Assembly (NCBI GenBank): GCA_964391095.1
Contig: CAYMJA010000001.1
Coordinates: 1-59,795, forward strand
DNA length: 59,795 nt
From: an uncultured Candidatus Saccharibacteria bacterium
GTDB taxonomy: Bacteria > Patescibacteriota > Minisyncoccia > Minisyncoccales > GWA2-38-27
Direction: 5' to 3'
The notes beneath the pieces were generated by a model that saw only the letters and a list, made by a program, of their open reading frames with translations, did not search any database and was not told the origin of the DNA. Numbering within the stretch: position 1 is the first letter of the stretch; every line of letters begins with the position of its first letter. The position numbers were made by a program, and so were the translations under genes. Of the stretch, positions 1-59,795 are shown one piece after another.

Positions 1-157
1 GCTAACTAAGGCGAGTTGCTTTAATGGTCATTTCTTTGTAATCCCTACCCAGTGGATAAGGTAAGGGTGCTGTAATTTTGATGAGATAGTTCTTCATGTT
101 TTCTTGCTTTTAAGCTTTTCTAACTTGCTTGTCTTAGTGCCAACTCGACCTTTGATA

Positions 158-192
158 ATAAAAAATCGGCAGACCTATATGGGTCTGCCGAT
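158..192 (-). terminator. Rho-independent terminator after rpmG
   Basis: 11-bp perfect stem ATCGGCAGACC/GGTCTGCCGAT (165-175 / 182-192), followed on the minus strand by a T-run. Confidence 0.75.
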
Positions 193-219
193 TTAAGCTG
201 TTTTTACCGTGTTTATGTG

Positions 220-378
220 CTATTTCGTCTCTTTGTGCAGGGTATGTCGCCTGCACCATTTGCAGAATTTTTTCAATTCTAACTTCTCCTCAACTGATTC
301 TTTTGATTTGTGAGTAAAATAATTTATTCTTTTACACTCCTGGCACTGAAGTTTTACAAAAGCTTTTCTTTTTGCCAT
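220..378 (-). CDS. rpmG: 50S ribosomal protein L33 (52 aa, below ORF-track cutoff)
   Basis: Manual translation gives MAKRKAFVKLQCQECKRINYFTHKSKESVEEKLELKKFCKWCRRHTLHKETK, with two CxxC pairs (zinc-ribbon L33). A terminator follows. Confidence 0.85.
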   Translation of the reverse strand: MAKRKAFVKLQCQECKRINYFTHKSKESVEEKLELKKFCKWCRRHTLHKETK

Positions 379-381
379 ATG

Positions 382-456
382 AGCCTAGAGGCGGAGTTGC
401 ACCGCCGACCTCGTCTTTACCAAAGACGTGCTCTAACTAAACTGAGCTATCTAGGC
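382..456 (-). tRNA. tRNA-Thr (anticodon GGT)
   Basis: Cloverleaf read by hand: acceptor GCCTAGA/TCTAGGC, anticodon loop TTGGTAA, T-loop region GGTGCAACTCC. CCA is not encoded. Confidence 0.85.
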
Positions 457-1053
457 ATATTTATTTTCTGATACCATTTTAATCATCTTATCTATTTGTT
501 TTTTAAGTTTAGTATTATTGAATTCCATTATTAACACTCCCGTCATACTTTTCTTCTTGTATGTCCCTTTTCCTCTAGGTTTCAAAGAAGTAATTGAACC
601 TATTTGGCTTTTAGTAAGTTCAAGTGCTCTTGTCCAAAAGTTTATCGCTTTATTTTTATCTGCATCGTTAAATAAAAGTAAACTATATTTCAATTTTTCT
701 TGTTTAATTTCACATATCTTAATTAAAAATTCACGGAATAATCTTATAAGATTTGGGTCAGAATTACCCAACCTTACAGCAGTTTTACTATTTTTATTCC
801 CTTCTCCCCAAAAAATACCCAATCCTAAAGCCTTAAGTTCTACTTCTTTTAAGTTTAATTTCTTTTTAATTTTAAATGGATCGCCGTCAGGATTATATTT
901 AATATAGTTGGCTTCACTACGATTTCTTCTTGGGATATTATATCTATTTATCCAATAAGTTATCTGGTGATAACTCCAACTTGTCCTATCAGAAATTTCT
1001 TGCATTGACAGCCCCTTTTTATATAATTTTTCTAATTTCTTTTTTGGCAACAT
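451..1053 (-). CDS. HTH plus LAGLIDADG-like (homing-endonuclease-like) protein, 200 aa
   Basis: N-terminal HTH-like segment (LSMQEISDRTSWSYHQITYWINRYNI). A LAGLIDADG-like motif (LGLGIFWGEGNK) is followed by V.LGNSD..LI..F..FL, as in single-motif LAGLIDADG folds. The ORF sits exactly between two tRNA genes. Confidence 0.5.
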   Translation of the reverse strand: MLPKKKLEKLYKKGLSMQEISDRTSWSYHQITYWINRYNIPRRNRSEANYIKYNPDGDPFKIKKKLNLKEVELKALGLGIFWGEGNKNSKTAVRLGNSDPNLIRLFREFLIKICEIKQEKLKYSLLLFNDADKNKAINFWTRALELTKSQIGSITSLKPRGKGTYKKKSMTGVLIMEFNNTKLKKQIDKMIKMVSENKYA

Positions 1054-1138
1054 TGGGTGCGGTCGGAGTCGAACCGACGGGGCCTAAATAGACGACTGTT
1101 TTACAGACAGATCCCACCCCCTATGGGACTACGCACCC
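1054..1138 (-). tRNA. tRNA-Tyr (anticodon GTA), long variable arm
   Basis: Acceptor GGGTGCG/CGCACCC, anticodon loop CTGTAAA, long variable arm, T-arm GTCGG-TTCGACT-CCGAC. Confidence 0.85.
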
Positions 1139-1197
1139 TCTAATTGTTTACCTATCTCATACCACAAAAATTATTATTTTTCAATCCTTCGATGAAC

Positions 1198-1872
1198 TCA
1201 GGACGAGATGATTGTTCGGTGTTTTTTCCGCCACTCTTCAATTTTTTTATGGTTGCCGGATAATAAAACTTTTGGAACCTTCCAGTTCGTTCTCATTCTC
1301 GGAGAAAATATTTCCGGCCTTGTGTACTGAGGATATTCAATAAAACCTCTTTGCTTGGTGATTCTCTCTTTTAGAAGTTGGGGTTTCCCTAAAACGCCGG
1401 GAATTAATCTTGCCATTGTTTCCATCACTACCATAGCCGGCAATTCCCCACCCATAAGAACATAGTTCCCTATTGATAATTCAATATCAGCAATATATTT
1501 TGCTACTCTTTCATCCACCCCTTCATATCTGCCGCAAATTAAAATCATTTGATCTAATTTGCTGAATTGATAAGCCATTTTTTGATTGAACTTTCTGCCG
1601 CGAGGAGTAAATAAAATAACTTTAGTTTTTCTTTTTTTCCCTTTTTGAAGATCGCTTACGGCTTTGAAGATTGGCTCTATTTTCATAACCATCCCGAGTC
1701 CCCCGCCGAAAGGGCGATCATCAACGGTTTTATGTTTATCAGAAGTCCAATTTCTTAAACTGTGAATGTTGACTTTTATTAATTTTTTTTTCTGAGCACG
1801 GGCAATTAAGCTCTCAGATAAATAAGAATTAAAAATCTCAGGGAAAATTGTAATGATATCAAATTTTATCAT
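1198..1872 (-). CDS. trmD: tRNA (guanine37-N1)-methyltransferase TrmD
   Basis: MIKFDIITIFPE...DDRPFGGGLGMVMK, typical TrmD SPOUT motifs. Confidence 0.95.
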   Translation of the reverse strand: MIKFDIITIFPEIFNSYLSESLIARAQKKKLIKVNIHSLRNWTSDKHKTVDDRPFGGGLGMVMKIEPIFKAVSDLQKGKKRKTKVILFTPRGRKFNQKMAYQFSKLDQMILICGRYEGVDERVAKYIADIELSIGNYVLMGGELPAMVVMETMARLIPGVLGKPQLLKERITKQRGFIEYPQYTRPEIFSPRMRTNWKVPKVLLSGNHKKIEEWRKKHRTIISS

Positions 1873-1966
1873 GAAACTTAAGTCTGTTGGGCAAATAAAT
1901 GAAAACAGCGCTATTGATGAATAATAGCACTGTTTTCTGTTAACGTAAACGCAGTTTTGAACGCGC

Positions 1967-2299
1967 TTAAATCTTCAAATCTTCTAAACTCTCTTCAGGT
2001 GAAACTTTTTTTCCTTGAGCAGGTTTTCTACCGCCTTCTGGCTCTTCAATCTTCAAGTTCACTCTGGCATGGTTTTTAAGGCCAACAATTCGAACTAAAG
2101 ACCTAATAGCTCTGGCAGTAGAACCTTCTCGACCAATAATTTGTCCCATATCTTCTGGATTTACTTTCAAAGAAAGTAAAACCCCCATCTCGTCAACTGT
2201 TCTGTCAATTTTGACATCTTCAGGATTATCAACTAAGGCCTTAACAATATACTCAAGCAATTCCTTGTCATTAGTTTCTTTTGCCATAAAATCTTGCAA
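1967..2299 (-). CDS. KH-domain RNA-binding protein (YlqC/UPF0109-like)
   Basis: Has the IIGREGSTARAIRSLV GxxG KH motif and lies in the conserved rpsP-KH-trmD context. Confidence 0.85.
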   Translation of the reverse strand: MQDFMAKETNDKELLEYIVKALVDNPEDVKIDRTVDEMGVLLSLKVNPEDMGQIIGREGSTARAIRSLVRIVGLKNHARVNLKIEEPEGGRKPAQGKKVSPEESLEDLKI

Positions 2300-2323
2300 G
2301 TTAATTTTCTTAAATCTTTTTGA

Positions 2324-2441
2324 ACAGTAGCCCGACCTTTTCTCTCGCTCTGATTCTCTATCAATCAGAGAACTGGTTTACCCTGCACCTTTTTCCAGAA
2401 AAGGTGAAGAGTTTATTCAGCGAGTCCAAACAGCTACTATC
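2324..2441 (-). ncRNA. Unclassified structured RNA or long structured leader between rpsP and the KH gene
   Basis: A near-consensus promoter lies immediately upstream. A terminal helix (AGTAGC/GCTACT, CTCGCT/AGCGAG) encloses two 8-bp hairpins (2348-2370 and 2386-2406). Confidence 0.4.
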
Positions 2442-2444
2442 CAT

Positions 2445-2472
2445 ATTATATTCTAATTAAAAAATATGTCAA
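2445..2472 (-). promoter_or_regulatory. Sigma70-like promoter (TTGACA-16-TATAAT)
   Basis: Minus strand reads GGGGTTGACAtattttttaattagaaTATAAT, starting 5 nt after the rpsP stop. Confidence 0.6.
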
Positions 2473-2477
2473 CCCCT

Positions 2478-2942
2478 TTAAGATTCTTCTTTGGTCTTTT
2501 GGGTTTTATCTTCTTTAGGTTCTTGCTTTTCTTTTTTCTTCTCTTCGGAGGATTGTTCTTTCTTTTCTTCTGATTTTTTAATCTCTTTTTCGGGTTCTGA
2601 TTTTAGCCCTTCACCTTTAGCTAAAGGTGAAGGGCTTACCTTTTCTTTGGTCTCTACTTTCTCTTTTTTCTTCTTTTTCTTTTTGTGGACCGGAATTTTT
2701 GCTCCTTCTAAAATCTTTTCTCGAACCAGCAGATTATAAACGCTATCTGATGGTTTAGCTCCTTTCGAGAGCCAATATTCAATCCTCTCTTTTTTCAAAA
2801 CTTTTTTCTTTTTTAAAGGATTCCAAAATCCAACCTCTTCCACAAAACGACCGCCTTTCGGGGGTTTCCTTTTATCTGTGACCACAATTTTAAATAAAGG
2901 TTGATGTTTTTTACCTACTCGAAAAAAACGAATTTTTAACAT
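2478..2942 (-). CDS. rpsP: 30S ribosomal protein S16 with about 70-aa Lys/Glu-rich C-terminal extension
   Basis: MLKIRFFRVGKKHQPLFKIVV is an S16 N-terminus. The tail is K/E-rich and contains a 32-nt perfect palindrome. Confidence 0.95.
   Translation of the reverse strand: MLKIRFFRVGKKHQPLFKIVVTDKRKPPKGGRFVEEVGFWNPLKKKKVLKKERIEYWLSKGAKPSDSVYNLLVREKILEGAKIPVHKKKKKKKEKVETKEKVSPSPLAKGEGLKSEPEKEIKKSEEKKEQSSEEKKKEKQEPKEDKTQKTKEES
2605..2636. repeat. CCCTTCACC-family palindrome (perfect 16+16 nt) inside the rpsP tail
   Basis: AGCCCTTCACCTTTAG|CTAAAGGTGAAGGGCT, encoding SPSPLAKGEGL. Confidence 0.9.
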
Positions 2943-2982
2943 ACATTTTATTAAACTGTTAAAGCAAGGAAATTTGTTTTTA

Positions 2983-3012
2983 GGAGTACCGCAGGCAAAA
3001 TTGCTTGGCTAC
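2983..3012. repeat. Partial copy of the rplF-rpsH GC-rich element
   Basis: GGAGTACCGCAGGCAAAATTGCTTGGCTA matches GGAGTACCGCAGGCAAGTTAGCTTGGTTA at 59076-59104. Confidence 0.75.
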
Positions 3013-3698
3013 CAGCCCTTTACTTTTAATGCCTCTTTTGCTGCTTTTTCTTCTGCTTCTTGTTTTGAAAACTCCTCGCCTTTCGCTACTAAATCTTTAC
3101 CAAGAAAAACACCCACAATAAAGTGTTTGGCATGATCCGGTCCCCATTCTTTTAAAACATTATAAGTAGGAGTAATCCCTGCTCTTTCCTGGGCCTTTTC
3201 TTGAAAATGCGATTTAGCATCTTTAAAAAGACCATTTTTAATAATATAAGGTAATTCTTTGAGCAGATGCTTTTTAATAAAATCTTTACAAGAATTTAGT
3301 CCCTGGTCAAGATACAGGCTTCCAATAAAGGCCTCGAAAGCATCAGCTAAAATATATTGCCGCGCCTTACCTGTTTCTTGTAATTCTCCCTGAGAAAGCA
3401 AAATAAAATTATTAAAACTTAAATTTTGAGCAATTCTTGCCAATATTTTAGAATTTACTAATGCCGCTCGCCAACTGGTCAACACTCCTTCTGATTTTTC
3501 TGGGTAATTCAAAAACAGATACTCTGTAACTACATGTTCTAATACTGCATCTCCTAAAAATTCTAATCTTTCATTATGAGAAAGTTTAAAATCAGGATTT
3601 TCGTTTAAAAAAGAACGATGAACAAAGGCCTGAGTAAGCAGATCTTTATTTTTAAATTTTAAATTCAGCTTTTTCTCAAGCAAAGAAAGATTCTTCAT
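3009..3698 (-). CDS. rnc: Ribonuclease III
   Basis: Has the NERLEFLGDAVL RNase III signature and a C-terminal dsRBD. Confidence 0.95.
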   Translation of the reverse strand: MKNLSLLEKKLNLKFKNKDLLTQAFVHRSFLNENPDFKLSHNERLEFLGDAVLEHVVTEYLFLNYPEKSEGVLTSWRAALVNSKILARIAQNLSFNNFILLSQGELQETGKARQYILADAFEAFIGSLYLDQGLNSCKDFIKKHLLKELPYIIKNGLFKDAKSHFQEKAQERAGITPTYNVLKEWGPDHAKHFIVGVFLGKDLVAKGEEFSKQEAEEKAAKEALKVKGW

Positions 3699-3702
3699 TT
3701 TT

Positions 3703-3776
3703 CTAATTCAAGATCATATGATAAATTCCTTAGCGAATCAAGGTTCTGACGAGCATCAACGAGTCAGGTTCTTATT
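3703..3776 (-). repeat. Intercistronic repeat (copy A), homologous to 35960-36046
   Basis: The two copies share CCTTAGCGAATCAAGGTTCTGACGA...GGTTCTTA and TAATTCAAGAT. Confidence 0.8.
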
Positions 3777-4186
3777 TCTTTGTAAACTGTTCCTAATACT
3801 CCGTTAATGAATTTTCCAGAACTTTCCCCTCCAAAAGTTTTAGCCAACTCAATTGCTTCATTCATAGCTACCTTGGGAGGAACTTCTTCTTTATCTGCAT
3901 ATAAAAGTTCGTATAACCCTAATCTCAAAATATTTCTATCAACAATAGTTATCTGGTCTATCGGCCATTCAGGAGCTGCTTTCTCAATAATTTTATCAAG
4001 ACCAGAACGTTTGGAAACAATACCATTAATTAACTGCCAAATAAAAGTTTCATCCTCGAGCCCCGGCCCAAATTCTTTAATATTCTTTTTAACAATTCTT
4101 TCTAAACTCTCTGGTTTTTTCCCAAAAAAATCCCATTCATACAAACTCTGTAGAACTATGCTTCTTGAAAGGTGTCTTGATGCCAT
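3764..4186 (-). CDS. nusB: Transcription antitermination factor NusB
   Basis: [17 protein letters not shown]...INGVLG is NusB-like. Confidence 0.9.
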
Positions 4187-4191
4187 AACAT

Positions 4192-4488
4192 TTACTTCTT
4201 GGATAATTCTTCCATGCTTAATGGTTTGCCTGATGGCTTAGCCCTTGTTTCTTCCCTACCCTTGGCTGCTATTTCTTTCTCTCTCCGTTTTTTTTCTTTC
4301 TTGGTTAATTTTTTCAAAACATCAATGACTTCTTCTTTTTTATAATATCCGCAGTTCCAGCAGACGGTATGAGGACGAACCTTTTTACCGCACTTTGGAC
4401 AGATACCTAAAACAGGCTGCTCTAAATAAATATGCATCCTTCTATTATCTCTCCTTGATTTTGTTTTTCTCTGTTTTGGTACCGCCAT
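4192..4488 (-). CDS. rpmF: 50S ribosomal protein L32 with Lys-rich C-terminal extension
   Basis: [17 protein letters not shown] plus CPKCG...CWNCG zinc ribbon. Confidence 0.9.
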
Positions 4489-4498
4489 ACTTTGTTAC

Positions 4499-4527
4499 AA
4501 TATACATTGTTGCTTAAAAAAAATCAA
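4499..4527 (-). promoter_or_regulatory. Sigma70-like promoter for rpmF operon (GGGTTGATT-17-TATATT)
   Basis: Minus strand reads cagGGTTGATTttttttaagcaacaatgTATATT, about 11 nt before the rpmF ATG. Confidence 0.55.
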
Positions 4528-4620
4528 CCCTGCCAGAGATTTGTGGGCTTTATACTTTATTCTTGCTTTCAAATCTCTAACGGAGTAAAATGATTTAATC
4601 AATAGACCTAAGAAAATTCT

Positions 4621-7600
4621 ATGAAGTTTACCCACCTCCATGCCCATAGCCATTATAGCCTACTTGACGGTTTACCTAAAATCGATGAACTTTTAGATTA
4701 TACTAAAGAATTAGGAATGGACTCCTTAGCTTTAACCGACCACGGGGTTTTATATGGAGCAGTAGAGTTCTTTCAAAAAGCCAAGAAAAAAGGAATTAAG
4801 CCAATAATAGGGGTGGAAGCATATGTTGCTTTTGAGAAGATGACCCAGAAAAGACCAAATATAGATAATAAAAGATATCATTTGGTTCTGCTGGTAAAAA
4901 ACGAAGAGGGCTATAAAAATTTAGTCAAACTTATAACTAAAGCCCATTTAGAGGGTTTTTATTATAAGCCGAGAATAGACGAAAAACTTTTGGCAAAACA
5001 TTCTAAGGGTCTAATTGCTTTAACCGCTTGTTTGGCAGGAAAAATTCCTCGTTTAATTTTGGCGAAAAAATTTGAAGAAGCCGAAAATACGGCTCTAAAA
5101 TACCAAAATATTTTTGGTAAAGATAACTTTTATTTAGAACTTCAACATCATCCTCATATAGCGAAGCAAAAAATTGTTAACAAAGCACTAATCTCTATCT
5201 CAAAAAAATACGGCATTCCTTTGGTAGCAACAAATGATGTTCACTATCTAAAGCCAGAAGATGCCGAAGCTCAGGATACTTTGATGTTAATTAACACTGG
5301 AGCTGACCCCAATGACCCAGAAAGGGTAACTATGAAAGCAGATGATTTTTCTCTAAAAACTCCAAAAGAAATGATAGAAGATTTCAAAGAAGTTCCTGAA
5401 GCTATTGAGAATACACAAAAAATTGCCAATGCCTGCGATTTTCAATTTGAACTGGGGAAAGTCAAGCTACCCTATTTTGAAGTGCCTAATGGAAAAACCC
5501 CGAATGAATACTTAGAAGAACTTTGCTGCCAGGGATTAAAAAATCGATACGGCTCAAATCCCAGCAAAGAGATTATAGACAGATTTAATTACGAGCTTTC
5601 GGTTGTTAAACAAACTGGCTTTGCTTCTTATTTTTTAATAGTTCAAGATTTTGTTAATTGGGCTAAAGAAAACAGAATTATTGTCGGTCCAGGTCGAGGA
5701 TCAGTTGGAGGCTCTTTGGTAGCTTACTTATTAAACATTACAAACATCGACCCCTTAAAGCATAATCTCTTATTTCAGCGTTTTCTGAATCCCGAACGAA
5801 TCTCAATGCCTGACATTGACCTCGATTTTACCGACCGAAGAAGAGATGAGGTTATAGATTACATCGCCCAAAAGTATGGACGGGATAAAGTGGCTCAAAT
5901 TATTACTTTCGGAACAATGGCGGCCCGAGCAGTAATAAGAGATGTTGGCAGGGCTTCAAATTATACTTATAGTTACTGCGATAAAATCGCTAAAATGATC
6001 CCTTCTGGATTTAATTTAAATAGGGCTTTAAAAAACATTAAAGAGTTTAGGGATATTTATGAAACCGATGAACAGGCGAAAAAATTGATTGACTTAGCAA
6101 AAAAATTGGAAGGCGTAGCCCGCCACGCTTCAACTCACGCCTGCGGTATAGTAATATCTGAACAGCCCCTCTCAAACTTAATTCCCCTACAACATCCTAC
6201 TCAAAATGATAAAAATATCATTACCCAATACGAGATGCATTCAATTGAAAACCTGGGACTTTTAAAAATAGACCTTTTGGGCCTAAAAAATTTAACTGTT
6301 ATTGAAGACACTCTATCTAGAATTTATGTAGTTCGGGAAGGGAAAAAGGTTAACATTGAAAATATCCCTTTTGATGATAAAAGGGTTTATAAACTCTTAC
6401 AAAGGGGCGATACCACCGGTGTATTCCAACTGGAATCATCGGGTTTCCAAAGATATTTAAAGCAACTAAAACCCACTGAATTTGAAGATATTGTGGCTAT
6501 GGTTGCTCTTTATAGGCCGGGTCCAATACAGTTTATTCCAGATTACATTGACAGAAAACATAAAAGAAGAAAAATAGAATATTTACATCCAAAACTAAAA
6601 CCAATATTAGAAAAAACCCAAGGGATTTGTATTTTCCAGGAACAGTTGATGCAAATTGCTCAGCAATTAGCCGGTTTTACTCTTTCAGAGGCAGATGTTT
6701 TAAGAAAAGCAGTTGGAAAAAAAATAAAGAGTCTACTTTTAGAGCAAAAAGATAAAATGATGCAGGGGATGTTAAAAAACGGAATAAATAAAGAAGTCGC
6801 TCAAAAAATCTGGGAGTGGGTTTTGCCATTCGCTAAGTATGGCTTTAACCGCGCTCATTCAACTGCCTACGCTATTATTGCCTATCAAACTGCCTATCTA
6901 AAAGTTCACTATCCAGTAGAATTTATGGCTGCTCTTCTAACTTCTGAGAGGGCCGATATTGAAAGAATTGCTGTTTTAATTGAAGAATGCAAAAAAATGG
7001 GAATTGAAGTTCTTCCTCCAAATATCAACGAGAGTTTAAAAAACTTCACCGTTGTTCTTTCCCCCACCCCAATTTTGTCAAAGGTCCTTGATGGCAAGGC
7101 GATCGGGACCATTTTTCCTCGAAAAATGACGGGAAGCAAAATAAGATTCGGACTCTTGGCTATAAAAAATGTCGGCCAGAATATCATTGATGTTATTATT
7201 GAAGAAAGAAAAAATAACGGTTCTTTTCAAAGCATTGGAGATTTCCTTCAGAGGGTTAACTCAAAAGACCTAAACAAAAAATCTCTGGAAAGCTTAATTA
7301 GGACTGGGGCTTTCGATGGCTTAGCAGAAAGAAATCAACTTTTAGACAACTTAGAAAGGCTGCTTGAATGGGCACGAGAAACTCAAAAAGCAAAAATGAA
7401 TGGACAAAAAGGACTTTTTGATGATAATCCAAAATCTAACAAGAATGAAATCTCTCTCCTTCCTGCTCCTCCGGCTACAAATTTTGAAAAGTTAAATTGG
7501 GAAAAAGAACTTTTAGGTCTTTATGTAACCTCCCATCCTTTGGAGGAGTTCAAGGAAATTTTAGAAAAGAAAACTTTATCTCTAGTTAATATTAACAATG

Positions 7601-7866
7601 CTTTAATAAATAGTAGAATTAGAGTCGGCGGGATTATTTCTGGAATTAAAAAAATTATTACCAGAACTGGAAAACCAATGCTTTTTCTAAAATTAGACGA
7701 CCTAACAGATAAGACCGAAGTTGTTGTCTTTCCTGGAATAATAGAAAAAAATCCTGCGGTTTTCCAAGAAAATAAAATTGTTCTTATTGCAGGAAGAGTT
7801 GATAATCGAGACGGAAGTCCAAAAATAATAGCCGAACAAGTTGAAGAACTTATAAACACTTCTTGA
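4621..7866 (+). CDS. dnaE: DNA polymerase III alpha subunit
   Basis: PHP domain (HLHAHSHYSLLDG), palm and fingers, OB fold; 1081 aa. Confidence 0.97.
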   Translation: MKFTHLHAHSHYSLLDGLPKIDELLDYTKELGMDSLALTDHGVLYGAVEFFQKAKKKGIKPIIGVEAYVAFEKMTQKRPNIDNKRYHLVLLVKNEEGYKNLVKLITKAHLEGFYYKPRIDEKLLAKHSKGLIALTACLAGKIPRLILAKKFEEAENTALKYQNIFGKDNFYLELQHHPHIAKQKIVNKALISISKKYGIPLVATNDVHYLKPEDAEAQDTLMLINTGADPNDPERVTMKADDFSLKTPKEMIEDFKEVPEAIENTQKIANACDFQFELGKVKLPYFEVPNGKTPNEYLEELCCQGLKNRYGSNPSKEIIDRFNYELSVVKQTGFASYFLIVQDFVNWAKENRIIVGPGRGSVGGSLVAYLLNITNIDPLKHNLLFQRFLNPERISMPDIDLDFTDRRRDEVIDYIAQKYGRDKVAQIITFGTMAARAVIRDVGRASNYTYSYCDKIAKMIPSGFNLNRALKNIKEFRDIYETDEQAKKLIDLAKKLEGVARHASTHACGIVISEQPLSNLIPLQHPTQNDKNIITQYEMHSIENLGLLKIDLLGLKNLTVIEDTLSRIYVVREGKKVNIENIPFDDKRVYKLLQRGDTTGVFQLESSGFQRYLKQLKPTEFEDIVAMVALYRPGPIQFIPDYIDRKHKRRKIEYLHPKLKPILEKTQGICIFQEQLMQIAQQLAGFTLSEADVLRKAVGKKIKSLLLEQKDKMMQGMLKNGINKEVAQKIWEWVLPFAKYGFNRAHSTAYAIIAYQTAYLKVHYPVEFMAALLTSERADIERIAVLIEECKKMGIEVLPPNINESLKNFTVVLSPTPILSKVLDGKAIGTIFPRKMTGSKIRFGLLAIKNVGQNIIDVIIEERKNNGSFQSIGDFLQRVNSKDLNKKSLESLIRTGAFDGLAERNQLLDNLERLLEWARETQKAKMNGQKGLFDDNPKSNKNEISLLPAPPATNFEKLNWEKELLGLYVTSHPLEEFKEILEKKTLSLVNINNALINSRIRVGGIISGIKKIITRTGKPMLFLKLDDLTDKTEVVVFPGIIEKNPAVFQENKIVLIAGRVDNRDGSPKIIAEQVEELINTS

Positions 7867-7938
7867 TGATAAAAGGAGCTAAGCTCCTTAGGGTAACTTA
7901 TCGAAAAATTAAAATGAAAAAAATTAATTAAATGAATT

Positions 7939-9690
7939 ATGGTAAAAATTGAAACAATTCGTCATTCTTTAGCTCATATCTTGGCTTATGCGGTTCAGGA
8001 ATTATATCCCGGAACTAAATTCGGCATTGGGCCGGCTATTGAAAACGGGTTCTACTACGATTTTGATTTGCCAAAGAGTCTAACCCTTAAGGATTTGCCA
8101 AGAATAGAGAAAAAAATGCGGGAAATCATTAAGAAAGATTTGCCTTTTAAAAAAGAAATTATTTCGAAAGAAAAAGCAAAAAAAATATTCCGAGACCAAC
8201 CTTATAAGTTAGAATTAATAAAAGAAATTGAACGGGTCACACTCGTTAAAGTTTATCAGGTTGGAAATTTTATTGATTTATGTAAGGGACCTCATCTAAG
8301 GTCAACCCTTCAGTTACATTCAGGGCAAGCAAAAGAAGCAATTGATGCTTTCAAATTAACAAAAATTGCCGGTGCTTATTGGAAAGGTGATGAAAAACAG
8401 CCAATGCTCACTCGTATCTATGGAATAGCTTTTAAAACAAAAAAAGAATTGGCTCAATATCTTAAAATCCAAGAAGAAGCAGGAAAAAGAGACCATCGAA
8501 AATTAGGACAAAAATTAGAATTATTCAGCATCAACGAAGAAATTGGAGCAGGTCTTCCTCTGTGGCATCCAAGAGGAGCAATTTTACGAAAAATTATTGA
8601 AGATTATCTTTATAAAGAATTAATTTCTCAAGGCTATCAATGGATAGTCACTCCTCATATCGGCAAACTTTCTCTCTGGAAAACTTCAGGTCATTGGAAC
8701 TTTTACAGAGAAAATATGTACTCCCCTATTAAAATTGATGAAGAAGAATACCTGTTAAAACCAATGAATTGTCCTTTCCATATTAAAATTTATCAATCAA
8801 AAATTAGAAGTTATAAGGACTTGCCTATAAAATTCGCAGAATTAGGAACTGTCTATAGATATGAAAAATCAGGAGTTTTACATGGATTAACCAGAGTTCG
8901 GGGTTTTACCCAAGACGATGCCCACATCTTCTGCACCCCAGACCAAATGACAAAAGAACTAACTTCTATTTTACAATATGGTTTAAATATTCTAAAAACT
9001 TTTGGTTTTAAAGATTACGAAATTTATCTATCTACCCGCCCTAAAAAATTTATGGGTACATTAAAAATGTGGCAAAAAGCAACTAATTCCCTAAAATATG
9101 CTTGTGAAAAATTGAAATTAAAATATCAAGTAGATCCTGAAGGAGGAATTTTTTACGGTCCTAAAATTGATATTAAAATAAAGGACTCATTAGGAAGGCC
9201 TTGGCAGTGCAGTACTTTCCAAATCGACTTCAATTTACCAAAAGCTTTTAATGTTCTCTATATCGATAAAAAAGGTAAAAAGAAAGAGCCGATTATGATT
9301 CATAGGGCTTTATTGGGTTCTCTGGAAAGATTCATTGGAATTTTACTCGAACACTATGCCGGCGCTTTGCCAATATGGCTGTCTCCCATTCAAGTCTGGG
9401 TAATTCCAGTTGGCTCTCCTCATAAAAATTATGCAAAAGAAATATCTTCTCAATTCATCGAGAACAAGGTTCGATGTGAATTGAAAGATAAAAATGAAAC
9501 TGTCTCAAAGAAAATAAGAGAAGGAGAACTTCAAAAAATTCCCTATCTTTTAGTAGTTGGTGATAAAGAAATGAAAACAAAATCTGTTAGGGTAAGAGTA
9601 AGAGAAAAGGGCGACATTGGTAAGATGAAAATAGATAAGTTTATTGAAAAGATTAGAAAGGAAACAGAGAACAAAAAAACAACAAACTAA
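7939..9690 (+). CDS. thrS: Threonyl-tRNA synthetase (no N-terminal TGS domain)
   Basis: Starts at the editing-domain motif IRHSLAHILA...GFYYDF. Class II core and anticodon-binding domain are present. Confidence 0.95.
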   Translation: MVKIETIRHSLAHILAYAVQELYPGTKFGIGPAIENGFYYDFDLPKSLTLKDLPRIEKKMREIIKKDLPFKKEIISKEKAKKIFRDQPYKLELIKEIERVTLVKVYQVGNFIDLCKGPHLRSTLQLHSGQAKEAIDAFKLTKIAGAYWKGDEKQPMLTRIYGIAFKTKKELAQYLKIQEEAGKRDHRKLGQKLELFSINEEIGAGLPLWHPRGAILRKIIEDYLYKELISQGYQWIVTPHIGKLSLWKTSGHWNFYRENMYSPIKIDEEEYLLKPMNCPFHIKIYQSKIRSYKDLPIKFAELGTVYRYEKSGVLHGLTRVRGFTQDDAHIFCTPDQMTKELTSILQYGLNILKTFGFKDYEIYLSTRPKKFMGTLKMWQKATNSLKYACEKLKLKYQVDPEGGIFYGPKIDIKIKDSLGRPWQCSTFQIDFNLPKAFNVLYIDKKGKKKEPIMIHRALLGSLERFIGILLEHYAGALPIWLSPIQVWVIPVGSPHKNYAKEISSQFIENKVRCELKDKNETVSKKIREGELQKIPYLLVVGDKEMKTKSVRVRVREKGDIGKMKIDKFIEKIRKETENKKTTN

Positions 9691-9701
9691 TTAAGTGTCT
9701 T

Positions 9702-11327
9702 ATGTCTCAGTTATCTCAACCTACCCAAAAATTATTACAACAATATCAACTTTGGTATCAATCTATTCAGCTTAAAGAGGAAATAGCAACTATTCATGTT
9801 GATGAAGTGGCCTCAAGGGTTGCGGCTTTCTATGAAAAAATAAGAGGAATTATAGATTGGAAAGAAGAACATCTTTTAAAAAGAAGAGCAATTGAAAGAA
9901 TGCTCAAAAGAAGACTTTTTTCCCAAATAGATGTAATCAATGGAAGTTTTTCTAAAAATTTAATTGCTACACCCTTAATTTTAGAGTTAATTCGGGGAGG
10001 ACATTTTCCAAACGACAAAATTGCAGAGACAAAAATTAAAGAGGTTCAAAAAACAATTGATAAATATGTCTTTATTCTAAATCACAGTTCTTCTCTACAA
10101 AAAAAATCAAAAATTCAGCTTTATGCCTGGCTATCTTCAATTGCCGCCTGCGAAATAGAGGAAATTATCAGTCCTTCTTTAAAAGAAAGGGCCTTAATAA
10201 ACTATATGTTTGAATTGATGAAAGAACGGGTTAAATTAAACGAAGGAACCTTAGCAATAAAAGGAATGAATGAAAAAGAAAAAAATATCCAAACCTATAT
10301 CGCAGTCCAACAGGCCTTATTTAAATTGGATTGGCCGATAATTAGTTATCATCTTTTAAAATATCAATATCCGGAGTGGAGAAATTCTTCTGAAACCGAG
10401 GTTGAGGAAATTGCCAGGAACATTTATTCAATCCGGGAAACAATAGAAAAACATTTAAGTCATCCCTTGGCAGGCAAATTCTATCAAATCTGTGAAAAAT
10501 ATGATACTCCTTACTTGCTTTTAGGAGATATTATCTCTGAAGAGCCAATGGAGATAAAAGAAAAAATCTCAAAACCAGAAGTTTTAGAAACTTTAATCAG
10601 AAAAGTTTATAACAAAAGAGTTAAAACCTTAAAATCACGACTGGCGAGAGCTGCTTTTTACTCTACTTTATCTATTTTTCTTACCAATATTATTGCCCTC
10701 TTGGTTATAGAAATACCCTTTAACAAATATGTAACCGGTTACTATTTTAATTTTCTGGCTATGGGAATAGATATCTTCATTCCTACTCTTTTAATGTTCT
10801 TCTTGGTTGTCACCATTAAACCCCCAAAAAAAGGAAACCTTGAACAGACAATAATGGAAATTATGAAAATTGTCTATCAAAGAGAAAAAAAAGATGTCTA
10901 CGAGATAAGAACTTTCCCAAAAAAAAGTTTTGTTTTTAATGTAATAATAAAGCTCTTCTATCTTCTGGGTTTCTGTATTATTATCGGCTTAATAATGTGG
11001 GGGCTTTATCAAATACACTTTCCTCCTCTCTCTTACTTAATTTTTATTATCTTCTTCTCTTTAATTGCTTTTGCCGGGGCTAAAATCCGACAAAGAGCTA
11101 AAGAATTAGAGGTGATTGAAGAAAAAGAAACGTTTTCTTCTTTTCTTGTCGACTTATTTGCTGTGCCTGTGATTCAATTAGGAAAATGGCTGACAAGCCA
11201 TTGGAAAAAATATAACATCATAGCTGTTTTTTTCACTGCTTTAATCGATATGCCCTTTGTAGTTTTTGTAGAGTTCTTAGAACAATGGAGATACTTTTTA
11301 AAAAAGAAAAAAGAAAAAATTCATTAA
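9702..11327 (+). CDS. Hypothetical multi-pass membrane protein (541 aa)
   Basis: Long ORF with a soluble N-terminal half and several hydrophobic helices in the C-terminal half. No recognisable motif. Confidence 0.6.
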   Translation: MSQLSQPTQKLLQQYQLWYQSIQLKEEIATIHVDEVASRVAAFYEKIRGIIDWKEEHLLKRRAIERMLKRRLFSQIDVINGSFSKNLIATPLILELIRGGHFPNDKIAETKIKEVQKTIDKYVFILNHSSSLQKKSKIQLYAWLSSIAACEIEEIISPSLKERALINYMFELMKERVKLNEGTLAIKGMNEKEKNIQTYIAVQQALFKLDWPIISYHLLKYQYPEWRNSSETEVEEIARNIYSIRETIEKHLSHPLAGKFYQICEKYDTPYLLLGDIISEEPMEIKEKISKPEVLETLIRKVYNKRVKTLKSRLARAAFYSTLSIFLTNIIALLVIEIPFNKYVTGYYFNFLAMGIDIFIPTLLMFFLVVTIKPPKKGNLEQTIMEIMKIVYQREKKDVYEIRTFPKKSFVFNVIIKLFYLLGFCIIIGLIMWGLYQIHFPPLSYLIFIIFFSLIAFAGAKIRQRAKELEVIEEKETFSSFLVDLFAVPVIQLGKWLTSHWKKYNIIAVFFTALIDMPFVVFVEFLEQWRYFLKKKKEKIH

Positions 11328-11336
11328 AAGTGACTT

Positions 11337-11894
11337 ATGAATTTTGGCCTAAAAAAAGAAAAGGAATTAGTAAAAAGGGCTCAAAAAGAGCCCGAGGCTT
11401 TTTCTGAACTTTATGATCAAAATTATTCAAAAATTTTCGGCTACACTCTAAAAAGAACCGCTAATATTGAAACTGCTCAAGATATTACTTCGGAAACTTT
11501 CTTAAAAGCATTAAAAAATATCAAAAAATTTAAATGGAAGGGTGTTTCTTTTTCTTGTTGGCTTTATCGAATCGCTTCAAATGAAATAGCGAATTATTTC
11601 CGGAAAAACAAATATAGAGCAATTTCTTTTGAGAAAATCTCAGAACCGATTTCTCTCTCTAACCCATCTCAAGAACTCATTGAAGCCGAAGAACAGCTAA
11701 AAAGACAAAAAGATTTTTTAGAATTACAACAAAAAATTACTAAACTTCCCGATGTTTATCAAGAAGTAATTGTTCTAAAATTCTTTGAAAAAAAGAAAAT
11801 CAAAGAAATTGCTAAAATTTTAGGGAAAAAAGAAGGAACAGTAAAATCTTTACTTCACCGAGGAGTAAAGAAATTAAGAAAATTAATGGAATAA
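11337..11894 (+). CDS. ECF-type RNA polymerase sigma factor
   Basis: Region 2 (FSELYDQNYSKIFGY...AQDITSETFLKA) and region 4 HTH (IKEIAKILGKKEGTVKSLLHRG). Confidence 0.9.
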   Translation: MNFGLKKEKELVKRAQKEPEAFSELYDQNYSKIFGYTLKRTANIETAQDITSETFLKALKNIKKFKWKGVSFSCWLYRIASNEIANYFRKNKYRAISFEKISEPISLSNPSQELIEAEEQLKRQKDFLELQQKITKLPDVYQEVIVLKFFEKKKIKEIAKILGKKEGTVKSLLHRGVKKLRKLME

Positions 11895-11928
11895 TGAAAC
11901 CTTTTTAGATAAAAAATGTTTTACTAAT

Positions 11929-12726
11929 ATGAAAGATGAAGATGTAATCAAAAAATTAGAGAAAATTAAACTCCCTCAAATTGAAATCCCCAGCCATAAA
12001 AAGCGGCTTAAAATGGCTTTATTTAATTGGAAATACGGCAAAGAAAAAAAAGCTGAGAGCATCTTCCTTGGACTAAGAAAAGTATTAATCCCTTTAGGTA
12101 CGGTAGCTGTCGTTTTTGTAATCATTTTAATTGTCAGTAATTTAATTGCCCCTCAATATACTTTAGCTGAGGTTAAAAAAATCGCTATGAAAGACCCCCA
12201 AGTCAAAGAATTGATAGAAAAAGGAGCTGAAATAAAAGATATAGAAATAATCAAAAATAAAGCTTATGTTTTAATTAGCCCTAAAGAAGTTTCTGAAGAC
12301 AGTCCAATCGAAACCCAAATTGAAAAAAGAAAGATTAAAGGGGCTTTAGTTGAAATAGGGCTTAAAGAAAAAGAAGTAGTAAAAATTAAAGAAATTACCC
12401 CAAAAGTTATTTCTCTAACCCAGCAGGAAAAAGAAAAAATTAAAAACATAATCAAAGAGTCGGAATTTCCCCAAATTGCCGGAGAAACTTTAGAAATTGA
12501 AAAAATAGAACCGCTCTCTACTTATCAGTTAGATTTGATTAAAAAAGACGATACAGTGGAAGTTTTACAAAAGGAAAAAGAAGATAAAAAAGTTATAATA
12601 ATTTATAAGATTGAAGATAAAACAAAGCAAGGAAAAATTGATTTAATTAAGAGAGAAATAGAAAAAGTTGAAATTTTAGAAAAAAGCGAGAAATTAGAGG
12701 GGAGTTCAGAAAGAACCGAGAAGTAA
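11929..12726 (+). CDS. Membrane-anchored protein downstream of ECF sigma (possible anti-sigma factor)
   Basis: Single TM (VLIPLGTVAVVFVIILIV) after a short cytoplasmic N-terminus. Assignment rests on gene position only. Confidence 0.4.
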   Translation: MKDEDVIKKLEKIKLPQIEIPSHKKRLKMALFNWKYGKEKKAESIFLGLRKVLIPLGTVAVVFVIILIVSNLIAPQYTLAEVKKIAMKDPQVKELIEKGAEIKDIEIIKNKAYVLISPKEVSEDSPIETQIEKRKIKGALVEIGLKEKEVVKIKEITPKVISLTQQEKEKIKNIIKESEFPQIAGETLEIEKIEPLSTYQLDLIKKDDTVEVLQKEKEDKKVIIIYKIEDKTKQGKIDLIKREIEKVEILEKSEKLEGSSERTEK

Positions 12727-12818
12727 AAAAAACAAAAGAAAAAAACAAAAACGCAACCTTTTCAAAGAGGCTGCGTTTTGCTATAAAAGGTCGAAAAAAA
12801 GATTAAAAAAGCAAAAAC

Positions 12819-13826
12819 ATGAAAAAAATAATATCTATTTTGTTCTTATCAAGCTTTATTTTTACCAATCTCGGAGTAATTGGTACTGTTCATGCTATGG
12901 CAATGAATCGTCCACCCGGGACTGTTGTAGGCGTATCAAGAAACCTCCCGCCAGTTATTGACGGTCTTACTGCTCCAAGTCAATTAAAGGTTAATGAAAC
13001 AGGTACTTGGACAATTAGGGCTCATGACCCGGAAAACGGTATCTTAACTTATTCAATCAATTGGGGAAACGAAATTCCAGTATATCCTCTTAAAGAAGGG
13101 AAAATGACCCAGCAAACCACTACCTTTACCCATAGTTATAGTAACCCTGGCAATTATACTATTGTTTTTACTATAACAGACGACCATCAACAAACGGCTA
13201 AAACATCCACCACTGTTAGAGTAATCTCAAAAGAAAAATCCCTCATAGTCATCTCGCCTAATGGAGGGGAAATCTGGCACCGAGATAAAATACAGACCAT
13301 CCGTTGGACAAGTAAGGTAAAATTTCTAAAAACAAGCCCTGATTTCAATTTCAACCCAAAAGTATCGATTGATTTGTATAAAAGAAGCCCCAATGTTTGT
13401 GTCCCCGAAGCAAACTATTGTCCTTCCTACAAATCAACCTTTGTCAGACATATTGCCTATGCGAATCTCTTTGACGGAAGCTATTCTTGGAAAATCAGCC
13501 AAGATATCCCTGATAGAGATGATTACGTAATTAGAATTAGTTTTAGCAACATCCATCCTATTTTTCCCTGTAAAGAAGATACTTGTGCCAGTGAAAAAAT
13601 CGAGGAAATAATGCCTTTTCCTCCTTATTATCACTGGGATGAAAGTGATGGGGATGAAAGTGATGGACCATTCGAAATCACTGGGAAAACAATTCCTTTA
13701 CCTCCTCAGCCACCCTGGCCAGCAGATTCAACAGAAATAATTGAGGTGCTTAAAAAAGTAAGTTTGGAACTTAGCAAAGTAATTAACCTTTTAGCAGAAA
13801 TGACCGTGATTTCTTCAACAAGATAG
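12819..13826 (+). CDS. Secreted PKD-domain protein
   Basis: Signal peptide plus a PKD-like module (GTWTIRAHDPENG...FTHSYSNPGNYTIVFTITDD). Confidence 0.7.
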   Translation: MKKIISILFLSSFIFTNLGVIGTVHAMAMNRPPGTVVGVSRNLPPVIDGLTAPSQLKVNETGTWTIRAHDPENGILTYSINWGNEIPVYPLKEGKMTQQTTTFTHSYSNPGNYTIVFTITDDHQQTAKTSTTVRVISKEKSLIVISPNGGEIWHRDKIQTIRWTSKVKFLKTSPDFNFNPKVSIDLYKRSPNVCVPEANYCPSYKSTFVRHIAYANLFDGSYSWKISQDIPDRDDYVIRISFSNIHPIFPCKEDTCASEKIEEIMPFPPYYHWDESDGDESDGPFEITGKTIPLPPQPPWPADSTEIIEVLKKVSLELSKVINLLAEMTVISSTR

Positions 13827-13837
13827 ACAAAAAGTCA

Positions 13838-13875
13838 GTCAAAAAGGCGGGAGAACCCGCCTTTTTGACTATAAT
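13838..13875 (+). terminator. Rho-independent terminator
   Basis: 14-bp stem GTCAAAAAGGCGGG/CCCGCCTTTTTGAC. Confidence 0.8.
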
Positions 13876-13951
13876 TTACTTTTTTTAAAAAAAGGGTACA
13901 ATTAAAAAAAGGCCGAAAAAATAAAATAAATTATTAAAATTAATTAACACT

Positions 13952-15040
13952 ATGTTATTGAAAACAAAACCTATTTTAACTCTAATGATAATTTGTTTTG
14001 GATTAGGAATAGGGTTAGTTACCCTTGCTCAAGAAACTTCAGTTGTTGAAGACGTAGCTCTCGACGAAGAAGTTTCAGCTGAAGATTTAGAAATTGAACA
14101 GCCCCAACTTTTGCCAGACAGTCCTTTTTATTTCCTAAAAAATTGGAATAGGGGCATCCGTTCTTTCTTTACTTTCAACAAAACAAGGAAAGCCGAATTG
14201 AAAGCAAAATTTGCTAATGAAAAACTGATGGAAGTTAAGAAAATGGTCGAAGAGAAAAAGGACGCTCAAGCTGTTAAAAAAGGTCTGGAAAATTATCAAA
14301 AAGAAGTAGAAAAAGTTAAGACTACAGCAAACCAAATAGAAGAGAAGGCAGCCGAAAGCCCAAGGGTAGATAGTTTCCTGAATAAATTTATCAAACACCA
14401 ACTTTTGCACCAGAAACTCCTTCAGAAATTAGAAACCCAGGTTCCTTCAGAGGTTTTTGAAAAAATAGAAGAAGTAAGAGAAAGACATTTGGAGACATTT
14501 GGTGGGGTAATGATAAAACTTGAAGATAGAAAAGAAAAAATTGGAGAAAAATTAGAAAAAAACATGGAAGAAACAAAAGGAAGCAAGTATAAGAACTTTA
14601 AGAATTTAGAAGTTTTGATTGAACTCGAGGAAAAAATCCCCGAAGTTGCCAAAGAGGCGGTCCAAAAAGCTCAGCAAAATTCTTTAAAGGGGTTGCAGGG
14701 CAACTTAGAGAAAATGTCTCCCGAAGACCAAGAAAAATTTAAAGAATATGTAGACAAAATATCTGGTAATAAAGGCAAGCAACTGGAAATCTTAGAAGAC
14801 CTAAAATTTGAAATGGGGGAAAAACCAGAATTCAAAGAAATAAAAGCAAATGTAATAAAAGCAAGGGAAAAGATTTTAGAAAAAGTCGGAGAGGGTGTCC
14901 AAGAAAGAGTAAAAACCTGTCCGAAAATAGAAAAACCTGCTCCTGGATTCTGTGAAGAAGGAAGAATCATTATCAAAAGAGATGAAAAGGGTTGTATCAC
15001 AGATTTTAAATGCCTGATTCCGGCTAAGGTTATTAAGTAA
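13952..15040 (+). CDS. Secreted coiled-coil protein (CPR-typical, LPDSPFYFLK motif; DUF5667-like from memory)
   Basis: Signal anchor, LPDSPFYFLKNW motif, long K/E coiled-coil, Cys-rich C-terminus. Confidence 0.55.
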   Translation: MLLKTKPILTLMIICFGLGIGLVTLAQETSVVEDVALDEEVSAEDLEIEQPQLLPDSPFYFLKNWNRGIRSFFTFNKTRKAELKAKFANEKLMEVKKMVEEKKDAQAVKKGLENYQKEVEKVKTTANQIEEKAAESPRVDSFLNKFIKHQLLHQKLLQKLETQVPSEVFEKIEEVRERHLETFGGVMIKLEDRKEKIGEKLEKNMEETKGSKYKNFKNLEVLIELEEKIPEVAKEAVQKAQQNSLKGLQGNLEKMSPEDQEKFKEYVDKISGNKGKQLEILEDLKFEMGEKPEFKEIKANVIKAREKILEKVGEGVQERVKTCPKIEKPAPGFCEEGRIIIKRDEKGCITDFKCLIPAKVIK

Positions 15041-15053
15041 ATCAGGAATAAAC

Positions 15054-15095
15054 ACAACATAAAAACAGTCCTTGAGGGGACTGTTTTTATGTTGT
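15054..15095 (+). terminator. Strong hairpin terminator (18-bp perfect stem)
   Basis: ACAACATAAAAACAGTCC-ttgagg-GGACTGTTTTTATGTTGT. Confidence 0.8.
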
Positions 15096-15128
15096 AAAAT
15101 GAACCCCGTGAAACAAAAATTAACGAAA

Positions 15129-16454
15129 ATGACTAAAAAATACTTCATAATTACATATGGATGTCAGATGAACCATTCGGATAGTGAACGGATTGTTGCT
15201 GTTTTGGAAAAAGCAGGATATAAACCGGCTTCAAAAATAGATAAAGCTGATTTCATTGTGGCTAATATGTGCTCGGTGAGGCAGTCAGCAGTAGATAGGG
15301 TATATGGCAAAATCAGAGATTTTGCTAAACTGAAAACTCAAAACTTAAAACTTAAAACTGTATTAACCGGATGTATTCTAAAAAAAGATAGGAAAAAATT
15401 TAAAGAAAAATTCGACTTTATTCTCAATATTAAAAATTTAGCGAAATGGCCAAAAATTTTATCAAACTCCCCTAATCAAATAGCTGACTATCATTCATTA
15501 TTAGAAACAGGCGATTATCTTAAAATTCAATCAAAATATTCAAATAACTTTTCGGCTCTTGTTCCTATCTCCAGTGGCTGCAATAATTTTTGCGCTTATT
15601 GTGTCATTCCTCTCACTCGAGGACCTTTAATTTGTAGGCCCCACAAAGATATACTAAAAGAAGTTCAAGGTTTAATCAAAAATAAATATAAAGAAATTTG
15701 GCTTTTAGGCCAGAATGTTAACGATTATCACTCCTCTGTTGATATTTCTGTTGATTTTCCAAAATTGTTAAAAATGGTAAATGATATTCCAGGGGACTTT
15801 TGGCTTCGATTTACTTCTCCTCACCCAAAAAATTTTTCAGATGAATTAGTTAATGTTATGGCAAAATCTCAAAAAGTTACTCCTTATTTAAATCTGCCAG
15901 TTCAATCAGGAGATGACGAAATTTTAAAGAGAATGAACCGTTCTTATACTGTGAAACAATACAAGAGTTTAGTTAAAAAAATTCGGAAAAAAATTCCAAA
16001 TATTGCCTTATCCACCGATGTAATTGTTGGTTTTCCCGGAGAAACAAAAAAACAATTTCAAAATACTGTAAAATTATTTAAACAGATTAAATTTGATATG
16101 GCTTATATTTCCAAATACTCTCCAAGACCGGGAACAGCCGCGGCAAAAATGGAAGATAATATCCCCTGTCAGGAAAAAGAAAGAAGATGGAAAATTTTAA
16201 CAGAAATCCTAAAAGAAACAGCCCTTGAGAAGAATAAAAAATATATTGGAAAAACCGTTGAGGTTTTAATTGATGAAATTAAAAATGGCTTTATTTTTGG
16301 AAAAACAAGAAGTTTTAAGACAGTAAAAATTAAACAAAAAATAAACACTAGAAATGATAAATTAAAAAACGGAGATATTATCAGGGTAGAGATCGTCGGA
16401 ATCGACTCCTTCGGGTTATACGGAGAATTGTTGGTATTAAATACTAAAAAATAA
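15129..16454 (+). CDS. miaB: tRNA-i6A37 methylthiotransferase MiaB (radical SAM)
   Basis: YFIITYGCQMNHSDSE, CNNFCAYCVIP radical-SAM Cys triad, TRAM C-terminus. The start is placed after the upstream terminator hairpin. Confidence 0.9.
   Translation: MTKKYFIITYGCQMNHSDSERIVAVLEKAGYKPASKIDKADFIVANMCSVRQSAVDRVYGKIRDFAKLKTQNLKLKTVLTGCILKKDRKKFKEKFDFILNIKNLAKWPKILSNSPNQIADYHSLLETGDYLKIQSKYSNNFSALVPISSGCNNFCAYCVIPLTRGPLICRPHKDILKEVQGLIKNKYKEIWLLGQNVNDYHSSVDISVDFPKLLKMVNDIPGDFWLRFTSPHPKNFSDELVNVMAKSQKVTPYLNLPVQSGDDEILKRMNRSYTVKQYKSLVKKIRKKIPNIALSTDVIVGFPGETKKQFQNTVKLFKQIKFDMAYISKYSPRPGTAAAKMEDNIPCQEKERRWKILTEILKETALEKNKKYIGKTVEVLIDEIKNGFIFGKTRSFKTVKIKQKINTRNDKLKNGDIIRVEIVGIDSFGLYGELLVLNTKK
15332..15359 (+). 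repeat. In-frame heptamer array (NAAAACT)x4 in miaB
   Basis: GAAAACT CAAAACT TAAAACT TAAAACT, encoding KLKTQNLKLK. The same peptide occurs in pheT. Confidence 0.85.
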
Positions 16455-16474
16455 TAGTTTGTACAGAAATAAGA

Positions 16475-16508
16475 AAAGCTCTGACATATAGTATTTATCA
16501 GAGCTTTT
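16475..16508. terminator. Bidirectional hairpin between convergent miaB and the GC-rich ORF
   Basis: AAAAGCTCTGA...TCAGAGCTTTT (11-bp stem). Confidence 0.6.
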
Positions 16509-16531
16509 GTTCAGGAAGTCAAGAACCTTTT

Positions 16532-17047
16532 CTATTTGCGAGGACGGACAAAGACCCAGAGAACCGCAGGGCCCCAAAGAATGTCAGTAAAGCCATATTG
16601 ACAGTCCAGCCGTAGCCCAATAAAGTCACTGGGGTTCTCCACCTCGAACACGCGCAGGTAACCGTGAGAATCGGCAATCGGCTCCATAGCGACGAGAATG
16701 CTTTCGCCAATGGGCTGGTTCTCGTATTGTAATCGCAATTGAGGACCGACCTCTGCCGGACAGAGTTCGAGTCCCAACGATTGCTTGGCTCGTTTATAAA
16801 TCTTGTAGCTCGTGGCGTTCTGAAGAAAACCAAGCTCGGCGACCGTGACTATGACTAAATCCACTTCGCTCTCTTTGGAAGCCACCGTGAAGGCAGAATC
16901 TTCAAGGATGTCTTTGGCCCGTTTGATGACAAAGAATTTCTTATTCTCATTCAAGGTTTCATAGAGGTCAGCGCCCTTGAGACCAGTGCCAATCTTGATG
17001 GTCTTCCATAACTTAACTCCCCGTCTTAGGTTCGATTCTCGTCCCAT
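16532..17047 (-). CDS. Hypothetical protein, compositionally foreign (about 50% GC)
   Basis: 171-aa ORF with AAGGAG RBS. GC is far above the surrounding sequence. No motif recognised. Confidence 0.7.
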   Translation of the reverse strand: MGRESNLRRGVKLWKTIKIGTGLKGADLYETLNENKKFFVIKRAKDILEDSAFTVASKESEVDLVIVTVAELGFLQNATSYKIYKRAKQSLGLELCPAEVGPQLRLQYENQPIGESILVAMEPIADSHGYLRVFEVENPSDFIGLRLDCQYGFTDILWGPAVLWVFVRPRK

Positions 17048-17316
17048 GATTCTTCATCTCCTTTCTTGATTCTGTTCTCTCTATTTAAGATTATAGGAAC
17101 TAACTACCAATTGTAAGTAATTAATATGTAAAAGAACTATTTTCTATTACGATTGGATAATAGCAAATTATCTAATTTCTGTCAAGAGATTGACAAAATT
17201 CCAAAAATACGATTTATATAAAGATATAATAGTGATAGGCCAAGAATCGTATCTTTAATGTGTTGACGGGATGCCCTGGGGATTAAAAGGGTTGTTATAA
17301 TTAAAAGAAACAAAAT

Positions 17317-17345
17317 TTGACAAAAAATTAAATTTATTCTAATAT
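17317..17345 (+). promoter_or_regulatory. Sigma70-like promoter (TTGACA-17-TAATAT) for the 204-aa ORF
   Basis: tTTGACAaaaaattaaatttattcTAATAT, with a strong RBS AAAGGAGGT before the ATG at 17400. Confidence 0.6.
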
Positions 17346-17399
17346 AAAATAAATAAAATTTTTCTGCTCATTAAAAATTTATAAAAAGGAGGTAAAAAA

Positions 17400-18014
17400 A
17401 TGGCGGAAAGTGAAGAAAATACTGGTTATGAAATAGGAAAATGGTATATGGTTGAGATCGATCGTAAGGTTTTTATCCCGGCAAAATTCATTGGTCTCAG
17501 AAAACCTTGCCCCTTACCAATTGAGCTCTCTCATGATTTTCCTCATCCAGGGCAAGCAGTATTTGAAAACGTAAAAATCTACAGCGGATGCGGATTCAAG
17601 GGTGCTGACTGGAAAGAAGATTCAGGATATAGAAACCTAGGAATAGGAGGAAGATATACTAACTTTGCACCTACTTTTAGACCGGTAACTGAAAATGAAT
17701 TATGGGCTGTTAGAGCAATTGAAAAATTCCAGGAAATTGTAGCTGGCAGAGAAAAATCTTTCAGTATCACTATGAACAATGGTTGTCGGCTTGAAGGAAA
17801 AATCCAGCCGCCAAAAAAGAAAGACAACCTAGCTGGTGAATATTACAGCAAGGTAATCAACCCAAAAACTAGAGAATCAAAAGAGGGAAAATTTGATTAT
17901 GACGGCAAAAGTGAGTCGGTTCAAGTTTATCTTTTATCGAGGCTACCAGGGTGGCATATCATTGAAGTAAAACAACAAAAAATCTTTTTTGGCATACCGC
18001 AAAAAAGTAACTAA
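17400..18014 (+). CDS. Hypothetical protein (204 aa)
   Basis: Strong RBS, own promoter and terminator. No motif recognised. Confidence 0.7.
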   Translation: MAESEENTGYEIGKWYMVEIDRKVFIPAKFIGLRKPCPLPIELSHDFPHPGQAVFENVKIYSGCGFKGADWKEDSGYRNLGIGGRYTNFAPTFRPVTENELWAVRAIEKFQEIVAGREKSFSITMNNGCRLEGKIQPPKKKDNLAGEYYSKVINPKTRESKEGKFDYDGKSESVQVYLLSRLPGWHIIEVKQQKIFFGIPQKSN

Positions 18015-18021
18015 AACATAT

Positions 18022-18057
18022 GAGGTAATCTTAATGATAGGTTACCTCTTTTTTTTC
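18022..18057 (+). terminator. Rho-independent terminator
   Basis: GAGGTAA...TTACCTC followed by T9. Confidence 0.75.
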
Positions 18058-18079
18058 TTTAAAATGTTATAATTATAGT

Positions 18080-19054
18080 GTGAAAAAAAATAAAAGAGAA
18101 AAACTTATTGTTATCTTGGGACCAACAGCTAGCGGGAAAACCGCGCTTTCTATTAAACTCGCTAAAAATTTTAATGGCGAGATTGTTTCTGCGGATTCAA
18201 GACAAGTCTACAAAGGAATGGATATTGGTACTGGCAAAATAACCAAAAAAGAAATGAAAGGTATCCCCCATTATCTTTTAGGTGTCGCTTCCCCAAAAAG
18301 GAAATTTTCTGTTGCTCAATATCAAAAATTAGCTCAAAGGGCTATAGAGAAAATTCTCAAAAAGCAAAAAATTCCTTTCTTGGTTGGAGGATCCCCTTTT
18401 TATATTTACTCGGTTGTTGAAGGTTGGATTTTTCCGAAAATGAAGCCAAATTGGCAGTTAAGAAAAAAATTAGAAAAACAATCTAAAGAGAAACTTTTTT
18501 CAACTTTGAAAAAACTTGACCCTCAAAGGGCTAAAACCATTGAAAAAGAAAATAAAAGAAGATTAATCCGAGCAATTGAAATTGCCAAAACCCTTGGAAA
18601 GATACCGAAACTTAAAAAAAATCCTCAATTTGATGTTTTAATGCTTGGTATTAAAAAAGACCCTGAAGGGCTTAAAAAATTAATAAGAAAAAGGTTGTTA
18701 AAGAGGTTAAAAACAAGCCCGCCCGCAACGCTTCGCAAGCGAGCTTGCTCGCGTAGCGATGCGGACGGGGGAATGATTAAAGAAGTAGAAACACTTCACA
18801 AAAATAATATTAGTTGGAAAAGATTAGAAGAATTTGGTTTAGAATACCGATACATTGCTTTATACCTTCAGGGAAAATTAGGGAAAGAAGAAATGCTGGA
18901 AAAATTACAAAAAGAAATTGAACATTTCGCTAAAAGACAAATGACCTGGTTTAGGAAAGACAAACGAATTAAGTGGGTAGAAAATTACCAAGAGACAGAA
19001 AAATTAATAAAAGGATTTCTAAAAAAAGGAGGAAGAAAAATTCTTCCTCTTTAA
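18080..19054 (+). CDS. miaA: tRNA dimethylallyltransferase MiaA (GTG start) with in-frame GC-rich insert
   Basis: ILGPTASGKT P-loop, SADSRQVYKGMDIGTGK, FAKRQMTWFR. Confidence 0.93.
   Translation: MKKNKREKLIVILGPTASGKTALSIKLAKNFNGEIVSADSRQVYKGMDIGTGKITKKEMKGIPHYLLGVASPKRKFSVAQYQKLAQRAIEKILKKQKIPFLVGGSPFYIYSVVEGWIFPKMKPNWQLRKKLEKQSKEKLFSTLKKLDPQRAKTIEKENKRRLIRAIEIAKTLGKIPKLKKNPQFDVLMLGIKKDPEGLKKLIRKRLLKRLKTSPPATLRKRACSRSDADGGMIKEVETLHKNNISWKRLEEFGLEYRYIALYLQGKLGKEEMLEKLQKEIEHFAKRQMTWFRKDKRIKWVENYQETEKLIKGFLKKGGRKILPL
18717..18771. repeat. GC-rich palindromic element (core CGCCCGCAACGCTT) in-frame in miaA
   Basis: GCCCGCCCGCAACGCTTCGCAAGCGAGCTTGCTCGCGTAGCGATGCGGACGGGGG. The same core occurs in gyrB and rpsD. 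Confidence 0.9.
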
Positions 19055-19362
19055 GTAGGACCGTTGATTAATTTAAAATAATCTTTCCATCCTACCCAAG
19101 TTATTTTCCGAGATTCAGGAAAAGAAGATTGAACAATTTTTTTAGGGATTAAAATTCTGCCCTTTTTATCAATCCTTACCAACCATAGTTGTCCCATTTG
19201 TTCTGCTGAAAATTGTCTAATCTTTTTTCCCGGATATACTGAAACATCCTTTCCATTTTGAATAATTATTACCCCTACTCCTAAGGCTTTCCTAAATTTG
19301 CTCAGAACGCATACTCTGTTTCTAGAGTCTAAGGTAACATCCCATTGGCCATAGAACAACAT
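19051..19362 (-). CDS. MraZ/AbrB-like small DNA-binding protein (orphan, short)
   Basis: Two DxxGR-like repeats (LDSRNRVCV, IDKKGRILIP), as in MraZ. Strong RBS GAAGGAGG. Confidence 0.55.
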   Translation of the reverse strand: MLFYGQWDVTLDSRNRVCVLSKFRKALGVGVIIIQNGKDVSVYPGKKIRQFSAEQMGQLWLVRIDKKGRILIPKKIVQSSFPESRKITWVGWKDYFKLINGPT

Positions 19363-19493
19363 CTGTCTCGCCTCCTTCAGATAGAGCTGGAACTTCAGCT
19401 GGAATTTTCACGTTAGTATTCTCCTTTCTCCTCAGGTTTTTAATGTACAAGCGTTAGAGATTATATTATATAGCATTGTTTAGCTTTTAGTCA

Positions 19494-19527
19494 ACCCTTC
19501 ACCTTTAATCTGTTAAAGGTGAAGGGT
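19494..19527. repeat. CCCTTCACC-family inverted repeat at the gatB 3' end
   Basis: ACCCTTCACCTTTA-atctgt-TAAAGGTGAAGGGT. The right arm encodes the last residues and the stop of gatB. Confidence 0.9.
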
Positions 19528-21003
19528 CAAGAATTCTTGGATTAAGCGGTTAACTATTTCGGGATTAGCTCTTCCTTTAGTAGCAGCCATTACCTGTCCT
19601 ACTAAAAATTGAAGGGCATTTTTTTTACCTTTTTTATAATCTCCAACTACTTTTTGATTTTTTGAGAGAACATTTTTTATTACTTTTTTAATCTCTTCTT
19701 CATTAGTTAATTGGGTCCAACCCTTTTCTTTAATAATATGGGAAGGGTCAGCGCCTGTTCCGAACATTTCTTCTAAAACTTGTTTTGCTATTTTGCTTGT
19801 TATTTTTCCTTCATAAATTAAAGTAACGAACTCAGCGAAATTCTCCGGAGTGATTAAAAAATCTTCGCCAGAAACCAGGGCCCTCTTAAGTAATCTTTGA
19901 AGGTCGGTGATAATATAATTTGAAGCAAGTTTAATCAATTGATTCTTTTCCTGTTCAGCAATTTTTGTCTTAAATTCAATTACCTTTAGCCAGTTTCTCA
20001 ATTCTGAAACTACTTTTTCAAAATATTCGCCGAGGTCTTTATTTGCGATAAAGATATTAGAACTTTTCTCTTCTAAATTATACTCTCTAACAAACCTTTC
20101 TCTCTTTTGTTGGGGCAACTCAGGGATTTCTGCCCTTATTTCTTGAATAAAATTCTTATCTAAATGAAGAGTTGGTAAATCGGGTTCGGGAAAGTATCTA
20201 TAATCATAAGCTTCTTCTTTTTCTCGCTGGCTAACCGTTGCTTTTTTTATGTCATTCCATCCTCGGGTTTCCTGAACAATCTTTTTGCCGGCATTTAAAA
20301 TTTCTTTTTGTCTTTTGATTTCATAGTTAACTGCCCCTTCTACCGCCCTAAAAGAGTTCAAGTTCTTAATTTCAACTTTGGTTCCTAACTTATCTAAAGT
20401 TTTATTCTCCGGCAAAAGAGAAATATTTACCTCCACACGCAACTGTCCTTTCTCCATATCAGCATCGGAGACACCGAGATATCTTAAAATTAGTTTTAAT
20501 TCTTCAGCAAATTTTCTTGCCTCTTTAGCTGTTCTCAAATCTGGCTCAGTAACTAACTCCATTAAAGGAATACCCGCTCTATTGAAATCAACTAAAGAAT
20601 AATTTTCCCTTTCGGGGTGAATTAATCTTCCAGTGTCTTCTTCAAGATGAACCCTTGTTATGCGAATTTTTCTATTCTCAGTCTGTAAAAAACCATTTTT
20701 ACAAAGAGGTTTATCATATTGAGAAATCTGGTATCCTTTTGGTAGGTCAGGGTAAAAATAATTTTTCCTATCAAATTTTGAATCTTCAGGAATTTGGCAA
20801 TTTAAAGCTAACCCTGTTTTGATTACTTTTCTTACCGCGTCTTTATTAATAACAGGAAGTGTTCCTGGATGTCCAAAACATATTGGGCATATATTAGTAT
20901 TCGGACGATGCTCGTTAGGATCGTTCTTACAAGAACAAAACATTTTACTCCTGGTTTTTAACTCAGTATGTATTTCAAGACCAATAATGGATTGGTAGTT
21001 CAT
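19513..21003 (-). CDS. gatB: Asp/Glu-tRNA amidotransferase subunit B
   Basis: MNYQSIIGLEIHTEL...CPICFGHPGTLP, GatB/YqeY C-terminus. Confidence 0.95.
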   Translation of the reverse strand: MNYQSIIGLEIHTELKTRSKMFCSCKNDPNEHRPNTNICPICFGHPGTLPVINKDAVRKVIKTGLALNCQIPEDSKFDRKNYFYPDLPKGYQISQYDKPLCKNGFLQTENRKIRITRVHLEEDTGRLIHPERENYSLVDFNRAGIPLMELVTEPDLRTAKEARKFAEELKLILRYLGVSDADMEKGQLRVEVNISLLPENKTLDKLGTKVEIKNLNSFRAVEGAVNYEIKRQKEILNAGKKIVQETRGWNDIKKATVSQREKEEAYDYRYFPEPDLPTLHLDKNFIQEIRAEIPELPQQKRERFVREYNLEEKSSNIFIANKDLGEYFEKVVSELRNWLKVIEFKTKIAEQEKNQLIKLASNYIITDLQRLLKRALVSGEDFLITPENFAEFVTLIYEGKITSKIAKQVLEEMFGTGADPSHIIKEKGWTQLTNEEEIKKVIKNVLSKNQKVVGDYKKGKKNALQFLVGQVMAATKGRANPEIVNRLIQEFLTLHL

Positions 21004-21115
21004 AATTTTAGCAGAGGCTCGTCCTCTGCCTAATTTAACGTCGGGTGTTAAACATAGGGTTCTACGCGCCTTATTATATCAAAGTTATTATAAAAAATGA
21101 AAAAGCTCCTAATTG

Positions 21116-21811
21116 TCAGGAGCTTTTTAAGGTCGCGCTTTGACCGTCTTCGTTTATTTCAAAATCATCAAAAACTACCGGTACCCTTTTTTGAACATCT
21201 TTTAAAAGATTTACCATGACTCTTCTTATTTCCCAATGGGCATGAGAATCACACCTCAGTTTAAAAATATGACGCCATTCTCTAAAATTAGCGGTAATTA
21301 CAATTTGAGCTTTTATACCTATTGGCAAAACCTGCCTGGCGTCTTGAGAAACCCAATCTGCCCCCCTTAAACCTCTATACATTTGCTCATTTAAATCCAT
21401 CCAATCCTGAAAAGAAACCTTAATAGTGTTACCATCTGAAAGATTTAATGAAACTAATTTTTCATCTGGATTTTTATCAGGCGGAATTACAACCTGAAAA
21501 TTGCTCTCATCAACATATCTGGTTGATTCTTGAGTATAAGAAGCTAATCTATGACGGACTAACTCATGGGTAAAACCGCGGCAAACATTATTAAACTCAA
21601 CTGTCATACAAGAATGCTCAATTACTGACTCATGCCCTCTTTTCCTAAGCATCTCAACGAATTTTGCTGCTGACTCATCAGTAATCTTATCTCTACTTTG
21701 ATAAGAGGTGCGACCGGCAACCTCAATCAACTGCAAAGGATTTTCCCCTTCCAATCCGGCCATAATTGATAAAATCCGATGAGAGCCTGCGTTTTTTAAA
21801 ATCTCTGCCAT
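21116..21811 (-). CDS. thyX: FAD-dependent thymidylate synthase ThyX
   Basis: ThyX motif RHRLASYTQESTRY. Confidence 0.93.
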   Translation of the reverse strand: MAEILKNAGSHRILSIMAGLEGENPLQLIEVAGRTSYQSRDKITDESAAKFVEMLRKRGHESVIEHSCMTVEFNNVCRGFTHELVRHRLASYTQESTRYVDESNFQVVIPPDKNPDEKLVSLNLSDGNTIKVSFQDWMDLNEQMYRGLRGADWVSQDARQVLPIGIKAQIVITANFREWRHIFKLRCDSHAHWEIRRVMVNLLKDVQKRVPVVFDDFEINEDGQSATLKSS

Positions 21812-21878
21812 TTTAATTCTCCTTTCTTAATTTTAAAAGAACGACCTTTTTTTAATTCTTTTAAATTTTAACATATTT

Positions 21879-22601
21879 TTACAACTTGTACAACTTGTTT
21901 TTAATCGATTTCCAAATCTTCTGATGAATTTCATCGGGAGACAGTAACCTATTGTTTTCTATGCATTCTATAACTTTAAATTCTCTTGGAAATTCTTTAG
22001 CTGTTTCCAAATAAGAACTAAGGGCTCGGGTTAAATGCTTTACATCTTTTTCGTGAATATCTCTTTTTTTCTTTCCCAGATAAGCTTTCCTTTTTTTCTT
22101 TTTTTCTTCATCGGTTATTTTGTGAGCTAATTTTAGAGAAAATTTAGGGGAAGTTTTGAGAATAAAAGTAAAGTTGGGCCTTGGAATTTTAAAAATTTCA
22201 TATTCCAGACAATATAACCATTTTAGAAATTCTTTTCTCTCTCTTTTATTACTTATTTTTCCTCCCTGGTGTCCAATGTTCGAAGCAATATATCTATCAG
22301 AAACAACTACTCTCCCCTCTCCAAGCCACTTCTTTATCTTAAAACTCGCATCATATCTATCGCAAGCATAAAAAACAGAGGCCCGATAAGGACCAACTTC
22401 CTCTGAACTGCCGTATTTACCATTTAGATATTCTTCAACAAGACCAGCCGATTTCTTTCCGTATTGAGGGAAATCTATTTTCATCACCCTATATCTTTCT
22501 TTTCTTAAATGTTTAATCAACAATTTAGTTTGAGTCGATTTACCTGACCCATCAAGTCCCTCAATAACTATAAATTTTCCTGGATGAGAGTTTTTATTCA
22601 T
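21879..22601 (-). CDS. tmk: Thymidylate kinase
   Basis: FIVIEGLDGSGKSTQ P-loop. The ATG at 22601 overlaps the stop of the upstream deaminase (ATGAATAA); the track ORF extends to 22649. Confidence 0.88.
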   Translation of the reverse strand: MNKNSHPGKFIVIEGLDGSGKSTQTKLLIKHLRKERYRVMKIDFPQYGKKSAGLVEEYLNGKYGSSEEVGPYRASVFYACDRYDASFKIKKWLGEGRVVVSDRYIASNIGHQGGKISNKRERKEFLKWLYCLEYEIFKIPRPNFTFILKTSPKFSLKLAHKITDEEKKKKRKAYLGKKKRDIHEKDVKHLTRALSSYLETAKEFPREFKVIECIENNRLLSPDEIHQKIWKSIKNKLYKL

Positions 22602-23127
22602 TTTTATTAGAATCTTGGTTTTGGTCTTCGCCATATTGATGCCGGTCATCTATAATGTCCTTCTCCTGCCAATCTTGAACCCAACCTTTAACATAGAATA
22701 TTTTTATCCCCTTGTCTTTAGTGGAACAAATTATCCTGTTTAAACCGGCGTTAATAATCATTTTTTTGCAGATAAAACAGGGGAAAGCATCAACATCTCT
22801 TTTGTTTTTAGGATTCGATGCATAGATATACATATCACCCCCTAAAAGGCTCACCCCAGCCCTGGCGGCATTGATAATACAATTTTGTTCTGCGTGAACG
22901 CTTCTGCAAAGTTCATATCTCTGACCATGAGGAATTTTTAATTTATCTCTTAGACAATAACCCCTCTCAAGGCTATCTTTTGTTCCCCTGGGGGCTCCAA
23001 TATATCCGGTAGAAATAATCTGATCGTTTCTAACAATAATAGCCCCGGCTTTTAATCTATAACAAGTGCTTCTTTCAGCAACTTCTTTGGCAATATTTAA
23101 ATAATATTCGTCTTTTGAGGGCCTCAT
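22594..23127 (-). CDS. dCMP deaminase (ComEB/Dcd family)
   Basis: HAEQNCI and PCFICKKMI zinc motifs. Confidence 0.9.
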
Positions 23128-23555
23128 AAATGCTTCTCTATTTCTATGCCCATATTCTTCGCTGTCCCTTCAATTATTTTCATTGCTTGTTCAATATCCT
23201 TAGTATTCAAATCTGGCATTTTCTTTTGGGCAATTTCTTTTAATTGGGCTTTGGTAATTTTAGCAACTTTAGTTTTATTTGGCACACCCGAACCCTTTTC
23301 AATCCCAGCTGCCTTTTTTAAAAGTTCAGATGCAAGGGGTTGTTTTATTCTAAATTCATAACTGTTGTCCTCATAAATTGTAATTACTACTGAAACAGTA
23401 AAACCTGATTGATTTTTTGTCATGTCATTAAACTCCTGGCAAAACTTAGCAATATTTATTCCATATTGAGCTAAAGTCGGCCCAACTGGTGGAGCTGGAG
23501 TGGCTTTACCTGCCGGGATTTGAAGTTTTACAATAGCTTTAATTTTTTTAGGCAT
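23124..23555 (-). CDS. rplK: 50S ribosomal protein L11
   Basis: [26 protein letters not shown]. Confidence 0.96.
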
Positions 23556-23635
23556 GTTATTGTGACTTCGTCACATAATTACTTCGTTCGGTTGAAGAAT
23601 GAAAGCAATCTTTCCTTCTTCTCCCTCACTTGTAA

Positions 23636-24181
23636 TTATAGTTTCTTTATCTGTAATGAGTCCAACTCTATGGGCGTATCTCTACCAAACATATTTATTA
23701 ATACTTTCAATTTTCCTCTTCCTTCATCTATTTTTGAAACTTTTCCATCAAAATCTTTAAAGGGGCCGTCAATAATTTTTACGCTATCTCCTACTTTAAC
23801 CTCAATTTTATATTGAGGCGTTTCCACTTCCACTATTTTCTTCAAGGTCTCAATTTCTTTTCCTGAAACCGGCACTGGTGTAGTCCCTACCCCGACAAAA
23901 CCAGTTACATTGGGAGTGTTTCTGACAATATACCAAGAATCATCAGTTACAATCATTTCAACTAAAACGTAACCAGGATAAATCTTTTCTTCGACCACTT
24001 TTCTTTTGCCATTCTTAATCTTAATTTTTTTCTCTTTTGGTACTAAAACGTTAAAAATCTTATCTCCCATATCAAGAGATTCAACCCTTTGCTTTAGGTT
24101 TTTGGCAACTGCATCTTCATATCCGGAGTAAGTATGGATGACATACCAATTTTTTTGCTGAGGTAAACGTTGCTTAGGCAT
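23636..24181 (-). CDS. nusG: Transcription elongation factor NusG
   Basis: WYVIHTYSGYE NGN domain and KOW motif (GDSVKIIDGPFKDFDGKV). Confidence 0.95.
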   Translation of the reverse strand: MPKQRLPQQKNWYVIHTYSGYEDAVAKNLKQRVESLDMGDKIFNVLVPKEKKIKIKNGKRKVVEEKIYPGYVLVEMIVTDDSWYIVRNTPNVTGFVGVGTTPVPVSGKEIETLKKIVEVETPQYKIEVKVGDSVKIIDGPFKDFDGKVSKIDEGRGKLKVLINMFGRDTPIELDSLQIKKL

Positions 24182-24252
24182 ACGAACGAAGTGAGCACCC
24201 CGCTCTCTAAGCTAAATGAATTTTACATACGCCTAGAGGGCAGGGTTATTCT

Positions 24253-24453
24253 TTACAGAATAAATTTATTCAATATTGTTGTAAAAATGAAATCACAGGC
24301 ACCTAAAAATGCGGCTACCCCTAGAGAAACTCCAATAACAATTGAAGTATATTTTATAGTCTCCTGTCTTGTCGGCCAGTTAACTTTTTTCATTTCCAAC
24401 TTAACTTCTTTGAAGAAGGTACTAATTTTTTTTGGGAGATTACTAATTTTCAT
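24253..24453 (-). CDS. secE: Preprotein translocase subunit SecE
   Basis: FFKEVKLEMKKVNWPTRQE plus a single TM; lies upstream of nusG. Confidence 0.9.
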   Translation of the reverse strand: MKISNLPKKISTFFKEVKLEMKKVNWPTRQETIKYTSIVIGVSLGVAAFLGACDFIFTTILNKFIL

Positions 24454-24494
24454 AATATAGACCCCTCGGCCATTATCTGGCCTACGAGAGTCGA

Positions 24495-24523
24495 ATAATA
24501 GCCAAAAAGAATCTAAATGTCAA
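24495..24523 (-). promoter_or_regulatory. Sigma70-like promoter for secE-nusG-rplK (GGGTTGACA-17-TATTAT)
   Basis: The -35 box immediately follows the arm of the 24523-24608 inverted repeat. Confidence 0.55.
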
Positions 24524-24608
24524 CCCTTCACCTTTCGGTAGTCATTTAGCATGAAATCAAACTCTATCTATTCCTTCATACAGTAAACATTCCCGAAAGG
24601 TGAAGGGT
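24523..24608. repeat. CCCTTCACC-family element: 16-bp perfect inverted repeats flanking 54 nt
   Basis: ACCCTTCACCTTTCGG ... CCGAAAGGTGAAGGGT, with TCAA on both outer flanks. Confidence 0.9.
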
Positions 24609-24615
24609 CAAGATA

Positions 24616-28819
<4,204 letters not shown>

Positions 28820-28854
28820 AACTACTAATCAGCGCGGGAACGGTTCTCGCACTA

Positions 28855-29883
28855 TTAAAACTGTTCTAAAAATCGCAAATCCCCTGAATAAAATAGTCGA
28901 ATGTCATTGATTTTATATTTCATCATAGCTAATCTATCCATTCCTATTCCAAAAGCAAATCCGGGCCAATTTTTAGGATTTATCCCAGCTGCTTTTAAAA
29001 CGTTCGGATGGACCATTCCTGCTCCCATTAATTCTACCCAACCAGTTTGGGCACAAACTTTACAGCCCCTGCCTTTGCAAACCAAACAGCCTATATCTAC
29101 TTCAAAACTTGGTTCGGTAAAAGGGAAAAAGCTGGGTCTCAAACGAATCTTAACTTCCTTCTCAAAAAATCTGGAAAAGAATTCTTCAATAATTGCTTTA
29201 AAGTTGGCTGCTGAAATATCTTTTCCGAGCATCAATCCTTCTAATTGATAAAAATTAATTTCATGAGAAGCATCAGTTGCTTCGTGACGAAAAATCCGTC
29301 CCGGAACAATCATCCTTAAAGGAGGATTGTTCTTTTCCATATATCTTATCTGAACCGGGCTTGTATGGGTCCGTAATAATAACTTTTGACTTTGTGGCTC
29401 TTTGAGCCACAAAGTATCCCAGACATCTCGAGCCGGATGGTCTTTGGGAATGTTTAAGGCGTCAAAATTATACCATTCATTTTCAACTTCCGGTCCCTCA
29501 ATTACTGAAAAACCCATTGCCTCAAAAATTTCCTCAGTTTTTCTTTTGATTAAAGTTAAGGGATGTAAATGACCCAGAGCAGGCTTTTTCCCGGGAACCG
29601 TAACATCAAGCCACTCTTTTGGAAACTTGGAACTCGAAGATTGGAACTTTTCTCTCCCCACCCTAACAGTTTTCTCTATATCTTGTTTAATTTGGTTTGC
29701 CAATTCTCCTCTTTTTTTTCTTTCTTTCTCTGGAAGATCTTTCAAAGACCGTAAAATCTGAGTAATTTCACCTTTTTTACCTAAATATTTCTTAAAGATT
29801 TCATCCAGTTCCTTTAAATCTTTTGCCCTTTTTACCCTTTTCTCAATCTCAATTTTAAGATTTTCTAAATTAATTTTTGTCAT
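28855..29883 (-). CDS. pheS: Phenylalanyl-tRNA synthetase alpha subunit
   Basis: Class II motifs: HPLTLI, FRHEATDASH, GFAFGIGMDRLAM. Confidence 0.96.
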   Translation of the reverse strand: MTKINLENLKIEIEKRVKRAKDLKELDEIFKKYLGKKGEITQILRSLKDLPEKERKKRGELANQIKQDIEKTVRVGREKFQSSSSKFPKEWLDVTVPGKKPALGHLHPLTLIKRKTEEIFEAMGFSVIEGPEVENEWYNFDALNIPKDHPARDVWDTLWLKEPQSQKLLLRTHTSPVQIRYMEKNNPPLRMIVPGRIFRHEATDASHEINFYQLEGLMLGKDISAANFKAIIEEFFSRFFEKEVKIRLRPSFFPFTEPSFEVDIGCLVCKGRGCKVCAQTGWVELMGAGMVHPNVLKAAGINPKNWPGFAFGIGMDRLAMMKYKINDIRLFYSGDLRFLEQF

Positions 29884-29896
29884 GCTTAATTATTTC

Positions 29897-29925
29897 ATTT
29901 TACCTTATTCCTAAACTAAAATCAA
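29897..29925 (-). promoter_or_regulatory. Sigma70-like promoter for pheST (TTGATT-17-TAAAAT)
   Basis: Minus strand reads TTGATTttagtttaggaataaggTAAAAT. Confidence 0.5.
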
Positions 29926-29970
29926 CAAAAATCTGTGGGTAAAGACAAGATTAAAACTATCAGAAATAAA

Positions 29971-30002
29971 TAAAAAAATCGCTAAATATTAAAATTTAGC
30001 GA
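29971..30002 (-). terminator. Rho-independent terminator after the 116-aa ORF
   Basis: TCGCTAAAT/ATTTAGCGA stem followed by T7 on the minus strand. Confidence 0.75.
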
Positions 30003-30039
30003 CTAAGATAAAGCTCCCTTGTTATTTGTGTTACTTTCA

Positions 30040-30390
30040 CTACATCTCTACATATACCTCTTCCGATTGGAAGTTTAATCCTGCTTTGCTTGCCATCTCA
30101 AAAAAATCCTTCTTCAGTTTCGAGCGAGATGAAAATTCCGCAATCACAACTACATTTGTTGAAACACCATTTATGAATGTATCAAGGCCTACCAAGACGC
30201 GGTAACCTTTAGTTTTCATCTCCTCTATTAGGTCTCTAAAGGAAAATTTATAAGCTGAGAGATTAACTTTAGTCGGAAGATCCATATGAGGAAAATCCCT
30301 TTTCAGCTGTGATAGGTCATCTTCGGTTATTACAAGGTCACTTCCTTCCATTAACCCAAACCTTTGGTAAATCAACGACATTTTCTCCAC
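30040..30390 (-). CDS. Hypothetical protein (116 aa)
   Basis: RBS AAAGGAGGTGGAG, own promoter and terminator. No motif recognised. Confidence 0.65.
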   Translation of the reverse strand: MEKMSLIYQRFGLMEGSDLVITEDDLSQLKRDFPHMDLPTKVNLSAYKFSFRDLIEEMKTKGYRVLVGLDTFINGVSTNVVVIAEFSSRSKLKKDFFEMASKAGLNFQSEEVYVEM

Positions 30391-30488
30391 CTCCTTTTCT
30401 ATTCTTTCAATGTTTTCATTTAATTTTTTAATGTGCTTAATTTATAATGCTTAATTTATAATAAATTATGTAAGAAGTCAAATCTTTG

Positions 30489-30562
30489 CGGGGACGATGG
30501 GACTCGAACCCACAACCACTGGATCGACAATCCAGTGCTCTAACCAATTGAGCTACGCCCCC
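30489..30562 (-). tRNA. tRNA-Asp (anticodon GTC)
   Basis: GGGGGCGTAGCTCAATTGGTTAGAGC, anticodon loop TTGTCGA, T-loop TTCGAGT. Confidence 0.9.
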
Positions 30563-30573
30563 TTATCTGTATA

Positions 30574-30647
30574 TGCCGGTGGTGGGACTCGAACCCAACG
30601 ACCTAATGCTTATGAAGCATCCACTCTAACCACTGAGCTACACCGGC
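30574..30647 (-). tRNA. tRNA with CAT anticodon (elongator Met or Ile2), canonical
   Basis: GCCGGTGTAGCTCAGTGGTTAGAG, loop TTCATAA, T-loop TTCGAGT. Position 1:72 is paired and the anticodon stem is not initiator-like. Confidence 0.85.
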
Positions 30648-30648
30648 G

Positions 30649-30719
30649 TTGCGGGGCCGGGATGTGCGCCCGGGTCTCGAGGTTATGGGCCTCGCAAGAT
30701 ACTACTTCTCCACCCCGCA
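30649..30719 (-). tRNA. Atypical tRNA-like gene, CAT anticodon, degenerate D and T loops (71 nt)
   Basis: Cloverleaf: TGCGGGG-TG-GAGA-AGTAGTA-TCTT-G-CGAGG-CCCATAA-CCTCG-AGAC-CCGGG-CGCACAT-CCCGG-CCCCGCA-A. GC-rich and located 1 nt from the next tRNA. Confidence 0.5.
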
Positions 30720-30724
30720 ATTGT

Positions 30725-30753
30725 ATTATATTATAACACTTGGGAAAAATCAA
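30725..30753 (-). promoter_or_regulatory. Sigma70-like promoter for the tRNA cluster (GGGTTGATT-17-TATAAT)
   Basis: The -10 box ends about 5 nt before the first tRNA 5' end. Confidence 0.6.
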
Positions 30754-30779
30754 CCCTGATAAAAATCTATCTAAAATAG

Positions 30780-30823
30780 GGCTATGACAAAAATCCCGCG
30801 ATCGCGGGATTTTTGTCATAGCC
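30780..30823. repeat. Perfect 44-nt palindrome (22-bp stem, GATC centre)
   Basis: GGCTATGACAAAAATCCCGCGA|TCGCGGGATTTTTGTCATAGCC. Confidence 0.9.
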
Positions 30824-30849
30824 TCTCCTGGAATTTTAAGACAATTCTT

Positions 30850-31359
30850 CTAAAGCAACTCTAGATTTCGCAAGGTCTTTTCATAAACTTCTAATACTCT
30901 TTTTGCCTGGTCCAAGGTTAATCGATAATCAGGGTCGTGGACAATGTTGTCGCGGGTTTTGTGGGCTTTCCAAACTTCTTCCAGATTAGGTAAAACAGAT
31001 AGGTCTATTTGCTCCAACCTTTGAGCAGAACTATCCCCTTTATACCCCATCTTCTTTAAAACAGCATCTAATAAACCGTCTGCCTCAATTACCGCCAGCT
31101 TGTATTCGGCCTCTCTATCGGTCTCTAATCTTTTAATAATCTTATTCCAGTGTTTAAAGGTCTCCTTTACCCCAAAGGGTCGATAAGTGACAAACTCTGT
31201 TAGTGCTTCTAAATAACGACTCCTCATCCAGCTGCTTTTTAGGAGAAGAATAATAAGACCTATTAGAAGAATTAAAGAAATAAGTATAAAAATAATTTTG
31301 AGATATAGGAAATGTCCCGTAAATTCAGGATGTACAATGAAATAAATTATATTTTCCAT
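30850..31359 (-). CDS. Hypothetical membrane protein
   Basis: One or two N-terminal TM helices followed by a helical soluble domain. The internal ATG was chosen because the longer ORF overlaps gatA. Confidence 0.6.
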   Translation of the reverse strand: MENIIYFIVHPEFTGHFLYLKIIFILISLILLIGLIILLLKSSWMRSRYLEALTEFVTYRPFGVKETFKHWNKIIKRLETDREAEYKLAVIEADGLLDAVLKKMGYKGDSSAQRLEQIDLSVLPNLEEVWKAHKTRDNIVHDPDYRLTLDQAKRVLEVYEKTLRNLELL

Positions 31360-31378
31360 TTTAGTTAAATTATGTAGT

Positions 31379-32818
31379 TTAAGTTGCAATTACTTGACCA
31401 ATTTTTAAAATTTTATTCTCCTCAAACGGTTTTCCAATAATCTGTAAACCAACGGGCAACTTTCCTACAAAGCCGACTGGGATAGAAACGGCTGGCAAGC
31501 CAACTAAGTTTGGGGAAACAGTAAAAATATCAGAAAGATACATTAAAAGAGGGTCTTTAATTTTTTCACCGATTTTAAATGCCGGGGTTGGTGAGGTCGG
31601 GGTTAAAATAATGTCAACCTTTTGAAATGCCTTATCAAAATCTTCTTTAATTAATGTCCTAACCCTCTGGGCTCTTAAATAATAAGCATCATAATAACCA
31701 GCAGAAAGAGCATAAGTGCCAAGCATAATTCTTCTTTTAACCTCATCTCCAAAACCCTCTGCTCTACTTTGTAAATAAACGTCTAATAAAGTTTTGACAT
31801 TCGACCCCTCGCCCTGGCTAAGAGACAAAGAGCTTGATAGTCCGTATTTTATCCCGTCGTATCTGGCCAAATTGGCTGATGCTTCAGAGTTAGTAATAAG
31901 ATAATAAGTAGCCAAAGCGTATTTTGTATGGGCTAAACTAACTTTTTCAATTTTCGCCCCAAGATTTTCAAATTTTTTAATAGCTGTTTTAATTACTTTT
32001 TCGACTTCAGGGTCCATACCTTTAATAAAATATTCTTTTGGAACACCAATCTTTAATTTCGGAATTTGGGGTTTGGGATTTGGAGTTTTAGATTCGACGC
32101 TAGTTGAATCTTTTGGGTCTTTCCCGGAAATTGCTTCAAATACAATTTTAGCATCTTCGGCTGTTTTTGTTATTGGTCCTATCTGATCCAAAGAAGAAGC
32201 AAAAGCAACTAAGCCATAGCGAGAAACTGCTCCATAAGTTGGCTTTAATCCTACCACGCCGCAAAAAGAAGCCGGTTGCCTAATTGAACCACCAGTATCA
32301 GAACCCAGGGCATAGCAACATAAGTCAGCGGCTACGGCAGCCGCTGACCCTCCAGAAGTTCCGCCAGGCACCCGGGTTAAATCATAAGGATTTTTTGTTG
32401 GAAAAAATGCTGAATTTTCAGTCGAAGACCCCATAGCAAATTCATCTAAATTTGTTTTTCCTAAAATTACTGCTCCGAGTTTTTTAAGTTTTTCTATACA
32501 GGTAGCATCATAAGGCGCAATATAATCTTCAAGGATTTTGGAAGCACAGCTTAGCTTAATTCCCTCAATTAAAATATTATCTTTAACAGCTAAAGGAATT
32601 CCAGCCAGAACCGAAATATTTCTACCAACAGAGATTAAATCATCAATTTTTTTTGCCTGGGAAAGAGCTAATTTTTCTGTAACTGTTAAATAGGCGGAAA
32701 TTTCTTTATCGACTTTTTTAATTCTATCCAAAAATGCTTTAGTCAACTCTAAAGCAGAGAACTTTTTTTTCAATAGTCCCTGATGAGCTTGGCTTATGGT
32801 TAATTTACGAAGTTCCAC
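31379..32818 (-). CDS. gatA: Glutamyl-tRNA(Gln) amidotransferase subunit A (GTG start)
   Basis: Amidase signature [25 protein letters not shown]. Confidence 0.95.
32061..32089. repeat. In-frame TTTGGGN heptamer array in gatA
   Basis: GGAATTTGGGGTTTGGGATTTGGAGTTTT, encoding [11 protein letters not shown]. Confidence 0.8.
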
Positions 32819-32821
32819 AAT

Positions 32822-32869
32822 TCAGCGAACAACGAACAGTATCTAATTCATTTTGTCCATTGTTTATTG
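32822..32869 (-). repeat. Intercistronic repeat (copy A), homologous to 58444-58498
   Basis: TCAGCGAACAACGAACAGTATCTAATTCATTTTGTCCATTGTTTATTG. Confidence 0.85.
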
Positions 32870-33169
32870 AAAAATTGCTTTGACCTTAATATGTCTATTC
32901 TTTCTCTGTGGGGCTGCTTCTACTAATTCATTCTTTACTTCGCTTTTTTGGGGTTTTTCTATATCTTCTCTTGTGATATTTAGCTTTCTATTTAAAAAAT
33001 GTTCAGCCGGATGAAAGGTCGGTTCAACTCTGGAAACATTAACCCCTTTTAACAAATTAAAATAATCTAAAATCGAAGAAAGCTCTTTTCTGAATTTTCC
33101 TTCCTCTTTTTTAGTAACACCTAATCTAGCAAGTTTAGCAATATGTTGAACATCTTTTTTCGAAATCAT
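32864..33169 (-). CDS. gatC: Glutamyl-tRNA(Gln) amidotransferase subunit C
   Basis: VQHIAKLARLGVTKKE...SILDYF, upstream of gatA. Confidence 0.9.
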   Translation of the reverse strand: MISKKDVQHIAKLARLGVTKKEEGKFRKELSSILDYFNLLKGVNVSRVEPTFHPAEHFLNRKLNITREDIEKPQKSEVKNELVEAAPQRKNRHIKVKAIFQ

Positions 33170-33204
33170 ACTTAATACCTAATAGTTAATACTTAATACT
33201 TAAT
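33170..33204. repeat. Heptamer array (ACTTAAT)x5 filling the gatC-mreB spacer
   Basis: ACTTAAT ACCTAAT AGTTAAT ACTTAAT ACTTAAT. Confidence 0.9.
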
Positions 33205-34256
33205 TAACGAGGCGCTTCCATATCCTCTGTTCCTGTCAATACTTCGTGTAACTCATCAAGTTTTTCTAAAACCATTCCCGCCCCTCTAACCATGGCTGTT
33301 ATTGAATCTTCAATAATTTGAGTAGGAATTCTTACTTCTTGTTGAATTAAAATATCCAATCCTCTTAAAAGACCACCGCCACCAGCAAGATAGATTCCTT
33401 TTGACATAATGTCAGCTAAAAGCTCAGGAGGGGTTTCTTCTATTGTGGTCTTTACGGCTGTAACAATTTGTCCTATTGATTTTTCCAAAGCATGTCTTAT
33501 GTCCTCATCAGAAATCAAAATTTCTTCTGGAAGTCCGGTTATTATATTTCTGCCTCGTAAGGGAAGCTCTTTTCTCTCTTTTAAAGGAAAAGCGGAACCA
33601 ATTTCAATTTTAGTCCTCTCAGCTGTCCTCTCACCAATTAATAACTTATATTCTTCTTGAACAAATTGAATTATATCTTCGTTAAGTTTATCTCCAGCAA
33701 CACGAATACTTTTGGCAATAACTATTCCGCCAAGAGAAATTACTGCTACTTCGGTGGTCCCTCCTCCGATATCAACGATAAAATTACCTCCTGCTTCCTG
33801 AACAGCTAATCTTGCCCCGATAGCAGCTGCCATTGGCTCTTCTATTAAAAACACCCGCCTGGCACCAGCATTTTTTGCAGCATCGCAAACCGCTTTTCTC
33901 TCAACCTCGGTCACTCCATAGGGAATTCCAATAATAACCCTGGGGCGAGGTCCCAAAACAAATTTCCCCTTGTGAACTTTCTCAATAAAATATCTTAGCA
34001 TTTGCTCTGTAACTTCAAAATCAGAAATTACTCCATCACGCAAGGGCCTGGTGGCAACAATATAAGCCGGGGTTCGACCAACCATTTTTTGGGCCTCTTC
34101 ACCAATTGCCAAGATTTGACCCGTTTTTTGATTTATGGCTACCACCGAGGGCTCATTAATAACTATCCCTCTACCTTTAACATAAACCAATGAGGTAGCG
34201 GTTCCCAAATCAATAGCTATATCGTCTGAAAAATAGGAAAAAAATTTATTAATCAT
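33204..34256 (-). CDS. mreB: Rod-shape protein MreB (paralog 1)
   Basis: IAIDLGTATSLVYV, DIGGGTTEVAVISLGG actin-fold motifs. Confidence 0.93.
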   Translation of the reverse strand: MINKFFSYFSDDIAIDLGTATSLVYVKGRGIVINEPSVVAINQKTGQILAIGEEAQKMVGRTPAYIVATRPLRDGVISDFEVTEQMLRYFIEKVHKGKFVLGPRPRVIIGIPYGVTEVERKAVCDAAKNAGARRVFLIEEPMAAAIGARLAVQEAGGNFIVDIGGGTTEVAVISLGGIVIAKSIRVAGDKLNEDIIQFVQEEYKLLIGERTAERTKIEIGSAFPLKERKELPLRGRNIITGLPEEILISDEDIRHALEKSIGQIVTAVKTTIEETPPELLADIMSKGIYLAGGGGLLRGLDILIQQEVRIPTQIIEDSITAMVRGAGMVLEKLDELHEVLTGTEDMEAPR

Positions 34257-34289
34257 AGAAGGATGACACCTTAAATTATAAAATTTGAA

Positions 34290-35375
34290 TTAGAAAATTC
34301 TGGCGATATCTTTTATTGTTACACAAATCATTAAAGCAATTAATAGAAAAAAGAAAAAGACAGTAATTTTTTGCTCAATCTTTTGACTTACTGGCTTTCC
34401 TCTTATTTTTTCAACAATAAGAAACAACAGCCACCCACCATCCAGGGCAGGAATAGGTAAAATATTAATTAAAGCTAAACAAATAGAGATTACAGCTATA
34501 AAGTGTAAAAAATAACTTATTCCTAAAATTCCTACTTGAGCGAATAGTTCAAAAATTCCTACCGGTCCCCTTAATTCAACACCAGGGGGCATTCCTTCGC
34601 CCTGAACCAAACTTGCAATAGTCATTCCCCATCCCTTCATTACAATCACAGTCAAGTTACTGGTAGCTAAAATTCCTTGAATTGGAGCTTGGTACCAAGG
34701 ATAGGACTTCAGGGCCGTTCTAATCAAAGATACTCCCATCGGACCTTCATCTTTAGGAGGTACCTCTCGCGGAATCAAGGAAACATCAAAAATTTCTTTC
34801 CCTCGTTGAATTGTTAAAGTAATCTCTTGACCTTTGTACTTTTCTGTAAGTTTTTGAACCTCATTTGTTTTATTTATTGAAAATTGGTCATTGAGAATTG
34901 AAAATTCTCTGATAGTGTCTCCAATTCTTATCCCCGCTTCTTCTGCCGGAGAAGCCGGGGAAACGGTCATAATTTGAACTTTCGGGTTAACTAAATTACC
35001 ATTATCATCATCTCCTATCTGCATGGGAACGCCCAGATACATTACAATGGTTAGTAAAATTGCGGCAACCACCCAAAAGGAGATAACACCGCCCAAAATA
35101 ATTAAAGCTTTTTGCCAAAAAGGTTTAGTGCTAAAACTCCGAGGATTATCAATTCTTTCCTCGTGTCCGTAAATCTTAACAAAAGCTCCGAATGGTAAAA
35201 GGTTTAAAGAATAAATTGTCTCCCCTATTTTTTTTCCAAAAAGCCGGGGAGGATAACCTATGCCAAACTCTTCAACTTTTACTCCAAATTTCTTTGCCAA
35301 AGCAAAGTGCCCTAACTCATGAAGAACTACTAAGCAGATGAGACTAAAAAATGCAATAAGAATAGTTAAAAGCAT
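34290..35375 (-). CDS. rseP: Site-2 (M50) zinc metalloprotease RseP-like with PDZ domain
   Basis: HELGHF, PDZ (PAEEAGIRIGDTI), NILPIPALDGG. Confidence 0.9.
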   Translation of the reverse strand: MLLTILIAFFSLICLVVLHELGHFALAKKFGVKVEEFGIGYPPRLFGKKIGETIYSLNLLPFGAFVKIYGHEERIDNPRSFSTKPFWQKALIILGGVISFWVVAAILLTIVMYLGVPMQIGDDDNGNLVNPKVQIMTVSPASPAEEAGIRIGDTIREFSILNDQFSINKTNEVQKLTEKYKGQEITLTIQRGKEIFDVSLIPREVPPKDEGPMGVSLIRTALKSYPWYQAPIQGILATSNLTVIVMKGWGMTIASLVQGEGMPPGVELRGPVGIFELFAQVGILGISYFLHFIAVISICLALINILPIPALDGGWLLFLIVEKIRGKPVSQKIEQKITVFFFFLLIALMICVTIKDIARIF

Positions 35376-35398
35376 AAATTTTTATTTTGCGGAGACGT

Positions 35399-35956
35399 TT
35401 ACTCCATTATTTCCTTCTTTTTTCTTTCCCCTATTTCCCCAATTTTTTTATTATATTCATCGATTAAATCTTGAAGTTCATCTTTTGCTCGAAATTTATC
35501 ATCCTCGCGGATTTCTCCTGCTCCGAATCTTTCCTGTATTTCTCGCCAGGCTTCTTCTCGCCATCGCCTTATTGTTTTTCGAGCTTCTTCTTGTTTCACC
35601 GACAAAACTCGAAGTAAATCTTTTCGATATTCCTCGCTTAAAAGAGGTAAAGAAATACGAATTACATCTTTATCAACCACCGGAGACATTCCTATACCCG
35701 ATTGTAGAATTGCTTTCTCAATTGATTCAATGTATGATTTATCCCAGGGTTGAACAAGAATCTGCCGAGAGCCTGGTAAAGATATGGCAGCCAATTGTTT
35801 TAAAGAAAACTTTTCTCCAAAACAATCAACAATGATATTTTCAACCAAAGAAGGCGAAGCCCTGCCTGTTCGAAGTTTCATCAATTCCCTCTCTAAAAAA
35901 TTGATGGCTTTATCAAATTCAGGTCTAATTTTGTCAATGATTTCTTTGTAAGACAC
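35399..35956 (-). CDS. frr: Ribosome recycling factor
   Basis: LRTGRASPSLVENI. The GTG start at 35956 gives an N-terminus matching the length of E. coli RRF; the track ORF starts at a TTG inside a GC hairpin at 35995. Confidence 0.88.
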   Translation of the reverse strand: MSYKEIIDKIRPEFDKAINFLERELMKLRTGRASPSLVENIIVDCFGEKFSLKQLAAISLPGSRQILVQPWDKSYIESIEKAILQSGIGMSPVVDKDVIRISLPLLSEEYRKDLLRVLSVKQEEARKTIRRWREEAWREIQERFGAGEIREDDKFRAKDELQDLIDEYNKKIGEIGERKKKEIME

Positions 35957-35959
35957 GTT

Positions 35960-36046
35960 GATTAATTCAAGATTATAATTGCGGCGAAGCCGCAATATGT
36001 TTTTTATACCTTAGCGAATCAAGGTTCTGACGAAGTCGGGTTCTTA
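35960..36046 (-). repeat. Intercistronic repeat (copy B), homologous to 3703-3776, with an extra GC hairpin
   Basis: Shares CCTTAGCGAATCAAGGTTCTGACGA and TAATTCAAGAT with copy A, and contains ATTGCGGC-gaa-GCCGCAAT. Confidence 0.8.
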
Positions 36047-37006
36047 CATTTCCATTAATAAAATTTCAAGAGCTAATTTTGAATTAACGTTAGTAGTTGA
36101 AACCAAAAAATTCGTTGATTGAATAAGTTTAAGAATGTTTTTAAGTTTAGATAAAGAGCAATAGTGAAAAGCATCAGTCTTTTTTATGGTAGAACTTGAA
36201 CGGCATTCGGTCAATCTAAAAAGAAATATATTTCTAAGATATCTCAACCAAGTATCCAAAATTTTTTTGAAATTGTCTATTGGAATGTTAGACAAATCTT
36301 TAGCATATTTAAAACGAAACGCCAATTCCGAATTACTAATTTTAATAAGATCTGAAATAAGTTTCTGTTGATTTTTAAGTTTCTGAGAATCCAAAAGAAA
36401 ATTTATAGCCATTCCCGGCCTTCCTAAGGAAAGCAAGGCAAGATACTCTGCCTCGCTTTGTGAAACCCCTCGATTTATGAGATAATCTTCAATCTCTTCA
36501 CTTTCAACCGGCAAAAATCTAAGTTTTTGAACTCGAGAAAGAATAGTTGGCAGCAAGATTTCAGGATATTCGGTTATCAAAATTAAAAGGGTTTTACCTT
36601 TTGGTTCTTCAAGTATCTTTAAAAAAGAGTTTTGAGCCTCCCGAGTCATTAAATGAGCTTTATCTATAACCACCGCCTTGAAGAAAGTTGAATAGGAACG
36701 GAGAGATAGTTTCCAAATAAGGTCTCTTATTTGAGATATTTGAATTCCCTCCTCAGCAATTTTTGGTTCTATTAAATTGAAATCAGGGTGTAGCCCTTTT
36801 TGAACGTCCCGGCAACTTCTGCAAATCTGACAAGGCCTTTTAGAAATATCTTTCTCTTCACAATTTAAATATTTAACAAATTCAATGGCTAAAGTTTTTT
36901 TCCCTAATTGCTCCTGTCCATAAAATAAAAGAGCATGAGGAATTTTTCCCATTTTTTCTAACTTTCTTAAAAACTGTCTTTGTTTTTGATGACCAATAAT
37001 TTTCAT
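36044..37006 (-). CDS. holB: DNA polymerase III delta' subunit
   Basis: IPHALLFYGQEQLGKKT, Zn module CQICRSC, AQNSFLKILEEP. Confidence 0.88.
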   Translation of the reverse strand: MKIIGHQKQRQFLRKLEKMGKIPHALLFYGQEQLGKKTLAIEFVKYLNCEEKDISKRPCQICRSCRDVQKGLHPDFNLIEPKIAEEGIQISQIRDLIWKLSLRSYSTFFKAVVIDKAHLMTREAQNSFLKILEEPKGKTLLILITEYPEILLPTILSRVQKLRFLPVESEEIEDYLINRGVSQSEAEYLALLSLGRPGMAINFLLDSQKLKNQQKLISDLIKISNSELAFRFKYAKDLSNIPIDNFKKILDTWLRYLRNIFLFRLTECRSSSTIKKTDAFHYCSLSKLKNILKLIQSTNFLVSTTNVNSKLALEILLMEM

Positions 37007-37012
37007 TGTTAT

Positions 37013-37095
37013 AATGTTAGAATGTTAGAATGTTAGATCGCTCGCTCCGCTCGCTTATTCTAATGTTGTAATGTAACATTAGAATATTAGAACAT
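37013..37095. repeat. Composite intergenic repeat: (AATGTTAG)x3, GC-rich core, 11-bp hairpin
   Basis: AATGTTAG x3 (37013-37036); CGCTCGCTCCGCTCGC; ATTCTAATGTT/AACATTAGAAT (37057-37085). Confidence 0.85.
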
Positions 37096-37096
37096 C

Positions 37097-38140
37097 TTAC
37101 TTTTTCGCCATTATACTCTTTTTATAGACCTCAAGGTTTTCAAGCACTACCCCTGTTCCCTTAGCTACGCAAAATAAAGGTTCATCAGCTAAAAAACAAG
37201 GAACACCAGTAGATCGAGCAATAAGTTCATCAATCCTTCTAAGCATTGCTCCCCCTCCAGAAAGAACCATTCCTTTATCTATGATATCAGCTGAAAGTTC
37301 AGGGGGCGTATCTTTCAAAACCGTCTTAATTATTTGAACAATTTCATTAAGTCGGTCGAAAATTGCCTCTTGAATTTCATTAGATGAAATTTTAAGATTT
37401 CGGGGCAATCCTGAAATTAAATCTCGACCTCGAATTTCTAACCTCTTCTCAGAAATCTGTTCACCCTTAGAAGAGCCGGAAAATGCAACCTTTTCTGGTA
37501 AAGCTGTGCCGATTTTTATTTTTATTTCTTCGGCAGTTTGCTCGCCGATAGCCAAATTATGCTTTTGTTTGATGTAATTTGAAATTGCCTGGTCTATTTT
37601 ATCTCCACCCGCTCTCAAAGAAGAAGAGGTTACTATTCCTCCAAGAGCAATTACAGCCACCTCTGAAGTTCCTCCCCCAATGTCAACAATCATATGGCCC
37701 GAACAAGAATCAATAGGAATACCAGCACCAATCGCAGCTAAAATAGGTTCTTTGGCAACGTATACTGCTTGAGCACCCGCTGCCATCCCGGCTTCAATCA
37801 CCGCTCTTTTTTCAGTTGAGGTAATACCAGCCGGAACTCCGATTAATAATTCCGGTTTCAAAAAACTGAAAGACCCTGTTGTTTTTTTAATAAAATATTT
37901 CATCATTGCCTCGGTGACACGATAATCAGCAATCACCCCATCTTTTAATGGTCGATAAACCCTTATAGTATCTGGAGTCCGACCAGTCATTTTTTTGGCT
38001 TCTTGTCCTACTGCTAAAATTCTATTTTCAGAGACCCCAACTGCTACTACCGACGGTTCGTTCAAAACCACTCCTTTATGGGGGATAAAAACTATAGAAT
38101 TACAAGTCCCAAGATCAATGCCGATTTTTTTAGAAAACAT
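37097..38140 (-). CDS. mreB: Rod-shape protein MreB (paralog 2)
   Basis: IGIDLGTCNSIVF, DIGGGTSEVAVIALGG. Has about a 12-aa insert (VAFSGSSKGEQIS) relative to paralog 1. Confidence 0.9.
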   Translation of the reverse strand: MFSKKIGIDLGTCNSIVFIPHKGVVLNEPSVVAVGVSENRILAVGQEAKKMTGRTPDTIRVYRPLKDGVIADYRVTEAMMKYFIKKTTGSFSFLKPELLIGVPAGITSTEKRAVIEAGMAAGAQAVYVAKEPILAAIGAGIPIDSCSGHMIVDIGGGTSEVAVIALGGIVTSSSLRAGGDKIDQAISNYIKQKHNLAIGEQTAEEIKIKIGTALPEKVAFSGSSKGEQISEKRLEIRGRDLISGLPRNLKISSNEIQEAIFDRLNEIVQIIKTVLKDTPPELSADIIDKGMVLSGGGAMLRRIDELIARSTGVPCFLADEPLFCVAKGTGVVLENLEVYKKSIMAKK

Positions 38141-38145
38141 AAATA

Positions 38146-39414
38146 TTACGCCTTTATTCTCTTAATATTTGCCCCTAATTTCTGCAGGCGTTCCTCAATC
38201 CGTTCGTATCCCCTATCAATCTGATAAACATTGCCAATAATGCTTTGCCCCTTAGCGATTAAAGCCGCAGCTATTAAAGAAACCCCACCTCTTAGATCGG
38301 GAGAGGCTACCTCAATGCCATAAAGGGGGGTAGGGCCGGAAATTATTGCTCGGTGAGGGTCAGCAAAAATAATTTGTCCCCCCATTTTATTTATCTCTTC
38401 CAGATACTTTAATCTTCCTTCGTATAAAGGATCGTGAATTAAAGTTGGGCCCTTTATCTGGGTCGCTAAAACACCAAAAAGGGGAAGTAAATCAGTGGCT
38501 AAGCCAGGATAAGGCAAACTTTGAATTTTATCAATTTTTAAAGAGGTCCAGGGTTTTACTCCAATTGAGTTTTTGGAAACTCTCTGATAAGGAAGACCAA
38601 AATCTCTTAATCTTTTAAGAAAAAATTCTAAAAAGGAAAACTCTACATTTTTTACCAAAACTCTTCCTTTGGCACAAGCCGTCATTAGAATAAAGGTCCC
38701 GGCTTCAATAGGGTCTGAGATTAATTTATGCTTCACTCCTCTTAACTGTTTTTTGCCTTTCACTTCTAAGATATGAGTTCCGACCCCTTTGATTCTAACC
38801 CCCATTTTCTTCAAAAATTTACTTAATTCTTGAACGCTGTAATCGGCATCAGCATTTTTAATTATAGTCTTTTTAGGAATTAAACTGGCAAATAGTAAAA
38901 GGTTTTCGGTGGCAGTAACGCTAAATTCATTTAAAATAATTCTCCCTCCTTTTGAAAGACGGGGGAGTTCTAATTTAAAACTATTGCCCTCCGAAGAAAC
39001 CTTAACGCCCAACTGAGAAAAAGCATCCAAGTGAGTATCAACCGGCCTAGCTCCAATTAGACAACCTCCGGGCTGAGGCAATTTGGCTTTATGAAATCTA
39101 GCCAGTAAAGGCCCAAAGAATAACACTGAACCTCTAAATTTTGAAATCAAATCTTTTCTAATTTTGTCAGGATTTATGTTTTTAGCTCTAATTTTCAAAG
39201 TTCTTTTTCCCTCCCAAGAAATTTCAGCTCCTAAGCTTTCTAAGATCTTGATACTCAAAAAAACATCTTCAATTAAGGGAAGATTTTCAATAAGACAGTC
39301 CTCTTTGGTTAAAAGGGTGGCTGCTAAAAGAGGAAAGGCAGCATTCTTTGCTCCCCTCACCTCAACAATTCCTTTTAAAGGTTTTTTCCCTTGGATGATA
39401 AATTTCTCGAACAT
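38146..39414 (-). CDS. murA: UDP-N-acetylglucosamine 1-carboxyvinyltransferase
   Basis: VRGAKNAAFPLLAA, GGCLIGARPVDTHL (catalytic Cys). Confidence 0.95.
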   Translation of the reverse strand: MFEKFIIQGKKPLKGIVEVRGAKNAAFPLLAATLLTKEDCLIENLPLIEDVFLSIKILESLGAEISWEGKRTLKIRAKNINPDKIRKDLISKFRGSVLFFGPLLARFHKAKLPQPGGCLIGARPVDTHLDAFSQLGVKVSSEGNSFKLELPRLSKGGRIILNEFSVTATENLLLFASLIPKKTIIKNADADYSVQELSKFLKKMGVRIKGVGTHILEVKGKKQLRGVKHKLISDPIEAGTFILMTACAKGRVLVKNVEFSFLEFFLKRLRDFGLPYQRVSKNSIGVKPWTSLKIDKIQSLPYPGLATDLLPLFGVLATQIKGPTLIHDPLYEGRLKYLEEINKMGGQIIFADPHRAIISGPTPLYGIEVASPDLRGGVSLIAAALIAKGQSIIGNVYQIDRGYERIEERLQKLGANIKRIKA

Positions 39415-39480
39415 AATTTTATGTTAAACCAAAACTCAGAAATTGGCAAGCCCTTTAAATTAAGGTAAGATAAAAATAAT

Positions 39481-40929
39481 ATGACTAAAACAGTGCGAAC
39501 CATTTTACTTTTATCTCTAGTAATTTTGTTTTTAATAGTTGCTCCTCTAACTATTTTATATTCTTTGGGCTGGCGTTTTGACTGGGAAACAAAAAAAATT
39601 ATCCAACCAGGGGTTTTTTATTTCAAAACTTGGCCTAAAAATGCCCGAATTTACCTTAACACTGAATTTAAAAAGAAAACTGACTTTTTCTTCGGTTCAG
39701 CTCTTATTGAAAATCTTCCACCCAAGCAATATGCTGTAGAAATCAGAAAACAAGGATTTCATAGTTGGAGAAAAACTTTGGAAATAAAAAAAAGACAGGT
39801 TACAGAGACAAAAAATATTACTTTAATCCCAGAAAATCCTAACTTTACAATTATATCCCAAGGAATAGAAAATTTTTATTTTTCTCCTGATAATAAAAAA
39901 ATAATTTCAAAGGAGAGAATAAATACGAATCCTGAAAATCCTGAAAACCCAAGCTGGGCTTTAAAACTCTTTGATTTAGAAAAAAATGTCAAAAGTCACT
40001 TAATTGAGGAAAAAGATATATCTTCTAAACAGGTTCAACTAATTGATTTAAAGTTTTCTCCCGACTCAAAAAAAATATTGCTTGAAGTTGGGATAGAGGA
40101 AAAACCAATCTATTTTCTTTTAGAAATAGATAGAACTCCTGCAGTTTTAACTCCTCTTGATTTCTTAGACAGAGATATAAGAGAAATCTATTTTATTCCC
40201 AGAGATTCCCAAAAATTATTAATACTATTCTCCTTTGACGAAGACAAGGGGAAAGTAAGAAAATTAAGCGAGGTAGATTTAATGAACAAAAAAATCTCTT
40301 CACCCTATCTTGAGAATATAATTACTTGCTCGGTCCTTAAAGACAATATTTATTGTCTTGATAACTTAGGTTTTGTTTTTAGAACTGATTTCTCTTTCTC
40401 TTCTGAAGAAAAATTAAATACAACTCCTCTTTCTCTAAGGGTGGAAACTGAATACAAAATATCTGGAATAAACTCCCATATTTTCCTGAAAGAAGGTAAT
40501 GTTTTATATTTTTTCAATAAAGATAAAAAAATTTTCAAAAAACTTTTTGAACCGGTTAAAAATTTAAGATTTTCACCAAATTCTAAAAAAATAGTTTATT
40601 TCAATAATTATGAAATCTGGATTTTGTTTTTGGAACAAACATACGACCAGCCTCAAAAAGGAGCAGGAGAACAAGTATTTTTAACTCGTTTTTCAGAAAA
40701 AATTGATGAAGTTTTTTGGTACACAAATCATTATTTAGTATTCAATGTCGGGGATAAAATAAAAATCGCCGAAATCGACGACCGAGATAAAATAAATATT
40801 GTTAATTTCGTTGAGTTTCCTTCCTCTAAAGAAGATAAAACCTCTAAGATATTCTGGAATCAAGATAATAAAAAGTTATATATTTTATCTGAAAAAATTT
40901 TATACACTTCGAAAAAATTAGTTCCTTGA
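39481..40929 (+). CDS. Membrane-anchored PEGA-domain / beta-propeller-like protein
   Basis: N-terminal TM, a PEGA-like segment (ARIYLN...YAVEIRKQGFHSW), and repeated FSPD/FSPN..KKI motifs. Confidence 0.6.
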   Translation: MTKTVRTILLLSLVILFLIVAPLTILYSLGWRFDWETKKIIQPGVFYFKTWPKNARIYLNTEFKKKTDFFFGSALIENLPPKQYAVEIRKQGFHSWRKTLEIKKRQVTETKNITLIPENPNFTIISQGIENFYFSPDNKKIISKERINTNPENPENPSWALKLFDLEKNVKSHLIEEKDISSKQVQLIDLKFSPDSKKILLEVGIEEKPIYFLLEIDRTPAVLTPLDFLDRDIREIYFIPRDSQKLLILFSFDEDKGKVRKLSEVDLMNKKISSPYLENIITCSVLKDNIYCLDNLGFVFRTDFSFSSEEKLNTTPLSLRVETEYKISGINSHIFLKEGNVLYFFNKDKKIFKKLFEPVKNLRFSPNSKKIVYFNNYEIWILFLEQTYDQPQKGAGEQVFLTRFSEKIDEVFWYTNHYLVFNVGDKIKIAEIDDRDKINIVNFVEFPSSKEDKTSKIFWNQDNKKLYILSEKILYTSKKLVP

Positions 40930-40990
40930 CCCCGCCCTCTATGCATATATATACTTCATTCAGCTTAGAGGGTGGGATTGATTATTCGTT

Positions 40991-41695
40991 TTAATCTTGA
41001 GATTCTATCTTTGCTCTTAAATTATCCCATTTCATTTCAGTTGCTTCTCCTATATTACAAATTTCTCTAAATTGGCAATATTGACATTGCCAGTTATTTG
41101 GATAATTAGGGATACGCGAAGGGATAATATTGGAATCAACCTGTTTTTTAAGGTTGGCTAATTCTTCTAAAAGAGACCTAGCTTGAGCTTGATTATAATG
41201 AACCATAAATTCTTTTAATTGTTGGTTGTCTTTATTGACATAAAGTAATATCCCTTTTGGAATTTTAAAATAATGCAAATAGAGTTGAATTTGATTAATA
41301 TTTTCTTCTTTAGCTTGACTTAAATATCTAAAACCCGTACTATTTATGCTTTTAATATCGAGGACATACAACTCTTTACCATCACTAATGACTGCGTCGG
41401 CTCTTCCTGAAATCAATTCTTGAGGAGGGATATTTACCTCTGAGGCTATTACATGAATATCCTTAGTGCTGAGAAGAGAATTCATAATGAGTTCATGAAT
41501 ATGATTGCCGTGGTCAAACAATCTTAAAATATTTGCTTCCATTTCTTTTCTGGGAGCATTTTTAAATTTAAAAAATATTGAGCGGGGACATTTTCCAGCA
41601 TCTGAAATATAAAAATGATGCTGCTCTTTATCTTTTTGCCTGTCTAAATAAAATTTATCGATGATTTCTCTCAACATGATTATCTTTTTTTCCAC
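40991..41695 (-). CDS. Cas4-like PD-(D/E)XK nuclease with 4-Cys cluster (orphan)
   Basis: N-terminal Cys (GKCPRS), D...DIK catalytic core, QIQLYLHY, C-terminal CQYCQFREIC. Confidence 0.7.
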   Translation of the reverse strand: MEKKIIMLREIIDKFYLDRQKDKEQHHFYISDAGKCPRSIFFKFKNAPRKEMEANILRLFDHGNHIHELIMNSLLSTKDIHVIASEVNIPPQELISGRADAVISDGKELYVLDIKSINSTGFRYLSQAKEENINQIQLYLHYFKIPKGILLYVNKDNQQLKEFMVHYNQAQARSLLEELANLKKQVDSNIIPSRIPNYPNNWQCQYCQFREICNIGEATEMKWDNLRAKIESQD

Positions 41696-41723
41696 TGGGA
41701 AGCTAATTTCATACCTCTAAAAC

Positions 41724-41752
41724 TTGACAAGAATTTAGTTTGGGTGTATAGT
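41724..41752 (+). promoter_or_regulatory. Sigma70-like promoter (TTGACA-17-TATAGT)
   Basis: Lies upstream of the RBS AAAGGAGGTGG and the ATG at 41778. Confidence 0.6.
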
Positions 41753-41777
41753 GTATAACAGAAAGGAGGTGGGGAAA

Positions 41778-41978
41778 ATGAAGATCTTTGAAAACAAGCT
41801 AGTTACATTTCTCTTGAGTATCGTTGTACTATTACTGGTAGAGGGTATTCTTGTGAATCTATTCCTTCCTCTTCGAGAGATGAGTGAAGGTACAAGGCTC
41901 GGGATTGGTATGATGTTACTGATAATAACGGCTTTTGCTGCGGTTGGAATAACCGCCCTCATCTCAGCCGACTCGTGA
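41778..41978 (+). CDS. Small two-TM membrane protein (66 aa)
   Basis: Strong RBS, two hydrophobic helices, elevated GC. Confidence 0.6.
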   Translation: MKIFENKLVTFLLSIVVLLLVEGILVNLFLPLREMSEGTRLGIGMMLLIITAFAAVGITALISADS

Positions 41979-42057
41979 GAATAACCCTTCTTAAAGGCAC
42001 CGAAAGTCAAATCCTTCAAAAGATAATTGACCATAAGTGCCTTTTTTTTATTTTCTC

Positions 42058-42084
42058 TTTACCTCTTCTGCCATTGGGGAGCAC
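42058..42084. repeat. Direct repeat 1: duplicate of the rpsI 3' end
   Basis: TTTACCTCTTCTGCCATTGGGGAGCAC is identical to 42697-42723. Confidence 0.95.
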
Positions 42085-42100
42085 AACTTTGCTCGCCAAT

Positions 42101-42129
42101 TTGACAAATCTTTTAAGATACGCTATAAT
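42101..42129 (+). promoter_or_regulatory. Consensus sigma70 promoter (TTGACA-17-TATAAT)
   Basis: Lies immediately after direct repeat 1 and upstream of the 148-aa ORF. Confidence 0.65.
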
Positions 42130-42174
42130 CTTTTAGAATAGGATTACCAATTCAACAAGGAAAGGAGAATAGAA

Positions 42175-42621
42175 ATGATTGCGTTCCTGGTTTATCTGGT
42201 GGCGATGGCTGTTGTTCTCGCCTTCTGGGAAATCCAGATCGAAAGCAAGGACGGTTGGGCAGAGAAACTGCCATGCTGGCGAGTGAAGAAAGGATGGATC
42301 GTAAGAATTCTGGGAGGACGACCTTTAACAGGGTATCATTTCTTTATGGTCGTTTTCCTAGTAGCTATAATCCACCTACCAGTATTCTTTGCTTCTTGGA
42401 GCTGGCAACTGGAGAGTCTTCTTATCGGTAGCTTAATAGGGTTACTGGTAATGGAGGATTTTCTCTGGTTTGTCTTTAATCCCCATTGGGGATTAAGAAA
42501 CTTCAAAAGAGGAAAGATTTGGTGGCATCCTACTTGGTGGGGGCCAATACCAGATTTTTACTGGTGGTTCTTGATTGTCGCTGGCTTGCTAATTTATTTC
42601 GGGAAGTCAGCAACGGTATGA
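42175..42621 (+). CDS. Hypothetical Trp-rich 4-TM membrane protein (148 aa)
   Basis: RBS GGAAAGGAG, four hydrophobic segments, elevated GC. No motif recognised. Confidence 0.65.
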   Translation: MIAFLVYLVAMAVVLAFWEIQIESKDGWAEKLPCWRVKKGWIVRILGGRPLTGYHFFMVVFLVAIIHLPVFFASWSWQLESLLIGSLIGLLVMEDFLWFVFNPHWGLRNFKRGKIWWHPTWWGPIPDFYWWFLIVAGLLIYFGKSATV

Positions 42622-42696
42622 ACCTCCTTTCTCTTCTACTCGCTATCTCAAAGAGCTCTGGTTAAAAACTGGGGCTCTCTCTTTATCATTTTCAAG

Positions 42697-42723
42697 TTTA
42701 CCTCTTCTGCCATTGGGGAGCAC
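42697..42723. repeat. Direct repeat 2: authentic rpsI 3' end (stop plus last 8 codons)
   Basis: Identical 27-mer, encoding APQWQKR* on the minus strand. Confidence 0.95.
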
Positions 42724-43267
42724 GGCGAGCGCGCTTTAAGCCAAATTTCTTTCTTTCTCTGACTCTTGGGTCCCTCGTTAAATAACCTGCTTTACGTAAT
42801 CTCTTGCGAAAATCAGGGTTAAACTTTACTAATGTCCGAGCTATCCCGTGTCTTACAGCTTCAGCTTGGGCATAAATTCCTCCTCCTCTTACTTTGACCA
42901 AAACCTTAAACTTATCAAGGGATTTCATCTTCCTGAGAGAATCGGTAGCAACTTGCTGAAGTTCAGGAGTAAAAAAATAATTCTGATAAGGTTTTGCATT
43001 AACTAAAATCTCCTTTTTCCCTTTAGTAAAAATTCTCACCCGAGCCAGCGCTGTTTTTCGTTTGCCAATACTCTCAAGATATCGCGCCGGTTTGATAGCT
43101 TTCTTCTTAACTTCTTTTTTCTCAACCTTCTTCTTGGTAGTTGTTTTCTTTTCTACTTTCTTTATTTTTTCACCCCCCCGCACCTTTTCTGCAGAAATGG
43201 TGCTGGGTTTAGCCTTCTTGGGTTTCTTCCTGGCAGATTTTTTGGTTTTAGTTATTACTTTCTTCAT
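42698..43267 (-). CDS. rpsI: 30S ribosomal protein S9 with about 60-aa Lys-rich N-terminal extension
   Basis: GKRKTALARVRI...GGGIYAQAEAVRHGIARTL...RERKKFGLKRARRAPQWQKR. Confidence 0.95.
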   Translation of the reverse strand: MKKVITKTKKSARKKPKKAKPSTISAEKVRGGEKIKKVEKKTTTKKKVEKKEVKKKAIKPARYLESIGKRKTALARVRIFTKGKKEILVNAKPYQNYFFTPELQQVATDSLRKMKSLDKFKVLVKVRGGGIYAQAEAVRHGIARTLVKFNPDFRKRLRKAGYLTRDPRVRERKKFGLKRARRAPQWQKR

Positions 43268-43274
43268 AAATTGA

Positions 43275-43622
43275 TTATTCTATTTTAAGTCGTTTAATTT
43301 GTCTGGTTCTCAACTTATTCTTAGGCAGCATTCCAAAAACTGCTTTTTTTAAAACTTCTCCAGGATTTTTTCTAAAAAGTTTTTCAAAAGGAACCTCTTT
43401 TAACCCTCCCAAGTAGCCGGTATGATGGTAATAAATTTTCTTTTCGTTTTTTTTACCCGTCAATTTGATTTCATTAATATTTTTAACAACAACAAAATCT
43501 CCCATATCTTGATTAGGGACAAAGTCCGGTCTCTGCTTACCGCGTAAAAGAACTGCGATTTCAGTTGCTAATCGTCCCAAAACTTTATTGCTGACATCAA
43601 TGGTGTGGGTTTTGCGTTCCAT
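43275..43622 (-). CDS. rplM: 50S ribosomal protein L13
   Basis: LGRLATEIAVLLRGK...YYHHTGYLGGLK. Confidence 0.93.
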   Translation of the reverse strand: MERKTHTIDVSNKVLGRLATEIAVLLRGKQRPDFVPNQDMGDFVVVKNINEIKLTGKKNEKKIYYHHTGYLGGLKEVPFEKLFRKNPGEVLKKAVFGMLPKNKLRTRQIKRLKIE

Positions 43623-43626
43623 AAAT

Positions 43627-43986
43627 TCATTTAACAAGTTCAATTATTGCCATTTTCGCCCCGTCGCTTTTTCTTGGCCCCAGTTTGATAATTCTAGTAT
43701 ATCCTCCTTTTCTCTCCCTATATCTTGGAGCAATTTCGTTAACTAATCTCTTAACTAATTTTTTTGAAAAATATTTTGCTAAAATCCGTCTCGAGGCTAA
43801 ATCCCCTTTTTTTGCCCGGGTTATAAGTTTATCTGCGAATACTGAAATTTCCTTAGCTTTTGCCTCATTAGTCCTCATTTTCTCCCTTAAAAAAAGGGCT
43901 CTGGTCAAAGATTTTAACAGGGCTTTTCGCTGGTCTTTTTTTCTTGAAAATTTTCTTCCTCGTTTTTGCTTACGCATATTGCTCAC
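43627..43986 (-). CDS. rplQ: 50S ribosomal protein L17
   Basis: RKALLKSLTRALFLREKMRTNEAKAKE...GGYTRIIKLGPRKSDGA. Confidence 0.93.
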   Translation of the reverse strand: MSNMRKQKRGRKFSRKKDQRKALLKSLTRALFLREKMRTNEAKAKEISVFADKLITRAKKGDLASRRILAKYFSKKLVKRLVNEIAPRYRERKGGYTRIIKLGPRKSDGAKMAIIELVK

Positions 43987-44837
43987 TTTTTTGATTTCTT
44001 CTTTGGCTTTTTTTGTTTCTTTTTGACCACCGTAGCCTTTTTGGCTGCCGTAACTTTACCCTTCACTTTTCTTTTAGAAAGGGTGAAGGGTTTAACAGAA
44101 GCGGATTTCTTTTTGGAAACCTTCTCTTCAAAAACCTTCTTTTCTTCCGGGACCTTAAAGCTTTCTCTAAACAAGGAAAAGTGTTTTACTAAAATTTCCG
44201 ATGCCCGATAGAACGCTTCTTTGGGAGTAACTGTTCCGTCGGTTTTAATTTCTAAATATAATCTGTCAAAATCTGTCCTTTCTCCTACCCGCATATTTTC
44301 TACTTTATAACTTACTCTTCTGATTGGGGTAAAAATAGCATCAATGGGTATAACGCCAATTTCTAATTTCTCCTGTTTCTTTCTCCGTTCAATCGGTTCA
44401 TATCCAATCCCTTTTTTGATTTGAATTTCCATCTCTAATTCTGCTTTTTTATCAGTTAAAGTAGCAATATGACAGGATTTATTTATTAATTCAACCTGAC
44501 TGGGATAATCGAAATCAGAACCCTTAACTTCTTTTTCTCCTTTAACTTTCAATAATGCTTTTTGGGGCTCATCAGCATATATTTTAAATCTCATTTGTTT
44601 CAAATTCATCATAATCACAATTACATCTTCTAAAACCCCAGGTATTGTTGAAAATTCGTGCTGTACTCCTTTTATTTTCATTTGGGTTACAGCTGCTCCC
44701 GACAAAGAAGAAAGCAAAACTCTTCGAAGACAGTTCCCGATAGTTACTCCATAACCAGGGTATAAGCCCTCAATTTCAAAACGAGCCCAATTATCTTTTT
44801 TGCTAATAATTTTAGATTGCCGTGGTAAAAGTATCAT
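43983..44837 (-). CDS. rpoA: RNA polymerase alpha subunit, N-terminal domain only, plus Lys-rich tail
   Basis: GYGVTIGNCLRRVLLSSL, PIRRVSYKVENMRVGERTDFDRL. No alpha-CTD helix-hairpin-helix sequence is present. Confidence 0.92.
   Translation of the reverse strand: MILLPRQSKIISKKDNWARFEIEGLYPGYGVTIGNCLRRVLLSSLSGAAVTQMKIKGVQHEFSTIPGVLEDVIVIMMNLKQMRFKIYADEPQKALLKVKGEKEVKGSDFDYPSQVELINKSCHIATLTDKKAELEMEIQIKKGIGYEPIERRKKQEKLEIGVIPIDAIFTPIRRVSYKVENMRVGERTDFDRLYLEIKTDGTVTPKEAFYRASEILVKHFSLFRESFKVPEEKKVFEEKVSKKKSASVKPFTLSKRKVKGKVTAAKKATVVKKKQKKPKKKSKK
44058..44091. repeat. CCCTTCAC-family inverted repeat in the rpoA tail
   Basis: ACCCTTCAC...GTGAAGGGT with TTTA on both flanks, encoding KPFTLSKRKVKGK. 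Confidence 0.8.
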
Positions 44838-44953
44838 AATATTTGCTTCGCAAACATCGCTGATTTATACTGATGGAACTGATTTACACAGATGCATTAT
44901 CGGCATTGATTAGCTAAAATCAGCATTAATTAGCGTTTTCACGAAGTGAAAAA

Positions 44954-45619
44954 TTAACGTGAGTAAAATTCGAAAATAGCAGAAATTTCTGCTGGCGGAA
45001 TTATTTCTTCTGAAGACGGTTCGCTAATAATTTCTCCCTCCAATTTTTCAATATTAACTTTAATCCAAGAAGGAGGTTTATACTTTTTTAAAACTGTAGG
45101 AAGGTTTTGAAAAATAATTTTTTTACGGGAACGAGGATTCAAACTAATCTTATCGCCCTTTTTTGTCTGAAAAGAGGGAATATTAACCATCTTTCCATTA
45201 ACTAAAAAATGATTATGGTTAATAATTTGATGGGCTTGACGACGAGAAGGAGTAAACCCCATTCTAAAAACCACATTATCTAAACGGCTTTCTAATTTTT
45301 TCACCAATAAAGCGCTTGTATCTTCCCCGCCCGCAACGCTTCGCGAAGCGATGCGGGTGGGTACCTTTCCTCGTTTTTCAAGAACTTCTTTTATATATTT
45401 TCTAAATTGTTTTTCTTCCAAATTATACCAAGCTTTTAATTTCTGTTTTTCTCTTAATTCCCTTCCATATTCAGAAATCGTCCTTCTTCTTCTCTTGCTT
45501 TTTATTCCTGGCGAATACGGTCTTGTTACCATTGAACACTTTGGCGATAAGCATCTCTCGCCTTTAAGAAAAAGTTTCTGCCCTAACTTTCTACAAATTT
45601 TACATTTATTACTTTTCAT
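44954..45619 (-). CDS. rpsD: 30S ribosomal protein S4 with in-frame GC-rich insert
   Basis: Zn-ribbon N-terminus (CKICRKLG...CLSPKC), LESRLDNVVFRMGF, S4 domain. Confidence 0.95.
   Translation of the reverse strand: MKSNKCKICRKLGQKLFLKGERCLSPKCSMVTRPYSPGIKSKRRRRTISEYGRELREKQKLKAWYNLEEKQFRKYIKEVLEKRGKVPTRIASRSVAGGEDTSALLVKKLESRLDNVVFRMGFTPSRRQAHQIINHNHFLVNGKMVNIPSFQTKKGDKISLNPRSRKKIIFQNLPTVLKKYKPPSWIKVNIEKLEGEIISEPSSEEIIPPAEISAIFEFYSR
45325..45361. repeat. GC-rich palindromic element (core CGCCCGCAACGCTT) in-frame in rpsD
   Basis: CCCCGCCCGCAACGCTTCGC|GAAGCGATGCGGGTGGG, encoding PTRIASRSVAGG. Confidence 0.92.
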
Positions 45620-45620
45620 A

Positions 45621-46073
45621 TCAAACTCTCCTCGCCTTAGGCGGTCTACAACCGTTATGTGGTATTGGAGTTACATCTATAACAGAAGAAATACCTAAAC
45701 CATGAGTAGCTAAAGACCTGATAGCTGATTCCCGACCAGACCCTATTCCTTTTACTAAAACCGTTACCTGTTCTACTCCTAATTTTTTAGCAGCTAAGGT
45801 TAATGCTTCAGCTACTTTTGAGGCAGCAAAAGGTGTAGCTTTTTTTGTTCCCTTAAACCCAATAGAACCTGCACTAGCCCAAGTTAAAACATTTCCCTGT
45901 AAATCGGTTAAAGTAATTATGGTGTTATTGTAAGAGGAAGAAATATAAATTTTTCCCTCTTTTGTTTCGGGGATAACTGAAACCTTGGGCTCTTTTTTCA
46001 TTCCCGCCTCTATAGTTTCTCTTTCTTTTAATATCTCTTCTTTGGTTTTTTCTACTATACGTTTCTTACCCAT
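45621..46073 (-). CDS. rpsK: 30S ribosomal protein S11
   Basis: [36 protein letters not shown]. Confidence 0.95.
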
Positions 46074-46075
46074 GT

Positions 46076-46465
46076 TTATTTGGGTTCTGGAGCAGCTCTT
46101 TTCCCTGATCCCACTGTCTTTCTTATATTTCCCCGAACAGTCCTGTTGTTAGTTCTGGTCCTTTGACCTCTAACCGGCAATCCTTTGGCATGACGAATTC
46201 CCCGCCAAGAACCAATCTCGCGCAATCTTTTAATATTCAACATTACTTCTCTTCGAAGTTCTCCTTCGGTTTTATATTTCTTTTCAATAATATCTTTTAG
46301 TCTATTGATTTGCTCCGGGGTCAAGTCAGAAGCACGTTGATTAGGCTTAATACCCGCTTCTGCTAAAATTTTCCTACTCAAAACTAACCCTATACCATAT
46401 ATATGAGTTAAAGCCGTCTCTATTTGTTTTTGTTCAGGAATATTAATCCCAGCAATACGCGGCAT
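46076..46465 (-). CDS. rpsM: 30S ribosomal protein S13
   Basis: [13 protein letters not shown]...IYGIG. The longer track ORF overlaps rpmJ. Confidence 0.93.
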
Positions 46466-46469
46466 AGAT

Positions 46470-46583
46470 TTATCCTTGGCGCTGTTTATGTTTAGGGTTT
46501 TTACAAACCACATATACCCTTCCTTTACGCCTCACAATTTTGCAACTTTTGCAAATTTTTTTTACTGAAGAGCGAACCTTCAT
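46470..46583 (-). CDS. rpmJ: 50S ribosomal protein L36 (37 aa, below ORF-track cutoff)
   Basis: Manual translation gives [37 protein letters not shown]. Confidence 0.9.
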
Positions 46584-46587
46584 ATTT

Positions 46588-46812
46588 TTACTTGCCTCTA
46601 TAGACTATTCTGCCTCGATTCTCATCATAGGGGCTTATTTCAACTATTACTTTATCACCGGGTAAAATCTTAATTCGATAAATTCTTAATCTTCCGGCTA
46701 AATGAGCGATTATTTCTTTTCCTTCATCTAACCTTACTCGAAAATGAGTACTTGGTAAGGACTCTAAAACAACACCGTTTTTTCGATAAACATTTTTATT
46801 AGACTTTCCCAT
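46588..46812 (-). CDS. infA: Translation initiation factor IF-1
   Basis: [31 protein letters not shown]...[11 protein letters not shown]. Confidence 0.95.
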
Positions 46813-46826
46813 TTAGATAATTGATT

Positions 46827-46855
46827 AGTTTAACAAGGTTCTTTTGACTAGTCAA
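46827..46855 (-). promoter_or_regulatory. Sigma70-like promoter for infA operon (GGGGTTGACT-17-TAAACT)
   Basis: The -35 box overlaps the stop region of the upstream ORF. Confidence 0.5.
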
Positions 46856-48152
46856 CCCCGTTAGAAATCCTTAAATTTAATTCAATTTTATCAAGGTTTT
46901 CTGGAATCTTTTTTCTCCAAATAGGCCAAGATTTTATCTCAATTTTAGTTATCTGAGAATGGTTTTCCAAAAATATTTTGGCTTCTTTAAAAGATTTGCC
47001 TAAGAGAGCTTTTTTAATTTCTGTGAGGTTAACATCTGAATAAATTTTAGCTCTAATTTTTAAATTTAGAATAACCTTCTCCGATTTTACATCCACTGAT
47101 TCAGGGGAATAATTGATTTCTAAGCTTTCTTCCTGAAGTTTTTTACCTTCAGGAATATTTAAACTAATAAAACTTTTAGCAAACCCTTCTATATCTGCTT
47201 TCTGAAATCCCAGTCCTTTGGAGCTAATTCTAACTTGGTAATTAAAGAATTCGGCTTCGGTATTGGCTTCCACAGAAGTACTGCTTTCTATAATTTCTTG
47301 AGATATTGTTTCGTCTAATGAGATAAAATCTAAAGGAAGAGCTGCTTTTAAAAAATCCCTGCTTTCTTTTTTCAATTTCTCAGTTAAAGCATTCTCAGCT
47401 TTTTCCAGGTCCTCTTGAGTAACTTGAGAAACTTTGCCCCTAAAACCGCCAGTCATCGAAGTAAAAGATTTTCCATAAAAACTAGTATATCTTGGGGTTC
47501 CGGCAAATCCAGGAATAGAAAAGGTGGAAGGACCGATGCTATATTCTTCCCCTGCTTCGGCTGCTCGAACCTTTATATCAGTATAACTCGGAATAAGCTT
47601 TCCTTTTTCGTATATTCCCCCTGGAATTATCTCTCTCTTAACCGACCTAAATAATTTTCCCTCAGTAGAAACAAATCGAGTATTAGAAAGCAAGGCCTGA
47701 GAAAGCGTAGAATAAGCATTATAAACCCGAATTACGCCTTCTGCTTTTTCTTCTTTCAATGTTTTACCGGAAGCGGAAAATTCTTGAGAAGAAAATTTTT
47801 CATCCATCAAAACCTTTCCAGGGATAACTCTATCTTTTACCCAGATAGAGGGTTGAAACTGATCATAATTTGAATCAATAGTACCCGTCTCTTCAAAGTT
47901 TAAAGTTTCGGCTTCTGGCCAAATGTCAATCTTTGCTTTAGAAAAAAAGAAAAAACCTGAAACTCCTATCAAGATTAAAATAAAAGAACATAAAATAAAA
48001 CCCCTTAAAAGAAATCTTTTATCTCCAAAAATTTTAGGGGAAATTTTAGGCCCGTGCCTTTTTTCCAAGTTTTTTTCTGCCACTTTCTTCCGTTTAAAAT
48101 CTTGAGAGGTTTTTATTTTTTGAGGAGGTATAATATCAAAAAATTTCTTCAT
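46848..48152 (-). CDS. Hypothetical membrane-anchored protein (434 aa)
   Basis: N-terminal TM (ILCSFILILIGVSGFFFF) followed by a large extracytoplasmic domain. No motif recognised. Confidence 0.65.
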   Translation of the reverse strand: MKKFFDIIPPQKIKTSQDFKRKKVAEKNLEKRHGPKISPKIFGDKRFLLRGFILCSFILILIGVSGFFFFSKAKIDIWPEAETLNFEETGTIDSNYDQFQPSIWVKDRVIPGKVLMDEKFSSQEFSASGKTLKEEKAEGVIRVYNAYSTLSQALLSNTRFVSTEGKLFRSVKREIIPGGIYEKGKLIPSYTDIKVRAAEAGEEYSIGPSTFSIPGFAGTPRYTSFYGKSFTSMTGGFRGKVSQVTQEDLEKAENALTEKLKKESRDFLKAALPLDFISLDETISQEIIESSTSVEANTEAEFFNYQVRISSKGLGFQKADIEGFAKSFISLNIPEGKKLQEESLEINYSPESVDVKSEKVILNLKIRAKIYSDVNLTEIKKALLGKSFKEAKIFLENHSQITKIEIKSWPIWRKKIPENLDKIELNLRISNGVD

Positions 48153-48196
48153 AACTTAATTTTACCTTGTTAAAAATTTGCTGACAAGTTCATGTA

Positions 48197-49897
48197 TTAG
48201 GCAACAGAACGATTTTCTAAAATCGCTCGGATTCTTCTTACGCCTCCGCCGGAGCTTTCCTCTTTTATAATTTTAAAATGGCCTAATTCTGAGGTTCTTT
48301 TTATATGAGGTCCGGCACAAATCTCTTTTGAGAAACTCCCAATTGAATAAACTGTTACTCTCTCAGGATACTTTTCCTTGAAAAATGCCAGAGCTCCAGA
48401 TTTTAAGGCATCCTTATAGGACATTTCCTCTTTTTTTACCTCTAAATCTTCTTTAATTTTCTGATTGACAATATTCTCAACTTTTTTAATTTCTTTTTCA
48501 TTCATTTTCTGAGGATGAGAAAAATCAAAACGAAGTCGTTGAGGAGTAATATCAGAACCCATCTGTTTAATATGCCTTCCCAAAACCTCTCTCAATGCCT
48601 GGTGTAATAAATGAGTGGCAGTATGCAGTTTTGTTGCTTCATAGGCTGCTTCTTTTCCCACCCCGCCAAATTTACTTTTAGCCCCAGCCCGTGAGATTTC
48701 TTGGTGTCTTTTAAACGCTTCTTGAAACTCTTTGTCATCAACCCTTAAACCCTTTTCTTCTGCCAATTCTTCGGTAAGCTCCCAAGGAAATCCATAACTC
48801 TGATAAAGGTTAAATGCTTCCTCCCCGGTAATGTCCTTGTTCTTTTTAATTAGTTTATCAAATTCTTTCAGTCCCTTTTCTAAGGTCATTCCGAATTTTT
48901 CCTCCTCTTTCTGAATAACAGTCAAGATATCTGCCTCATTAGATTTAACCTCGGGATAAATATCTTGATACATCTCTATAACTTTCTGAGCCAAAGGAAT
49001 TAAGAAGCCCTTTGGCGTCTTTAAAAGTTTTCCATAACGAATCGCTCTTCTCAATAATCTCCTTAAAACATAACCCTGCTCAACATTTGAAGGAAAAACC
49101 CCTTCGGCCGCTAAAAAAACTGAACTTTTAATATGGTCGGCAATAATACGAAAAGGTTTAGGATTAAGCTTATAGGATTTAGTGGCATTTTTTTTAATTT
49201 CAGAAATAATCGGCTCAAATAAATCTGTTTCGAAAACAGACGGCTTTTGTTGAACAACCATAGCTAATCTCTCAAGGCCCATTCCAGTATCAACTCCTTT
49301 TTGTTTCAAAGGTGTCAGTTTTTTATCTCGGCTTTGATAGTATTCGTTAAAAACTAAATTCCACAATTCTACGCCATTTACATAAATTTCAGTTGTCGGA
49401 CCACAGGGTCCTTCTCTTCCGGTGGGACCCCAGAAATTATCTTCTCTGCCAAATTTTTTGATTTTTGTTTTTGAAATGCCTAAATCCTGCCAGATTTTCT
49501 CCGATTCTTTATCCTCCGGAATTTGCCCATCACCTGCAAAAACAGAAACATAATCAATTTTCAAACCAACCTCTTTTGTTATAAATTGGTAGGCAAATTC
49601 AATGGCTTCTTTTTTAAAGTAATTTCCGAAACTAAAATTTCCCAGCATTTCAAGAAAGGTTAAATGGGTTTCATCCCCTACTTCTTCTATATCCGAAGTC
49701 CTAAAACATTTCTGGCAGGATGTAACTCTATTTCCATAAGGAGATGGCTCTCCTAAAAAATATTTTTTAAATTGCTGCATTCCAGCCGTAACAAACAAAA
49801 CACTAGAGTCGATGGGTAATAAAGAAGATGAGGACACAATCTTATGCCCTCTTTTTTCAAAAAAGTCTAAAAAAGATTTACGAAGTTCATTGTTCAT
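48197..49897 (-). CDS. alaS: Alanyl-tRNA synthetase, short form (566 aa, no C-Ala domain)
   Basis: FVTAGMQQFK, GNFSFGNYFK, editing motifs HTATHLLHQAL and CAGPH. Ends right after GGGVRRIRA. Confidence 0.92.
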   Translation of the reverse strand: MNNELRKSFLDFFEKRGHKIVSSSSLLPIDSSVLFVTAGMQQFKKYFLGEPSPYGNRVTSCQKCFRTSDIEEVGDETHLTFLEMLGNFSFGNYFKKEAIEFAYQFITKEVGLKIDYVSVFAGDGQIPEDKESEKIWQDLGISKTKIKKFGREDNFWGPTGREGPCGPTTEIYVNGVELWNLVFNEYYQSRDKKLTPLKQKGVDTGMGLERLAMVVQQKPSVFETDLFEPIISEIKKNATKSYKLNPKPFRIIADHIKSSVFLAAEGVFPSNVEQGYVLRRLLRRAIRYGKLLKTPKGFLIPLAQKVIEMYQDIYPEVKSNEADILTVIQKEEEKFGMTLEKGLKEFDKLIKKNKDITGEEAFNLYQSYGFPWELTEELAEEKGLRVDDKEFQEAFKRHQEISRAGAKSKFGGVGKEAAYEATKLHTATHLLHQALREVLGRHIKQMGSDITPQRLRFDFSHPQKMNEKEIKKVENIVNQKIKEDLEVKKEEMSYKDALKSGALAFFKEKYPERVTVYSIGSFSKEICAGPHIKRTSELGHFKIIKEESSGGGVRRIRAILENRSVA

Positions 49898-49901
49898 TGC
49901 T

Positions 49902-50423
49902 TTAGCTGTATCTGTCCGCTACTACTGAGGCAATATAGGCCTCTGGTTTAATTTTGGGCTCAAATCCATTGCCCCGAATAAGTCCGGTTAATTCTTTTAT
50001 CATATCTTTTGTTTGACCATTTTCACCAATATCAGCATGGATGTAACGGAATTGATAACGAAAATCTTTGCTTTTCAATTTCTGGATTTTCTTCGTGAAA
50101 TTCTCTCTTAAAAACAAAGCAAAATCACAAGATAATAAAACCTCTTGTAAAATGCGATTTCTCCAATTAACAAATCTTTTATTAAAGTTAGAAGAATATT
50201 TTACTTTCTTAAGAAAAAATCTTCCTCCTTCGCCTACTCTCAAAATCGCCACAGCTACCGGAAAATGCGGCTCATTTCCCGAGGAAGAATCACAGCCGAC
50301 AATAATATCATAGAATTTCTCTGGTTTTTCTAACATATAATTTATCATCTCCTCCATCACTTTTTCGGCTGTTAAATTTCCTCGGGTTGGATTAAAAAAA
50401 TGACCTTGCAAAGTTTTTTCCAT
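49902..50423 (-). CDS. YkuK/DUF458-like RNase H-fold protein
   Basis: DIIVGCDSS...AVAILRVGEGGRFF resembles the YkuK family. This is from memory; moderate confidence. Confidence 0.5.
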   Translation of the reverse strand: MEKTLQGHFFNPTRGNLTAEKVMEEMINYMLEKPEKFYDIIVGCDSSSGNEPHFPVAVAILRVGEGGRFFLKKVKYSSNFNKRFVNWRNRILQEVLLSCDFALFLRENFTKKIQKLKSKDFRYQFRYIHADIGENGQTKDMIKELTGLIRGNGFEPKIKPEAYIASVVADRYS

Positions 50424-50432
50424 AACAAAAAC

Positions 50433-50460
50433 ACTTTAACATATCTTAAGAAAAAATCAA
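50433..50460 (-). promoter_or_regulatory. Sigma70-like promoter (GGGGTTGATT-16-TAAAGT)
   Basis: Located 10 nt upstream of the ATG at 50423. Confidence 0.45.
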
Positions 50461-50530
50461 CCCCGCTCTCTATAGTATATTTTATATCAATAATTAAATA
50501 TGTTTAAAACCTCAATTTAAACACTCACTT

Positions 50531-51313
50531 TTAAACACTCACTACTTTGATTATCTCAATAAACTCTTTGGCGTTTAAAGAGGCTCCTCCGACAAGAAGC
50601 CCTTGAAGATGGGCTTCTTTTATATAAGCAGCGGCATTTTTACTATTTACACTACCTCCATAAAGAATTCTAATCTTTTTAGCAATTGGAGAACTATAAA
50701 GTTTAGTAATAATCTTTCTAATAAGCAAACCTATTTTCTGGCTTTCTTCAACACCACAAGCTTTCCCTGTCCCAATGGCCCAAATAGGTTCATAAGCAAT
50801 AATGATTTTAGAAAATTTAGCTTTTGAAACGCCCTTAAGGTTAAAAATGAGCTGATTCCTTAAAACTTTTTCAGTATTTCCTTGCTCTCTCTCTTTTTTG
50901 GCTTCACCAATACATAAAATAGGACTCATTTTAGCTTTAATGACAGCCCTTAATTTTTTGTTTATTATTTCGTCGGTTTCCTGAAAATATCTTCGCCTCT
51001 CAGAATGGCCGATAATAACATATTGACAAGCTAAATCCAAAAGCTGGTCCGGAGAAATTTCACCCGTATAAGCCCCTTTTTGTTCCCAAAAACAATTCTG
51101 CGAGCCAAGGACAAGTTTTCCTCCGCCCGTTTTTTGACGGGCGGAGGAAAGGGCTCCTAAAATAGGAAGGTAAATAAAGGGCGGACAAATAACTACCTCG
51201 ACTTTTTTGAAATCTCTCAACCCTTTTTTAACTGAATTAAAGAGACATTTAGCTTCACTTACGGTTAAGGGATTCATTTTCCAGTTGGCAATAACTAAGG
51301 GTTTCATATTCAT
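50531..51313 (-). CDS. tpiA: Triosephosphate isomerase with in-frame GC hairpin insert
   Basis: IANWKMN, IIGHSERR, AYEPIWAIGTG, GGASL. Confidence 0.95.
   Translation of the reverse strand: MNMKPLVIANWKMNPLTVSEAKCLFNSVKKGLRDFKKVEVVICPPFIYLPILGALSSARQKTGGGKLVLGSQNCFWEQKGAYTGEISPDQLLDLACQYVIIGHSERRRYFQETDEIINKKLRAVIKAKMSPILCIGEAKKEREQGNTEKVLRNQLIFNLKGVSKAKFSKIIIAYEPIWAIGTGKACGVEESQKIGLLIRKIITKLYSSPIAKKIRILYGGSVNSKNAAAYIKEAHLQGLLVGGASLNAKEFIEIIKVVSV
51120..51147. repeat. GC-rich hairpin (CCTCCGCCCGT/ACGGGCGGAGG) in-frame in tpiA
   Basis: 11-12-bp stem around a T-rich loop, encoding SARQKTGGG. Confidence 0.85.
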
Positions 51314-52374
51314 TGTTTGCGTAAATAGGCTGCTGCTGCTTCTGGCTCAATCGTTGAAATTTCCATTTGGGTTCCGATTTCAAACCCAGCCAAAACAGCT
51401 GTTTTTGGTAAAATCGTCCAATGCCAATGATAACAGTCGTATTTTCTGTTATCAGAAGGAGCGGTATGCAAATAAAAATTATAAGGGGGATTATTGAGGG
51501 CTTTAAAAAGTTTACTCAAGGTTTTCTGAAAGGCCTCGGCAAGGCTCCACTTTTCTTCTTCTGTTATCTGTTCAAAATAAGATAAGTGCTTTTTTGGTGA
51601 AACAATAACTTGAAAAGCGGTTTTGGAAGCAAAAGGACATACTACTAAAAAATCTTTATTTTCAAAAACAATTCTTTTTTTAACTTTCCTTTCCCATTCG
51701 TTCATTTGACAATAAACACATTTTTCATGTTTTTTATAATAATTTTGAGAATTTGAGAGTGCCCCTTGAAGGTCAACATCAATAAGGGGAGTAGTAATTA
51801 TTTGAGAATGAGGATGGGCAATAGAAGCCCCTGCTTCTCTGCCATGATTATGAAAAATAGAAATATGGTTAACAAATTTTTTAGGCATTAAATCTAAATA
51901 TCGGAACTGATAAGCATCAAATACTTCTTTTATTTGGTCTATTGAAAATTGAGCCATTTGTTTTTCGTGGTCGCGAGTAACTATCACCTCATGATAACCA
52001 ACGGCATTCATCTTCTGATATAACTTCCCCTCGGTCTGCTTATCTAACTTATGGAAAGGCATAAAAGCTGGATATTTATTAGGAAAAACAATAACTGTCC
52101 AATTTTTAGGAATCTCTTGCCAGTTTTTAAAGGAAAATTTTTTTCCTTTGGCAATAATTAGGGTCGGTTTTGCTTGAGTAGTAATTTGGCAAAAGGGACA
52201 AGTTTTTTTGGAAACTTTTTCGCTGGTTGTTTTCTCTTTTTTAAAACTTTCCGGCCTTTTAGCCCTACCGGTAGCGATAACAACCCAATTTCCGCTTGCT
52301 AAATCCAGTCTTAGTTCTGAAGAAAATTTTGGTTCTTTGCCCTCTGCTTTTTTTAATTTAGATTTTTTTGACAT
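51310..52374 (-). CDS. galT: Galactose-1-phosphate uridylyltransferase-like HIT-family enzyme
   Basis: CPFCQ zinc motif and HPHSQI (HxHxQ) active site. Confidence 0.8.
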   Translation of the reverse strand: MSKKSKLKKAEGKEPKFSSELRLDLASGNWVVIATGRAKRPESFKKEKTTSEKVSKKTCPFCQITTQAKPTLIIAKGKKFSFKNWQEIPKNWTVIVFPNKYPAFMPFHKLDKQTEGKLYQKMNAVGYHEVIVTRDHEKQMAQFSIDQIKEVFDAYQFRYLDLMPKKFVNHISIFHNHGREAGASIAHPHSQIITTPLIDVDLQGALSNSQNYYKKHEKCVYCQMNEWERKVKKRIVFENKDFLVVCPFASKTAFQVIVSPKKHLSYFEQITEEEKWSLAEAFQKTLSKLFKALNNPPYNFYLHTAPSDNRKYDCYHWHWTILPKTAVLAGFEIGTQMEISTIEPEAAAAYLRKQ

Positions 52375-53110
52375 ATTTATGAGTGATTAAGTTCCACCTT
52401 ATCTTAAGTAAATCAAATCCCATTTTTATCATCCCTTTGAATTTCACCTTACTCTCGGGATCATTTACCCAAACAACTGGAATCTCTTTAATTCTATAGC
52501 CTAATTTTTTTCCGATTATTAAAATTTCAGGGTCAAAAGCCCAGCGATTAATTTTGCATCTTGGAAAAATATCGTTTACTGCTTTAAGAGTAAATCCCTT
52601 AAAACCACATTGACTATCCCAAACTCCCCAAAGACCAACAATTATTTGAACCAGTAAGTTAAATACATTCCCCACTACTCTTCTAGACCATGACTGAGGA
52701 TTAGCAATAACGGCTTCTTTCACATCTCTAGAGCCGATTACAATGTCATAACCTTTTTCAAAATAAGGTAATATCTTTTCGACCTGATCGATTGAGGTTG
52801 AATTATCAGCATCAATAAATAACCGATATTTTCCTTTTGCTTTTAGCATTCCCTGCCGAACAACAAAACCCTTGCCATGATTTTCTTTATTGTCAATCAA
52901 TTCCAAATTCCTAATTCTTGATTTCAAATCTCTCACAACCTTAGCTGTTTCATCTTTTGAGCCGTCATTAACAACAATAATTTCGTAAGAAGCTTGTCCT
53001 GAGCCCGATGAAGGATAAGTTTGTTTTCTTAAATATTTATCAATTTCAATTAGAGTTTTAGGCAAGCGCCTTTCTTCATTATAAGCTGGAATAATAATTG
53101 ATAAGTACAT
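52358..53110 (-). CDS. GT2 glycosyltransferase (polyprenyl-phosphate hexosyltransferase-like)
   Basis: LSIIIPAYNEE, YEIIVVNDGSKDET, FIDADNS. Confidence 0.85.
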   Translation of the reverse strand: MYLSIIIPAYNEERRLPKTLIEIDKYLRKQTYPSSGSGQASYEIIVVNDGSKDETAKVVRDLKSRIRNLELIDNKENHGKGFVVRQGMLKAKGKYRLFIDADNSTSIDQVEKILPYFEKGYDIVIGSRDVKEAVIANPQSWSRRVVGNVFNLLVQIIVGLWGVWDSQCGFKGFTLKAVNDIFPRCKINRWAFDPEILIIGKKLGYRIKEIPVVWVNDPESKVKFKGMIKMGFDLLKIRWNLITHKYVKKI

Positions 53111-53162
53111 ATCCTATTGTTTAATCTATTATAACAAAAAAAAGAATAAAGAGTAGTGGAAA

Positions 53163-53199
53163 TAAATAAAAAAAGGGGGCTCTTTTGATTGAGCCCCTT
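53163..53199 (-). terminator. Rho-independent terminator after the 128-aa ORF
   Basis: GGGGCTC/GAGCCCC stem followed by a T-run on the minus strand. Confidence 0.75.
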
Positions 53200-53250
53200 A
53201 TTGTTGGGTTAGAGAAAATGGGTTTTATTAGGGAAGAAATTGCGTTTCTA

Positions 53251-53637
53251 TCAGCGAACTATTTGTAGTACTTGCACTTTCGTCTTCTCTGTCGCCAGAC
53301 CCCTCAGAAGTGGACCTACTACTGTTTTCAAGGTTTGTCTCAACCTCTTGTCATTGTCAAAGTCCTCAGGACCCAGGACCAAAGACATCCCTCTTTTTGA
53401 AGCTCCGGCAAAAACCCCTTTTTCTGAGATTTCCACCCGGCTAGTTTCTGCTATTCCTGCTGTCTTGGCATCCCACCCACTCGCTGGATAAATATCAATC
53501 TCTATTCCATCCTTGGCCATTTGGATTAGTCCGGAGAAGAGTTTCTTCAGCTCTTCTACCTTCTTTGTACTTGTTAGCCCCTTTTCCTCACCAATCATTT
53601 CATTAACCCCATTAAGTATTTCGGCTACGCTTTTCAT
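53251..53637 (-). CDS. Hypothetical protein, compositionally foreign (about 50% GC)
   Basis: 128-aa ORF with own consensus promoter, RBS GAAGGGGGGG and terminator. Confidence 0.65.
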   Translation of the reverse strand: MKSVAEILNGVNEMIGEEKGLTSTKKVEELKKLFSGLIQMAKDGIEIDIYPASGWDAKTAGIAETSRVEISEKGVFAGASKRGMSLVLGPEDFDNDKRLRQTLKTVVGPLLRGLATEKTKVQVLQIVR

Positions 53638-53677
53638 AATTTTCCCCCCCTTCTCTTATTAAATTGTTAATATCTAT

Positions 53678-53705
53678 ATTATACACCTACATCTAAATTT
53701 GTCAA
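53678..53705 (-). promoter_or_regulatory. Consensus sigma70 promoter (TTGACA-16-TATAAT) overlapping the map 3' end
   Basis: Minus strand reads cTTGACAaatttagatgtaggtgTATAAT. Confidence 0.6.
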
Positions 53706-54437
53706 GACCCTGGGGCCATTTTCAGTGACAGCTATTGTATGCTCAAAATGGGCTGACAAAGAATCATCTCTTGTTTGATAACCATAACTGTCTTTGGTTT
53801 TTTTTAACCGCCAATCCCCTACTACGACCATAGGTTCAATACAAAAAACCATACCTTTCTTGATTTTAGCTCCTGTTTTTCTTTTTCCATAATTCAAAAC
53901 TTGAGGGTCTTCGTGTAATTCTCTACCAATTCCGTGACCGCAAAGATCCCGAACCACATTATACCCCTGGTCTTCAACATATCTTTGGATAGTATTGCCG
54001 ATATCACCAAAGGTATTTCCAATACGAACTTTTTTTATTCCTCTTTTCAGGGCTTTTTTTGTCACTCTAATCAATCTTTGGGCCTCTGGAGAAATTTTCC
54101 CTACCGGAACTGTTATGGCCATATCGCTGTGAAAACCTTTAAAAATAAGGCCAGCATCCAAAGAAATAATATCTCCTTCTTTTAAAATTCTTTCGGAAGG
54201 CACAGTATGGACAATTTCTTCATTGACGGAAGTACAAAGGGCGGCTGGATAACCTTGATGTCCTTTAAAATTAGGTTTAGCTCCGGATTTTAAAACTAGG
54301 CTCTCAAAGAGCCTGTCTAATTCCATGGTTCTAACCCCTGGTTTTACTTTTTCTGCCACTTCTTTCATAATTTGAGCCAGAATTTTCCCACCCTTAGCCA
54401 TTGCTTGAATTTCTTTTGCTGATTTTATGGTTATCAT
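53679..54437 (-). CDS. map: Methionine aminopeptidase type I
   Basis: Metal ligands are in context (DAGLIFKGFHSD, GHGIG, FCIEP, EHT). Confidence 0.95.
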   Translation of the reverse strand: MITIKSAKEIQAMAKGGKILAQIMKEVAEKVKPGVRTMELDRLFESLVLKSGAKPNFKGHQGYPAALCTSVNEEIVHTVPSERILKEGDIISLDAGLIFKGFHSDMAITVPVGKISPEAQRLIRVTKKALKRGIKKVRIGNTFGDIGNTIQRYVEDQGYNVVRDLCGHGIGRELHEDPQVLNYGKRKTGAKIKKGMVFCIEPMVVVGDWRLKKTKDSYGYQTRDDSLSAHFEHTIAVTENGPRVLTNLDVGV

Positions 54438-54438
54438 C

Positions 54439-55011
54439 TCATTTGATTGCCTTTAAAATATCTTTAACTTTTTCTTTTAACTCGTCTATTGTTCCGGTAT
54501 TAATAATAGTGAAATCTGCCATTACAATAGGCCCACCTTTTTCTATATTTTCAATCTCCGAATAATCGCGTGTTCTTGCTTCTTCTTCTGCGAGAGACCT
54601 AAAGCGTTGATTATAATCATCTTTAACATTTCTATTTTTTAATCTTTCATACCTTACTTTCGGCGGGGCATATACTGCTATAATATACATTGAATCACTA
54701 TACTTTTCTTTAAGAATTTTATATTCTGACCAACTATAAAGTCCATCAACCACTACATTAGATTTCTCTAATAATTCATCCAATTTAGGTATATTAAGAA
54801 TAGCAAGCGCGGCCATTCCGTGTTTTCTCCTCAGGTCCTCTCTTGTCTTTCTTTCATGGGCTTCGTTAGTCTCCAGACCGTTTTCCTTGATTTTATCGAT
54901 AATAATCTGACCAAATCTCAAATAAGAAAAACCTTGCTTTACTAATTCATCAGAAACTATACTTTTACCCGCTCCAGGCATTCCCACAACAGAGATAATT
55001 TTATTTGGCAT
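54439..55011 (-). CDS. P-loop nucleotide/nucleoside kinase-family protein
   Basis: ISVVGMPGAGKS Walker A; small (190 aa); sits between adk and map. Confidence 0.6.
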   Translation of the reverse strand: MPNKIISVVGMPGAGKSIVSDELVKQGFSYLRFGQIIIDKIKENGLETNEAHERKTREDLRRKHGMAALAILNIPKLDELLEKSNVVVDGLYSWSEYKILKEKYSDSMYIIAVYAPPKVRYERLKNRNVKDDYNQRFRSLAEEEARTRDYSEIENIEKGGPIVMADFTIINTGTIDELKEKVKDILKAIK

Positions 55012-55017
55012 AAAAGA

Positions 55018-55677
55018 CTATTTAATATTTTTCAAAATTTCTTTAAATACATCTTCAATCGGTTGTTCACCATTGATTTTTATTAATCTTCTTTGTTTTT
55101 TATAATAGTTTATTGATTTTAAGGTTTCTTTTTTATATTCTTCGAGACGTTTTTCTATTGACGGAATAGTATCATCGGCTCGAGTCACAAGCTCGCCACC
55201 ACACTGATAACATTTTTTGAGTTTTTTAAATTCTCCCACCCAGGGAATCAGTCTACCACATTTTTTACACTGCCTTCTCTTCGTCAAACGATTAAAGGAT
55301 TCTCTCCTCCGAATATTAATAAGAAATACTTTTACTTTTTTGTCCCATTCATACCAATTTAAAGCCTCATCAACCAATATGGCTTCATGAATTATCCTTG
55401 TGCAGCCATCTAAAACAAAACCGTTAATTTTTGGCTGTTTTTTTAATTTTTCTAATTGATCTCCTAAAAGTTTAATAACAACAAAACTGGGCGCCAACCC
55501 TCCTTTATTCAGAACCTTAATAAGCTTTTCCCCGGTAAAATCACTCACCTTCTGACGGGCTCGCAGGGTTTTACCGCTTCCAATATATTTTAATTTAAAC
55601 TTCTTACAAAGAAGTTTTGCCTGAGTGCCCTTTCCAGAACCCGGTGGTCCTAATAAAATTATGACTTGTTTACTCAT
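55018..55677 (-). CDS. adk: Adenylate kinase (zinc-lid type)
   Basis: LLGPPGSGKGTQA; lid CKKCGR...CYQCGG. Confidence 0.93.
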   Translation of the reverse strand: MSKQVIILLGPPGSGKGTQAKLLCKKFKLKYIGSGKTLRARQKVSDFTGEKLIKVLNKGGLAPSFVVIKLLGDQLEKLKKQPKINGFVLDGCTRIIHEAILVDEALNWYEWDKKVKVFLINIRRRESFNRLTKRRQCKKCGRLIPWVGEFKKLKKCYQCGGELVTRADDTIPSIEKRLEEYKKETLKSINYYKKQRRLIKINGEQPIEDVFKEILKNIK

Positions 55678-55691
55678 AAATCGCTAATCAA

Positions 55692-55746
55692 TCTCTAATT
55701 CATTCGCGAATATTCGCGAATTTAAAAATTCGCCATTAATTAGAGA
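55692..55746. repeat. Nested palindrome in the secY-adk spacer
   Basis: Outer stem TCTCTAATT/AATTAGAGA, enclosing the perfect 20-nt palindrome ATTCGCGAATATTCGCGAAT (55702-55721). Confidence 0.85.
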
Positions 55747-55749
55747 AAG

Positions 55750-57027
55750 CTAAAATGTTTCATATTCTCGCATCTGCAACTGGGCGTTAATTTGTCGGAT
55801 TGTTTCCAAAACCACGCTAACCACAATAAGTAGAGCAGTTCCTCCTATTAAAAATCTAAAAACCATTACCCCGGTTATTCCCCCAACGATAGAAGGCATT
55901 ACGGCTATTATGGCTAAAAACAAAGCCCCAATACATAGAACCCGGTTCAAAATATGATGGATAAATTTAGCAGTTGACTCCCCTGGTCTAATTCCTGGAA
56001 CAAAACCACCCATTTTTTGAAGGTTCGTAGAAACCGCTTTTGGGTCAAAAGTAACAGCAGTGTAAAAATAAGTAAAAAGGATAACCAATAGGAAATATAA
56101 AATTCCGTAAATCCAGGGGTTTTGAAAAAAAGCAGCTATACTTATAGCGATATTTCCTACTGTTCCCCCTGTTCCGGCAAGAAAATTAGCAATCATTCCG
56201 GGAAAAAGCAAAATTGACATAGCAAAAATTATAGGAATTACTCCGGCAGGATTAATATTCAAAGGCAGATAAGTAGAAACCCCTCCATACATTTTCATTC
56301 CTCTAACTCTTTTAGCATAAGAAACCGGTATATTGCGCCTGCCTTCGGTAATTAAAACTACTCCGGTAATAATAATTAAAGCCATACCAACAAAAAGCAA
56401 ATAAGAAGGAATCTGAGCCGGGTCCCAAGTAAAAATTATCTGACGGATGTTGCTAGGGAAATCAGCAATAATGCCAGCAAAAATCAAAAGAGAAACCCCG
56501 TTGCCAATTCCTTTCTCTGTGATTAATTCTCCTAACCACATTAAAAAAAGAGTTCCAGCCGTAATAGTCAAAAGCGAACCCAGAAGAGCAAAAGGAGTCA
56601 GTGTAGAAATAATATTTTGATGTTGAAACAAAGTCAACATTCCATAACCTTGCAGTACAGCCAGGGGGATAGTTAATAATCTTCCATATTGATTAAATTT
56701 TTGTCGCCCGGCTTCCCCCTCTTCTTTATACATTTTCTCTAATTGGGGAAAAATCATCGTTAAAAGTTGAAGAATAATAACGGCAGTAATATAGGGACCA
56801 AGTCCTAACATTATAATGGAAAATCTATCTAATGCTCCGCCGGTGAAAACATTTAAGAGACCAAACATCTGAAATTGCTCAAAGAAGTTCTTTAAATTTT
56901 CAATATTCATTCCCGGCATAGGAATATTAGCCATTAATCTAAAAACAACAAAAATTCCTAAAACAAAAAGAATTTTTTTACGAAGATCGCGAATTTTGAA
57001 TACTTGAATGATTTTGTGATACCACAT
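55750..57027 (-). CDS. secY: Preprotein translocase subunit SecY
   Basis: Ten-TM SecY pattern (GIGNGVSLLIFAGI). The ATG at 57027 is preferred over the TTG inside the heptamer repeat at 57048. Confidence 0.95.
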   Translation of the reverse strand: MWYHKIIQVFKIRDLRKKILFVLGIFVVFRLMANIPMPGMNIENLKNFFEQFQMFGLLNVFTGGALDRFSIIMLGLGPYITAVIILQLLTMIFPQLEKMYKEEGEAGRQKFNQYGRLLTIPLAVLQGYGMLTLFQHQNIISTLTPFALLGSLLTITAGTLFLMWLGELITEKGIGNGVSLLIFAGIIADFPSNIRQIIFTWDPAQIPSYLLFVGMALIIITGVVLITEGRRNIPVSYAKRVRGMKMYGGVSTYLPLNINPAGVIPIIFAMSILLFPGMIANFLAGTGGTVGNIAISIAAFFQNPWIYGILYFLLVILFTYFYTAVTFDPKAVSTNLQKMGGFVPGIRPGESTAKFIHHILNRVLCIGALFLAIIAVMPSIVGGITGVMVFRFLIGGTALLIVVSVVLETIRQINAQLQMREYETF

Positions 57028-57033
57028 CGTGTT

Positions 57034-57112
57034 AGTATCAAGTATCAAGTATTAGGTATTAAGTATTTTTTTAAATTTAAATTATACTTAATACTTGACA
57101 CTAAATACTTAA
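57034..57112. repeat. Inverted heptamer arrays (AGTATNA)n / (ATACTTN)n in the rplO-secY spacer
   Basis: AGTATCA AGTATCA AGTATTA GGTATTA AGTAT - AT loop - ATACTTA ATACTTG ACACTAA ATACTTA. Confidence 0.9.
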
Positions 57113-57541
57113 TGCTATCTTTCCGCTGACTTTTTCTATTTTTTCTTTGGCAACTTTTGAAACATCACAATTCTGAATAGTTAGAGCTTTAGTTATTTCG
57201 CCTTTACCCAAAATTTTCACTTTAGGTATCTTACCTTTCATTTTACGGATTATTTTCTTTTCAAGCAAAATTTTCGGAGTAACCAGCTCTAAATTATTAA
57301 ATTTCTTATCTAAAACCTCGACATTAACAACTGCTAAATTTTTTTCTTTTGGCTTGAATCTATAGCCTCTTAATTTTGGATATCTTTTTATCAATCCTCG
57401 GATAATCGGAACCAACTTTCTGCCAGCCCGTGATTTCTGACCCTTAACCCCTCTCCCAGAATAAGTCCCTCGCTTTCCGCCACGACCAATTCGTTTCTTC
57501 TTCTTTAATTTATGTTTGGGACGTAATTGATGCAATTGCAT
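57101..57541 (-). CDS. rplO: 50S ribosomal protein L15
   Basis: MQLHQLRPK...RIGRGGKRGTYSGRGVKGQKSR. Confidence 0.93.
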   Translation of the reverse strand: MQLHQLRPKHKLKKKKRIGRGGKRGTYSGRGVKGQKSRAGRKLVPIIRGLIKRYPKLRGYRFKPKEKNLAVVNVEVLDKKFNNLELVTPKILLEKKIIRKMKGKIPKVKILGKGEITKALTIQNCDVSKVAKEKIEKVSGKIALSI

Positions 57542-57565
57542 AATTTTTGCTTCGCAAAACACTGA

Positions 57566-58060
57566 TTAATACGGATTTCGGCGCAGCTTTTCTAAAGCTC
57601 TGATAGTAACCTTAGCATTATTTAATTTATTCCTTGTTTTACCCAATACTTTTGAGGAAATATCTTTTATCCCGGCTAAGGTGCAAATAACTCGAACTAC
57701 CCCCCCTGCTACCAATCCTCTTCCTTTTCTTTGGGGTTTAAGTAAAATTTTAGCTGCTCCAAATTTTGCTTCCACTTGATGAGAAATTGTTCCATTGACA
57801 ATTGGTACCTCTATTAAATCCTTCTTTGCCTTCCGTGTTGCTTTTTCTACTGCTTGAGCAACATCCATTCCTTTGGCAACGCCTAATCCAACCTTTCCTT
57901 TTCTATTTCCAGTTACTACTACCGCCCGAAACCTAAAACGCCGACCCCCAGCGGTCATTCGTACAACTCTTGCCAGACCAAGTAACTTGGACTCAAACTC
58001 CTCCTTCTTTCTCTCAACCCTAAATCCTCTTTTTGTTATTTTGTTTTTTTGAATAACCAT
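57566..58060 (-). CDS. rpsE: 30S ribosomal protein S5
   Basis: VVRMTAGGRRFRFRAVVVTGN..GKVGLGVAK. Confidence 0.95.
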   Translation of the reverse strand: MVIQKNKITKRGFRVERKKEEFESKLLGLARVVRMTAGGRRFRFRAVVVTGNRKGKVGLGVAKGMDVAQAVEKATRKAKKDLIEVPIVNGTISHQVEAKFGAAKILLKPQRKGRGLVAGGVVRVICTLAGIKDISSKVLGKTRNKLNNAKVTIRALEKLRRNPY

Positions 58061-58062
58061 AT

Positions 58063-58440
58063 CTAAAACTCCAGTCCTCCTTCTCTCGCTCCTTCAGCCA
58101 CTGCTTTCACTCTGCCGTGATATTTATAACCCCCTCTATCAAATATTACTTTTTTAATCTTCTTTCCCTGAGCTTTCTCGGCAATTAACTTTCCTATCTC
58201 GTAAGCTCTTTTTACCTTACCAGTAAGCCCTTCAGTTCTTTTTTCTTTTAAAATTTTTACTTTTTTAAGTTCCTTTTCGTCAGCGGCAATTAAAGTTTGG
58301 GCTTTTTCGTCATCAATTAACTGGGCGTAAATATGCTTTGCCGACCTAAAAACACAGAGCCGAGGAACTTCAGCGGTTCCTTTTATTTTCACTCGAACCT
58401 TCTTATGACGTCTATATCTTTTTTGTTGTTTTACTAACAT
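58063..58440 (-). CDS. rplR: 50S ribosomal protein L18
   Basis: [19 protein letters not shown]...[23 protein letters not shown]. Confidence 0.95.
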
Positions 58441-58443
58441 AAA

Positions 58444-58498
58444 TCAGCGAACAGCGAACAGTATCTAATTTATTTTGTTCATTGTTCATTGTTTATTG
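58444..58498 (-). repeat. Intercistronic repeat (copy B), homologous to 32822-32869
   Basis: TCAGCGAACAGCGAACAGTATCTAATTTATTTTGTTCATTGTTCATTGTTTATTG. Confidence 0.85.
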
Positions 58499-59044
58499 TT
58501 ATGTTGTTGCCGTCACCACTTTTTTGCCGGCTTTTCTTCGAACTCGCTCTCCCAAATATCTTATTCCCTTTCCCTTGTAGGGCTCTGGTGGACGAATCGA
58601 CCTTATTTTAGCAGCCACTTGACCAACTAATTCCTTATTAATTCCCGAGACGGTAATGATATTTTTCTCTATTAAAAAATTTATGCCCTCAGGCTTTTTT
58701 ATTTTAACAGGATGAGAAAATCCAATATGTAAAACTAAATTTTCTCCCTCTAAATTCGCCTTATAACCTACGCCTTGTATTTGCATTTTTTTTTCATATC
58801 CTTCAGTAATTCCTTTCACCATATTAAAAATAAGGGTCCTGGTTAATCCCCAAAAAGCTTCAGTTCGTTTAGTTTCTCTCTGAGGACTGATAAAAATCTT
58901 TCCTTCCCTTTCCTCAACCTTAATTTCGGGCCGAATCTTCTTTTGAAGTTCACCTTTAGGACCTTTAACAATTACTGTCTGGCCTTCAATTTTTACCTTT
59001 ACGCTTTCTGGTATTAAAATTGGTTTTTTGCCTACACGTGACAT
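58499..59044 (-). CDS. rplF: 50S ribosomal protein L6
   Basis: MSRVGKKPILIPESVKV...GVGYKA. Confidence 0.95.
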   Translation of the reverse strand: MSRVGKKPILIPESVKVKIEGQTVIVKGPKGELQKKIRPEIKVEEREGKIFISPQRETKRTEAFWGLTRTLIFNMVKGITEGYEKKMQIQGVGYKANLEGENLVLHIGFSHPVKIKKPEGINFLIEKNIITVSGINKELVGQVAAKIRSIRPPEPYKGKGIRYLGERVRRKAGKKVVTATT

Positions 59045-59059
59045 AGTTTTTTGAAGTGA

Positions 59060-59188
59060 GGGAATATGACTTTCGGGAGTACCGCAGGCAAGTTAGCTTG
59101 GTTATGCCGAAGGCGGATAACTTGCCGAGGAACTAAGCTCGTTTTGCCGCTGGAAGCAAAACGAGCGGCTCCCGAAAGTCATATTCCC
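59060..59188 (-). ncRNA. 129-nt GC-rich structured element with 20-bp perfect terminal inverted repeats (MITE-like or structured RNA)
   Basis: Terminal repeats GGGAATATGACTTTCGGGAG (59060-79) / CTCCCGAAAGTCATATTCCC (59169-88). Inner 9-bp stem GGCAAGTTA/TAACTTGCC and 11-bp stem GCTCGTTTTGC/GCAAAACGAGC. Confidence 0.6.
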
Positions 59189-59195
59189 GAACGAA

Positions 59196-59609
59196 TCACC
59201 ATATTTCACAAATAACCTCCCCGCCCAGTTTCTTTTTCCTGGCTTCTTTATCTGTCATTAGTCCTTTCGGCGTGGAAACTATTGTTGTTCCATAACCTCC
59301 CTGAACTCTTTTAATTTCTTTAGCCCGAGCATAAATTCTCTGCCCAGGTTTTGAAATTCTTTTTAAACCGGAAATAGCAGAACCCATTTGCTCTTTTCTG
59401 TCTTTGACAAAACTCTGGTATTTTAAGGTAATCTCAAGAATCTTTTTGGTTTTTCTTCCTTTTCTCTCGACTTTTTCAATAAATCCTTGTTTTTCTAAAA
59501 TCTTAGCAATTTCATATTTTAAATTAGAAAAAGGAATAGAAACCGTTGGATGTAAAACGGCCTGGGCATTACGTATTCTATTGAGCATATCTGTAATGGG
59601 ATCGGTCAT
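59196..59609 (-). CDS. rpsH: 30S ribosomal protein S8
   Basis: MTDPITDMLNRIRNA...GGEVICEIW. Confidence 0.95.
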   Translation of the reverse strand: MTDPITDMLNRIRNAQAVLHPTVSIPFSNLKYEIAKILEKQGFIEKVERKGRKTKKILEITLKYQSFVKDRKEQMGSAISGLKRISKPGQRIYARAKEIKRVQGGYGTTIVSTPKGLMTDKEARKKKLGGEVICEIW

Positions 59610-59613
59610 ATTT

Positions 59614-59686
59614 AGTATTAAGTATTAAGTATGAGGTATTAGATATGTTAAAAAAATTATACTTGATACTTGATACTTTTTACTTG
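59614..59686. repeat. Inverted heptamer arrays (AGTATTA)n / (ATACTTG)n filling the rpsN-rpsH spacer
   Basis: AGTATTA AGTATTA AGTATGA GGTATTA - AT loop - ATACTTG ATACTTG ATACTTT TTACTTG. Confidence 0.9.
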
Positions 59687-59795
59687 CTACCAGCTACTTT
59701 TTTTTACTCCGGGTATTTCGCCCTCGTTTGCTAATTCTCTAAAACAGATTCTACACAAGCCAAATTTTGTATATATTCCTCTCGACCTGCCGCAT
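59687..59795 (-). CDS. rpsN: 30S ribosomal protein S14 type Z, 3' part (5' end outside the window)
   Basis: Manual translation gives [35 protein letters not shown]. Confidence 0.88.

Follow-up and report, generated by a model that had tools for sequence, protein, structure and literature searches.

Insertion into the 3′ end of rpsI has been described for IMESag-rpsI and related streptococcal IMEs/ICEs, which integrate there by means of a tyrosine integrase (PMC5704250, PMC5090054). The locus analysed here lies in a 59,795-nt stretch of DNA (the window) and shares with IMESag-rpsI the target gene and the position, and in both the gene end is preserved while a copy of it bounds the element. However, IMESag-rpsI is about 9 kb long, carries its own tyrosine integrase, relaxase, replication and toxin-antitoxin genes and resides in Firmicutes, whereas the units reported here, compared by description, occur in Patescibacteria, are 0.35–0.64 kb long and carry one ORF. 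As in other gene-end elements, insertion at a 3′ end with a regenerated end was found, as was an empty site, but an element-encoded integrase was not. CIMEs and tandem accretion at att sites are known for ICESt1-related elements (PMC5704250). The present units, cassettes A and B, are likewise flanked by att-like copies, lack integration and transfer genes and form a tandem stack with the newest unit beside the gene end. On the other hand, CIMEs are defined as decayed ICEs/IMEs, whereas the minimal boundaries of cassette A do not change across at least four host lineages, so that it appears to be an independent unit and not what a random deletion left behind. [quoted passage not shown] There too, a single-copy essential gene is used as dock, and the cargo family of cassette A is found mainly in Dehalococcoidia. 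These islands differ in being kilobases long, many with a CcrB-like serine recombinase module, and in targeting a tmRNA.

In staphylococci, SCCmec and pseudo-SCC elements occupy the 3′ end of rlmH (orfX), and pseudo-SCC elements are moved by CcrAB in trans. The direct repeats of SCC contain the integration site sequence, and composite tandem arrays form. Both systems target a conserved protein gene at its 3′ end and show direct repeats, tandem arrays and recombinase-less units; the target gene is a different one, SCC elements measure kilobases to tens of kilobases, and no ccr-like gene was found here. Integrons resemble the locus in their single-ORF units, which form an ordered array at one docking site with the newest unit nearest. 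None of their hallmarks was found, namely IntI/attI/Pc, attC sites and mostly promoterless ORFs. No IntI lies beside the rpsI site, whose neighbours are rpsI and a Cas4-like nuclease gene; instead of attC with its 7-bp core site, 27 nt of a coding end are repeated, which fold no better than shuffles (−5.4 kcal/mol, z = −0.58); and each cassette has a consensus promoter and a terminator of its own and points away from rpsI. Xer-dependent modules (IMEX, and pdif modules of Acinetobacter plasmids) use sites of ~28 bp and a host enzyme and have no recombinase of their own. They are similar in being recombinase-less units of one or two genes and about 0.5–2 kb, but in the 27-mer no XerC/XerD arm-spacer-arm structure beyond a weak dyad was apparent on inspection, and the 27-mer lies within coding sequence of a ribosomal operon, not at the terminus or dif. 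Terminal inverted repeats together with a transposase, as expected of a transposon, were not found here.

Three copies of the rpsI 3′ end

The product of rpsI matches Pfam Ribosomal_S9 (PF00380, E=1.2e-39), and rpsI is the final gene of a minus-strand ribosomal-protein/rpoA operon (Table 1). The 27-mer TTTACCTCTTCTGCCATTGGGGAGCAC (plus strand) occurs exactly twice in the window, as copies 1 and 2. No further match with up to 3 mismatches was observed in the window, and 100 shuffles gave none. Copy 1 comprises 2 nt of an Arg codon, seven codons (APQWQKR), the stop codon and 1 nt past the stop. The identity of the two copies ends at 27 nt.

Table 1. Features of the rpsI locus, in window coordinates.
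Feature	Position	Strand	Description
Cas4-like PD-(D/E)XK nuclease	40991-41677	-	228 aa from ATG 41677; Pfam PDDEXK_1, Cas_Cas4
Repeat copy 3, decayed ancestral rpsI end	41680-41703	-	consensus match, position, frame
Cassette B	41706-42057	+	one ORF; own promoter, RBS and terminator
Cassette B promoter	41724-41752	+	TTGACA-17-TATAGT; consensus match
Cassette B RBS	41763-41771	+	AAGGAGGTG; from sequence
Cassette B ORF	41778-41978	+	66 aa, hydrophobic
Cassette B hairpin	41993-42044	+	T run after hairpin
Repeat copy 2, displaced rpsI end	42058-42084	-	27/27 vs copy 1; upstream rpsI body absent
Cassette A	42085-42696	+	one ORF; own promoter, RBS and terminator; without recombinase gene
Cassette A promoter	42101-42129	+	TTGACA-17-TATAAT; consensus score 12/12
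Cassette A RBS	42157-42167	+	AAGGAAAGGAG; ends 7 nt ahead of ATG 42175
Cassette A ORF	42175-42621	+	148 aa, 14 Trp; 4-helix Trp-rich membrane protein
Cassette A terminator hairpin	42652-42678	+	12 pairs; T-rich tail, to 42688
Repeat copy 1, functional rpsI 3′ end	42697-42723	-	sequence match
rpsI, ribosomal protein S9	42698-43267	-	189 aa, ends ...RRAPQWQKR*; target gene

Copy 3 reads GCT TCC CAG TGG AAA AAA AGA TAA (ASQWKKR*), followed by TC and then, after these 2 nt, by the ATG of the Cas4-like gene. Its raw identity of 18/27 is by itself without significance. Compared with the reference consensus (TTAYCTYTTYNNCCAYTGSGGMGC), drawn from three other rpsI ends only, it has 1 mismatch, and 100 shuffles of the 60-kb window yielded no such match. 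In the empty sites L097 and L102 the functional rpsI end stands at this very position, and the ending AGA TAA T is common to all three. A chance match was considered for copy 3 and rejected, since the match becomes significant once the independent consensus is used and its position and reading frame are taken into account.

The order along the window is thus rpsI body, copy 1, cassette A, copy 2, cassette B, copy 3 and Cas4-like gene. Because copies 1 and 2 are identical, cassette A is the recent arrival, and cassette B is the older one, as copy 3 differs at 6/24 positions. Cassettes A and B, which are unrelated, share the limits of the duplicated segment to within 2 nt, and so do three host lineages. 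Near the junction, no DNA is better conserved than the C-terminal coding stretch of rpsI, in which 17–21/24 nt are identical between lineages. A crossover site within the 27-mer was sought by means of hybrid copies, for which the ends of the lineages are too alike for halves to be assigned. Dyad symmetry of the 27-mer is weak (CTCTTC-TGCCATT-GGGGAG, 4/6 complementary by inspection).

The cassettes and their cargo

The promoters of cassettes A and B match 11–12 of 12 consensus positions, and both cassettes are convergent with rpsI. The ends of cassette A (AACTTTG... and ...TTTTCAAG) are not terminal inverted repeats. The 148-aa ORF has a GC content of 45%, compared to 35.2% for the window, which places it in the top 0.8% of equal-sized windows, and its GC3 is 0.48 (neighbours 0.23–0.37). 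For cassette B a GC content of 38.6% was found (42.3% for its ORF). The dN/dS of 0.12–0.22 indicates that purifying selection acts on the cargo of cassette A.

The AlphaFold model of the 148-aa protein shows four long helices with a pLDDT of 94, but despite this a Foldseek search of the PDB returned no match with E < 1. Also, no match to the family was found in Pfam, NCBIfam, PADLOC or PHROGs. Members of the family occur in more than 500 species-level genomes and are mainly from Dehalococcoidia, the probable source of the cargo gene of cassette A. Flanking repeats were absent from the Dehalococcoidia loci. In a scan of 88 loci of the family, only the CPR loci L015 (23), L093 (18) and L004 (16) clearly exceeded the null maximum of 13 and were counted as having a plausible flanking duplication. 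Flanking repeats around genes of this family thus appear to be specific to CPR. For the 66-aa ORF of cassette B no homologues were found, the sole match among 5.8 billion proteins being the ORF itself.

Empty sites and the native neighbour

Five contigs from independent assemblies (Logan SRR9700624, SRR9707467 and SRR9700529; JGI metagenomes 3300031553 and 3300031864) show the same arrangement, with 100% identity across both junctions. The closest relatives overall, with ribosomal proteins and Cas4-like protein 78–92% identical, are those without the cassette. In the empty sites L097–L100, L102 and L103, the rpsI stop is followed by 10 nt and the ATG of the Cas4-like gene; the identity of these relatives to the window is 83–87% for S9, 90–92% for RpoA and 85% for the Cas4-like protein. 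One empty site comes from metagenome 3300031864, which is also the source of a cassette-bearing contig. Cassette B is missing from the empty sites as well. The Cas4-like nuclease has more than 1800 homologues, many of them named Nealsonbacteria or Parcubacteria. Its gene adjoins rpsI directly in the empty-site relatives and the ancestral rpsI end abuts its ATG, which indicates that it is the native left flank of the insertion site and not cargo.

An earlier, sequence-only reading of this DNA had described the 27-nt duplication, for which two exact copies against 0 expected by chance were confirmed, and had recognised the consensus promoter, the RBS and the Trp-rich ORF of elevated GC, all of which were found again. 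Its suggestion that the duplication marks the boundary of DNA inserted at the rpsI 3′ end is borne out by the empty sites, where rpsI is followed after 10 nt by the Cas4-like gene, and by distant hosts with the same boundaries. Its further reading of the two copies as the attL/attR footprint of site-specific integration may be correct, with a target-duplicating mechanism as a less likely alternative. By contrast, the 66-aa ORF and the Cas4-like nuclease, which it had tentatively placed in the same acquisition, do not belong to it: the former is part of a second, older cassette with a decayed copy of its own, and the latter is native.

Cassette A in distant hosts

Cassette A was observed at the rpsI end of four further host lineages (L004/L096, L093–095, L104–106 and L011). 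Whereas host proteins of these lineages are 29–72% identical to those of the window (core proteins 41–72%), the cassette A protein is 82–88% identical across them, and the 5′ non-coding DNA of the cassette is 70–85% identical among the window, L004/L096, L093 and L104. This non-coding DNA remains alignable between hosts with MurA identities of 41% and L13 identities of 47%. Among the window, L004/L096, L093 and L104, dS of cassette A is 0.39–0.69 (about 1.0–1.2 for L011), compared to a pS of 0.73–0.88, i.e. saturation, in the adjoining rpsI. The control pair L004/L096 gave concordant values (dS 0.11 for A and 0.16 for rpsI). Compared to positions 179–818 of L004, cassette A is 85% identical at the nucleotide level with unrelated flanks. 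The similarity begins exactly at the left edge of the 27-mer, the left flanks being 44.6% identical in a forced global alignment. Between lineages rpsI as a whole is 56% identical; beside the junction its identity keeps to the level of the hosts, and no donor-like mosaic was seen. These comparisons indicate that cassette A has spread horizontally and is far younger than its deeply divergent Parcubacteria-type hosts.

The flanking copies vary between lineages. L093 has three rpsI-end copies, which is beyond what one attP × attB event yields; the two flanking cassette A are of QKR type, while the gene's own end, 7 nt away, is of AKR type. All 5 codon differences between the L093 LC and the 27-mer of the window are synonymous or stop-to-stop, which indicates that displaced copies formerly served as gene ends. 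The left copy of L004 shares 13 contiguous nt (CAGAAGAGGTAAA) with the end of the window, not with that of its own gene. A non-coding module and cassette A stand in opposite order in L093 compared to L104 and L011; a search of Rfam with the non-coding modules and motifs of related loci returned nothing. In L015, a gene of the same family lies at a non-rpsI site and is flanked by an exact 23-nt repeat (ATTTTTTGTTTTCGCCCCGCGCC), which bears no relation to the rpsI 27-mer. This repeat resembles a target duplication more than the product of site-specific integration.

The sequence-only reading had held that the same gene in the same place without the duplication would speak against insertion. In L011, L104 and L096 the gene does lie there and no left copy could be recognised; the sister pair L004 and L096, however, indicates that the left copy was lost secondarily. 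That reading had also left the choice between a minimal cassette and the remnant of a larger element. The former fits better, because the identical minimal unit recurs in several hosts.

Search for an enzyme, intermediates and carriers

No integrase, transposase or other recombinase was found in the 60-kb window, in agreement with the earlier reading; the search covered 35 window ORFs of at least 110 aa flanking the site and 5 proteins at the locus. Nor was a recombinase seen in L093, L096 and L104 among the genes called around cassette A, or a casposase in the window or the related loci. A circular junction or a variant lacking A was absent from the contigs, where all five with the exact S9 carry the cassette. 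A metagenome scan for the 27-mer, incomplete in that it missed the known contig L009, gave one contig, which bears the cassette. With the cassette protein, tblastn against phages found nothing, plasmid matches reached only 40% and lay on Burkholderiaceae megaplasmids, and IMG/VR matches were distant (33–44%). The DNA motifs of the cassette were absent from viral contigs. A phage or plasmid origin was considered and rejected, as phage, plasmid and viral collections held no close relative of the cassette, and no larger relative of it was found there. That no enzyme, intermediates or carriers were found counts against site-specific integration, as do the weak symmetry of the site and the missing left copies.

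Proposed mechanism and alternatives

Insertion at the rpsI end, empty sites, a tandem order, horizontal spread and constant boundaries were observed. It seems probable to us, though by no means certain, that they arose because a recombinase supplied in trans inserted mini-cassettes that lack an integrase, site-specifically and one step at a time, at the 3′ end of rpsI. The docking site, open to repeated use, would be the final 27 nt of the gene, beginning at nt 2 of the Arg(−8) codon and ending 1 nt beyond the stop. Autonomous units of 0.35–0.64 kb, each with a promoter, an RBS, one ORF and a terminator, would be integrated there successively, and each integration would keep the rpsI 3′ end intact and push the previous end outward. 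A site-specific recombinase encoded elsewhere, by a helper element or the host, would catalyse the crossover of a circular cassette, through its attP-like copy, with the rpsI end. In this view the cassettes would be cis/trans-mobilisable units that are flanked by att copies and carry no recombination genes. The model predicts a circle junction of ...CTCTTTATCATTTTCAAG + TTTACCTCTTCTGCCATTGGGGAGCAC + AACTTTGCTCGCCAATTTGACA, an A-less chromosome with ...TTTTTTATTTTCTC + 27-mer + GGCGAGCGCGCTTTAAGCC, and a fully empty site in which the rpsI end is joined to TCATGTTGAGAG.

It is also conceivable, although unlikely, that an enzyme in trans with a strong preference for the rpsI end makes staggered cuts about 23–27 nt apart. 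A linear cassette would then be joined and gap repair would duplicate the target, as in a transposition-like insertion with a long target-site duplication. Duplications as long as this or longer are known from some IS elements (IS1634, IS1549) and from Cas1-type integrases. Gene integrity would be kept automatically, the limits of the duplicated segment are fixed for the unrelated A and B, the displaced copies resemble former functional ends, and the exact repeat of L015 lies at a non-rpsI site. Under this mechanism, however, the flanks would always be the host's own sequence, and the copies in L093 (QKR type next to an AKR-type gene end) and in L004, where the left copy follows the end of the window, do not match their own gene ends. 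Moreover, neither a transposase or casposase nor terminal inverted repeats were found. Rather unlikely, too, is a recombinase-free route in which DNA is taken up and recombined by the host and the repeats mark the extent of shared homology, either by a Campbell-type RecA crossover through ~27 nt of homology or by homology-facilitated illegitimate recombination at the rpsI end. A length of 27 nt is about the minimal efficient processing segment of RecA-dependent recombination in E. coli, and the repeat lies in the best conserved stretch near the junction. The mosaic module orders of L093 compared to L104 and L011, and the three copies of L093, would agree with repeated import of donor rpsI ends. 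Between lineages, however, this stretch is only about 70–80% identical (rpsI overall 56%), a divergence well beyond what RecA tolerates, boundaries that agree within 2 nt for both A and B are not expected of illegitimate joins, and rpsI beside the junction shows no donor-like mosaic.

That the locus is not mobile at all, with the 148-aa gene ancestral behind rpsI, repeats formed by local duplication and empty sites arising by loss, is very improbable. The gene does stand at the same place in five lineages, several without a recognisable repeat, and a precise deletion between the repeats would leave the site empty again. But the cassette dS lies well below the saturation of the adjoining rpsI while the control pair is concordant, and its non-coding DNA is still alignable between very divergent hosts; on these two grounds vertical inheritance was rejected. 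In addition, the closest relatives are the ones without the cassette, the GC3 is foreign, and the 27/27 identity implies a recent event. An assembly artefact, in which a shared k-mer led to a misjoin or a graph loop, has a negligible chance of being correct: an exact repeat of 27 nt is near the k-mer sizes of some assemblers, but diverged versions occur in other lineages, and the five independent identical assemblies refute it.

Stepwise integration in trans could be extended to the more far-reaching idea, which we put forward only tentatively and with low confidence, that Patescibacteria possess an undescribed cassette platform with the rpsI end as permanent dock and a host or helper enzyme as driver. 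Free-standing minigenes without a recombinase would then circulate between hosts as divergent as different families. Such a platform would be an analogue of the integron, with expression-autonomous cassettes and the end of a ribosomal-protein gene instead of attI. The conserved Cas4-like nuclease may be a candidate for its driver; in the L096 lineage, which carries the cassette, no homologue of it was seen.

Significance

To our knowledge, gene flow in CPR bacteria is poorly understood, as their genomes are tiny, recognisable mobile elements are few and genetic tools do not exist. The locus described here represents a route by which single, ready-to-express genes appear to pass among deeply divergent CPR hosts, and its docking site is precisely defined, conserved and located inside an essential operon. 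The Trp-rich membrane protein of 148 aa appears to have been acquired repeatedly by CPR cells and retained under selection, and it belongs to a family whose fold is predicted with confidence but for which Pfam, NCBIfam, PHROGs, PADLOC and the PDB contain no known relative. If the enzyme were identified, the 27-nt site and the 0.6-kb cassette would provide a template for site-specific gene delivery into CPR bacteria.

Tandem cassettes at the 3′ end of rpsI

The window contains two exact occurrences of the 27-nt sequence TTTACCTCTTCTGCCATTGGGGAGCAC and no more, namely copies 1 and 2 of the rpsI end; near matches were found neither in the window nor in shuffled sequence. The 3′-end duplication proposed from sequence alone is therefore confirmed. 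The repeat spans two nucleotides of an Arg codon, the seven codons for APQWQKR, the stop and a single base beyond it. Independent assemblies (three SRA runs, two JGI metagenomes) give base-for-base identical sequence across both junctions, which rules out an assembly artefact. Between these copies lies cassette A, whose promoter, strong RBS and 148-aa ORF had been recognised in the sequence-only reading; a hairpin terminator completes the unit. The elevated GC was likewise borne out, with 45% for the ORF versus 35% for the window (top 0.8% of equal-sized windows) and a GC3 of 0.48 versus 0.23-0.37 in neighbouring genes. A dN/dS of 0.12-0.22 shows the cargo gene to be functional.

A degenerate consensus derived solely from three rpsI ends, those of the window and of two other cassette A carriers (L004, L011), TTAYCTYTTYNNCCAYTGSGGMGC, matched one additional site in the whole 60-kb window, with one mismatch, and none in shuffles. 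In rpsI sense this copy 3 reads GCT TCC CAG TGG AAA AAA AGA TAA (ASQWKKR*); next come TC and the Cas4-like start codon, ATG. Copies 3 and 2 enclose another complete expression unit, cassette B; a search for homologues of its ORF found none. The locus thus consists of two tandem cassettes with three rpsI-end copies, in the order rpsI body, copy 1, cassette A, copy 2, cassette B, copy 3, Cas4-like gene. The small ORF, previously suspected to stem from the same acquisition as the 148-aa gene, belongs instead to a separate cassette bounded by copy 3. The duplicated segment extends from the second nucleotide of the Arg(-8) codon to 0-1 nt beyond the stop; these limits agree to within 2 nt, both between the unrelated cassettes A and B and among the window, L004 and the further carrier L093.

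Features of the window discussed in the text
Feature	Position	Strand	Remarks
tRNA-Phe, 85 nt (ARAGORN)	1054-1138	-	anticodon AAA
171-aa ORF	16532-17047	-	GC-richest stretch, 50% vs 35%
Cas4-like gene	40991-41677	-	predicted PD-(D/E)XK nuclease
Copy 3	41680-41703		
Cassette B promoter	41724-41752	+	TTGACA-17-TATAGT
Cassette B ORF, 66 aa	41778-41978	+	hydrophobic; RBS ahead, hairpin and T run behind
Copy 2	42058-42084		
Cassette A promoter	42101-42129	+	12/12 consensus
Cassette A ORF, 148 aa	42175-42621	+	strong RBS ahead
Cassette A hairpin terminator	42652-42678		
Copy 1	42697-42723		functional end of rpsI
rpsI (S9)	42698-43267	-	E=1e-39

Empty sites in close relatives

A search with the Cas4-like protein led to the closest relatives; identity to the window is 85-86% for this protein, 83-87% for S9 and 90-92% for RpoA. 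An empty site, which the sequence-only reading had expected in related genomes, was found at L097-L100, L102 and L103, where the rpsI stop is followed by 10 nt and the Cas4-like ATG. One empty-site contig and one cassette-bearing contig originate from the same metagenome, 3300031864. Copy 3 and the relatives' rpsI have the ending AGA TAA T in common, whereas copies 1 and 2 end in AGG TAA A. The empty sites and the shared ending indicate that about 1 kb (41706-42696) was inserted and that copy 3 is the displaced ancestral end. The Cas4-like nuclease, suspected earlier to be co-acquired (as 40991-41695), is ruled out as cargo because it directly follows rpsI in these relatives; it is a native neighbour of rpsI. 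In them it presumably shares the transcript of the ribosomal operon. Convergent cassettes with terminators lie between the two genes in the window, so the nuclease gene must use a new promoter; none was clear in the window.

Cassette A in distant hosts

Cassette A was found directly downstream of rpsI, in convergent orientation, in four more host lineages (L004/L096, L093-L095, L104-L106 and L011, the last with a more diverged copy than the other three). Identity of these hosts to the window is 57-70% for S9, 47-66% for L13, 41-48% for MurA and 29-48% for a 482-aa neighbour. For the cassette A protein, identity reaches 82-88% (66% in L011), and for the 5′ non-coding region of the cassette 70-85%. 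The closer copies of the ORF show a dS of 0.39-0.69 and the L011 copy one of ~1.0-1.2, while synonymous sites of the adjoining rpsI are saturated (pS 0.73-0.88). Within the sister pair L004/L096, dS agrees between genes (0.11 for cassette A, 0.16 for rpsI). Between the window and L004, whose rpsI genes share only 56% DNA identity, similarity sets in precisely where the 27-mer has its left edge, and the left flanks are unrelated. Cassette A is missing from the closest relatives, while distant ones have a young copy of it in this very position, a pattern characteristic of horizontal insertion that was repeated and site-specific.

The far copy is decayed in L004 (VSQ*QKR*) and entirely lost in L096. 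Such decay and loss explain the missing left copy in L011, L104 and L096. In L004, a 21-nt stretch immediately left of the displaced end (146-166) is 90% identical to an internal rpsI segment of the same contig (933-953), including a 16-nt exact match; this may be a coincidence, the DNA being AT-rich, or another piece of rpsI. The far copy of L093 differs from the window 27-mer in five codons, all synonymous or stop-to-stop, so it was probably a working rpsI end for most of its history. L093 is anomalous in that the gene itself ends in an AKR-type copy and a QKR-type copy 7 nt further on has 18 exact nt in common with the far copy. Cassette A is thus bracketed there by two copies unlike the present gene end, which suggests that incoming DNA may carry new rpsI ends. 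At L093 1661-1720, two tandem rpsI ends lie 32 nt apart, the functional APQWAKR* (TAG) and then a mini-ORF, ATG TTA CTC CCC CAG TGG CAG AAA CGC TAA (MLLPQWQKR*). A non-coding module of 190-250 nt with a long GC-rich hairpin and no Rfam match is present in L093 (815-1060), L104 (1700-1912) and L011 (6450-6634). One side always abuts an rpsI-end copy, the first ~60 nt are common to L093 and L104, and its order relative to cassette A varies between lineages.

The cargo family and other loci

The 148-aa protein is a member of an extensive family of uncharacterised proteins (>535 species-level genomes) with invariant Glu, His, Asp and Trp positions. The protein, described earlier as four-transmembrane, has a confident four-helix model (pLDDT 94). 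Searches of Pfam, NCBIfam, PHROG and PADLOC gave no match, and none of the PDB structures showed a similar fold. The nearest relatives are from Dehalococcoidia (55-67% identical), where the loci showed no flanking repeats; together with the GC excess, this similarity points to Dehalococcoidia as the ultimate source.

Positions 1-2000 of L015, a MAG contig labelled Saccharibacteria (CAYJUL010000005.1), hold an array of GC-rich small promoter-ORF-terminator units with a family member (64-66% identical) away from rpsI. In a different genome (L092, 600-3540), a member (66% identical) is part of a 2.9-kb block of small ORFs that has been inserted between rpsP and its usual downstream neighbour, a KH-domain gene. 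Here a second ribosomal-protein gene neighbourhood serves as insertion site, but no rpsP-end duplication was seen at the block. A ~35-nt motif, whose core is GTGGRYTGAAAGATGGRA, flanks ORFs on either side in these two unrelated contigs (L015 682-699 and 1255-1272; L092 1388-1405 and 1952-1969); it is absent from the window and matches no Rfam family.

Elsewhere in the window, the 171-aa ORF, neighboured by miaB-like and unknown genes, has no Pfam, PHROG or PADLOC match and no flanking direct repeat, and is probably another foreign single gene. The tRNA-Phe call is unusual in both length and anticodon.

Mechanism of insertion

The best-supported reading, and a fairly probable one, is that the cassettes arrive stepwise by site-specific integration at the rpsI end, as att-flanked units that would lack recombination genes and depend for their movement on a recombinase encoded elsewhere. 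Against this speak the weak dyad symmetry of the 27-mer and the lack of an integrase or transposase, both in the window, as already noted for integrases from sequence alone, and in the available flanks of other cassette A carriers. Also, no excised form was found among contigs with the window's S9 or in a metagenome scan with the 27-mer. Transposition with target duplication is rather unlikely, but is supported by the L015 family member, which lies away from rpsI between two exact copies (at 544 and 1440) of an unrelated 23-nt sequence, ATTTTTTGTTTTCGCCCCGCGCC. A third, partial copy lies at ~86-101, and every copy is just upstream of a -35 box. Recombinase-free host recombination following DNA uptake is also unlikely and slightly less probable still, because identity over the 27 nt between lineages is 70-80% and the boundaries are invariant.

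Integration at a gene end has precedents. In streptococci, tyrosine-integrase IMEs integrate into the rpsI 3′ end (IMESag-rpsI, ~9 kb; PMC5704250, PMC5090054). CIMEs are att-flanked units without integrase that undergo tandem accretion (PMC5704250). At Dehalococcoides ssrA, tandem islands are bounded by 20-bp repeats of the gene end (PMC3146451). The rpsI cassettes would work like these systems. However, they are not IMEs, having neither integrase nor relaxase, nor integron cassettes, as IntI and attC are absent and they carry their own promoters. To our knowledge, mobile elements have barely been described in the host phylum. The sequence-only reading had left the choice between a minimal cassette and the remnant of a larger element; unlike a CIME, the cassette here would be a minimal unit of one gene whose boundaries stay constant from host to host, and not a remnant of decay.

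What the first reader, a model, noticed from the sequence alone, without database searches (positions are those of the whole stretch)
45325..45361. Near-perfect 37-nt GC palindrome of the same family inside ribosomal protein S4
CCCCGCCCGCAACGCTTCGC|GAAGCGATGCGGGTGGG has arms that are complementary except for one mismatch and one G-U. It adds PTRIASRSVAGG between RGK and EDTSALLVKKLESRLDNVV. E. coli S4 has only ..[20 protein letters not shown] at this point. This is the shortest and cleanest copy and probably approximates the unit element. Its RNA hairpin inside the rpsD mRNA could also affect translation of the alpha operon.
Basis: partly seen in the sequence, partly recalled or inferred. Interest (0 to 1): 0.7.

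Follow-up and report, generated by a model that had tools for sequence, protein, structure and literature searches.

The report
Tiny palindromic insert in S4 gene
A 36-base GC-rich DNA hairpin has been inserted in frame into the essential ribosomal protein S4 gene of an uncultured Patescibacteria bacterium, and nearly identical copies of the same hairpin sit in many other genes of very distantly related bacteria, so it behaves like a very small selfish mobile element that proteins tolerate.

Summary
Window 45326-45361 is a 36-nt imperfect GC palindrome. AlphaFold places the insert in a low-confidence loop between two helices.

It is one copy of a discrete unit with consensus CCCGCCCGCAACGCTTCGCGTAGCGATGCGGGCGGG; the S4 copy matches 34/36. 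The window also holds a 52-nt variant in miaA and a unit nested in a unit (72 nt) in gyrB.

About 109 are true copies, mostly in Patescibacteria and Verrucomicrobiota MAGs. They lie in frame in uvrA, uvrB, uvrD, an aminoacyl-tRNA synthetase and pnp, in both orientations and in all five open frames. Copies also lie in a tRNA-Val and next to tmRNA.

The best reading is a REP/RPE-like non-autonomous palindromic element, kept where it preserves the frame. The mobilising enzyme is unknown. There is no support for a regulatory mRNA hairpin. I found no description of this family in the held literature.

The parts
45326..45361 (+). 36-nt palindromic unit, S4 copy. The family's orientation is on the + strand, antisense to rpsD. 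It encodes PTRIASRSVAGG on the - strand.
   Evidence: sequence. (empty site GGGAAGGTA|GAGGATACA in L002). (covariance model: 59.5 bits on +, 40.0 on -). (34/36 identity to consensus).
44954..45619 (-). rpsD (ribosomal protein S4, 221 aa), the host gene. The insert is residues 87-98, between helices 69-84 and 101-110.
   Evidence: Pfam Ribosomal_S4 on residues 2-84, S4 domain on 112-158. (PDB S4 alignments show a gap at the insert). (AlphaFold pLDDT below 50 for residues 86-98).
18718..18769 (+). 52-nt variant of the unit in miaA (ORF 18080..19054 +). It is the unit plus a 16-nt extra apical hairpin (CAAGCGAGCTTGCTCG) at the dyad. The in-frame insertion is about 54 nt in total.
   Evidence: 34.9 bits; about 18 residues extra versus a PDB MiaA; 35/36 once the 16 nt are removed. 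The same 52-nt variant occurs in several MAGs.
25906..25977 (+). Composite of one diverged unit (25924-25959) nested exactly at the dyad of another (25906-25923 plus 25960-25977) in gyrB (ORF 24616..26646 -). It is 72 nt and encodes 24 aa ([24 protein letters not shown]).
   Evidence: outer unit 31/36, inner 22/36, phase 0. Locus L020 has the same nested architecture. (the insert falls in a variable GyrB loop).
27353..27394 (.). Possible degenerate copy in pheT (ORF 26651..28819 -). It is a GC-rich imperfect hairpin with family-like ends (CCCGCC...GGGCAG).
   Evidence: about 13 residues extra versus a PDB PheT. The covariance model does not detect it and alignment to the consensus is weak, so membership is uncertain.

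Best explanation
The palindrome is one copy of a dispersed, non-autonomous miniature palindromic DNA element. It is REP-like in size and shape and RPE-like in behaviour.

The unit is a discrete 36-bp GC-rich imperfect hairpin. It has a 10-bp basal stem, a conserved A.A mismatch that gives it polarity, a short upper stem and a loop containing GTAG.

Shown:
- The unit entered rpsD at the DNA level as an exact 36-bp block, with no target-site duplication, after this lineage split from relatives whose S4 is about 80% identical.
- 36 is a multiple of three, and five of the six reading frames of the unit are open. The insertion therefore keeps the frame and adds 12 residues.
- The 12 residues lie in an indel-tolerant loop between two S4 helices and are predicted to be disordered.
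- The same unit occurs in miaA and gyrB in the window, and in many housekeeping genes, one tRNA gene and intergenic DNA of other bacteria. It is found in both orientations and in all five open frames. Variants whose length is not a multiple of three are, with two frame-restored exceptions, not found in long ORFs.

Inferred:
- Copies arise by trans-mobilisation of the hairpin. The most likely route is as single-stranded DNA handled by a tyrosine/HUH-type enzyme, as proposed for REP/RAYT and IS200/IS605.
- Insertions survive only where the frame and the protein fold tolerate them.
- The insert has no function of its own in S4. It then decays by mutation, as the gyrB and pheT copies suggest.

The near-identity of the unit across phyla implies a strongly constraining recognition step, or a repeatedly transferred mobiliser. 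Neither has been identified.
For: - Filled and empty sites: the window has GTA[36 nt]GAA where L002 has GTA|GAG. Five nearest S4 orthologs lack the insert. In UvrA, L118 is filled where L046 is empty.
- Discrete unit: conservation falls to background immediately outside the 36 nt in 95 copies, and 35 of those copies equal the consensus.
- Family in the window: S4 at 59.5 bits, miaA at 34.9 bits. gyrB holds a nested pair totalling 72 nt.
About 109 are true copies, mostly MAGs labelled Patescibacteria or Verrucomicrobiota. They come from both short- and long-read assemblies.
- Coding hosts include UvrA (three loci, three different sites), UvrB, UvrD/PcrA, a class I aminoacyl-tRNA synthetase with three copies, and PNPase. 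Orientation is 17 sense to 10 antisense. All five open frames are used, and the frame containing TAG is never used.
- Length selection: nearly all copies in long ORFs are 36, 45, 54 or 72 nt, while 46-, 52- and 53-nt variants lie almost entirely outside long ORFs. The two exceptions, miaA (52 nt) and L076 (56 nt), sit in ORFs whose frame is intact; for miaA this requires about 54 nt inserted.
- RNA genes: one copy lies in the T-stem of a tRNA-Val. Copies abut the tmRNA 5' end in either orientation.
- Hairpin maintenance: extended variants with different apical sequences all fold as one continuous hairpin. The T17/A25 double change always co-occurs.
- Tolerance in S4: pLDDT is below 50 for residues 86-98, between two helices. 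Other Patescibacteria S4 proteins carry unrelated indels at the same point.
- Precedent: intragenic REPs and RPEs occur in uvrA, uvrB, uvrD, dnaE, tRNA synthetases and tmRNA (PMC3733652; PMC1458961; PMC10969869).
Against: - No mobilising gene was found. No protein family recurs near the copies; the largest cluster covers 10 loci and is spurious, and no cluster resembles a transposase. Only 8-kb flanks were examined, not whole genomes.
- There is no target-site duplication and no conserved target motif, so no known transposition chemistry can be assigned.
- GTAG sits inside the loop, not as an unpaired tag at the foot of the stem as in RAYT-associated REPs.
- Near-identity of a 36-mer between phyla is unusual for REP-type families and is not explained.
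- The search pattern fixed 22 bases, so the apparent uniformity is partly imposed by the search. The 14 unfixed positions of the unit are nevertheless also conserved.
- Mobility is inferred from presence and absence between lineages. It has not been observed.
Confidence: 0.72

Rival explanations
1. The hairpin is a functional RNA element within rpsD mRNA. It would pause ribosomes, stabilise the transcript, or take part in S4 autoregulation of the alpha operon.
For: The mRNA strand folds into a stable hairpin: centroid -25.7 kcal/mol, MFE -26 for 76 nt. REPs in other bacteria are reported to act as RNA elements (PMC3733652).
Against: - The five nearest S4 orthologs lack it, so it is not part of a conserved regulatory design.
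- The family occurs in either orientation relative to host genes and in intergenic DNA.
- In the S4 mRNA the hairpin is the weaker, antisense version (40.0 versus 59.5 bits), with U.U and A.C mismatches.
- The RNA z-score is only -2.1, and 4 of 200 shuffles fold as well.
- No U-run follows the hairpin, so it is not a terminator.
Confidence: 0.06
2. Copies are not transposed. They are generated repeatedly by templated repair or gene conversion from a conserved master copy, for example the copies beside tmRNA or tRNA genes. Alternatively they spread through populations because DNA carrying the hairpin is preferentially taken up or recombined, in an uptake-sequence-like drive.
For: - There is no target-site duplication and no linked transposase.
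- Copies recur at the 5' end of tmRNA and near tRNA genes.
- Two sequence subtypes (C17/G25 and T17/A25) coexist in distant phyla, as if they were copied from conserved sources.
Against: - The tmRNA-adjacent copies are in opposite orientations in different lineages. That argues for independent insertions rather than one conserved master.
- Insertion junctions show no flanking homology that could guide conversion.
- Uptake sequences normally arise by point mutation, not as discrete 36-bp blocks.
Confidence: 0.12
3. The 36 nt are removed after transcription or translation, as a mini-intron or protein splicing. Insertions in essential genes would then be phenotypically silent.
For: The element is tolerated in rpsD, gyrB, uvrA and even in the T-stem of a tRNA-Val, where a retained insert should be harmful.
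Against: - The reading frame is always preserved.
- The only frame with a stop codon is never used in long ORFs. Variants whose length is not a multiple of three are largely absent from long ORFs, and the two that occur there (miaA, L076) sit in ORFs whose frame is intact. That selection would not exist if the RNA were excised.
- The encoded peptides differ by frame, so no intein-like chemistry is possible.
- No Rfam family matches the element.
Confidence: 0.04
4. Assembly or sequencing artefact, or a lineage-specific S4 loop extension unrelated to any repeat family.
For: All true hits are metagenome-assembled genomes. S4 of other Patescibacteria also has unrelated indels at this loop.
Against: - An identical sequence is recorded on a separate JGI contig.
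- The insertion is in frame, internal to the contig, and has diverged and nested copies.
- The element is present in assemblies from many studies and from both short- and long-read technologies.
- The same nucleotides occur in other genes in different frames, which excludes selection on the peptide as the origin.
Confidence: 0.02

Closest known systems
Rickettsia palindromic elements (RPE)
   Same: Palindromic repeats inserted in frame into unrelated housekeeping genes and into the tmRNA gene. They add peptide segments that the proteins tolerate, and no transposase is linked to them (PMC1458961; PMC10969869). The behaviour seen here is the same: rpsD, gyrB, miaA, uvrA/B/D, a tRNA-Val, and sites next to tmRNA.
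   Different: The RPEs first described are about 150 bp and are described only in Rickettsia genomes. This unit is 36 bp and GC-rich in AT-rich hosts. It is found in Patescibacteria and Verrucomicrobiota with an almost invariant sequence. No sequence relationship was tested or is claimed.
GTAG/CGTC-tagged REPs, including intragenic REPs (Di Nocera et al. 2013), and REP/RAYT systems
   Same: They are 20-40 bp imperfect palindromes. Some families span distant taxa, loop lengths vary, and dimers and clusters occur. Intragenic copies are frequent in uvrA, uvrB, uvrD, dnaE and tRNA synthetase genes, notably in the verrucomicrobium Opitutus terrae (PMC3733652). This unit contains a nearly invariant GTAG, and its 52-nt variant contains a 6-bp stem and TT loop followed by GTAG.
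   Different: Here GTAG lies in the loop and 3' arm, not as an unpaired tag at the end of the stem-loop. The stem (10 + 4 bp) is longer than most. The peptides listed for O. terrae REPs (GTGVPPV, VGPALAAG, HGRHARAT) differ from those encoded here. No RAYT gene was seen. A large fraction of copies in AT-rich hosts are intragenic.
GC clusters of yeast mitochondrial DNA (recalled from memory, not tested here)
   Same: Short (about 30-50 bp) GC-rich palindromes scattered in a very AT-rich genome. They are thought to be mobile, and some lie in frame in a protein gene (var1) and in rRNA.
   Different: They are organellar and eukaryotic, have no sequence relationship, and show different proposed target preferences. 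This comparison is a lead only.

Membership tests
REP (repetitive extragenic palindrome), GTAG-tagged, RAYT-mobilised | Imperfect palindrome of 20-40 bp present in multiple dispersed copies | tested here: met
   The unit is 36 bp. The window holds at least 3 copies in 60 kb. About 109 loci were found elsewhere, plus 13 extra copies in their flanks.
REP (repetitive extragenic palindrome), GTAG-tagged, RAYT-mobilised | Unpaired GTAG (or CGTC) tetranucleotide at one end of the stem-loop | tested here: not met
   GTAG is nearly invariant (positions 20-23 of the unit), but it lies in the loop and 3' arm, not at the foot of the stem. The unit's ends are CCC...GGG and the flanks are unconserved.
REP (repetitive extragenic palindrome), GTAG-tagged, RAYT-mobilised | A RAYT (Y1 transposase) gene in the same genome, often flanked by the repeats | not testable with these tools
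   Only a 60-kb window and 8-kb flanks were available. No recurrent transposase-like ORF was found near the copies.
REP (repetitive extragenic palindrome), GTAG-tagged, RAYT-mobilised | Predominantly extragenic location | tested here: not met
   In low-GC hosts about half of the copies lie in long ORFs. All clear copies in the window are intragenic.
Rickettsia palindromic elements (RPE) | Palindromic repeat inserted in frame in protein-coding genes and in RNA genes | tested here: met
Rickettsia palindromic elements (RPE) | Membership of the described RPE families (about 150 bp for those first described; Rickettsia genomes) | tested here: not met
   The unit is 36 bp, and the hosts are Patescibacteria and Verrucomicrobiota. 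RPE sizes are taken from PMC10969869. Sequence similarity to RPEs was not tested.
[quoted passage not shown] | Terminal inverted repeats plus a target-site duplication made by a cognate DDE transposase | tested here: not met
   The whole unit is one hairpin. Direct repeats flanking it occur no more often than after shuffling the flanks. The rpsD junction has no duplication.
IS200/IS605-derived palindrome-associated elements | No duplication; insertion 3' of a conserved tetra- or pentanucleotide; distinct left- and right-end hairpins | tested here: inconclusive
   The absence of duplication fits. However, there is no conserved flanking motif, and the unit is a single hairpin rather than two end hairpins.
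Integron attC site | R''/R' core sites RYYYAAC...GTTRRRY at the base of an imperfect hairpin, in cassette arrays | tested here: not met
   By inspection of the consensus, the unit has CCGCAAC on one arm and GATGCGG on the other. The A.A mismatch falls in the would-be AAC/GTT core. Copies are solitary and lie inside genes.
CRISPR repeat | Regularly spaced array with unique spacers | tested here: not met
   Copies are solitary. Where several occur, the spacing is irregular (135, 272 or 181 nt) and the intervening sequence is itself repeated.

The most novel reading that the evidence does not exclude
This 36-bp hairpin may be a promiscuous mobile DNA unit. It appears to spread within and between bacterial phyla (Patescibacteria, Verrucomicrobiota and others) while keeping an almost invariant sequence. 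It inserts as an exact block without target duplication, including into the apex of its own copies. That would imply a conserved, still unidentified hairpin-specific enzyme or host pathway. It would also imply a general route by which essential proteins of reduced genomes, including ribosomal protein S4, acquire new surface loops.
Probability: 0.25. Interest if true: 0.8.

Novelty: new variant of a known kind. Interest (0 to 1): 0.58.

Why it matters
Intragenic palindromic repeats (RPEs, intragenic REPs) are the best-known case of selfish DNA living inside protein-coding genes, but how they move is still unknown. This family offers an unusually clean system:
- a sharply bounded 36-bp unit;
- no target duplication;
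- nested self-insertion at the dyad;
- clear filled and empty sites;
- hundreds of copies or more across uncultured lineages.

It shows that even a ribosomal protein gene in a very small Patescibacteria genome can absorb such an insert. It explains some of the unexplained short inserts in proteins of these organisms. It also warns annotators and phylogeneticists that such 12-24-residue segments are not homologous protein sequence. If the cross-phylum identity reflects one shared mobilising machinery, finding that machinery would address a long-standing question about REP-type elements.

Tried and rejected
- GC-rich islands in dnaE (6112-6147) and rseP (34931-34961) were considered as family members and rejected. 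They encode conserved native motifs (GVARHASTHACG; PDZ SPASPAEEAGI) and score nothing with the model.
- CRISPR repeat, integron attC, terminator, tRNA/rRNA fragment and known Rfam family were all rejected (inspection of the consensus).
- A search for a linked mobiliser clustered all ORFs of at least 100 aa from 119 loci. Only housekeeping families recurred (SmpB, IF3, L20, EF-G, UvrA and others), with no transposase. Pairs of copies flanking a short interval (L014) enclose no transposase.
- Cultured phages, plasmids and E. coli genomes gave no match. IMG/VR gave only 2 contigs. The element is therefore not obviously phage- or plasmid-borne.
- Literature searches with the nucleotide consensus, the four encoded peptides, and Patescibacteria/CPR plus REP or MITE terms found no description.
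- Tests for target-site duplication, flank complementarity and a target motif were all negative.
- The pheT hairpin could not be confirmed as a member.

Full report
**1. The observation**

The window is AT-rich (35% GC) and comes from a Patescibacteria (CPR) bacterium; the best S4 homologs carry that name. Its minus strand carries rpsM, rpsK, rpsD, rpoA and rplQ.

At 45326-45361 the plus strand reads CCCGCCCGCAACGCTTCGCGAAGCGATGCGGGTGGG. It forms 16 of 18 Watson-Crick pairs, one A.A mismatch and one G.T pair. In 200 Markov simulations of the window, only two positions in total reached 16/18 pairs. Folded as DNA, the region has z = -3.35 against shuffles.

rpsD is on the minus strand. In the mRNA the imperfections are therefore U.U and A.C, and the RNA z-score is a modest -2.1. 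A JGI contig held separately in the assembly collection is identical over 3.6 kb, including the insert.

**2. It is a clean insertion**

S4 here is 221 aa, whereas most relatives are 209 aa. The five nearest orthologs (76-81% identity) read ...KRGKV|EDT... or ...KQGKV|EDT... with nothing between V and E.

At the DNA level the relative L002 has GGGAAGGTA|GAGGATACA. The window has GGAAAGGTA[36 nt]GAAGATACA. The insertion is exactly 36 nt (12 codons, PTRIASRSVAGG), its boundaries are unambiguous, and there is no target-site duplication.

Solved S4 structures align with a gap at this point. Other Patescibacteria S4 proteins carry unrelated indels at the same position. AlphaFold (28-sequence alignment, mean pLDDT 73.8) gives pLDDT below 50 for residues 86-98, between helices 69-84 and 101-110. 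The insert is thus predicted to be a disordered connecting loop.

**3. The family in the window**

A scan for GC-rich islands and a search with the left arm found the same sequence in two more genes:
- miaA, 18718-18769. This is a 52-nt variant: the unit plus 16 extra apical bases. It matches the consensus at 35/36 once these are removed.
- gyrB, 25906-25977. Here a diverged 36-nt unit is nested exactly at the dyad of another, giving 72 nt and 24 aa in phase 0.

A GC hairpin in pheT (27353-27394) has similar ends but is too diverged to confirm. Relative to solved homologs, all of these fall in extra loop segments. GC islands in dnaE and rseP encode native conserved motifs and are not members.

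**4. The family elsewhere**

I scanned one genome per GTDB species with CGCCCGCAACGCTTN{5,35}AGCNANGCGG. Only a few chance hits are expected. About ten hits are chance matches (Mesorhizobium and others). The rest share a 36-nt unit whose conservation stops abruptly at both ends. The consensus is CCCGCCCGCAACGCTTCGCGTAGCGATGCGGGCGGG, and 35 of 95 copies are identical to it. The S4 copy differs at two positions.

By my count of the record titles, roughly 46 loci are labelled as Patescibacteria lineages and roughly 42 as Verrucomicrobiota. A few are labelled Bdellovibrionales, Margulisiibacteriota, Acidobacteriota and others; some of these labels may reflect mis-binning. Host GC ranges from 28 to 66%. 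The assemblies come from many studies and from both short and long reads, which argues against an artefact.

A covariance model found 13 further diverged copies in the 8-kb flanks. It scores the forward orientation about 24 bits above the reverse, so the unit has polarity.

There were no matches in cultured phages, plasmids or E. coli genomes. Only two IMG/VR contigs matched; one carries the unit in frame in a ParB-like ORF.

**5. Behaviour**

In AT-rich hosts about half of the copies lie in long ORFs. By Walker-motif and family-typical sequence (the UvrA copies also cluster together by BLAST), the hosts include:
- UvrA, in three loci at three different sites, with L118 filled where L046 is empty;
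- UvrB;
- UvrD/PcrA;
- a class I aminoacyl-tRNA synthetase with three copies;
- PNPase;
- a radical-SAM protein and others.

Five of the unit's six frames are open. All five are used (PARNASRSDAGG, PARIATRSVAGG, PPATLRVAMRAG, PPASLREALRAG, RPHRYAKRCGR). The frame with TAG is never used in long ORFs. Orientation relative to the gene is 17 to 10.

Nearly all copies in long ORFs are 36, 45, 54 or 72 nt long. The 46-, 52- and 53-nt variants lie almost entirely outside long ORFs. The two exceptions are miaA (52 nt) and L076 (56 nt), where the host ORF's frame is nevertheless intact; in miaA this requires about 54 nt in total. This pattern is what selection on translated insertions would leave, and it argues against RNA-level excision.

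Copies also occur in RNA genes. One lies in the T-stem of a tRNA-Val. Others abut the 5' end of tmRNA, in opposite orientations in different lineages, which implies independent insertions at a favoured spot.

Flanks show no duplication, no complementarity and no strong motif. Self-insertion at the dyad is seen in the window's gyrB and in L020. Extended variants carry different apical sequences but always fold as one continuous hairpin. The double change C17>T with G25>A always co-occurs and is found in both main phyla. The hairpin shape therefore appears to be maintained.

**6. Mechanism**

The supported part is as follows. A discrete DNA hairpin is inserted as a block. Insertions are filtered by reading frame and by structural tolerance. 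They then decay, as the gyrB and pheT copies suggest.

The inferred part is the mobilisation. No transposase recurs near the copies. The lack of duplication, the single-strand-foldable hairpin with a polarity-defining mismatch, and the conserved GTAG point towards Y1/HUH-type enzymes, as for REP/RAYT or IS200/IS605. However, GTAG is not at the stem foot and there is no conserved target tetranucleotide, so membership of those systems is not established.

The regulatory mRNA-hairpin idea has no support, for three reasons: close relatives lack the hairpin, the family is orientation-independent, and the S4 mRNA carries the weaker antisense form.

**7. Comparison with known elements, and novelty**

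The behaviour matches Rickettsia palindromic elements: in-frame insertion in housekeeping genes and in tmRNA (PMC1458961; PMC10969869). It also matches intragenic REPs, which are frequent in uvrA, uvrB, uvrD, dnaE and tRNA synthetase genes, notably in the verrucomicrobium Opitutus terrae (PMC3733652).

The peptides listed for O. terrae REPs differ from those encoded here. Searches of the held literature with the sequence, the peptides and relevant terms found no description of this family.

I file it as a new variant of a known kind. The distinguishing features are the 36-bp unit, the absence of a terminal tag, the nested dyad insertion, the large intragenic fraction in Patescibacteria, and the near-identity across phyla.

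**8. Limits**

- The search pattern fixed 22 bases, so family diversity is underestimated and uniformity is overestimated.
- Only flanks of hits, not whole genomes, were examined.
- Taxon labels are those of the database records.
- Mobility is inferred from presence and absence, not observed.
- The position of the S4 loop relative to 16S rRNA was not determined.

Noticed in passing
window 2603-2638, 19493-19528, 44054-44102; half copies near 24524 and 24595: A second, unrelated palindrome family: (A/G)CCCTTCACCTTTA..TAAAGGTGAAGGG(T/C). One copy lies inside the C-terminal extension of ribosomal protein S16 (peptide VSPSPLAKGEGLK). One lies inside the Lys-rich tail of RpoA. One overlaps the stop codon of gatB.
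   Followed up: partly
window 24199-24246 and 40929-40976: A third hairpin family: CCCGCCCTCTA..(AT-rich loop)..TAGAGGGYGGG. The two copies are intergenic, 81% complementary to each other, and share the terminal CCCGCCC/GGGYGGG with the 36-nt unit. The covariance model gives a weak hit at 40931-40976.
   Followed up: partly
window 161-196, 13836-13871, 15057-15092, 30784-30819: Perfect or near-perfect palindromes flanked by A-runs and T-runs. They look like bidirectional intrinsic terminators. The one at 30784-30819 pairs at 18/18.
   Followed up: no
window 43983-44837 (-): RpoA is 284 aa and matches only the RNA_pol_L and RNA_pol_A_bac Pfam domains. There is no alpha-CTD match. It ends in a lysine-rich tail.
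   Followed up: no
L054 42-150 (-); L008, L013, L084, L099, L113 near tRNA-Val; L056 4046-4947: In Verrucomicrobiota MAGs the unit lies in the T-stem of a tRNA-Val(GAC) gene, which still scores 44 bits as a tRNA. It also lies in tRNA-Val-like 3' fragments about 300 nt from an intact tRNA-Val, and in a tandem array of about 136-nt period.
   Followed up: partly
L057 5069-5120, L070 1890-1925, L108 3438-3473 (probably also L027, L067, L095): The unit abuts the 5' GGGG of the tmRNA gene, between smpB and infC, in either orientation. This suggests an insertion hot spot rather than one conserved copy.
   Followed up: partly
L019 1644-4730: A class I aminoacyl-tRNA synthetase of a Gribaldobacteria MAG carries three copies in frame. 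Two are in tandem near the C-terminus (PARNASLSDAVG-PARNASRSDAGG) and one is upstream in the opposite orientation (PARIAMQSIAGG).
   Followed up: partly
L083, 1007-aa ORF spanning the unit (unit at L083 712-747): The UvrD/PcrA-like helicase that carries the unit near its N-terminus also contains a long insert. The insert starts with C and ends in ...VVHNS, which looks like an intein. Not checked.
   Followed up: no
L042 4009-4353; L082; L017 3852-3949: In Verrucomicrobiota the unit also occurs as inverted pairs. Some bound a conserved spacer of about 300 nt, and others are separated by 26 nt. These are REP-dimer or MITE-like composites.
   Followed up: partly
window 40991-41695 (-): An ORF with PD-(D/E)XK nuclease / Cas4-like Pfam matches lies next to one of the CCCGCCCTCTA hairpins.
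   Followed up: no

Follow-up and report, generated by a model that had tools for sequence, protein, structure and literature searches.

Intergenic palindromic inserts are a known kind of bacterial DNA, and several described systems resemble the one analyzed here. Correia elements (CREE/NEMIS), a MITE family of Neisseria, are non-coding, ~100-155 bp long and bounded by long terminal inverted repeats (TIRs, ~26 bp); they often lie in transcribed intergenic regions, where they place a long hairpin in the mRNA. They number tens to hundreds of copies, duplicate a TA target site, and contain a conserved core together with an IHF site. RNase III binds and cleaves the TIR hairpin of Correia-containing transcripts, changing transcript stability (PMC10969869, PMC2649163), and prokaryotic MITE families may number as few as 1-22 copies per genome (PMC10969869). 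The REP/BIME and ERIC elements of Enterobacteria are also palindromic, GC-rich relative to their surroundings and found between the cistrons of operons (ERIC, ~127 bp); they are co-transcribed and act as mRNA stabilizers or decay modulators. REPs are mobilized by RAYT Y1 transposases.

Structured inserts and operators are likewise known from essential transcripts. The intervening sequences of bacterial 23S and 16S rRNA, sporadic among close relatives, are stem-loop inserts of ~100-200 nt closed at the base by a long helix between their two ends; they lie within an essential, highly expressed transcript, from which RNase III excises them harmlessly, fragmenting the rRNA. Operons of ribosomal proteins typically show tight translational coupling. 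The spc operon has structured RNA of its own near rpsH, the autoregulatory S8 operator at rplE in E. coli.

Here we analyze a 129-nt palindromic element between rpsH and rplF in a window of 59,795 nt (the whole stretch of DNA examined), from an uncultured Paceibacteria-type member of the Patescibacteria (CPR). By analogy, its closest functional counterparts would be Correia/ERIC-type MITEs, REP elements and rRNA intervening sequences. Unlike Correia elements, it has one full copy, no convincing target duplication and no sequence similarity to them, and a relative keeps part of one arm. REP units are imperfect palindromes of 20-40 nt in many copies, whereas the element is a composite with a predicted three-way junction; REP-like hairpins are multi-copy in the genome of the window and one relative (L093) has a RAYT-like gene, but the element stands outside the window's repeat families and the window has no RAYT gene. 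Intervening sequences are located in rRNA helices, whereas the element occupies an mRNA spacer, where cleavage would part two cistrons. It differs from the S8 operator in position, in lacking an Rfam match and in being unconserved among relatives at 80% protein identity, and long perfect helices such as these set it apart from rRNA-mimic operators. We therefore file it as an orphan intergenic palindromic insert, and neither as a demonstrated MITE nor as a new RNA class.

A composite palindrome in the rpsH-rplF spacer

The minus strand carries both flanking genes, and the window coordinates leave a gap of 151 nt between them, the length given in the preliminary description. The element (59060-59188) lies inside this gap; GGGAATATGACTTTCGGGAG at one end has an exact reverse complement at the other, giving perfect TIRs (20/20). 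The earlier account of a GC-rich, Y-shaped element holds in its coordinates and its three-way fold, and the 9-bp and 11-bp inner stems are both present at the sequences given there (Table 1). The U-G pair that lengthens hairpin A to 12 bp on the mRNA strand leaves a loop of 6 nt, as against 8 nt on the plus strand. For the sub-hairpin within hairpin B, the GCC-TTCG-GGC stem with a UUCG tetraloop proposed earlier does not match the sequence, which is GCCUUCGGC (9 nt) and allows a 3-bp stem capped by a UUC triloop or, with one closing pair only, a cUUCGg loop; the sub-hairpin is absent from the MFE fold of the mRNA strand.

Table 1. Positions of the element, its flanking genes and related features (window coordinates; arms are given in mRNA sense)
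Feature	Position	Strand	Details
rpsH (ribosomal protein S8), upstream cistron	59609..59196	-	Pfam Ribosomal_S8, E 1e-45
rpsH-rplF intercistronic spacer, complete	59045..59195	-	151 nt; GC 0.50; MFE/nt -0.46; z -10
18 nt after rpsH stop (TTCGTTC + GGGAATATGAC)	59178..59195	-	exactly shared with relative L098
Basal helix (20 bp), 5' arm	59169..59188	-	begins 7 nt past rpsH UGA stop
Hairpin A	59137..59166	-	11 Watson-Crick pairs plus one U-G pair on mRNA strand; 11-bp stem GCTCGTTTTGC/GCAAAACGAGC, 59137-59147 / 59156-59166
Hairpin B	59087..59126	-	perfect 9-bp stem GGCAAGTTA/TAACTTGCC, 59087-59095 / 59118-59126, around 22 nt that include a weak GCC-UUC-GGC sub-hairpin
Basal helix (20 bp), 3' arm	59060..59079	-	stops 15 nt short of rplF AUG
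rplF (ribosomal protein L6), downstream cistron	59044..58499	-	Pfam Ribosomal_L6, E 8e-39
rnc (RNase III with dsRNA-binding domain)	3009..3698	-	PF14622, E 8e-38; PF00035, E 6e-13
Partial paralog of element 3' half (mRNA sense)	2959..3012	-	core 2983-3011, 25/29 identical; 16-nt exact run
ACCCTTCACCTTT hairpins	five sites		11 matches vs 2.7 expected
AGTATTAAGTAT-type inverted heptamer arrays	33163, 57034-57117, 59610-59691		
CAGCGAACAG / TGTTCATTG repeats	32816, 58438		
CCCCGCCCTCTA repeat	40930		

The three-way junction is predicted for both strands. As RNA, the element has an MFE of -69.5 kcal/mol on the mRNA strand (z -10.0) and -77.1 kcal/mol on the plus strand (z -8.7), stabilities that none of 200 shuffles reaches; as single-stranded DNA the value is -45.0 kcal/mol (z -10.4). 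The helices comprise 41 pairs (20 G-C, 20 A-U and 1 G-U). In a structure selected as RNA, G-U pairs specific to one strand and tolerated mismatches would normally be expected. Because 40 of the 41 pairs are Watson-Crick and the two strands are modeled to fold equally well, the antisense slightly better, the symmetry of the palindrome points to the DNA level and to a recent or mobile origin. The composition of the element is foreign (GC 0.53 vs 0.35 for the window), and its spacer has the highest GC and by far the most structure per nucleotide of the 38 intergenic gaps of at least 40 nt (-0.46 kcal/mol/nt; the next has -0.39). Within the 5' arm, TTCGGGA is directly repeated. Eight contigs, five from JGI metagenomes and three from Logan runs, carry the 151-nt spacer unchanged, and since these are independent assemblies the element is not an assembly artifact; it is lineage-specific and stable across assemblies.

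The reading that we prefer, tentatively and with a little less than even confidence, is that the element is an orphan MITE/REP-like palindromic insert, co-transcribed and passively processed, and that a related piece at rnc is a decayed second copy. The insert would be non-coding and mobile now or formerly. On the mRNA strand, the element and its immediate surroundings have no predicted sigma-70-like promoter or intrinsic terminator, and the flanking genes share that strand, which together suggest that the insert is transcribed within the spc-operon mRNA. The predicted basal helix brackets the whole insert and makes it topologically self-contained; that it folds back on itself is probably why it is tolerated between cistrons. 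By analogy with Correia elements, host RNase III would be expected to cut the perfect 20-bp dsRNA helix: the element offers about two turns of uninterrupted dsRNA, and the enzyme, with a dsRNA-binding domain, is encoded in the window. Cleavage would either sever the mRNA of the operon between rpsH and rplF, or leave the resulting ends protected by a hairpin. We saw no evidence of a dedicated regulatory role.

Other uses of the spacer were considered. The basal helix is followed by UCACUUCAAAAAACU, and a scan of the spacer predicts neither an intrinsic terminator nor an internal promoter, so that a reading of the element as either was rejected. The sole ORF overlapping the element, an antisense frame of 49 aa, has no Pfam match and was rejected as a gene.

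A selected, cis-acting RNA structure is an alternative that we consider unlikely. The basal helix would then be a programmed RNase III processing site, part of a lineage-wide punctuation of ribosomal protein mRNA by hairpins; in a variant, the looped-out spacer could bring the rpsH stop near the rplF start, favoring re-initiation, or could present an unstructured, A-rich start region in an organism without Shine-Dalgarno (SD) sequences. That all three helices are perfect, that the basal helix is placed so closely between the stop and start codons (Table 1) and that rnc is present in the window agree with such a role. The pairing itself speaks against it, with no strand asymmetry, a single G-U pair and an antisense strand that folds better, as does the failure of any Rfam ribosomal protein leader to match.

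The orthologous junction in relatives

Among 5.8 billion sequences, the closest L6 proteins are 83% identical to that of the window, and the named matches among these closest relatives come from Patescibacteria, Pacebacteria and Nealsonbacteria MAGs; GTDB offers no close relative of the organism, its best L6 match there reaching 60% identity. A comparison of the spacer in related genomes, which had been proposed as a check, found the element in none of the eight relatives examined (L6 74-83% identical). Their rpsH-rplF spacers measure 1 nt (L097), 5 nt (L096), 13 nt (L101), 26 nt (L091), 30 nt (L098), 43 nt (L092), 60 nt (L090) and 153 nt (L093). With junctions of 1-13 nt in three relatives, the structure is dispensable, which argues against a cis-acting role. 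The spacer has a median length of 17 nt over 80 GTDB loci, so the earlier statement that this spacer is usually only a few nucleotides stands as a median; it does not stand as a rule, since 10 of the 80 reach at least 100 nt. Several contigs of relatives terminate exactly within the rpsH-rplF spacer.

Identities of S8 and L6 place the window in a loose group with L098, L090 and L093, and the S8 protein of L098 is 89% identical to that of the window. L098 alone has a spacer that can be aligned with the window's: TGA-TTCGTTCGGGAATATGAC-CTTAAGAAAACT-ATG. Its first 18 nt are those that follow the rpsH stop in the window, and the whole corresponds to the 7-nt left flank of the window and the 11 outermost nucleotides of the 5' arm, fused straight to the right flank. 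Since CGGGAATATGAC occurs at this orthologous site only among 101 loci, the sharing reflects orthology rather than chance. Compared with L098, 121 additional nucleotides are present in the window (59057-59177); they end in a perfect inverted copy of the adjoining GGGAATATGAC and have an ACTT microhomology on either side.

This pattern is not the one predicted by a simple cut-and-paste MITE insertion. Either an imprecise, palindrome-stimulated deletion occurred in L098, or the element grew in situ by template switching in the lineage of the window. The second course can be extended to the whole element: without any transposition, template switching or fold-back replication together with slippage would have built the palindrome, with the 3' arm an inverted copy of native spacer. 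The L098 junction, in which a native-looking TTCGTTCGGGAATATGAC runs directly into the right flank, fits this origin, as do the inverted GGGAATATGAC at the end of the extra nucleotides and the internal direct repeat of the 5' arm. We nevertheless think it improbable that the element arose in this way. Its 89-nt interior consists of two unrelated perfect hairpins and includes a 29-nt paralog of rnc-rpsP sequence, which is beyond a single fold-back event; its GC is far above the local background; and a palindrome-stimulated deletion across the ACTT microhomology could equally explain L098.

The same comparison bears on age and function. The 18 nt past the rpsH stop are unchanged in L098 despite 11% divergence of the S8 protein, an observation in favor of a cis-acting structure. 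If the element predates the split from L098 (S8 89%), its 41 perfect pairs would imply selection on structure, favoring function.

Two further resemblances among the relatives were rejected. The 60-nt spacer of L090 shares TCGGGnnCCGCT with the element, and 190 of 500 shuffles score as well; the spacer of L093 starts with GCATATTCC, similar to the 3' arm, and an 8-mer match of this kind has a chance expectation of ~0.5 by our own estimate. As a whole, the 153-nt L093 spacer is an unrelated, AT-rich tandem array (GC 0.10).

Further copies and the half copy at rnc

None of the 4227 Rfam models matches the element at the gathering threshold, and matches at E of up to 10 come from just unrelated families (12-16 bits, E 1.7-8.7). 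The cmsearch suggested in the preliminary description thus leaves the element unclaimed by any known family; it belongs neither to an Rfam family nor to the window's own repeat families. A gene for a trans-acting small RNA or guide-like RNA (bridge/omega-type, Y-RNA-like or retron-like) would suit its size, its three-way-junction shape and a basal stem closed by the two ends. We nonetheless regard such a gene as highly improbable: no promoter or terminator is predicted, the neighbors are both ribosomal protein genes with no adjacent transposase, RT, Ro or nuclease, Rfam is empty of real matches to E 10, no homolog was found, and the helices are Watson-Crick-perfect on both strands. Hammerhead and other small-ribozyme cores, attC, Y RNA, retron and bridge/omega RNA were each rejected for want of a core motif, an Rfam match or a partner gene.

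The TIR has no further site in the window at up to 3 mismatches (0.03 expected by chance), and an exact scan of 241 M metagenome records for the TIR 20-mer returned the same locus only. A 22-base core pattern valid for both window copies has no match in the GTDB species representatives or IMG/VR, and two further element patterns, including the TIR 20-mer, have none in IMG/VR. A blastn search of the element against plasmids and phages was empty; nhmmer over 1.44 Mb of fetched loci gave self matches and the half copy described below, and a covariance model built from the element as a single sequence (R1) gave self matches only over 430 kb of Patescibacteria loci. In ~64 kb of the organism's own DNA there are thus one full copy and one half copy of 29-54 nt. 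These negatives on copy number are weak, because the metagenome collection returned one of the five JGI contigs of the organism (7 kb), although the four shorter ones also carry the locus; the collections barely sample the host genome, and a low-copy family confined to it could escape these scans.

The half copy is the piece on which the preliminary description based its claim of a dispersed element, and with no second full copy in the searched collections that claim does not follow. The description had reported a 29-nt recurrence at 2983-3012 that overlaps the rnc stop. A paralogous piece is indeed there and does overlap the stop; the identity is exact over 16 nt only, with GGAGTACCGCAGGCAA recurring at 2983-2998, and amounts to 25/29 over 2983-3011. 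With nhmmer, weak similarity stretches to 2959-3012 (E 0.014, 2.9 Mb searched). The piece has the same orientation relative to the mRNA as in the element, starts at the rnc stop codon (3009-3011) and continues into the 66-nt rnc-rpsP spacer, matching only the 3' side of hairpin B, the junction and a degenerate 3' arm. Lacking the partner strand, it cannot form any helix of the element, and the rnc-rpsP spacer has an MFE of just -4.3 kcal/mol; it is therefore a sequence paralog and not a second structured copy. Under the preferred reading of an orphan insert, it would most simply be the decayed remnant of a second insertion. The half copy lies 56 kb from the element and, like it, in a spacer adjacent to a ribosomal protein gene.

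The preliminary description had left open a MITE or a family of structured, possibly guide-like, RNAs, and had named a single-copy element without covariation as one refuting outcome; by that measure the family of structured or guide-like RNAs is not supported. All eight retrievable copies are identical and offer no covariation, which also leaves a cis-acting structure without such a signal in its support. The MITE alternative retains the TIRs, the small size and the lack of an ORF, but in the data searched it fails on copy number, a clean empty site and a parent IS, and the flanks of the TIRs repeat as GA...GA only (2 nt, chance 1/16), longer flanks not repeating.

In its strongest form, the MITE would be active and multi-copy, its other copies and parent IS lying in the ~90% of the genome beyond the window and the searchable collections. 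The perfect 20-bp TIRs, the length of 129 nt, the GC-richness and the absence of an ORF would all suit such an element, as would a partial second copy within the same 60 kb; prokaryotic families of only 1-22 copies per genome are known (PMC10969869), and the metagenome collection under-samples the host (one 7-kb contig of the five from JGI). We consider it very unlikely all the same. The TIR 20-mer occurs nowhere else as an exact match in 241 M metagenome records or IMG/VR, the 22-base core pattern is missing from GTDB representatives and IMG/VR, any target duplication is of 2 nt or less, and L098 does not show a clean empty site at the orthologous position. The window also has no IS with ends that match the element TIRs (up to 3 mismatches) and no Y1 transposase/RAYT homolog. 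The preferred reading of an orphan, MITE/REP-like insert shares part of this burden: against it stand the lack of a second full copy, of a convincing target duplication, of a clean empty site and of a transposase or RAYT in the window.

Hairpin spacers across the ribosomal protein cluster

Long hairpin-forming spacers are common in the S10-spc cluster of the organism (locus L001). Spacers of 58-151 nt occupy 8 of its 14 junctions, and five of these have fold z-scores of -4 or lower; their stems run uninterrupted for as much as 20 bp, and the hairpins end a few nucleotides before the next AUG. Most genes in the cluster show no SD-like motif upstream. Most of the cluster hairpins are members of repeat families dispersed in the window, which has at least four REP-like hairpin families (Table 1). 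The element resembles these ACCCTTCACCTTT, AGTATTAAGTAT, CAGCGAACAG and CCCCGCCCTCTA repeats in one shared 9-mer only, CTTTCGGGA (one copy, 24591-24599), which 2 of 100 shuffles equal. In the neighboring spacers, hairpins are formed from inverted arrays of 6-8-nt tandem repeats, and the same is seen at the rpsH-rplF junction in some MAGs of Saccharibacteria and Chloroflexota. Little other than local slippage and inversion would readily account for such arrays, which to that extent lend support to growth of the element in place.

Composite palindromes are also found in the relatives. L090 carries a GC-rich, multi-hairpin insert of 279 nt between rpsN and rpsH, with a basal helix of ~26 pairs interrupted by two 1-nt bulges (z -10.6). 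L093 has two copies, 90% identical, of a GC-rich palindromic element of 173 nt, near which lies the RAYT-like Y1 transposase gene; one A-T to C-G double change spans its arms. Neither composite palindrome has sequence similarity to the element by nhmmer or R1. The richness of the host genome and its relatives in palindromic repeats counts for the MITE/REP-like reading that we prefer, and the element is an extreme case of the organism's general habit of hairpin spacers.

These observations also supply points in favor of a cis-acting RNA: hairpins at 8 of the 14 cluster junctions, ending a few nucleotides from the next AUG; the scarcity of visible SD-like motifs; and, in the L093 element, a double change that preserves pairing across the arms. 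Hairpins at most ribosomal protein junctions might then be functional "punctuation", with RNase III segmenting the polycistronic mRNA and the hairpin helping to present the next start, in place of tight coupling; we find this distinctly doubtful. If such punctuation is functional, the element would be its most conspicuous example, in SD-poor Paceibacteria.

Taken alone, the element matters little, being one orphan palindromic insert with no family to build on. The more useful lead is that a CPR lineage tolerates or uses long hairpins at the majority of junctions in its most conserved and most expressed operon. If RNase III processes them, they would offer a route to ribosomal protein stoichiometry in a genome-reduced, apparently SD-poor bacterium without tight coupling. 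The content of the hairpins undergoes turnover between strains with 95% protein identity, and hairpins of this sort break metagenome assemblies at ribosomal marker genes.

Hairpins at ribosomal-protein junctions

Long AT-rich hairpins, made up of tandem AAGTATT/AAGTATC heptamers in inverted arrays, are present at several ribosomal-protein junctions of the window and of L001, the S10-spc cluster locus of the same organism; the positions of these and the other features are collected in the table. In a Saccharibacteria MAG (L024), the rpsH-rplF spacer is filled by the same heptamer array. Chloroflexota and Saccharimonadales MAGs also carry a long hairpin in this spacer, built of inverted tandem 6-8-mers (L018, L019, and L069); in L018, TTCTTAA repeats produce a stem of ~45 bp (z −11.6). 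Inverted-tandem-repeat hairpins at the rpsH-rplF junction look like a phenomenon that recurs across phyla, of which a search of the literature found no description. The contigs of three relatives (starts of L097, L099, and L100) break in or exactly at this spacer, which suggests that such hairpin or repeat spacers break up metagenome assemblies at ribosomal marker genes. Among 15 genes of the S10-spc cluster in L001, almost no start codon is preceded by a Shine-Dalgarno-like motif; the start regions are A/U-rich and lie immediately after a hairpin arm.

Palindromic inserts in two relatives

The relative L093 has two copies (90% identity) of a GC-rich palindromic element of 173 nt, with one A-T to C-G double change across the arms. 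A gene for a 260-residue Y1 transposase (PF01797, RAYT-like) is located 10 kb from the element. In a second relative, L090, a GC-rich (0.46) multi-hairpin insert of 279 nt has at its base a closing helix of ~26 pairs with two 1-nt bulges, and the predicted fold has an energy of −123 kcal/mol (z −10.6). This insert has no match in Rfam and no similarity to the 129-nt element of the window. The 373-nt rplX-rplE spacer of L093 is the site of a 61-nt repeat, present three times in tandem with a GGTTCTGACGAAGTCAGGTTC hairpin in each; a single such unit occupies the equivalent place in L090.

Other repeats and tRNA calls in the window

The two 54-nt CAGCGAACAGCGAACAG...TGTTCATTGTTCATTG copies of the window, both in spacers and 25 kb apart, are 89% identical, and a related arm occurs in L001 and L093. 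Arms of a REP-like palindromic family, RCCCTTCACCTTT...AAAGGTGAAGGGY, give 11 matches in the window versus 2.7 expected. One copy falls within the rpsP ORF, in its low-complexity C-terminal tail; in the copy at 24523-24608, a hairpin of ~60 nt is inserted between the arms, splitting the pair. Two ARAGORN calls, an 85-nt tRNA-Phe (anticodon AAA, long extra arm) and a tRNA-Thr, were not reported by the Rfam tRNA model at the gathering threshold; they may be unusual or misassigned tRNAs. Tandem TTTGGGA heptamers (family D5) constitute a further intergenic short-tandem-repeat family, with arrays at two loci.

Positions of repeats, inserts, and genes in the window and compared loci
Feature	Locus	Position	Place
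AAGTATT/AAGTATC hairpin	window	33163-33204	
AAGTATT/AAGTATC hairpin	window	57034-57117	secY-rplO
AAGTATT/AAGTATC hairpin	window	59610-59691	rpsN-rpsH
AAGTATT/AAGTATC hairpins	L001	2211-2288; 6387-6459	
AAGTATT/AAGTATC array	L024	685-875	rpsH-rplF
6-8-mer hairpin	L018	9882-10000	rpsH-rplF
6-8-mer hairpin	L019	8955-9067	rpsH-rplF
6-8-mer hairpin	L069	9836-10000	rpsH-rplF
173-nt element	L093	1274-1446; 9216-9388	tuf-rpsJ; rpsN-rpsH
Y1 transposase gene	L093	19414-20196	
279-nt insert	L090	9248-9526	rpsN-rpsH
61-nt repeat, three units	L093	7965-8147	rplX-rplE
61-nt repeat, one unit	L090	2441-2796 (region)	
54-nt repeat	window	58438-58491	rplF-rplR
54-nt repeat	window	32816-32869	spacer
54-nt-related arm	L001	1913-1973	
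54-nt-related arm	L093	3323-3422	
REP-like family	window	2380-2412; 2606-2635; 19494-19527; 24523-24608; 44058-44091	
tRNA-Phe call	window	1054-1138 (minus strand)	
tRNA-Thr call	window	381-456	
TTTGGGA arrays	window	28261-28324; 32058-32089	intergenic
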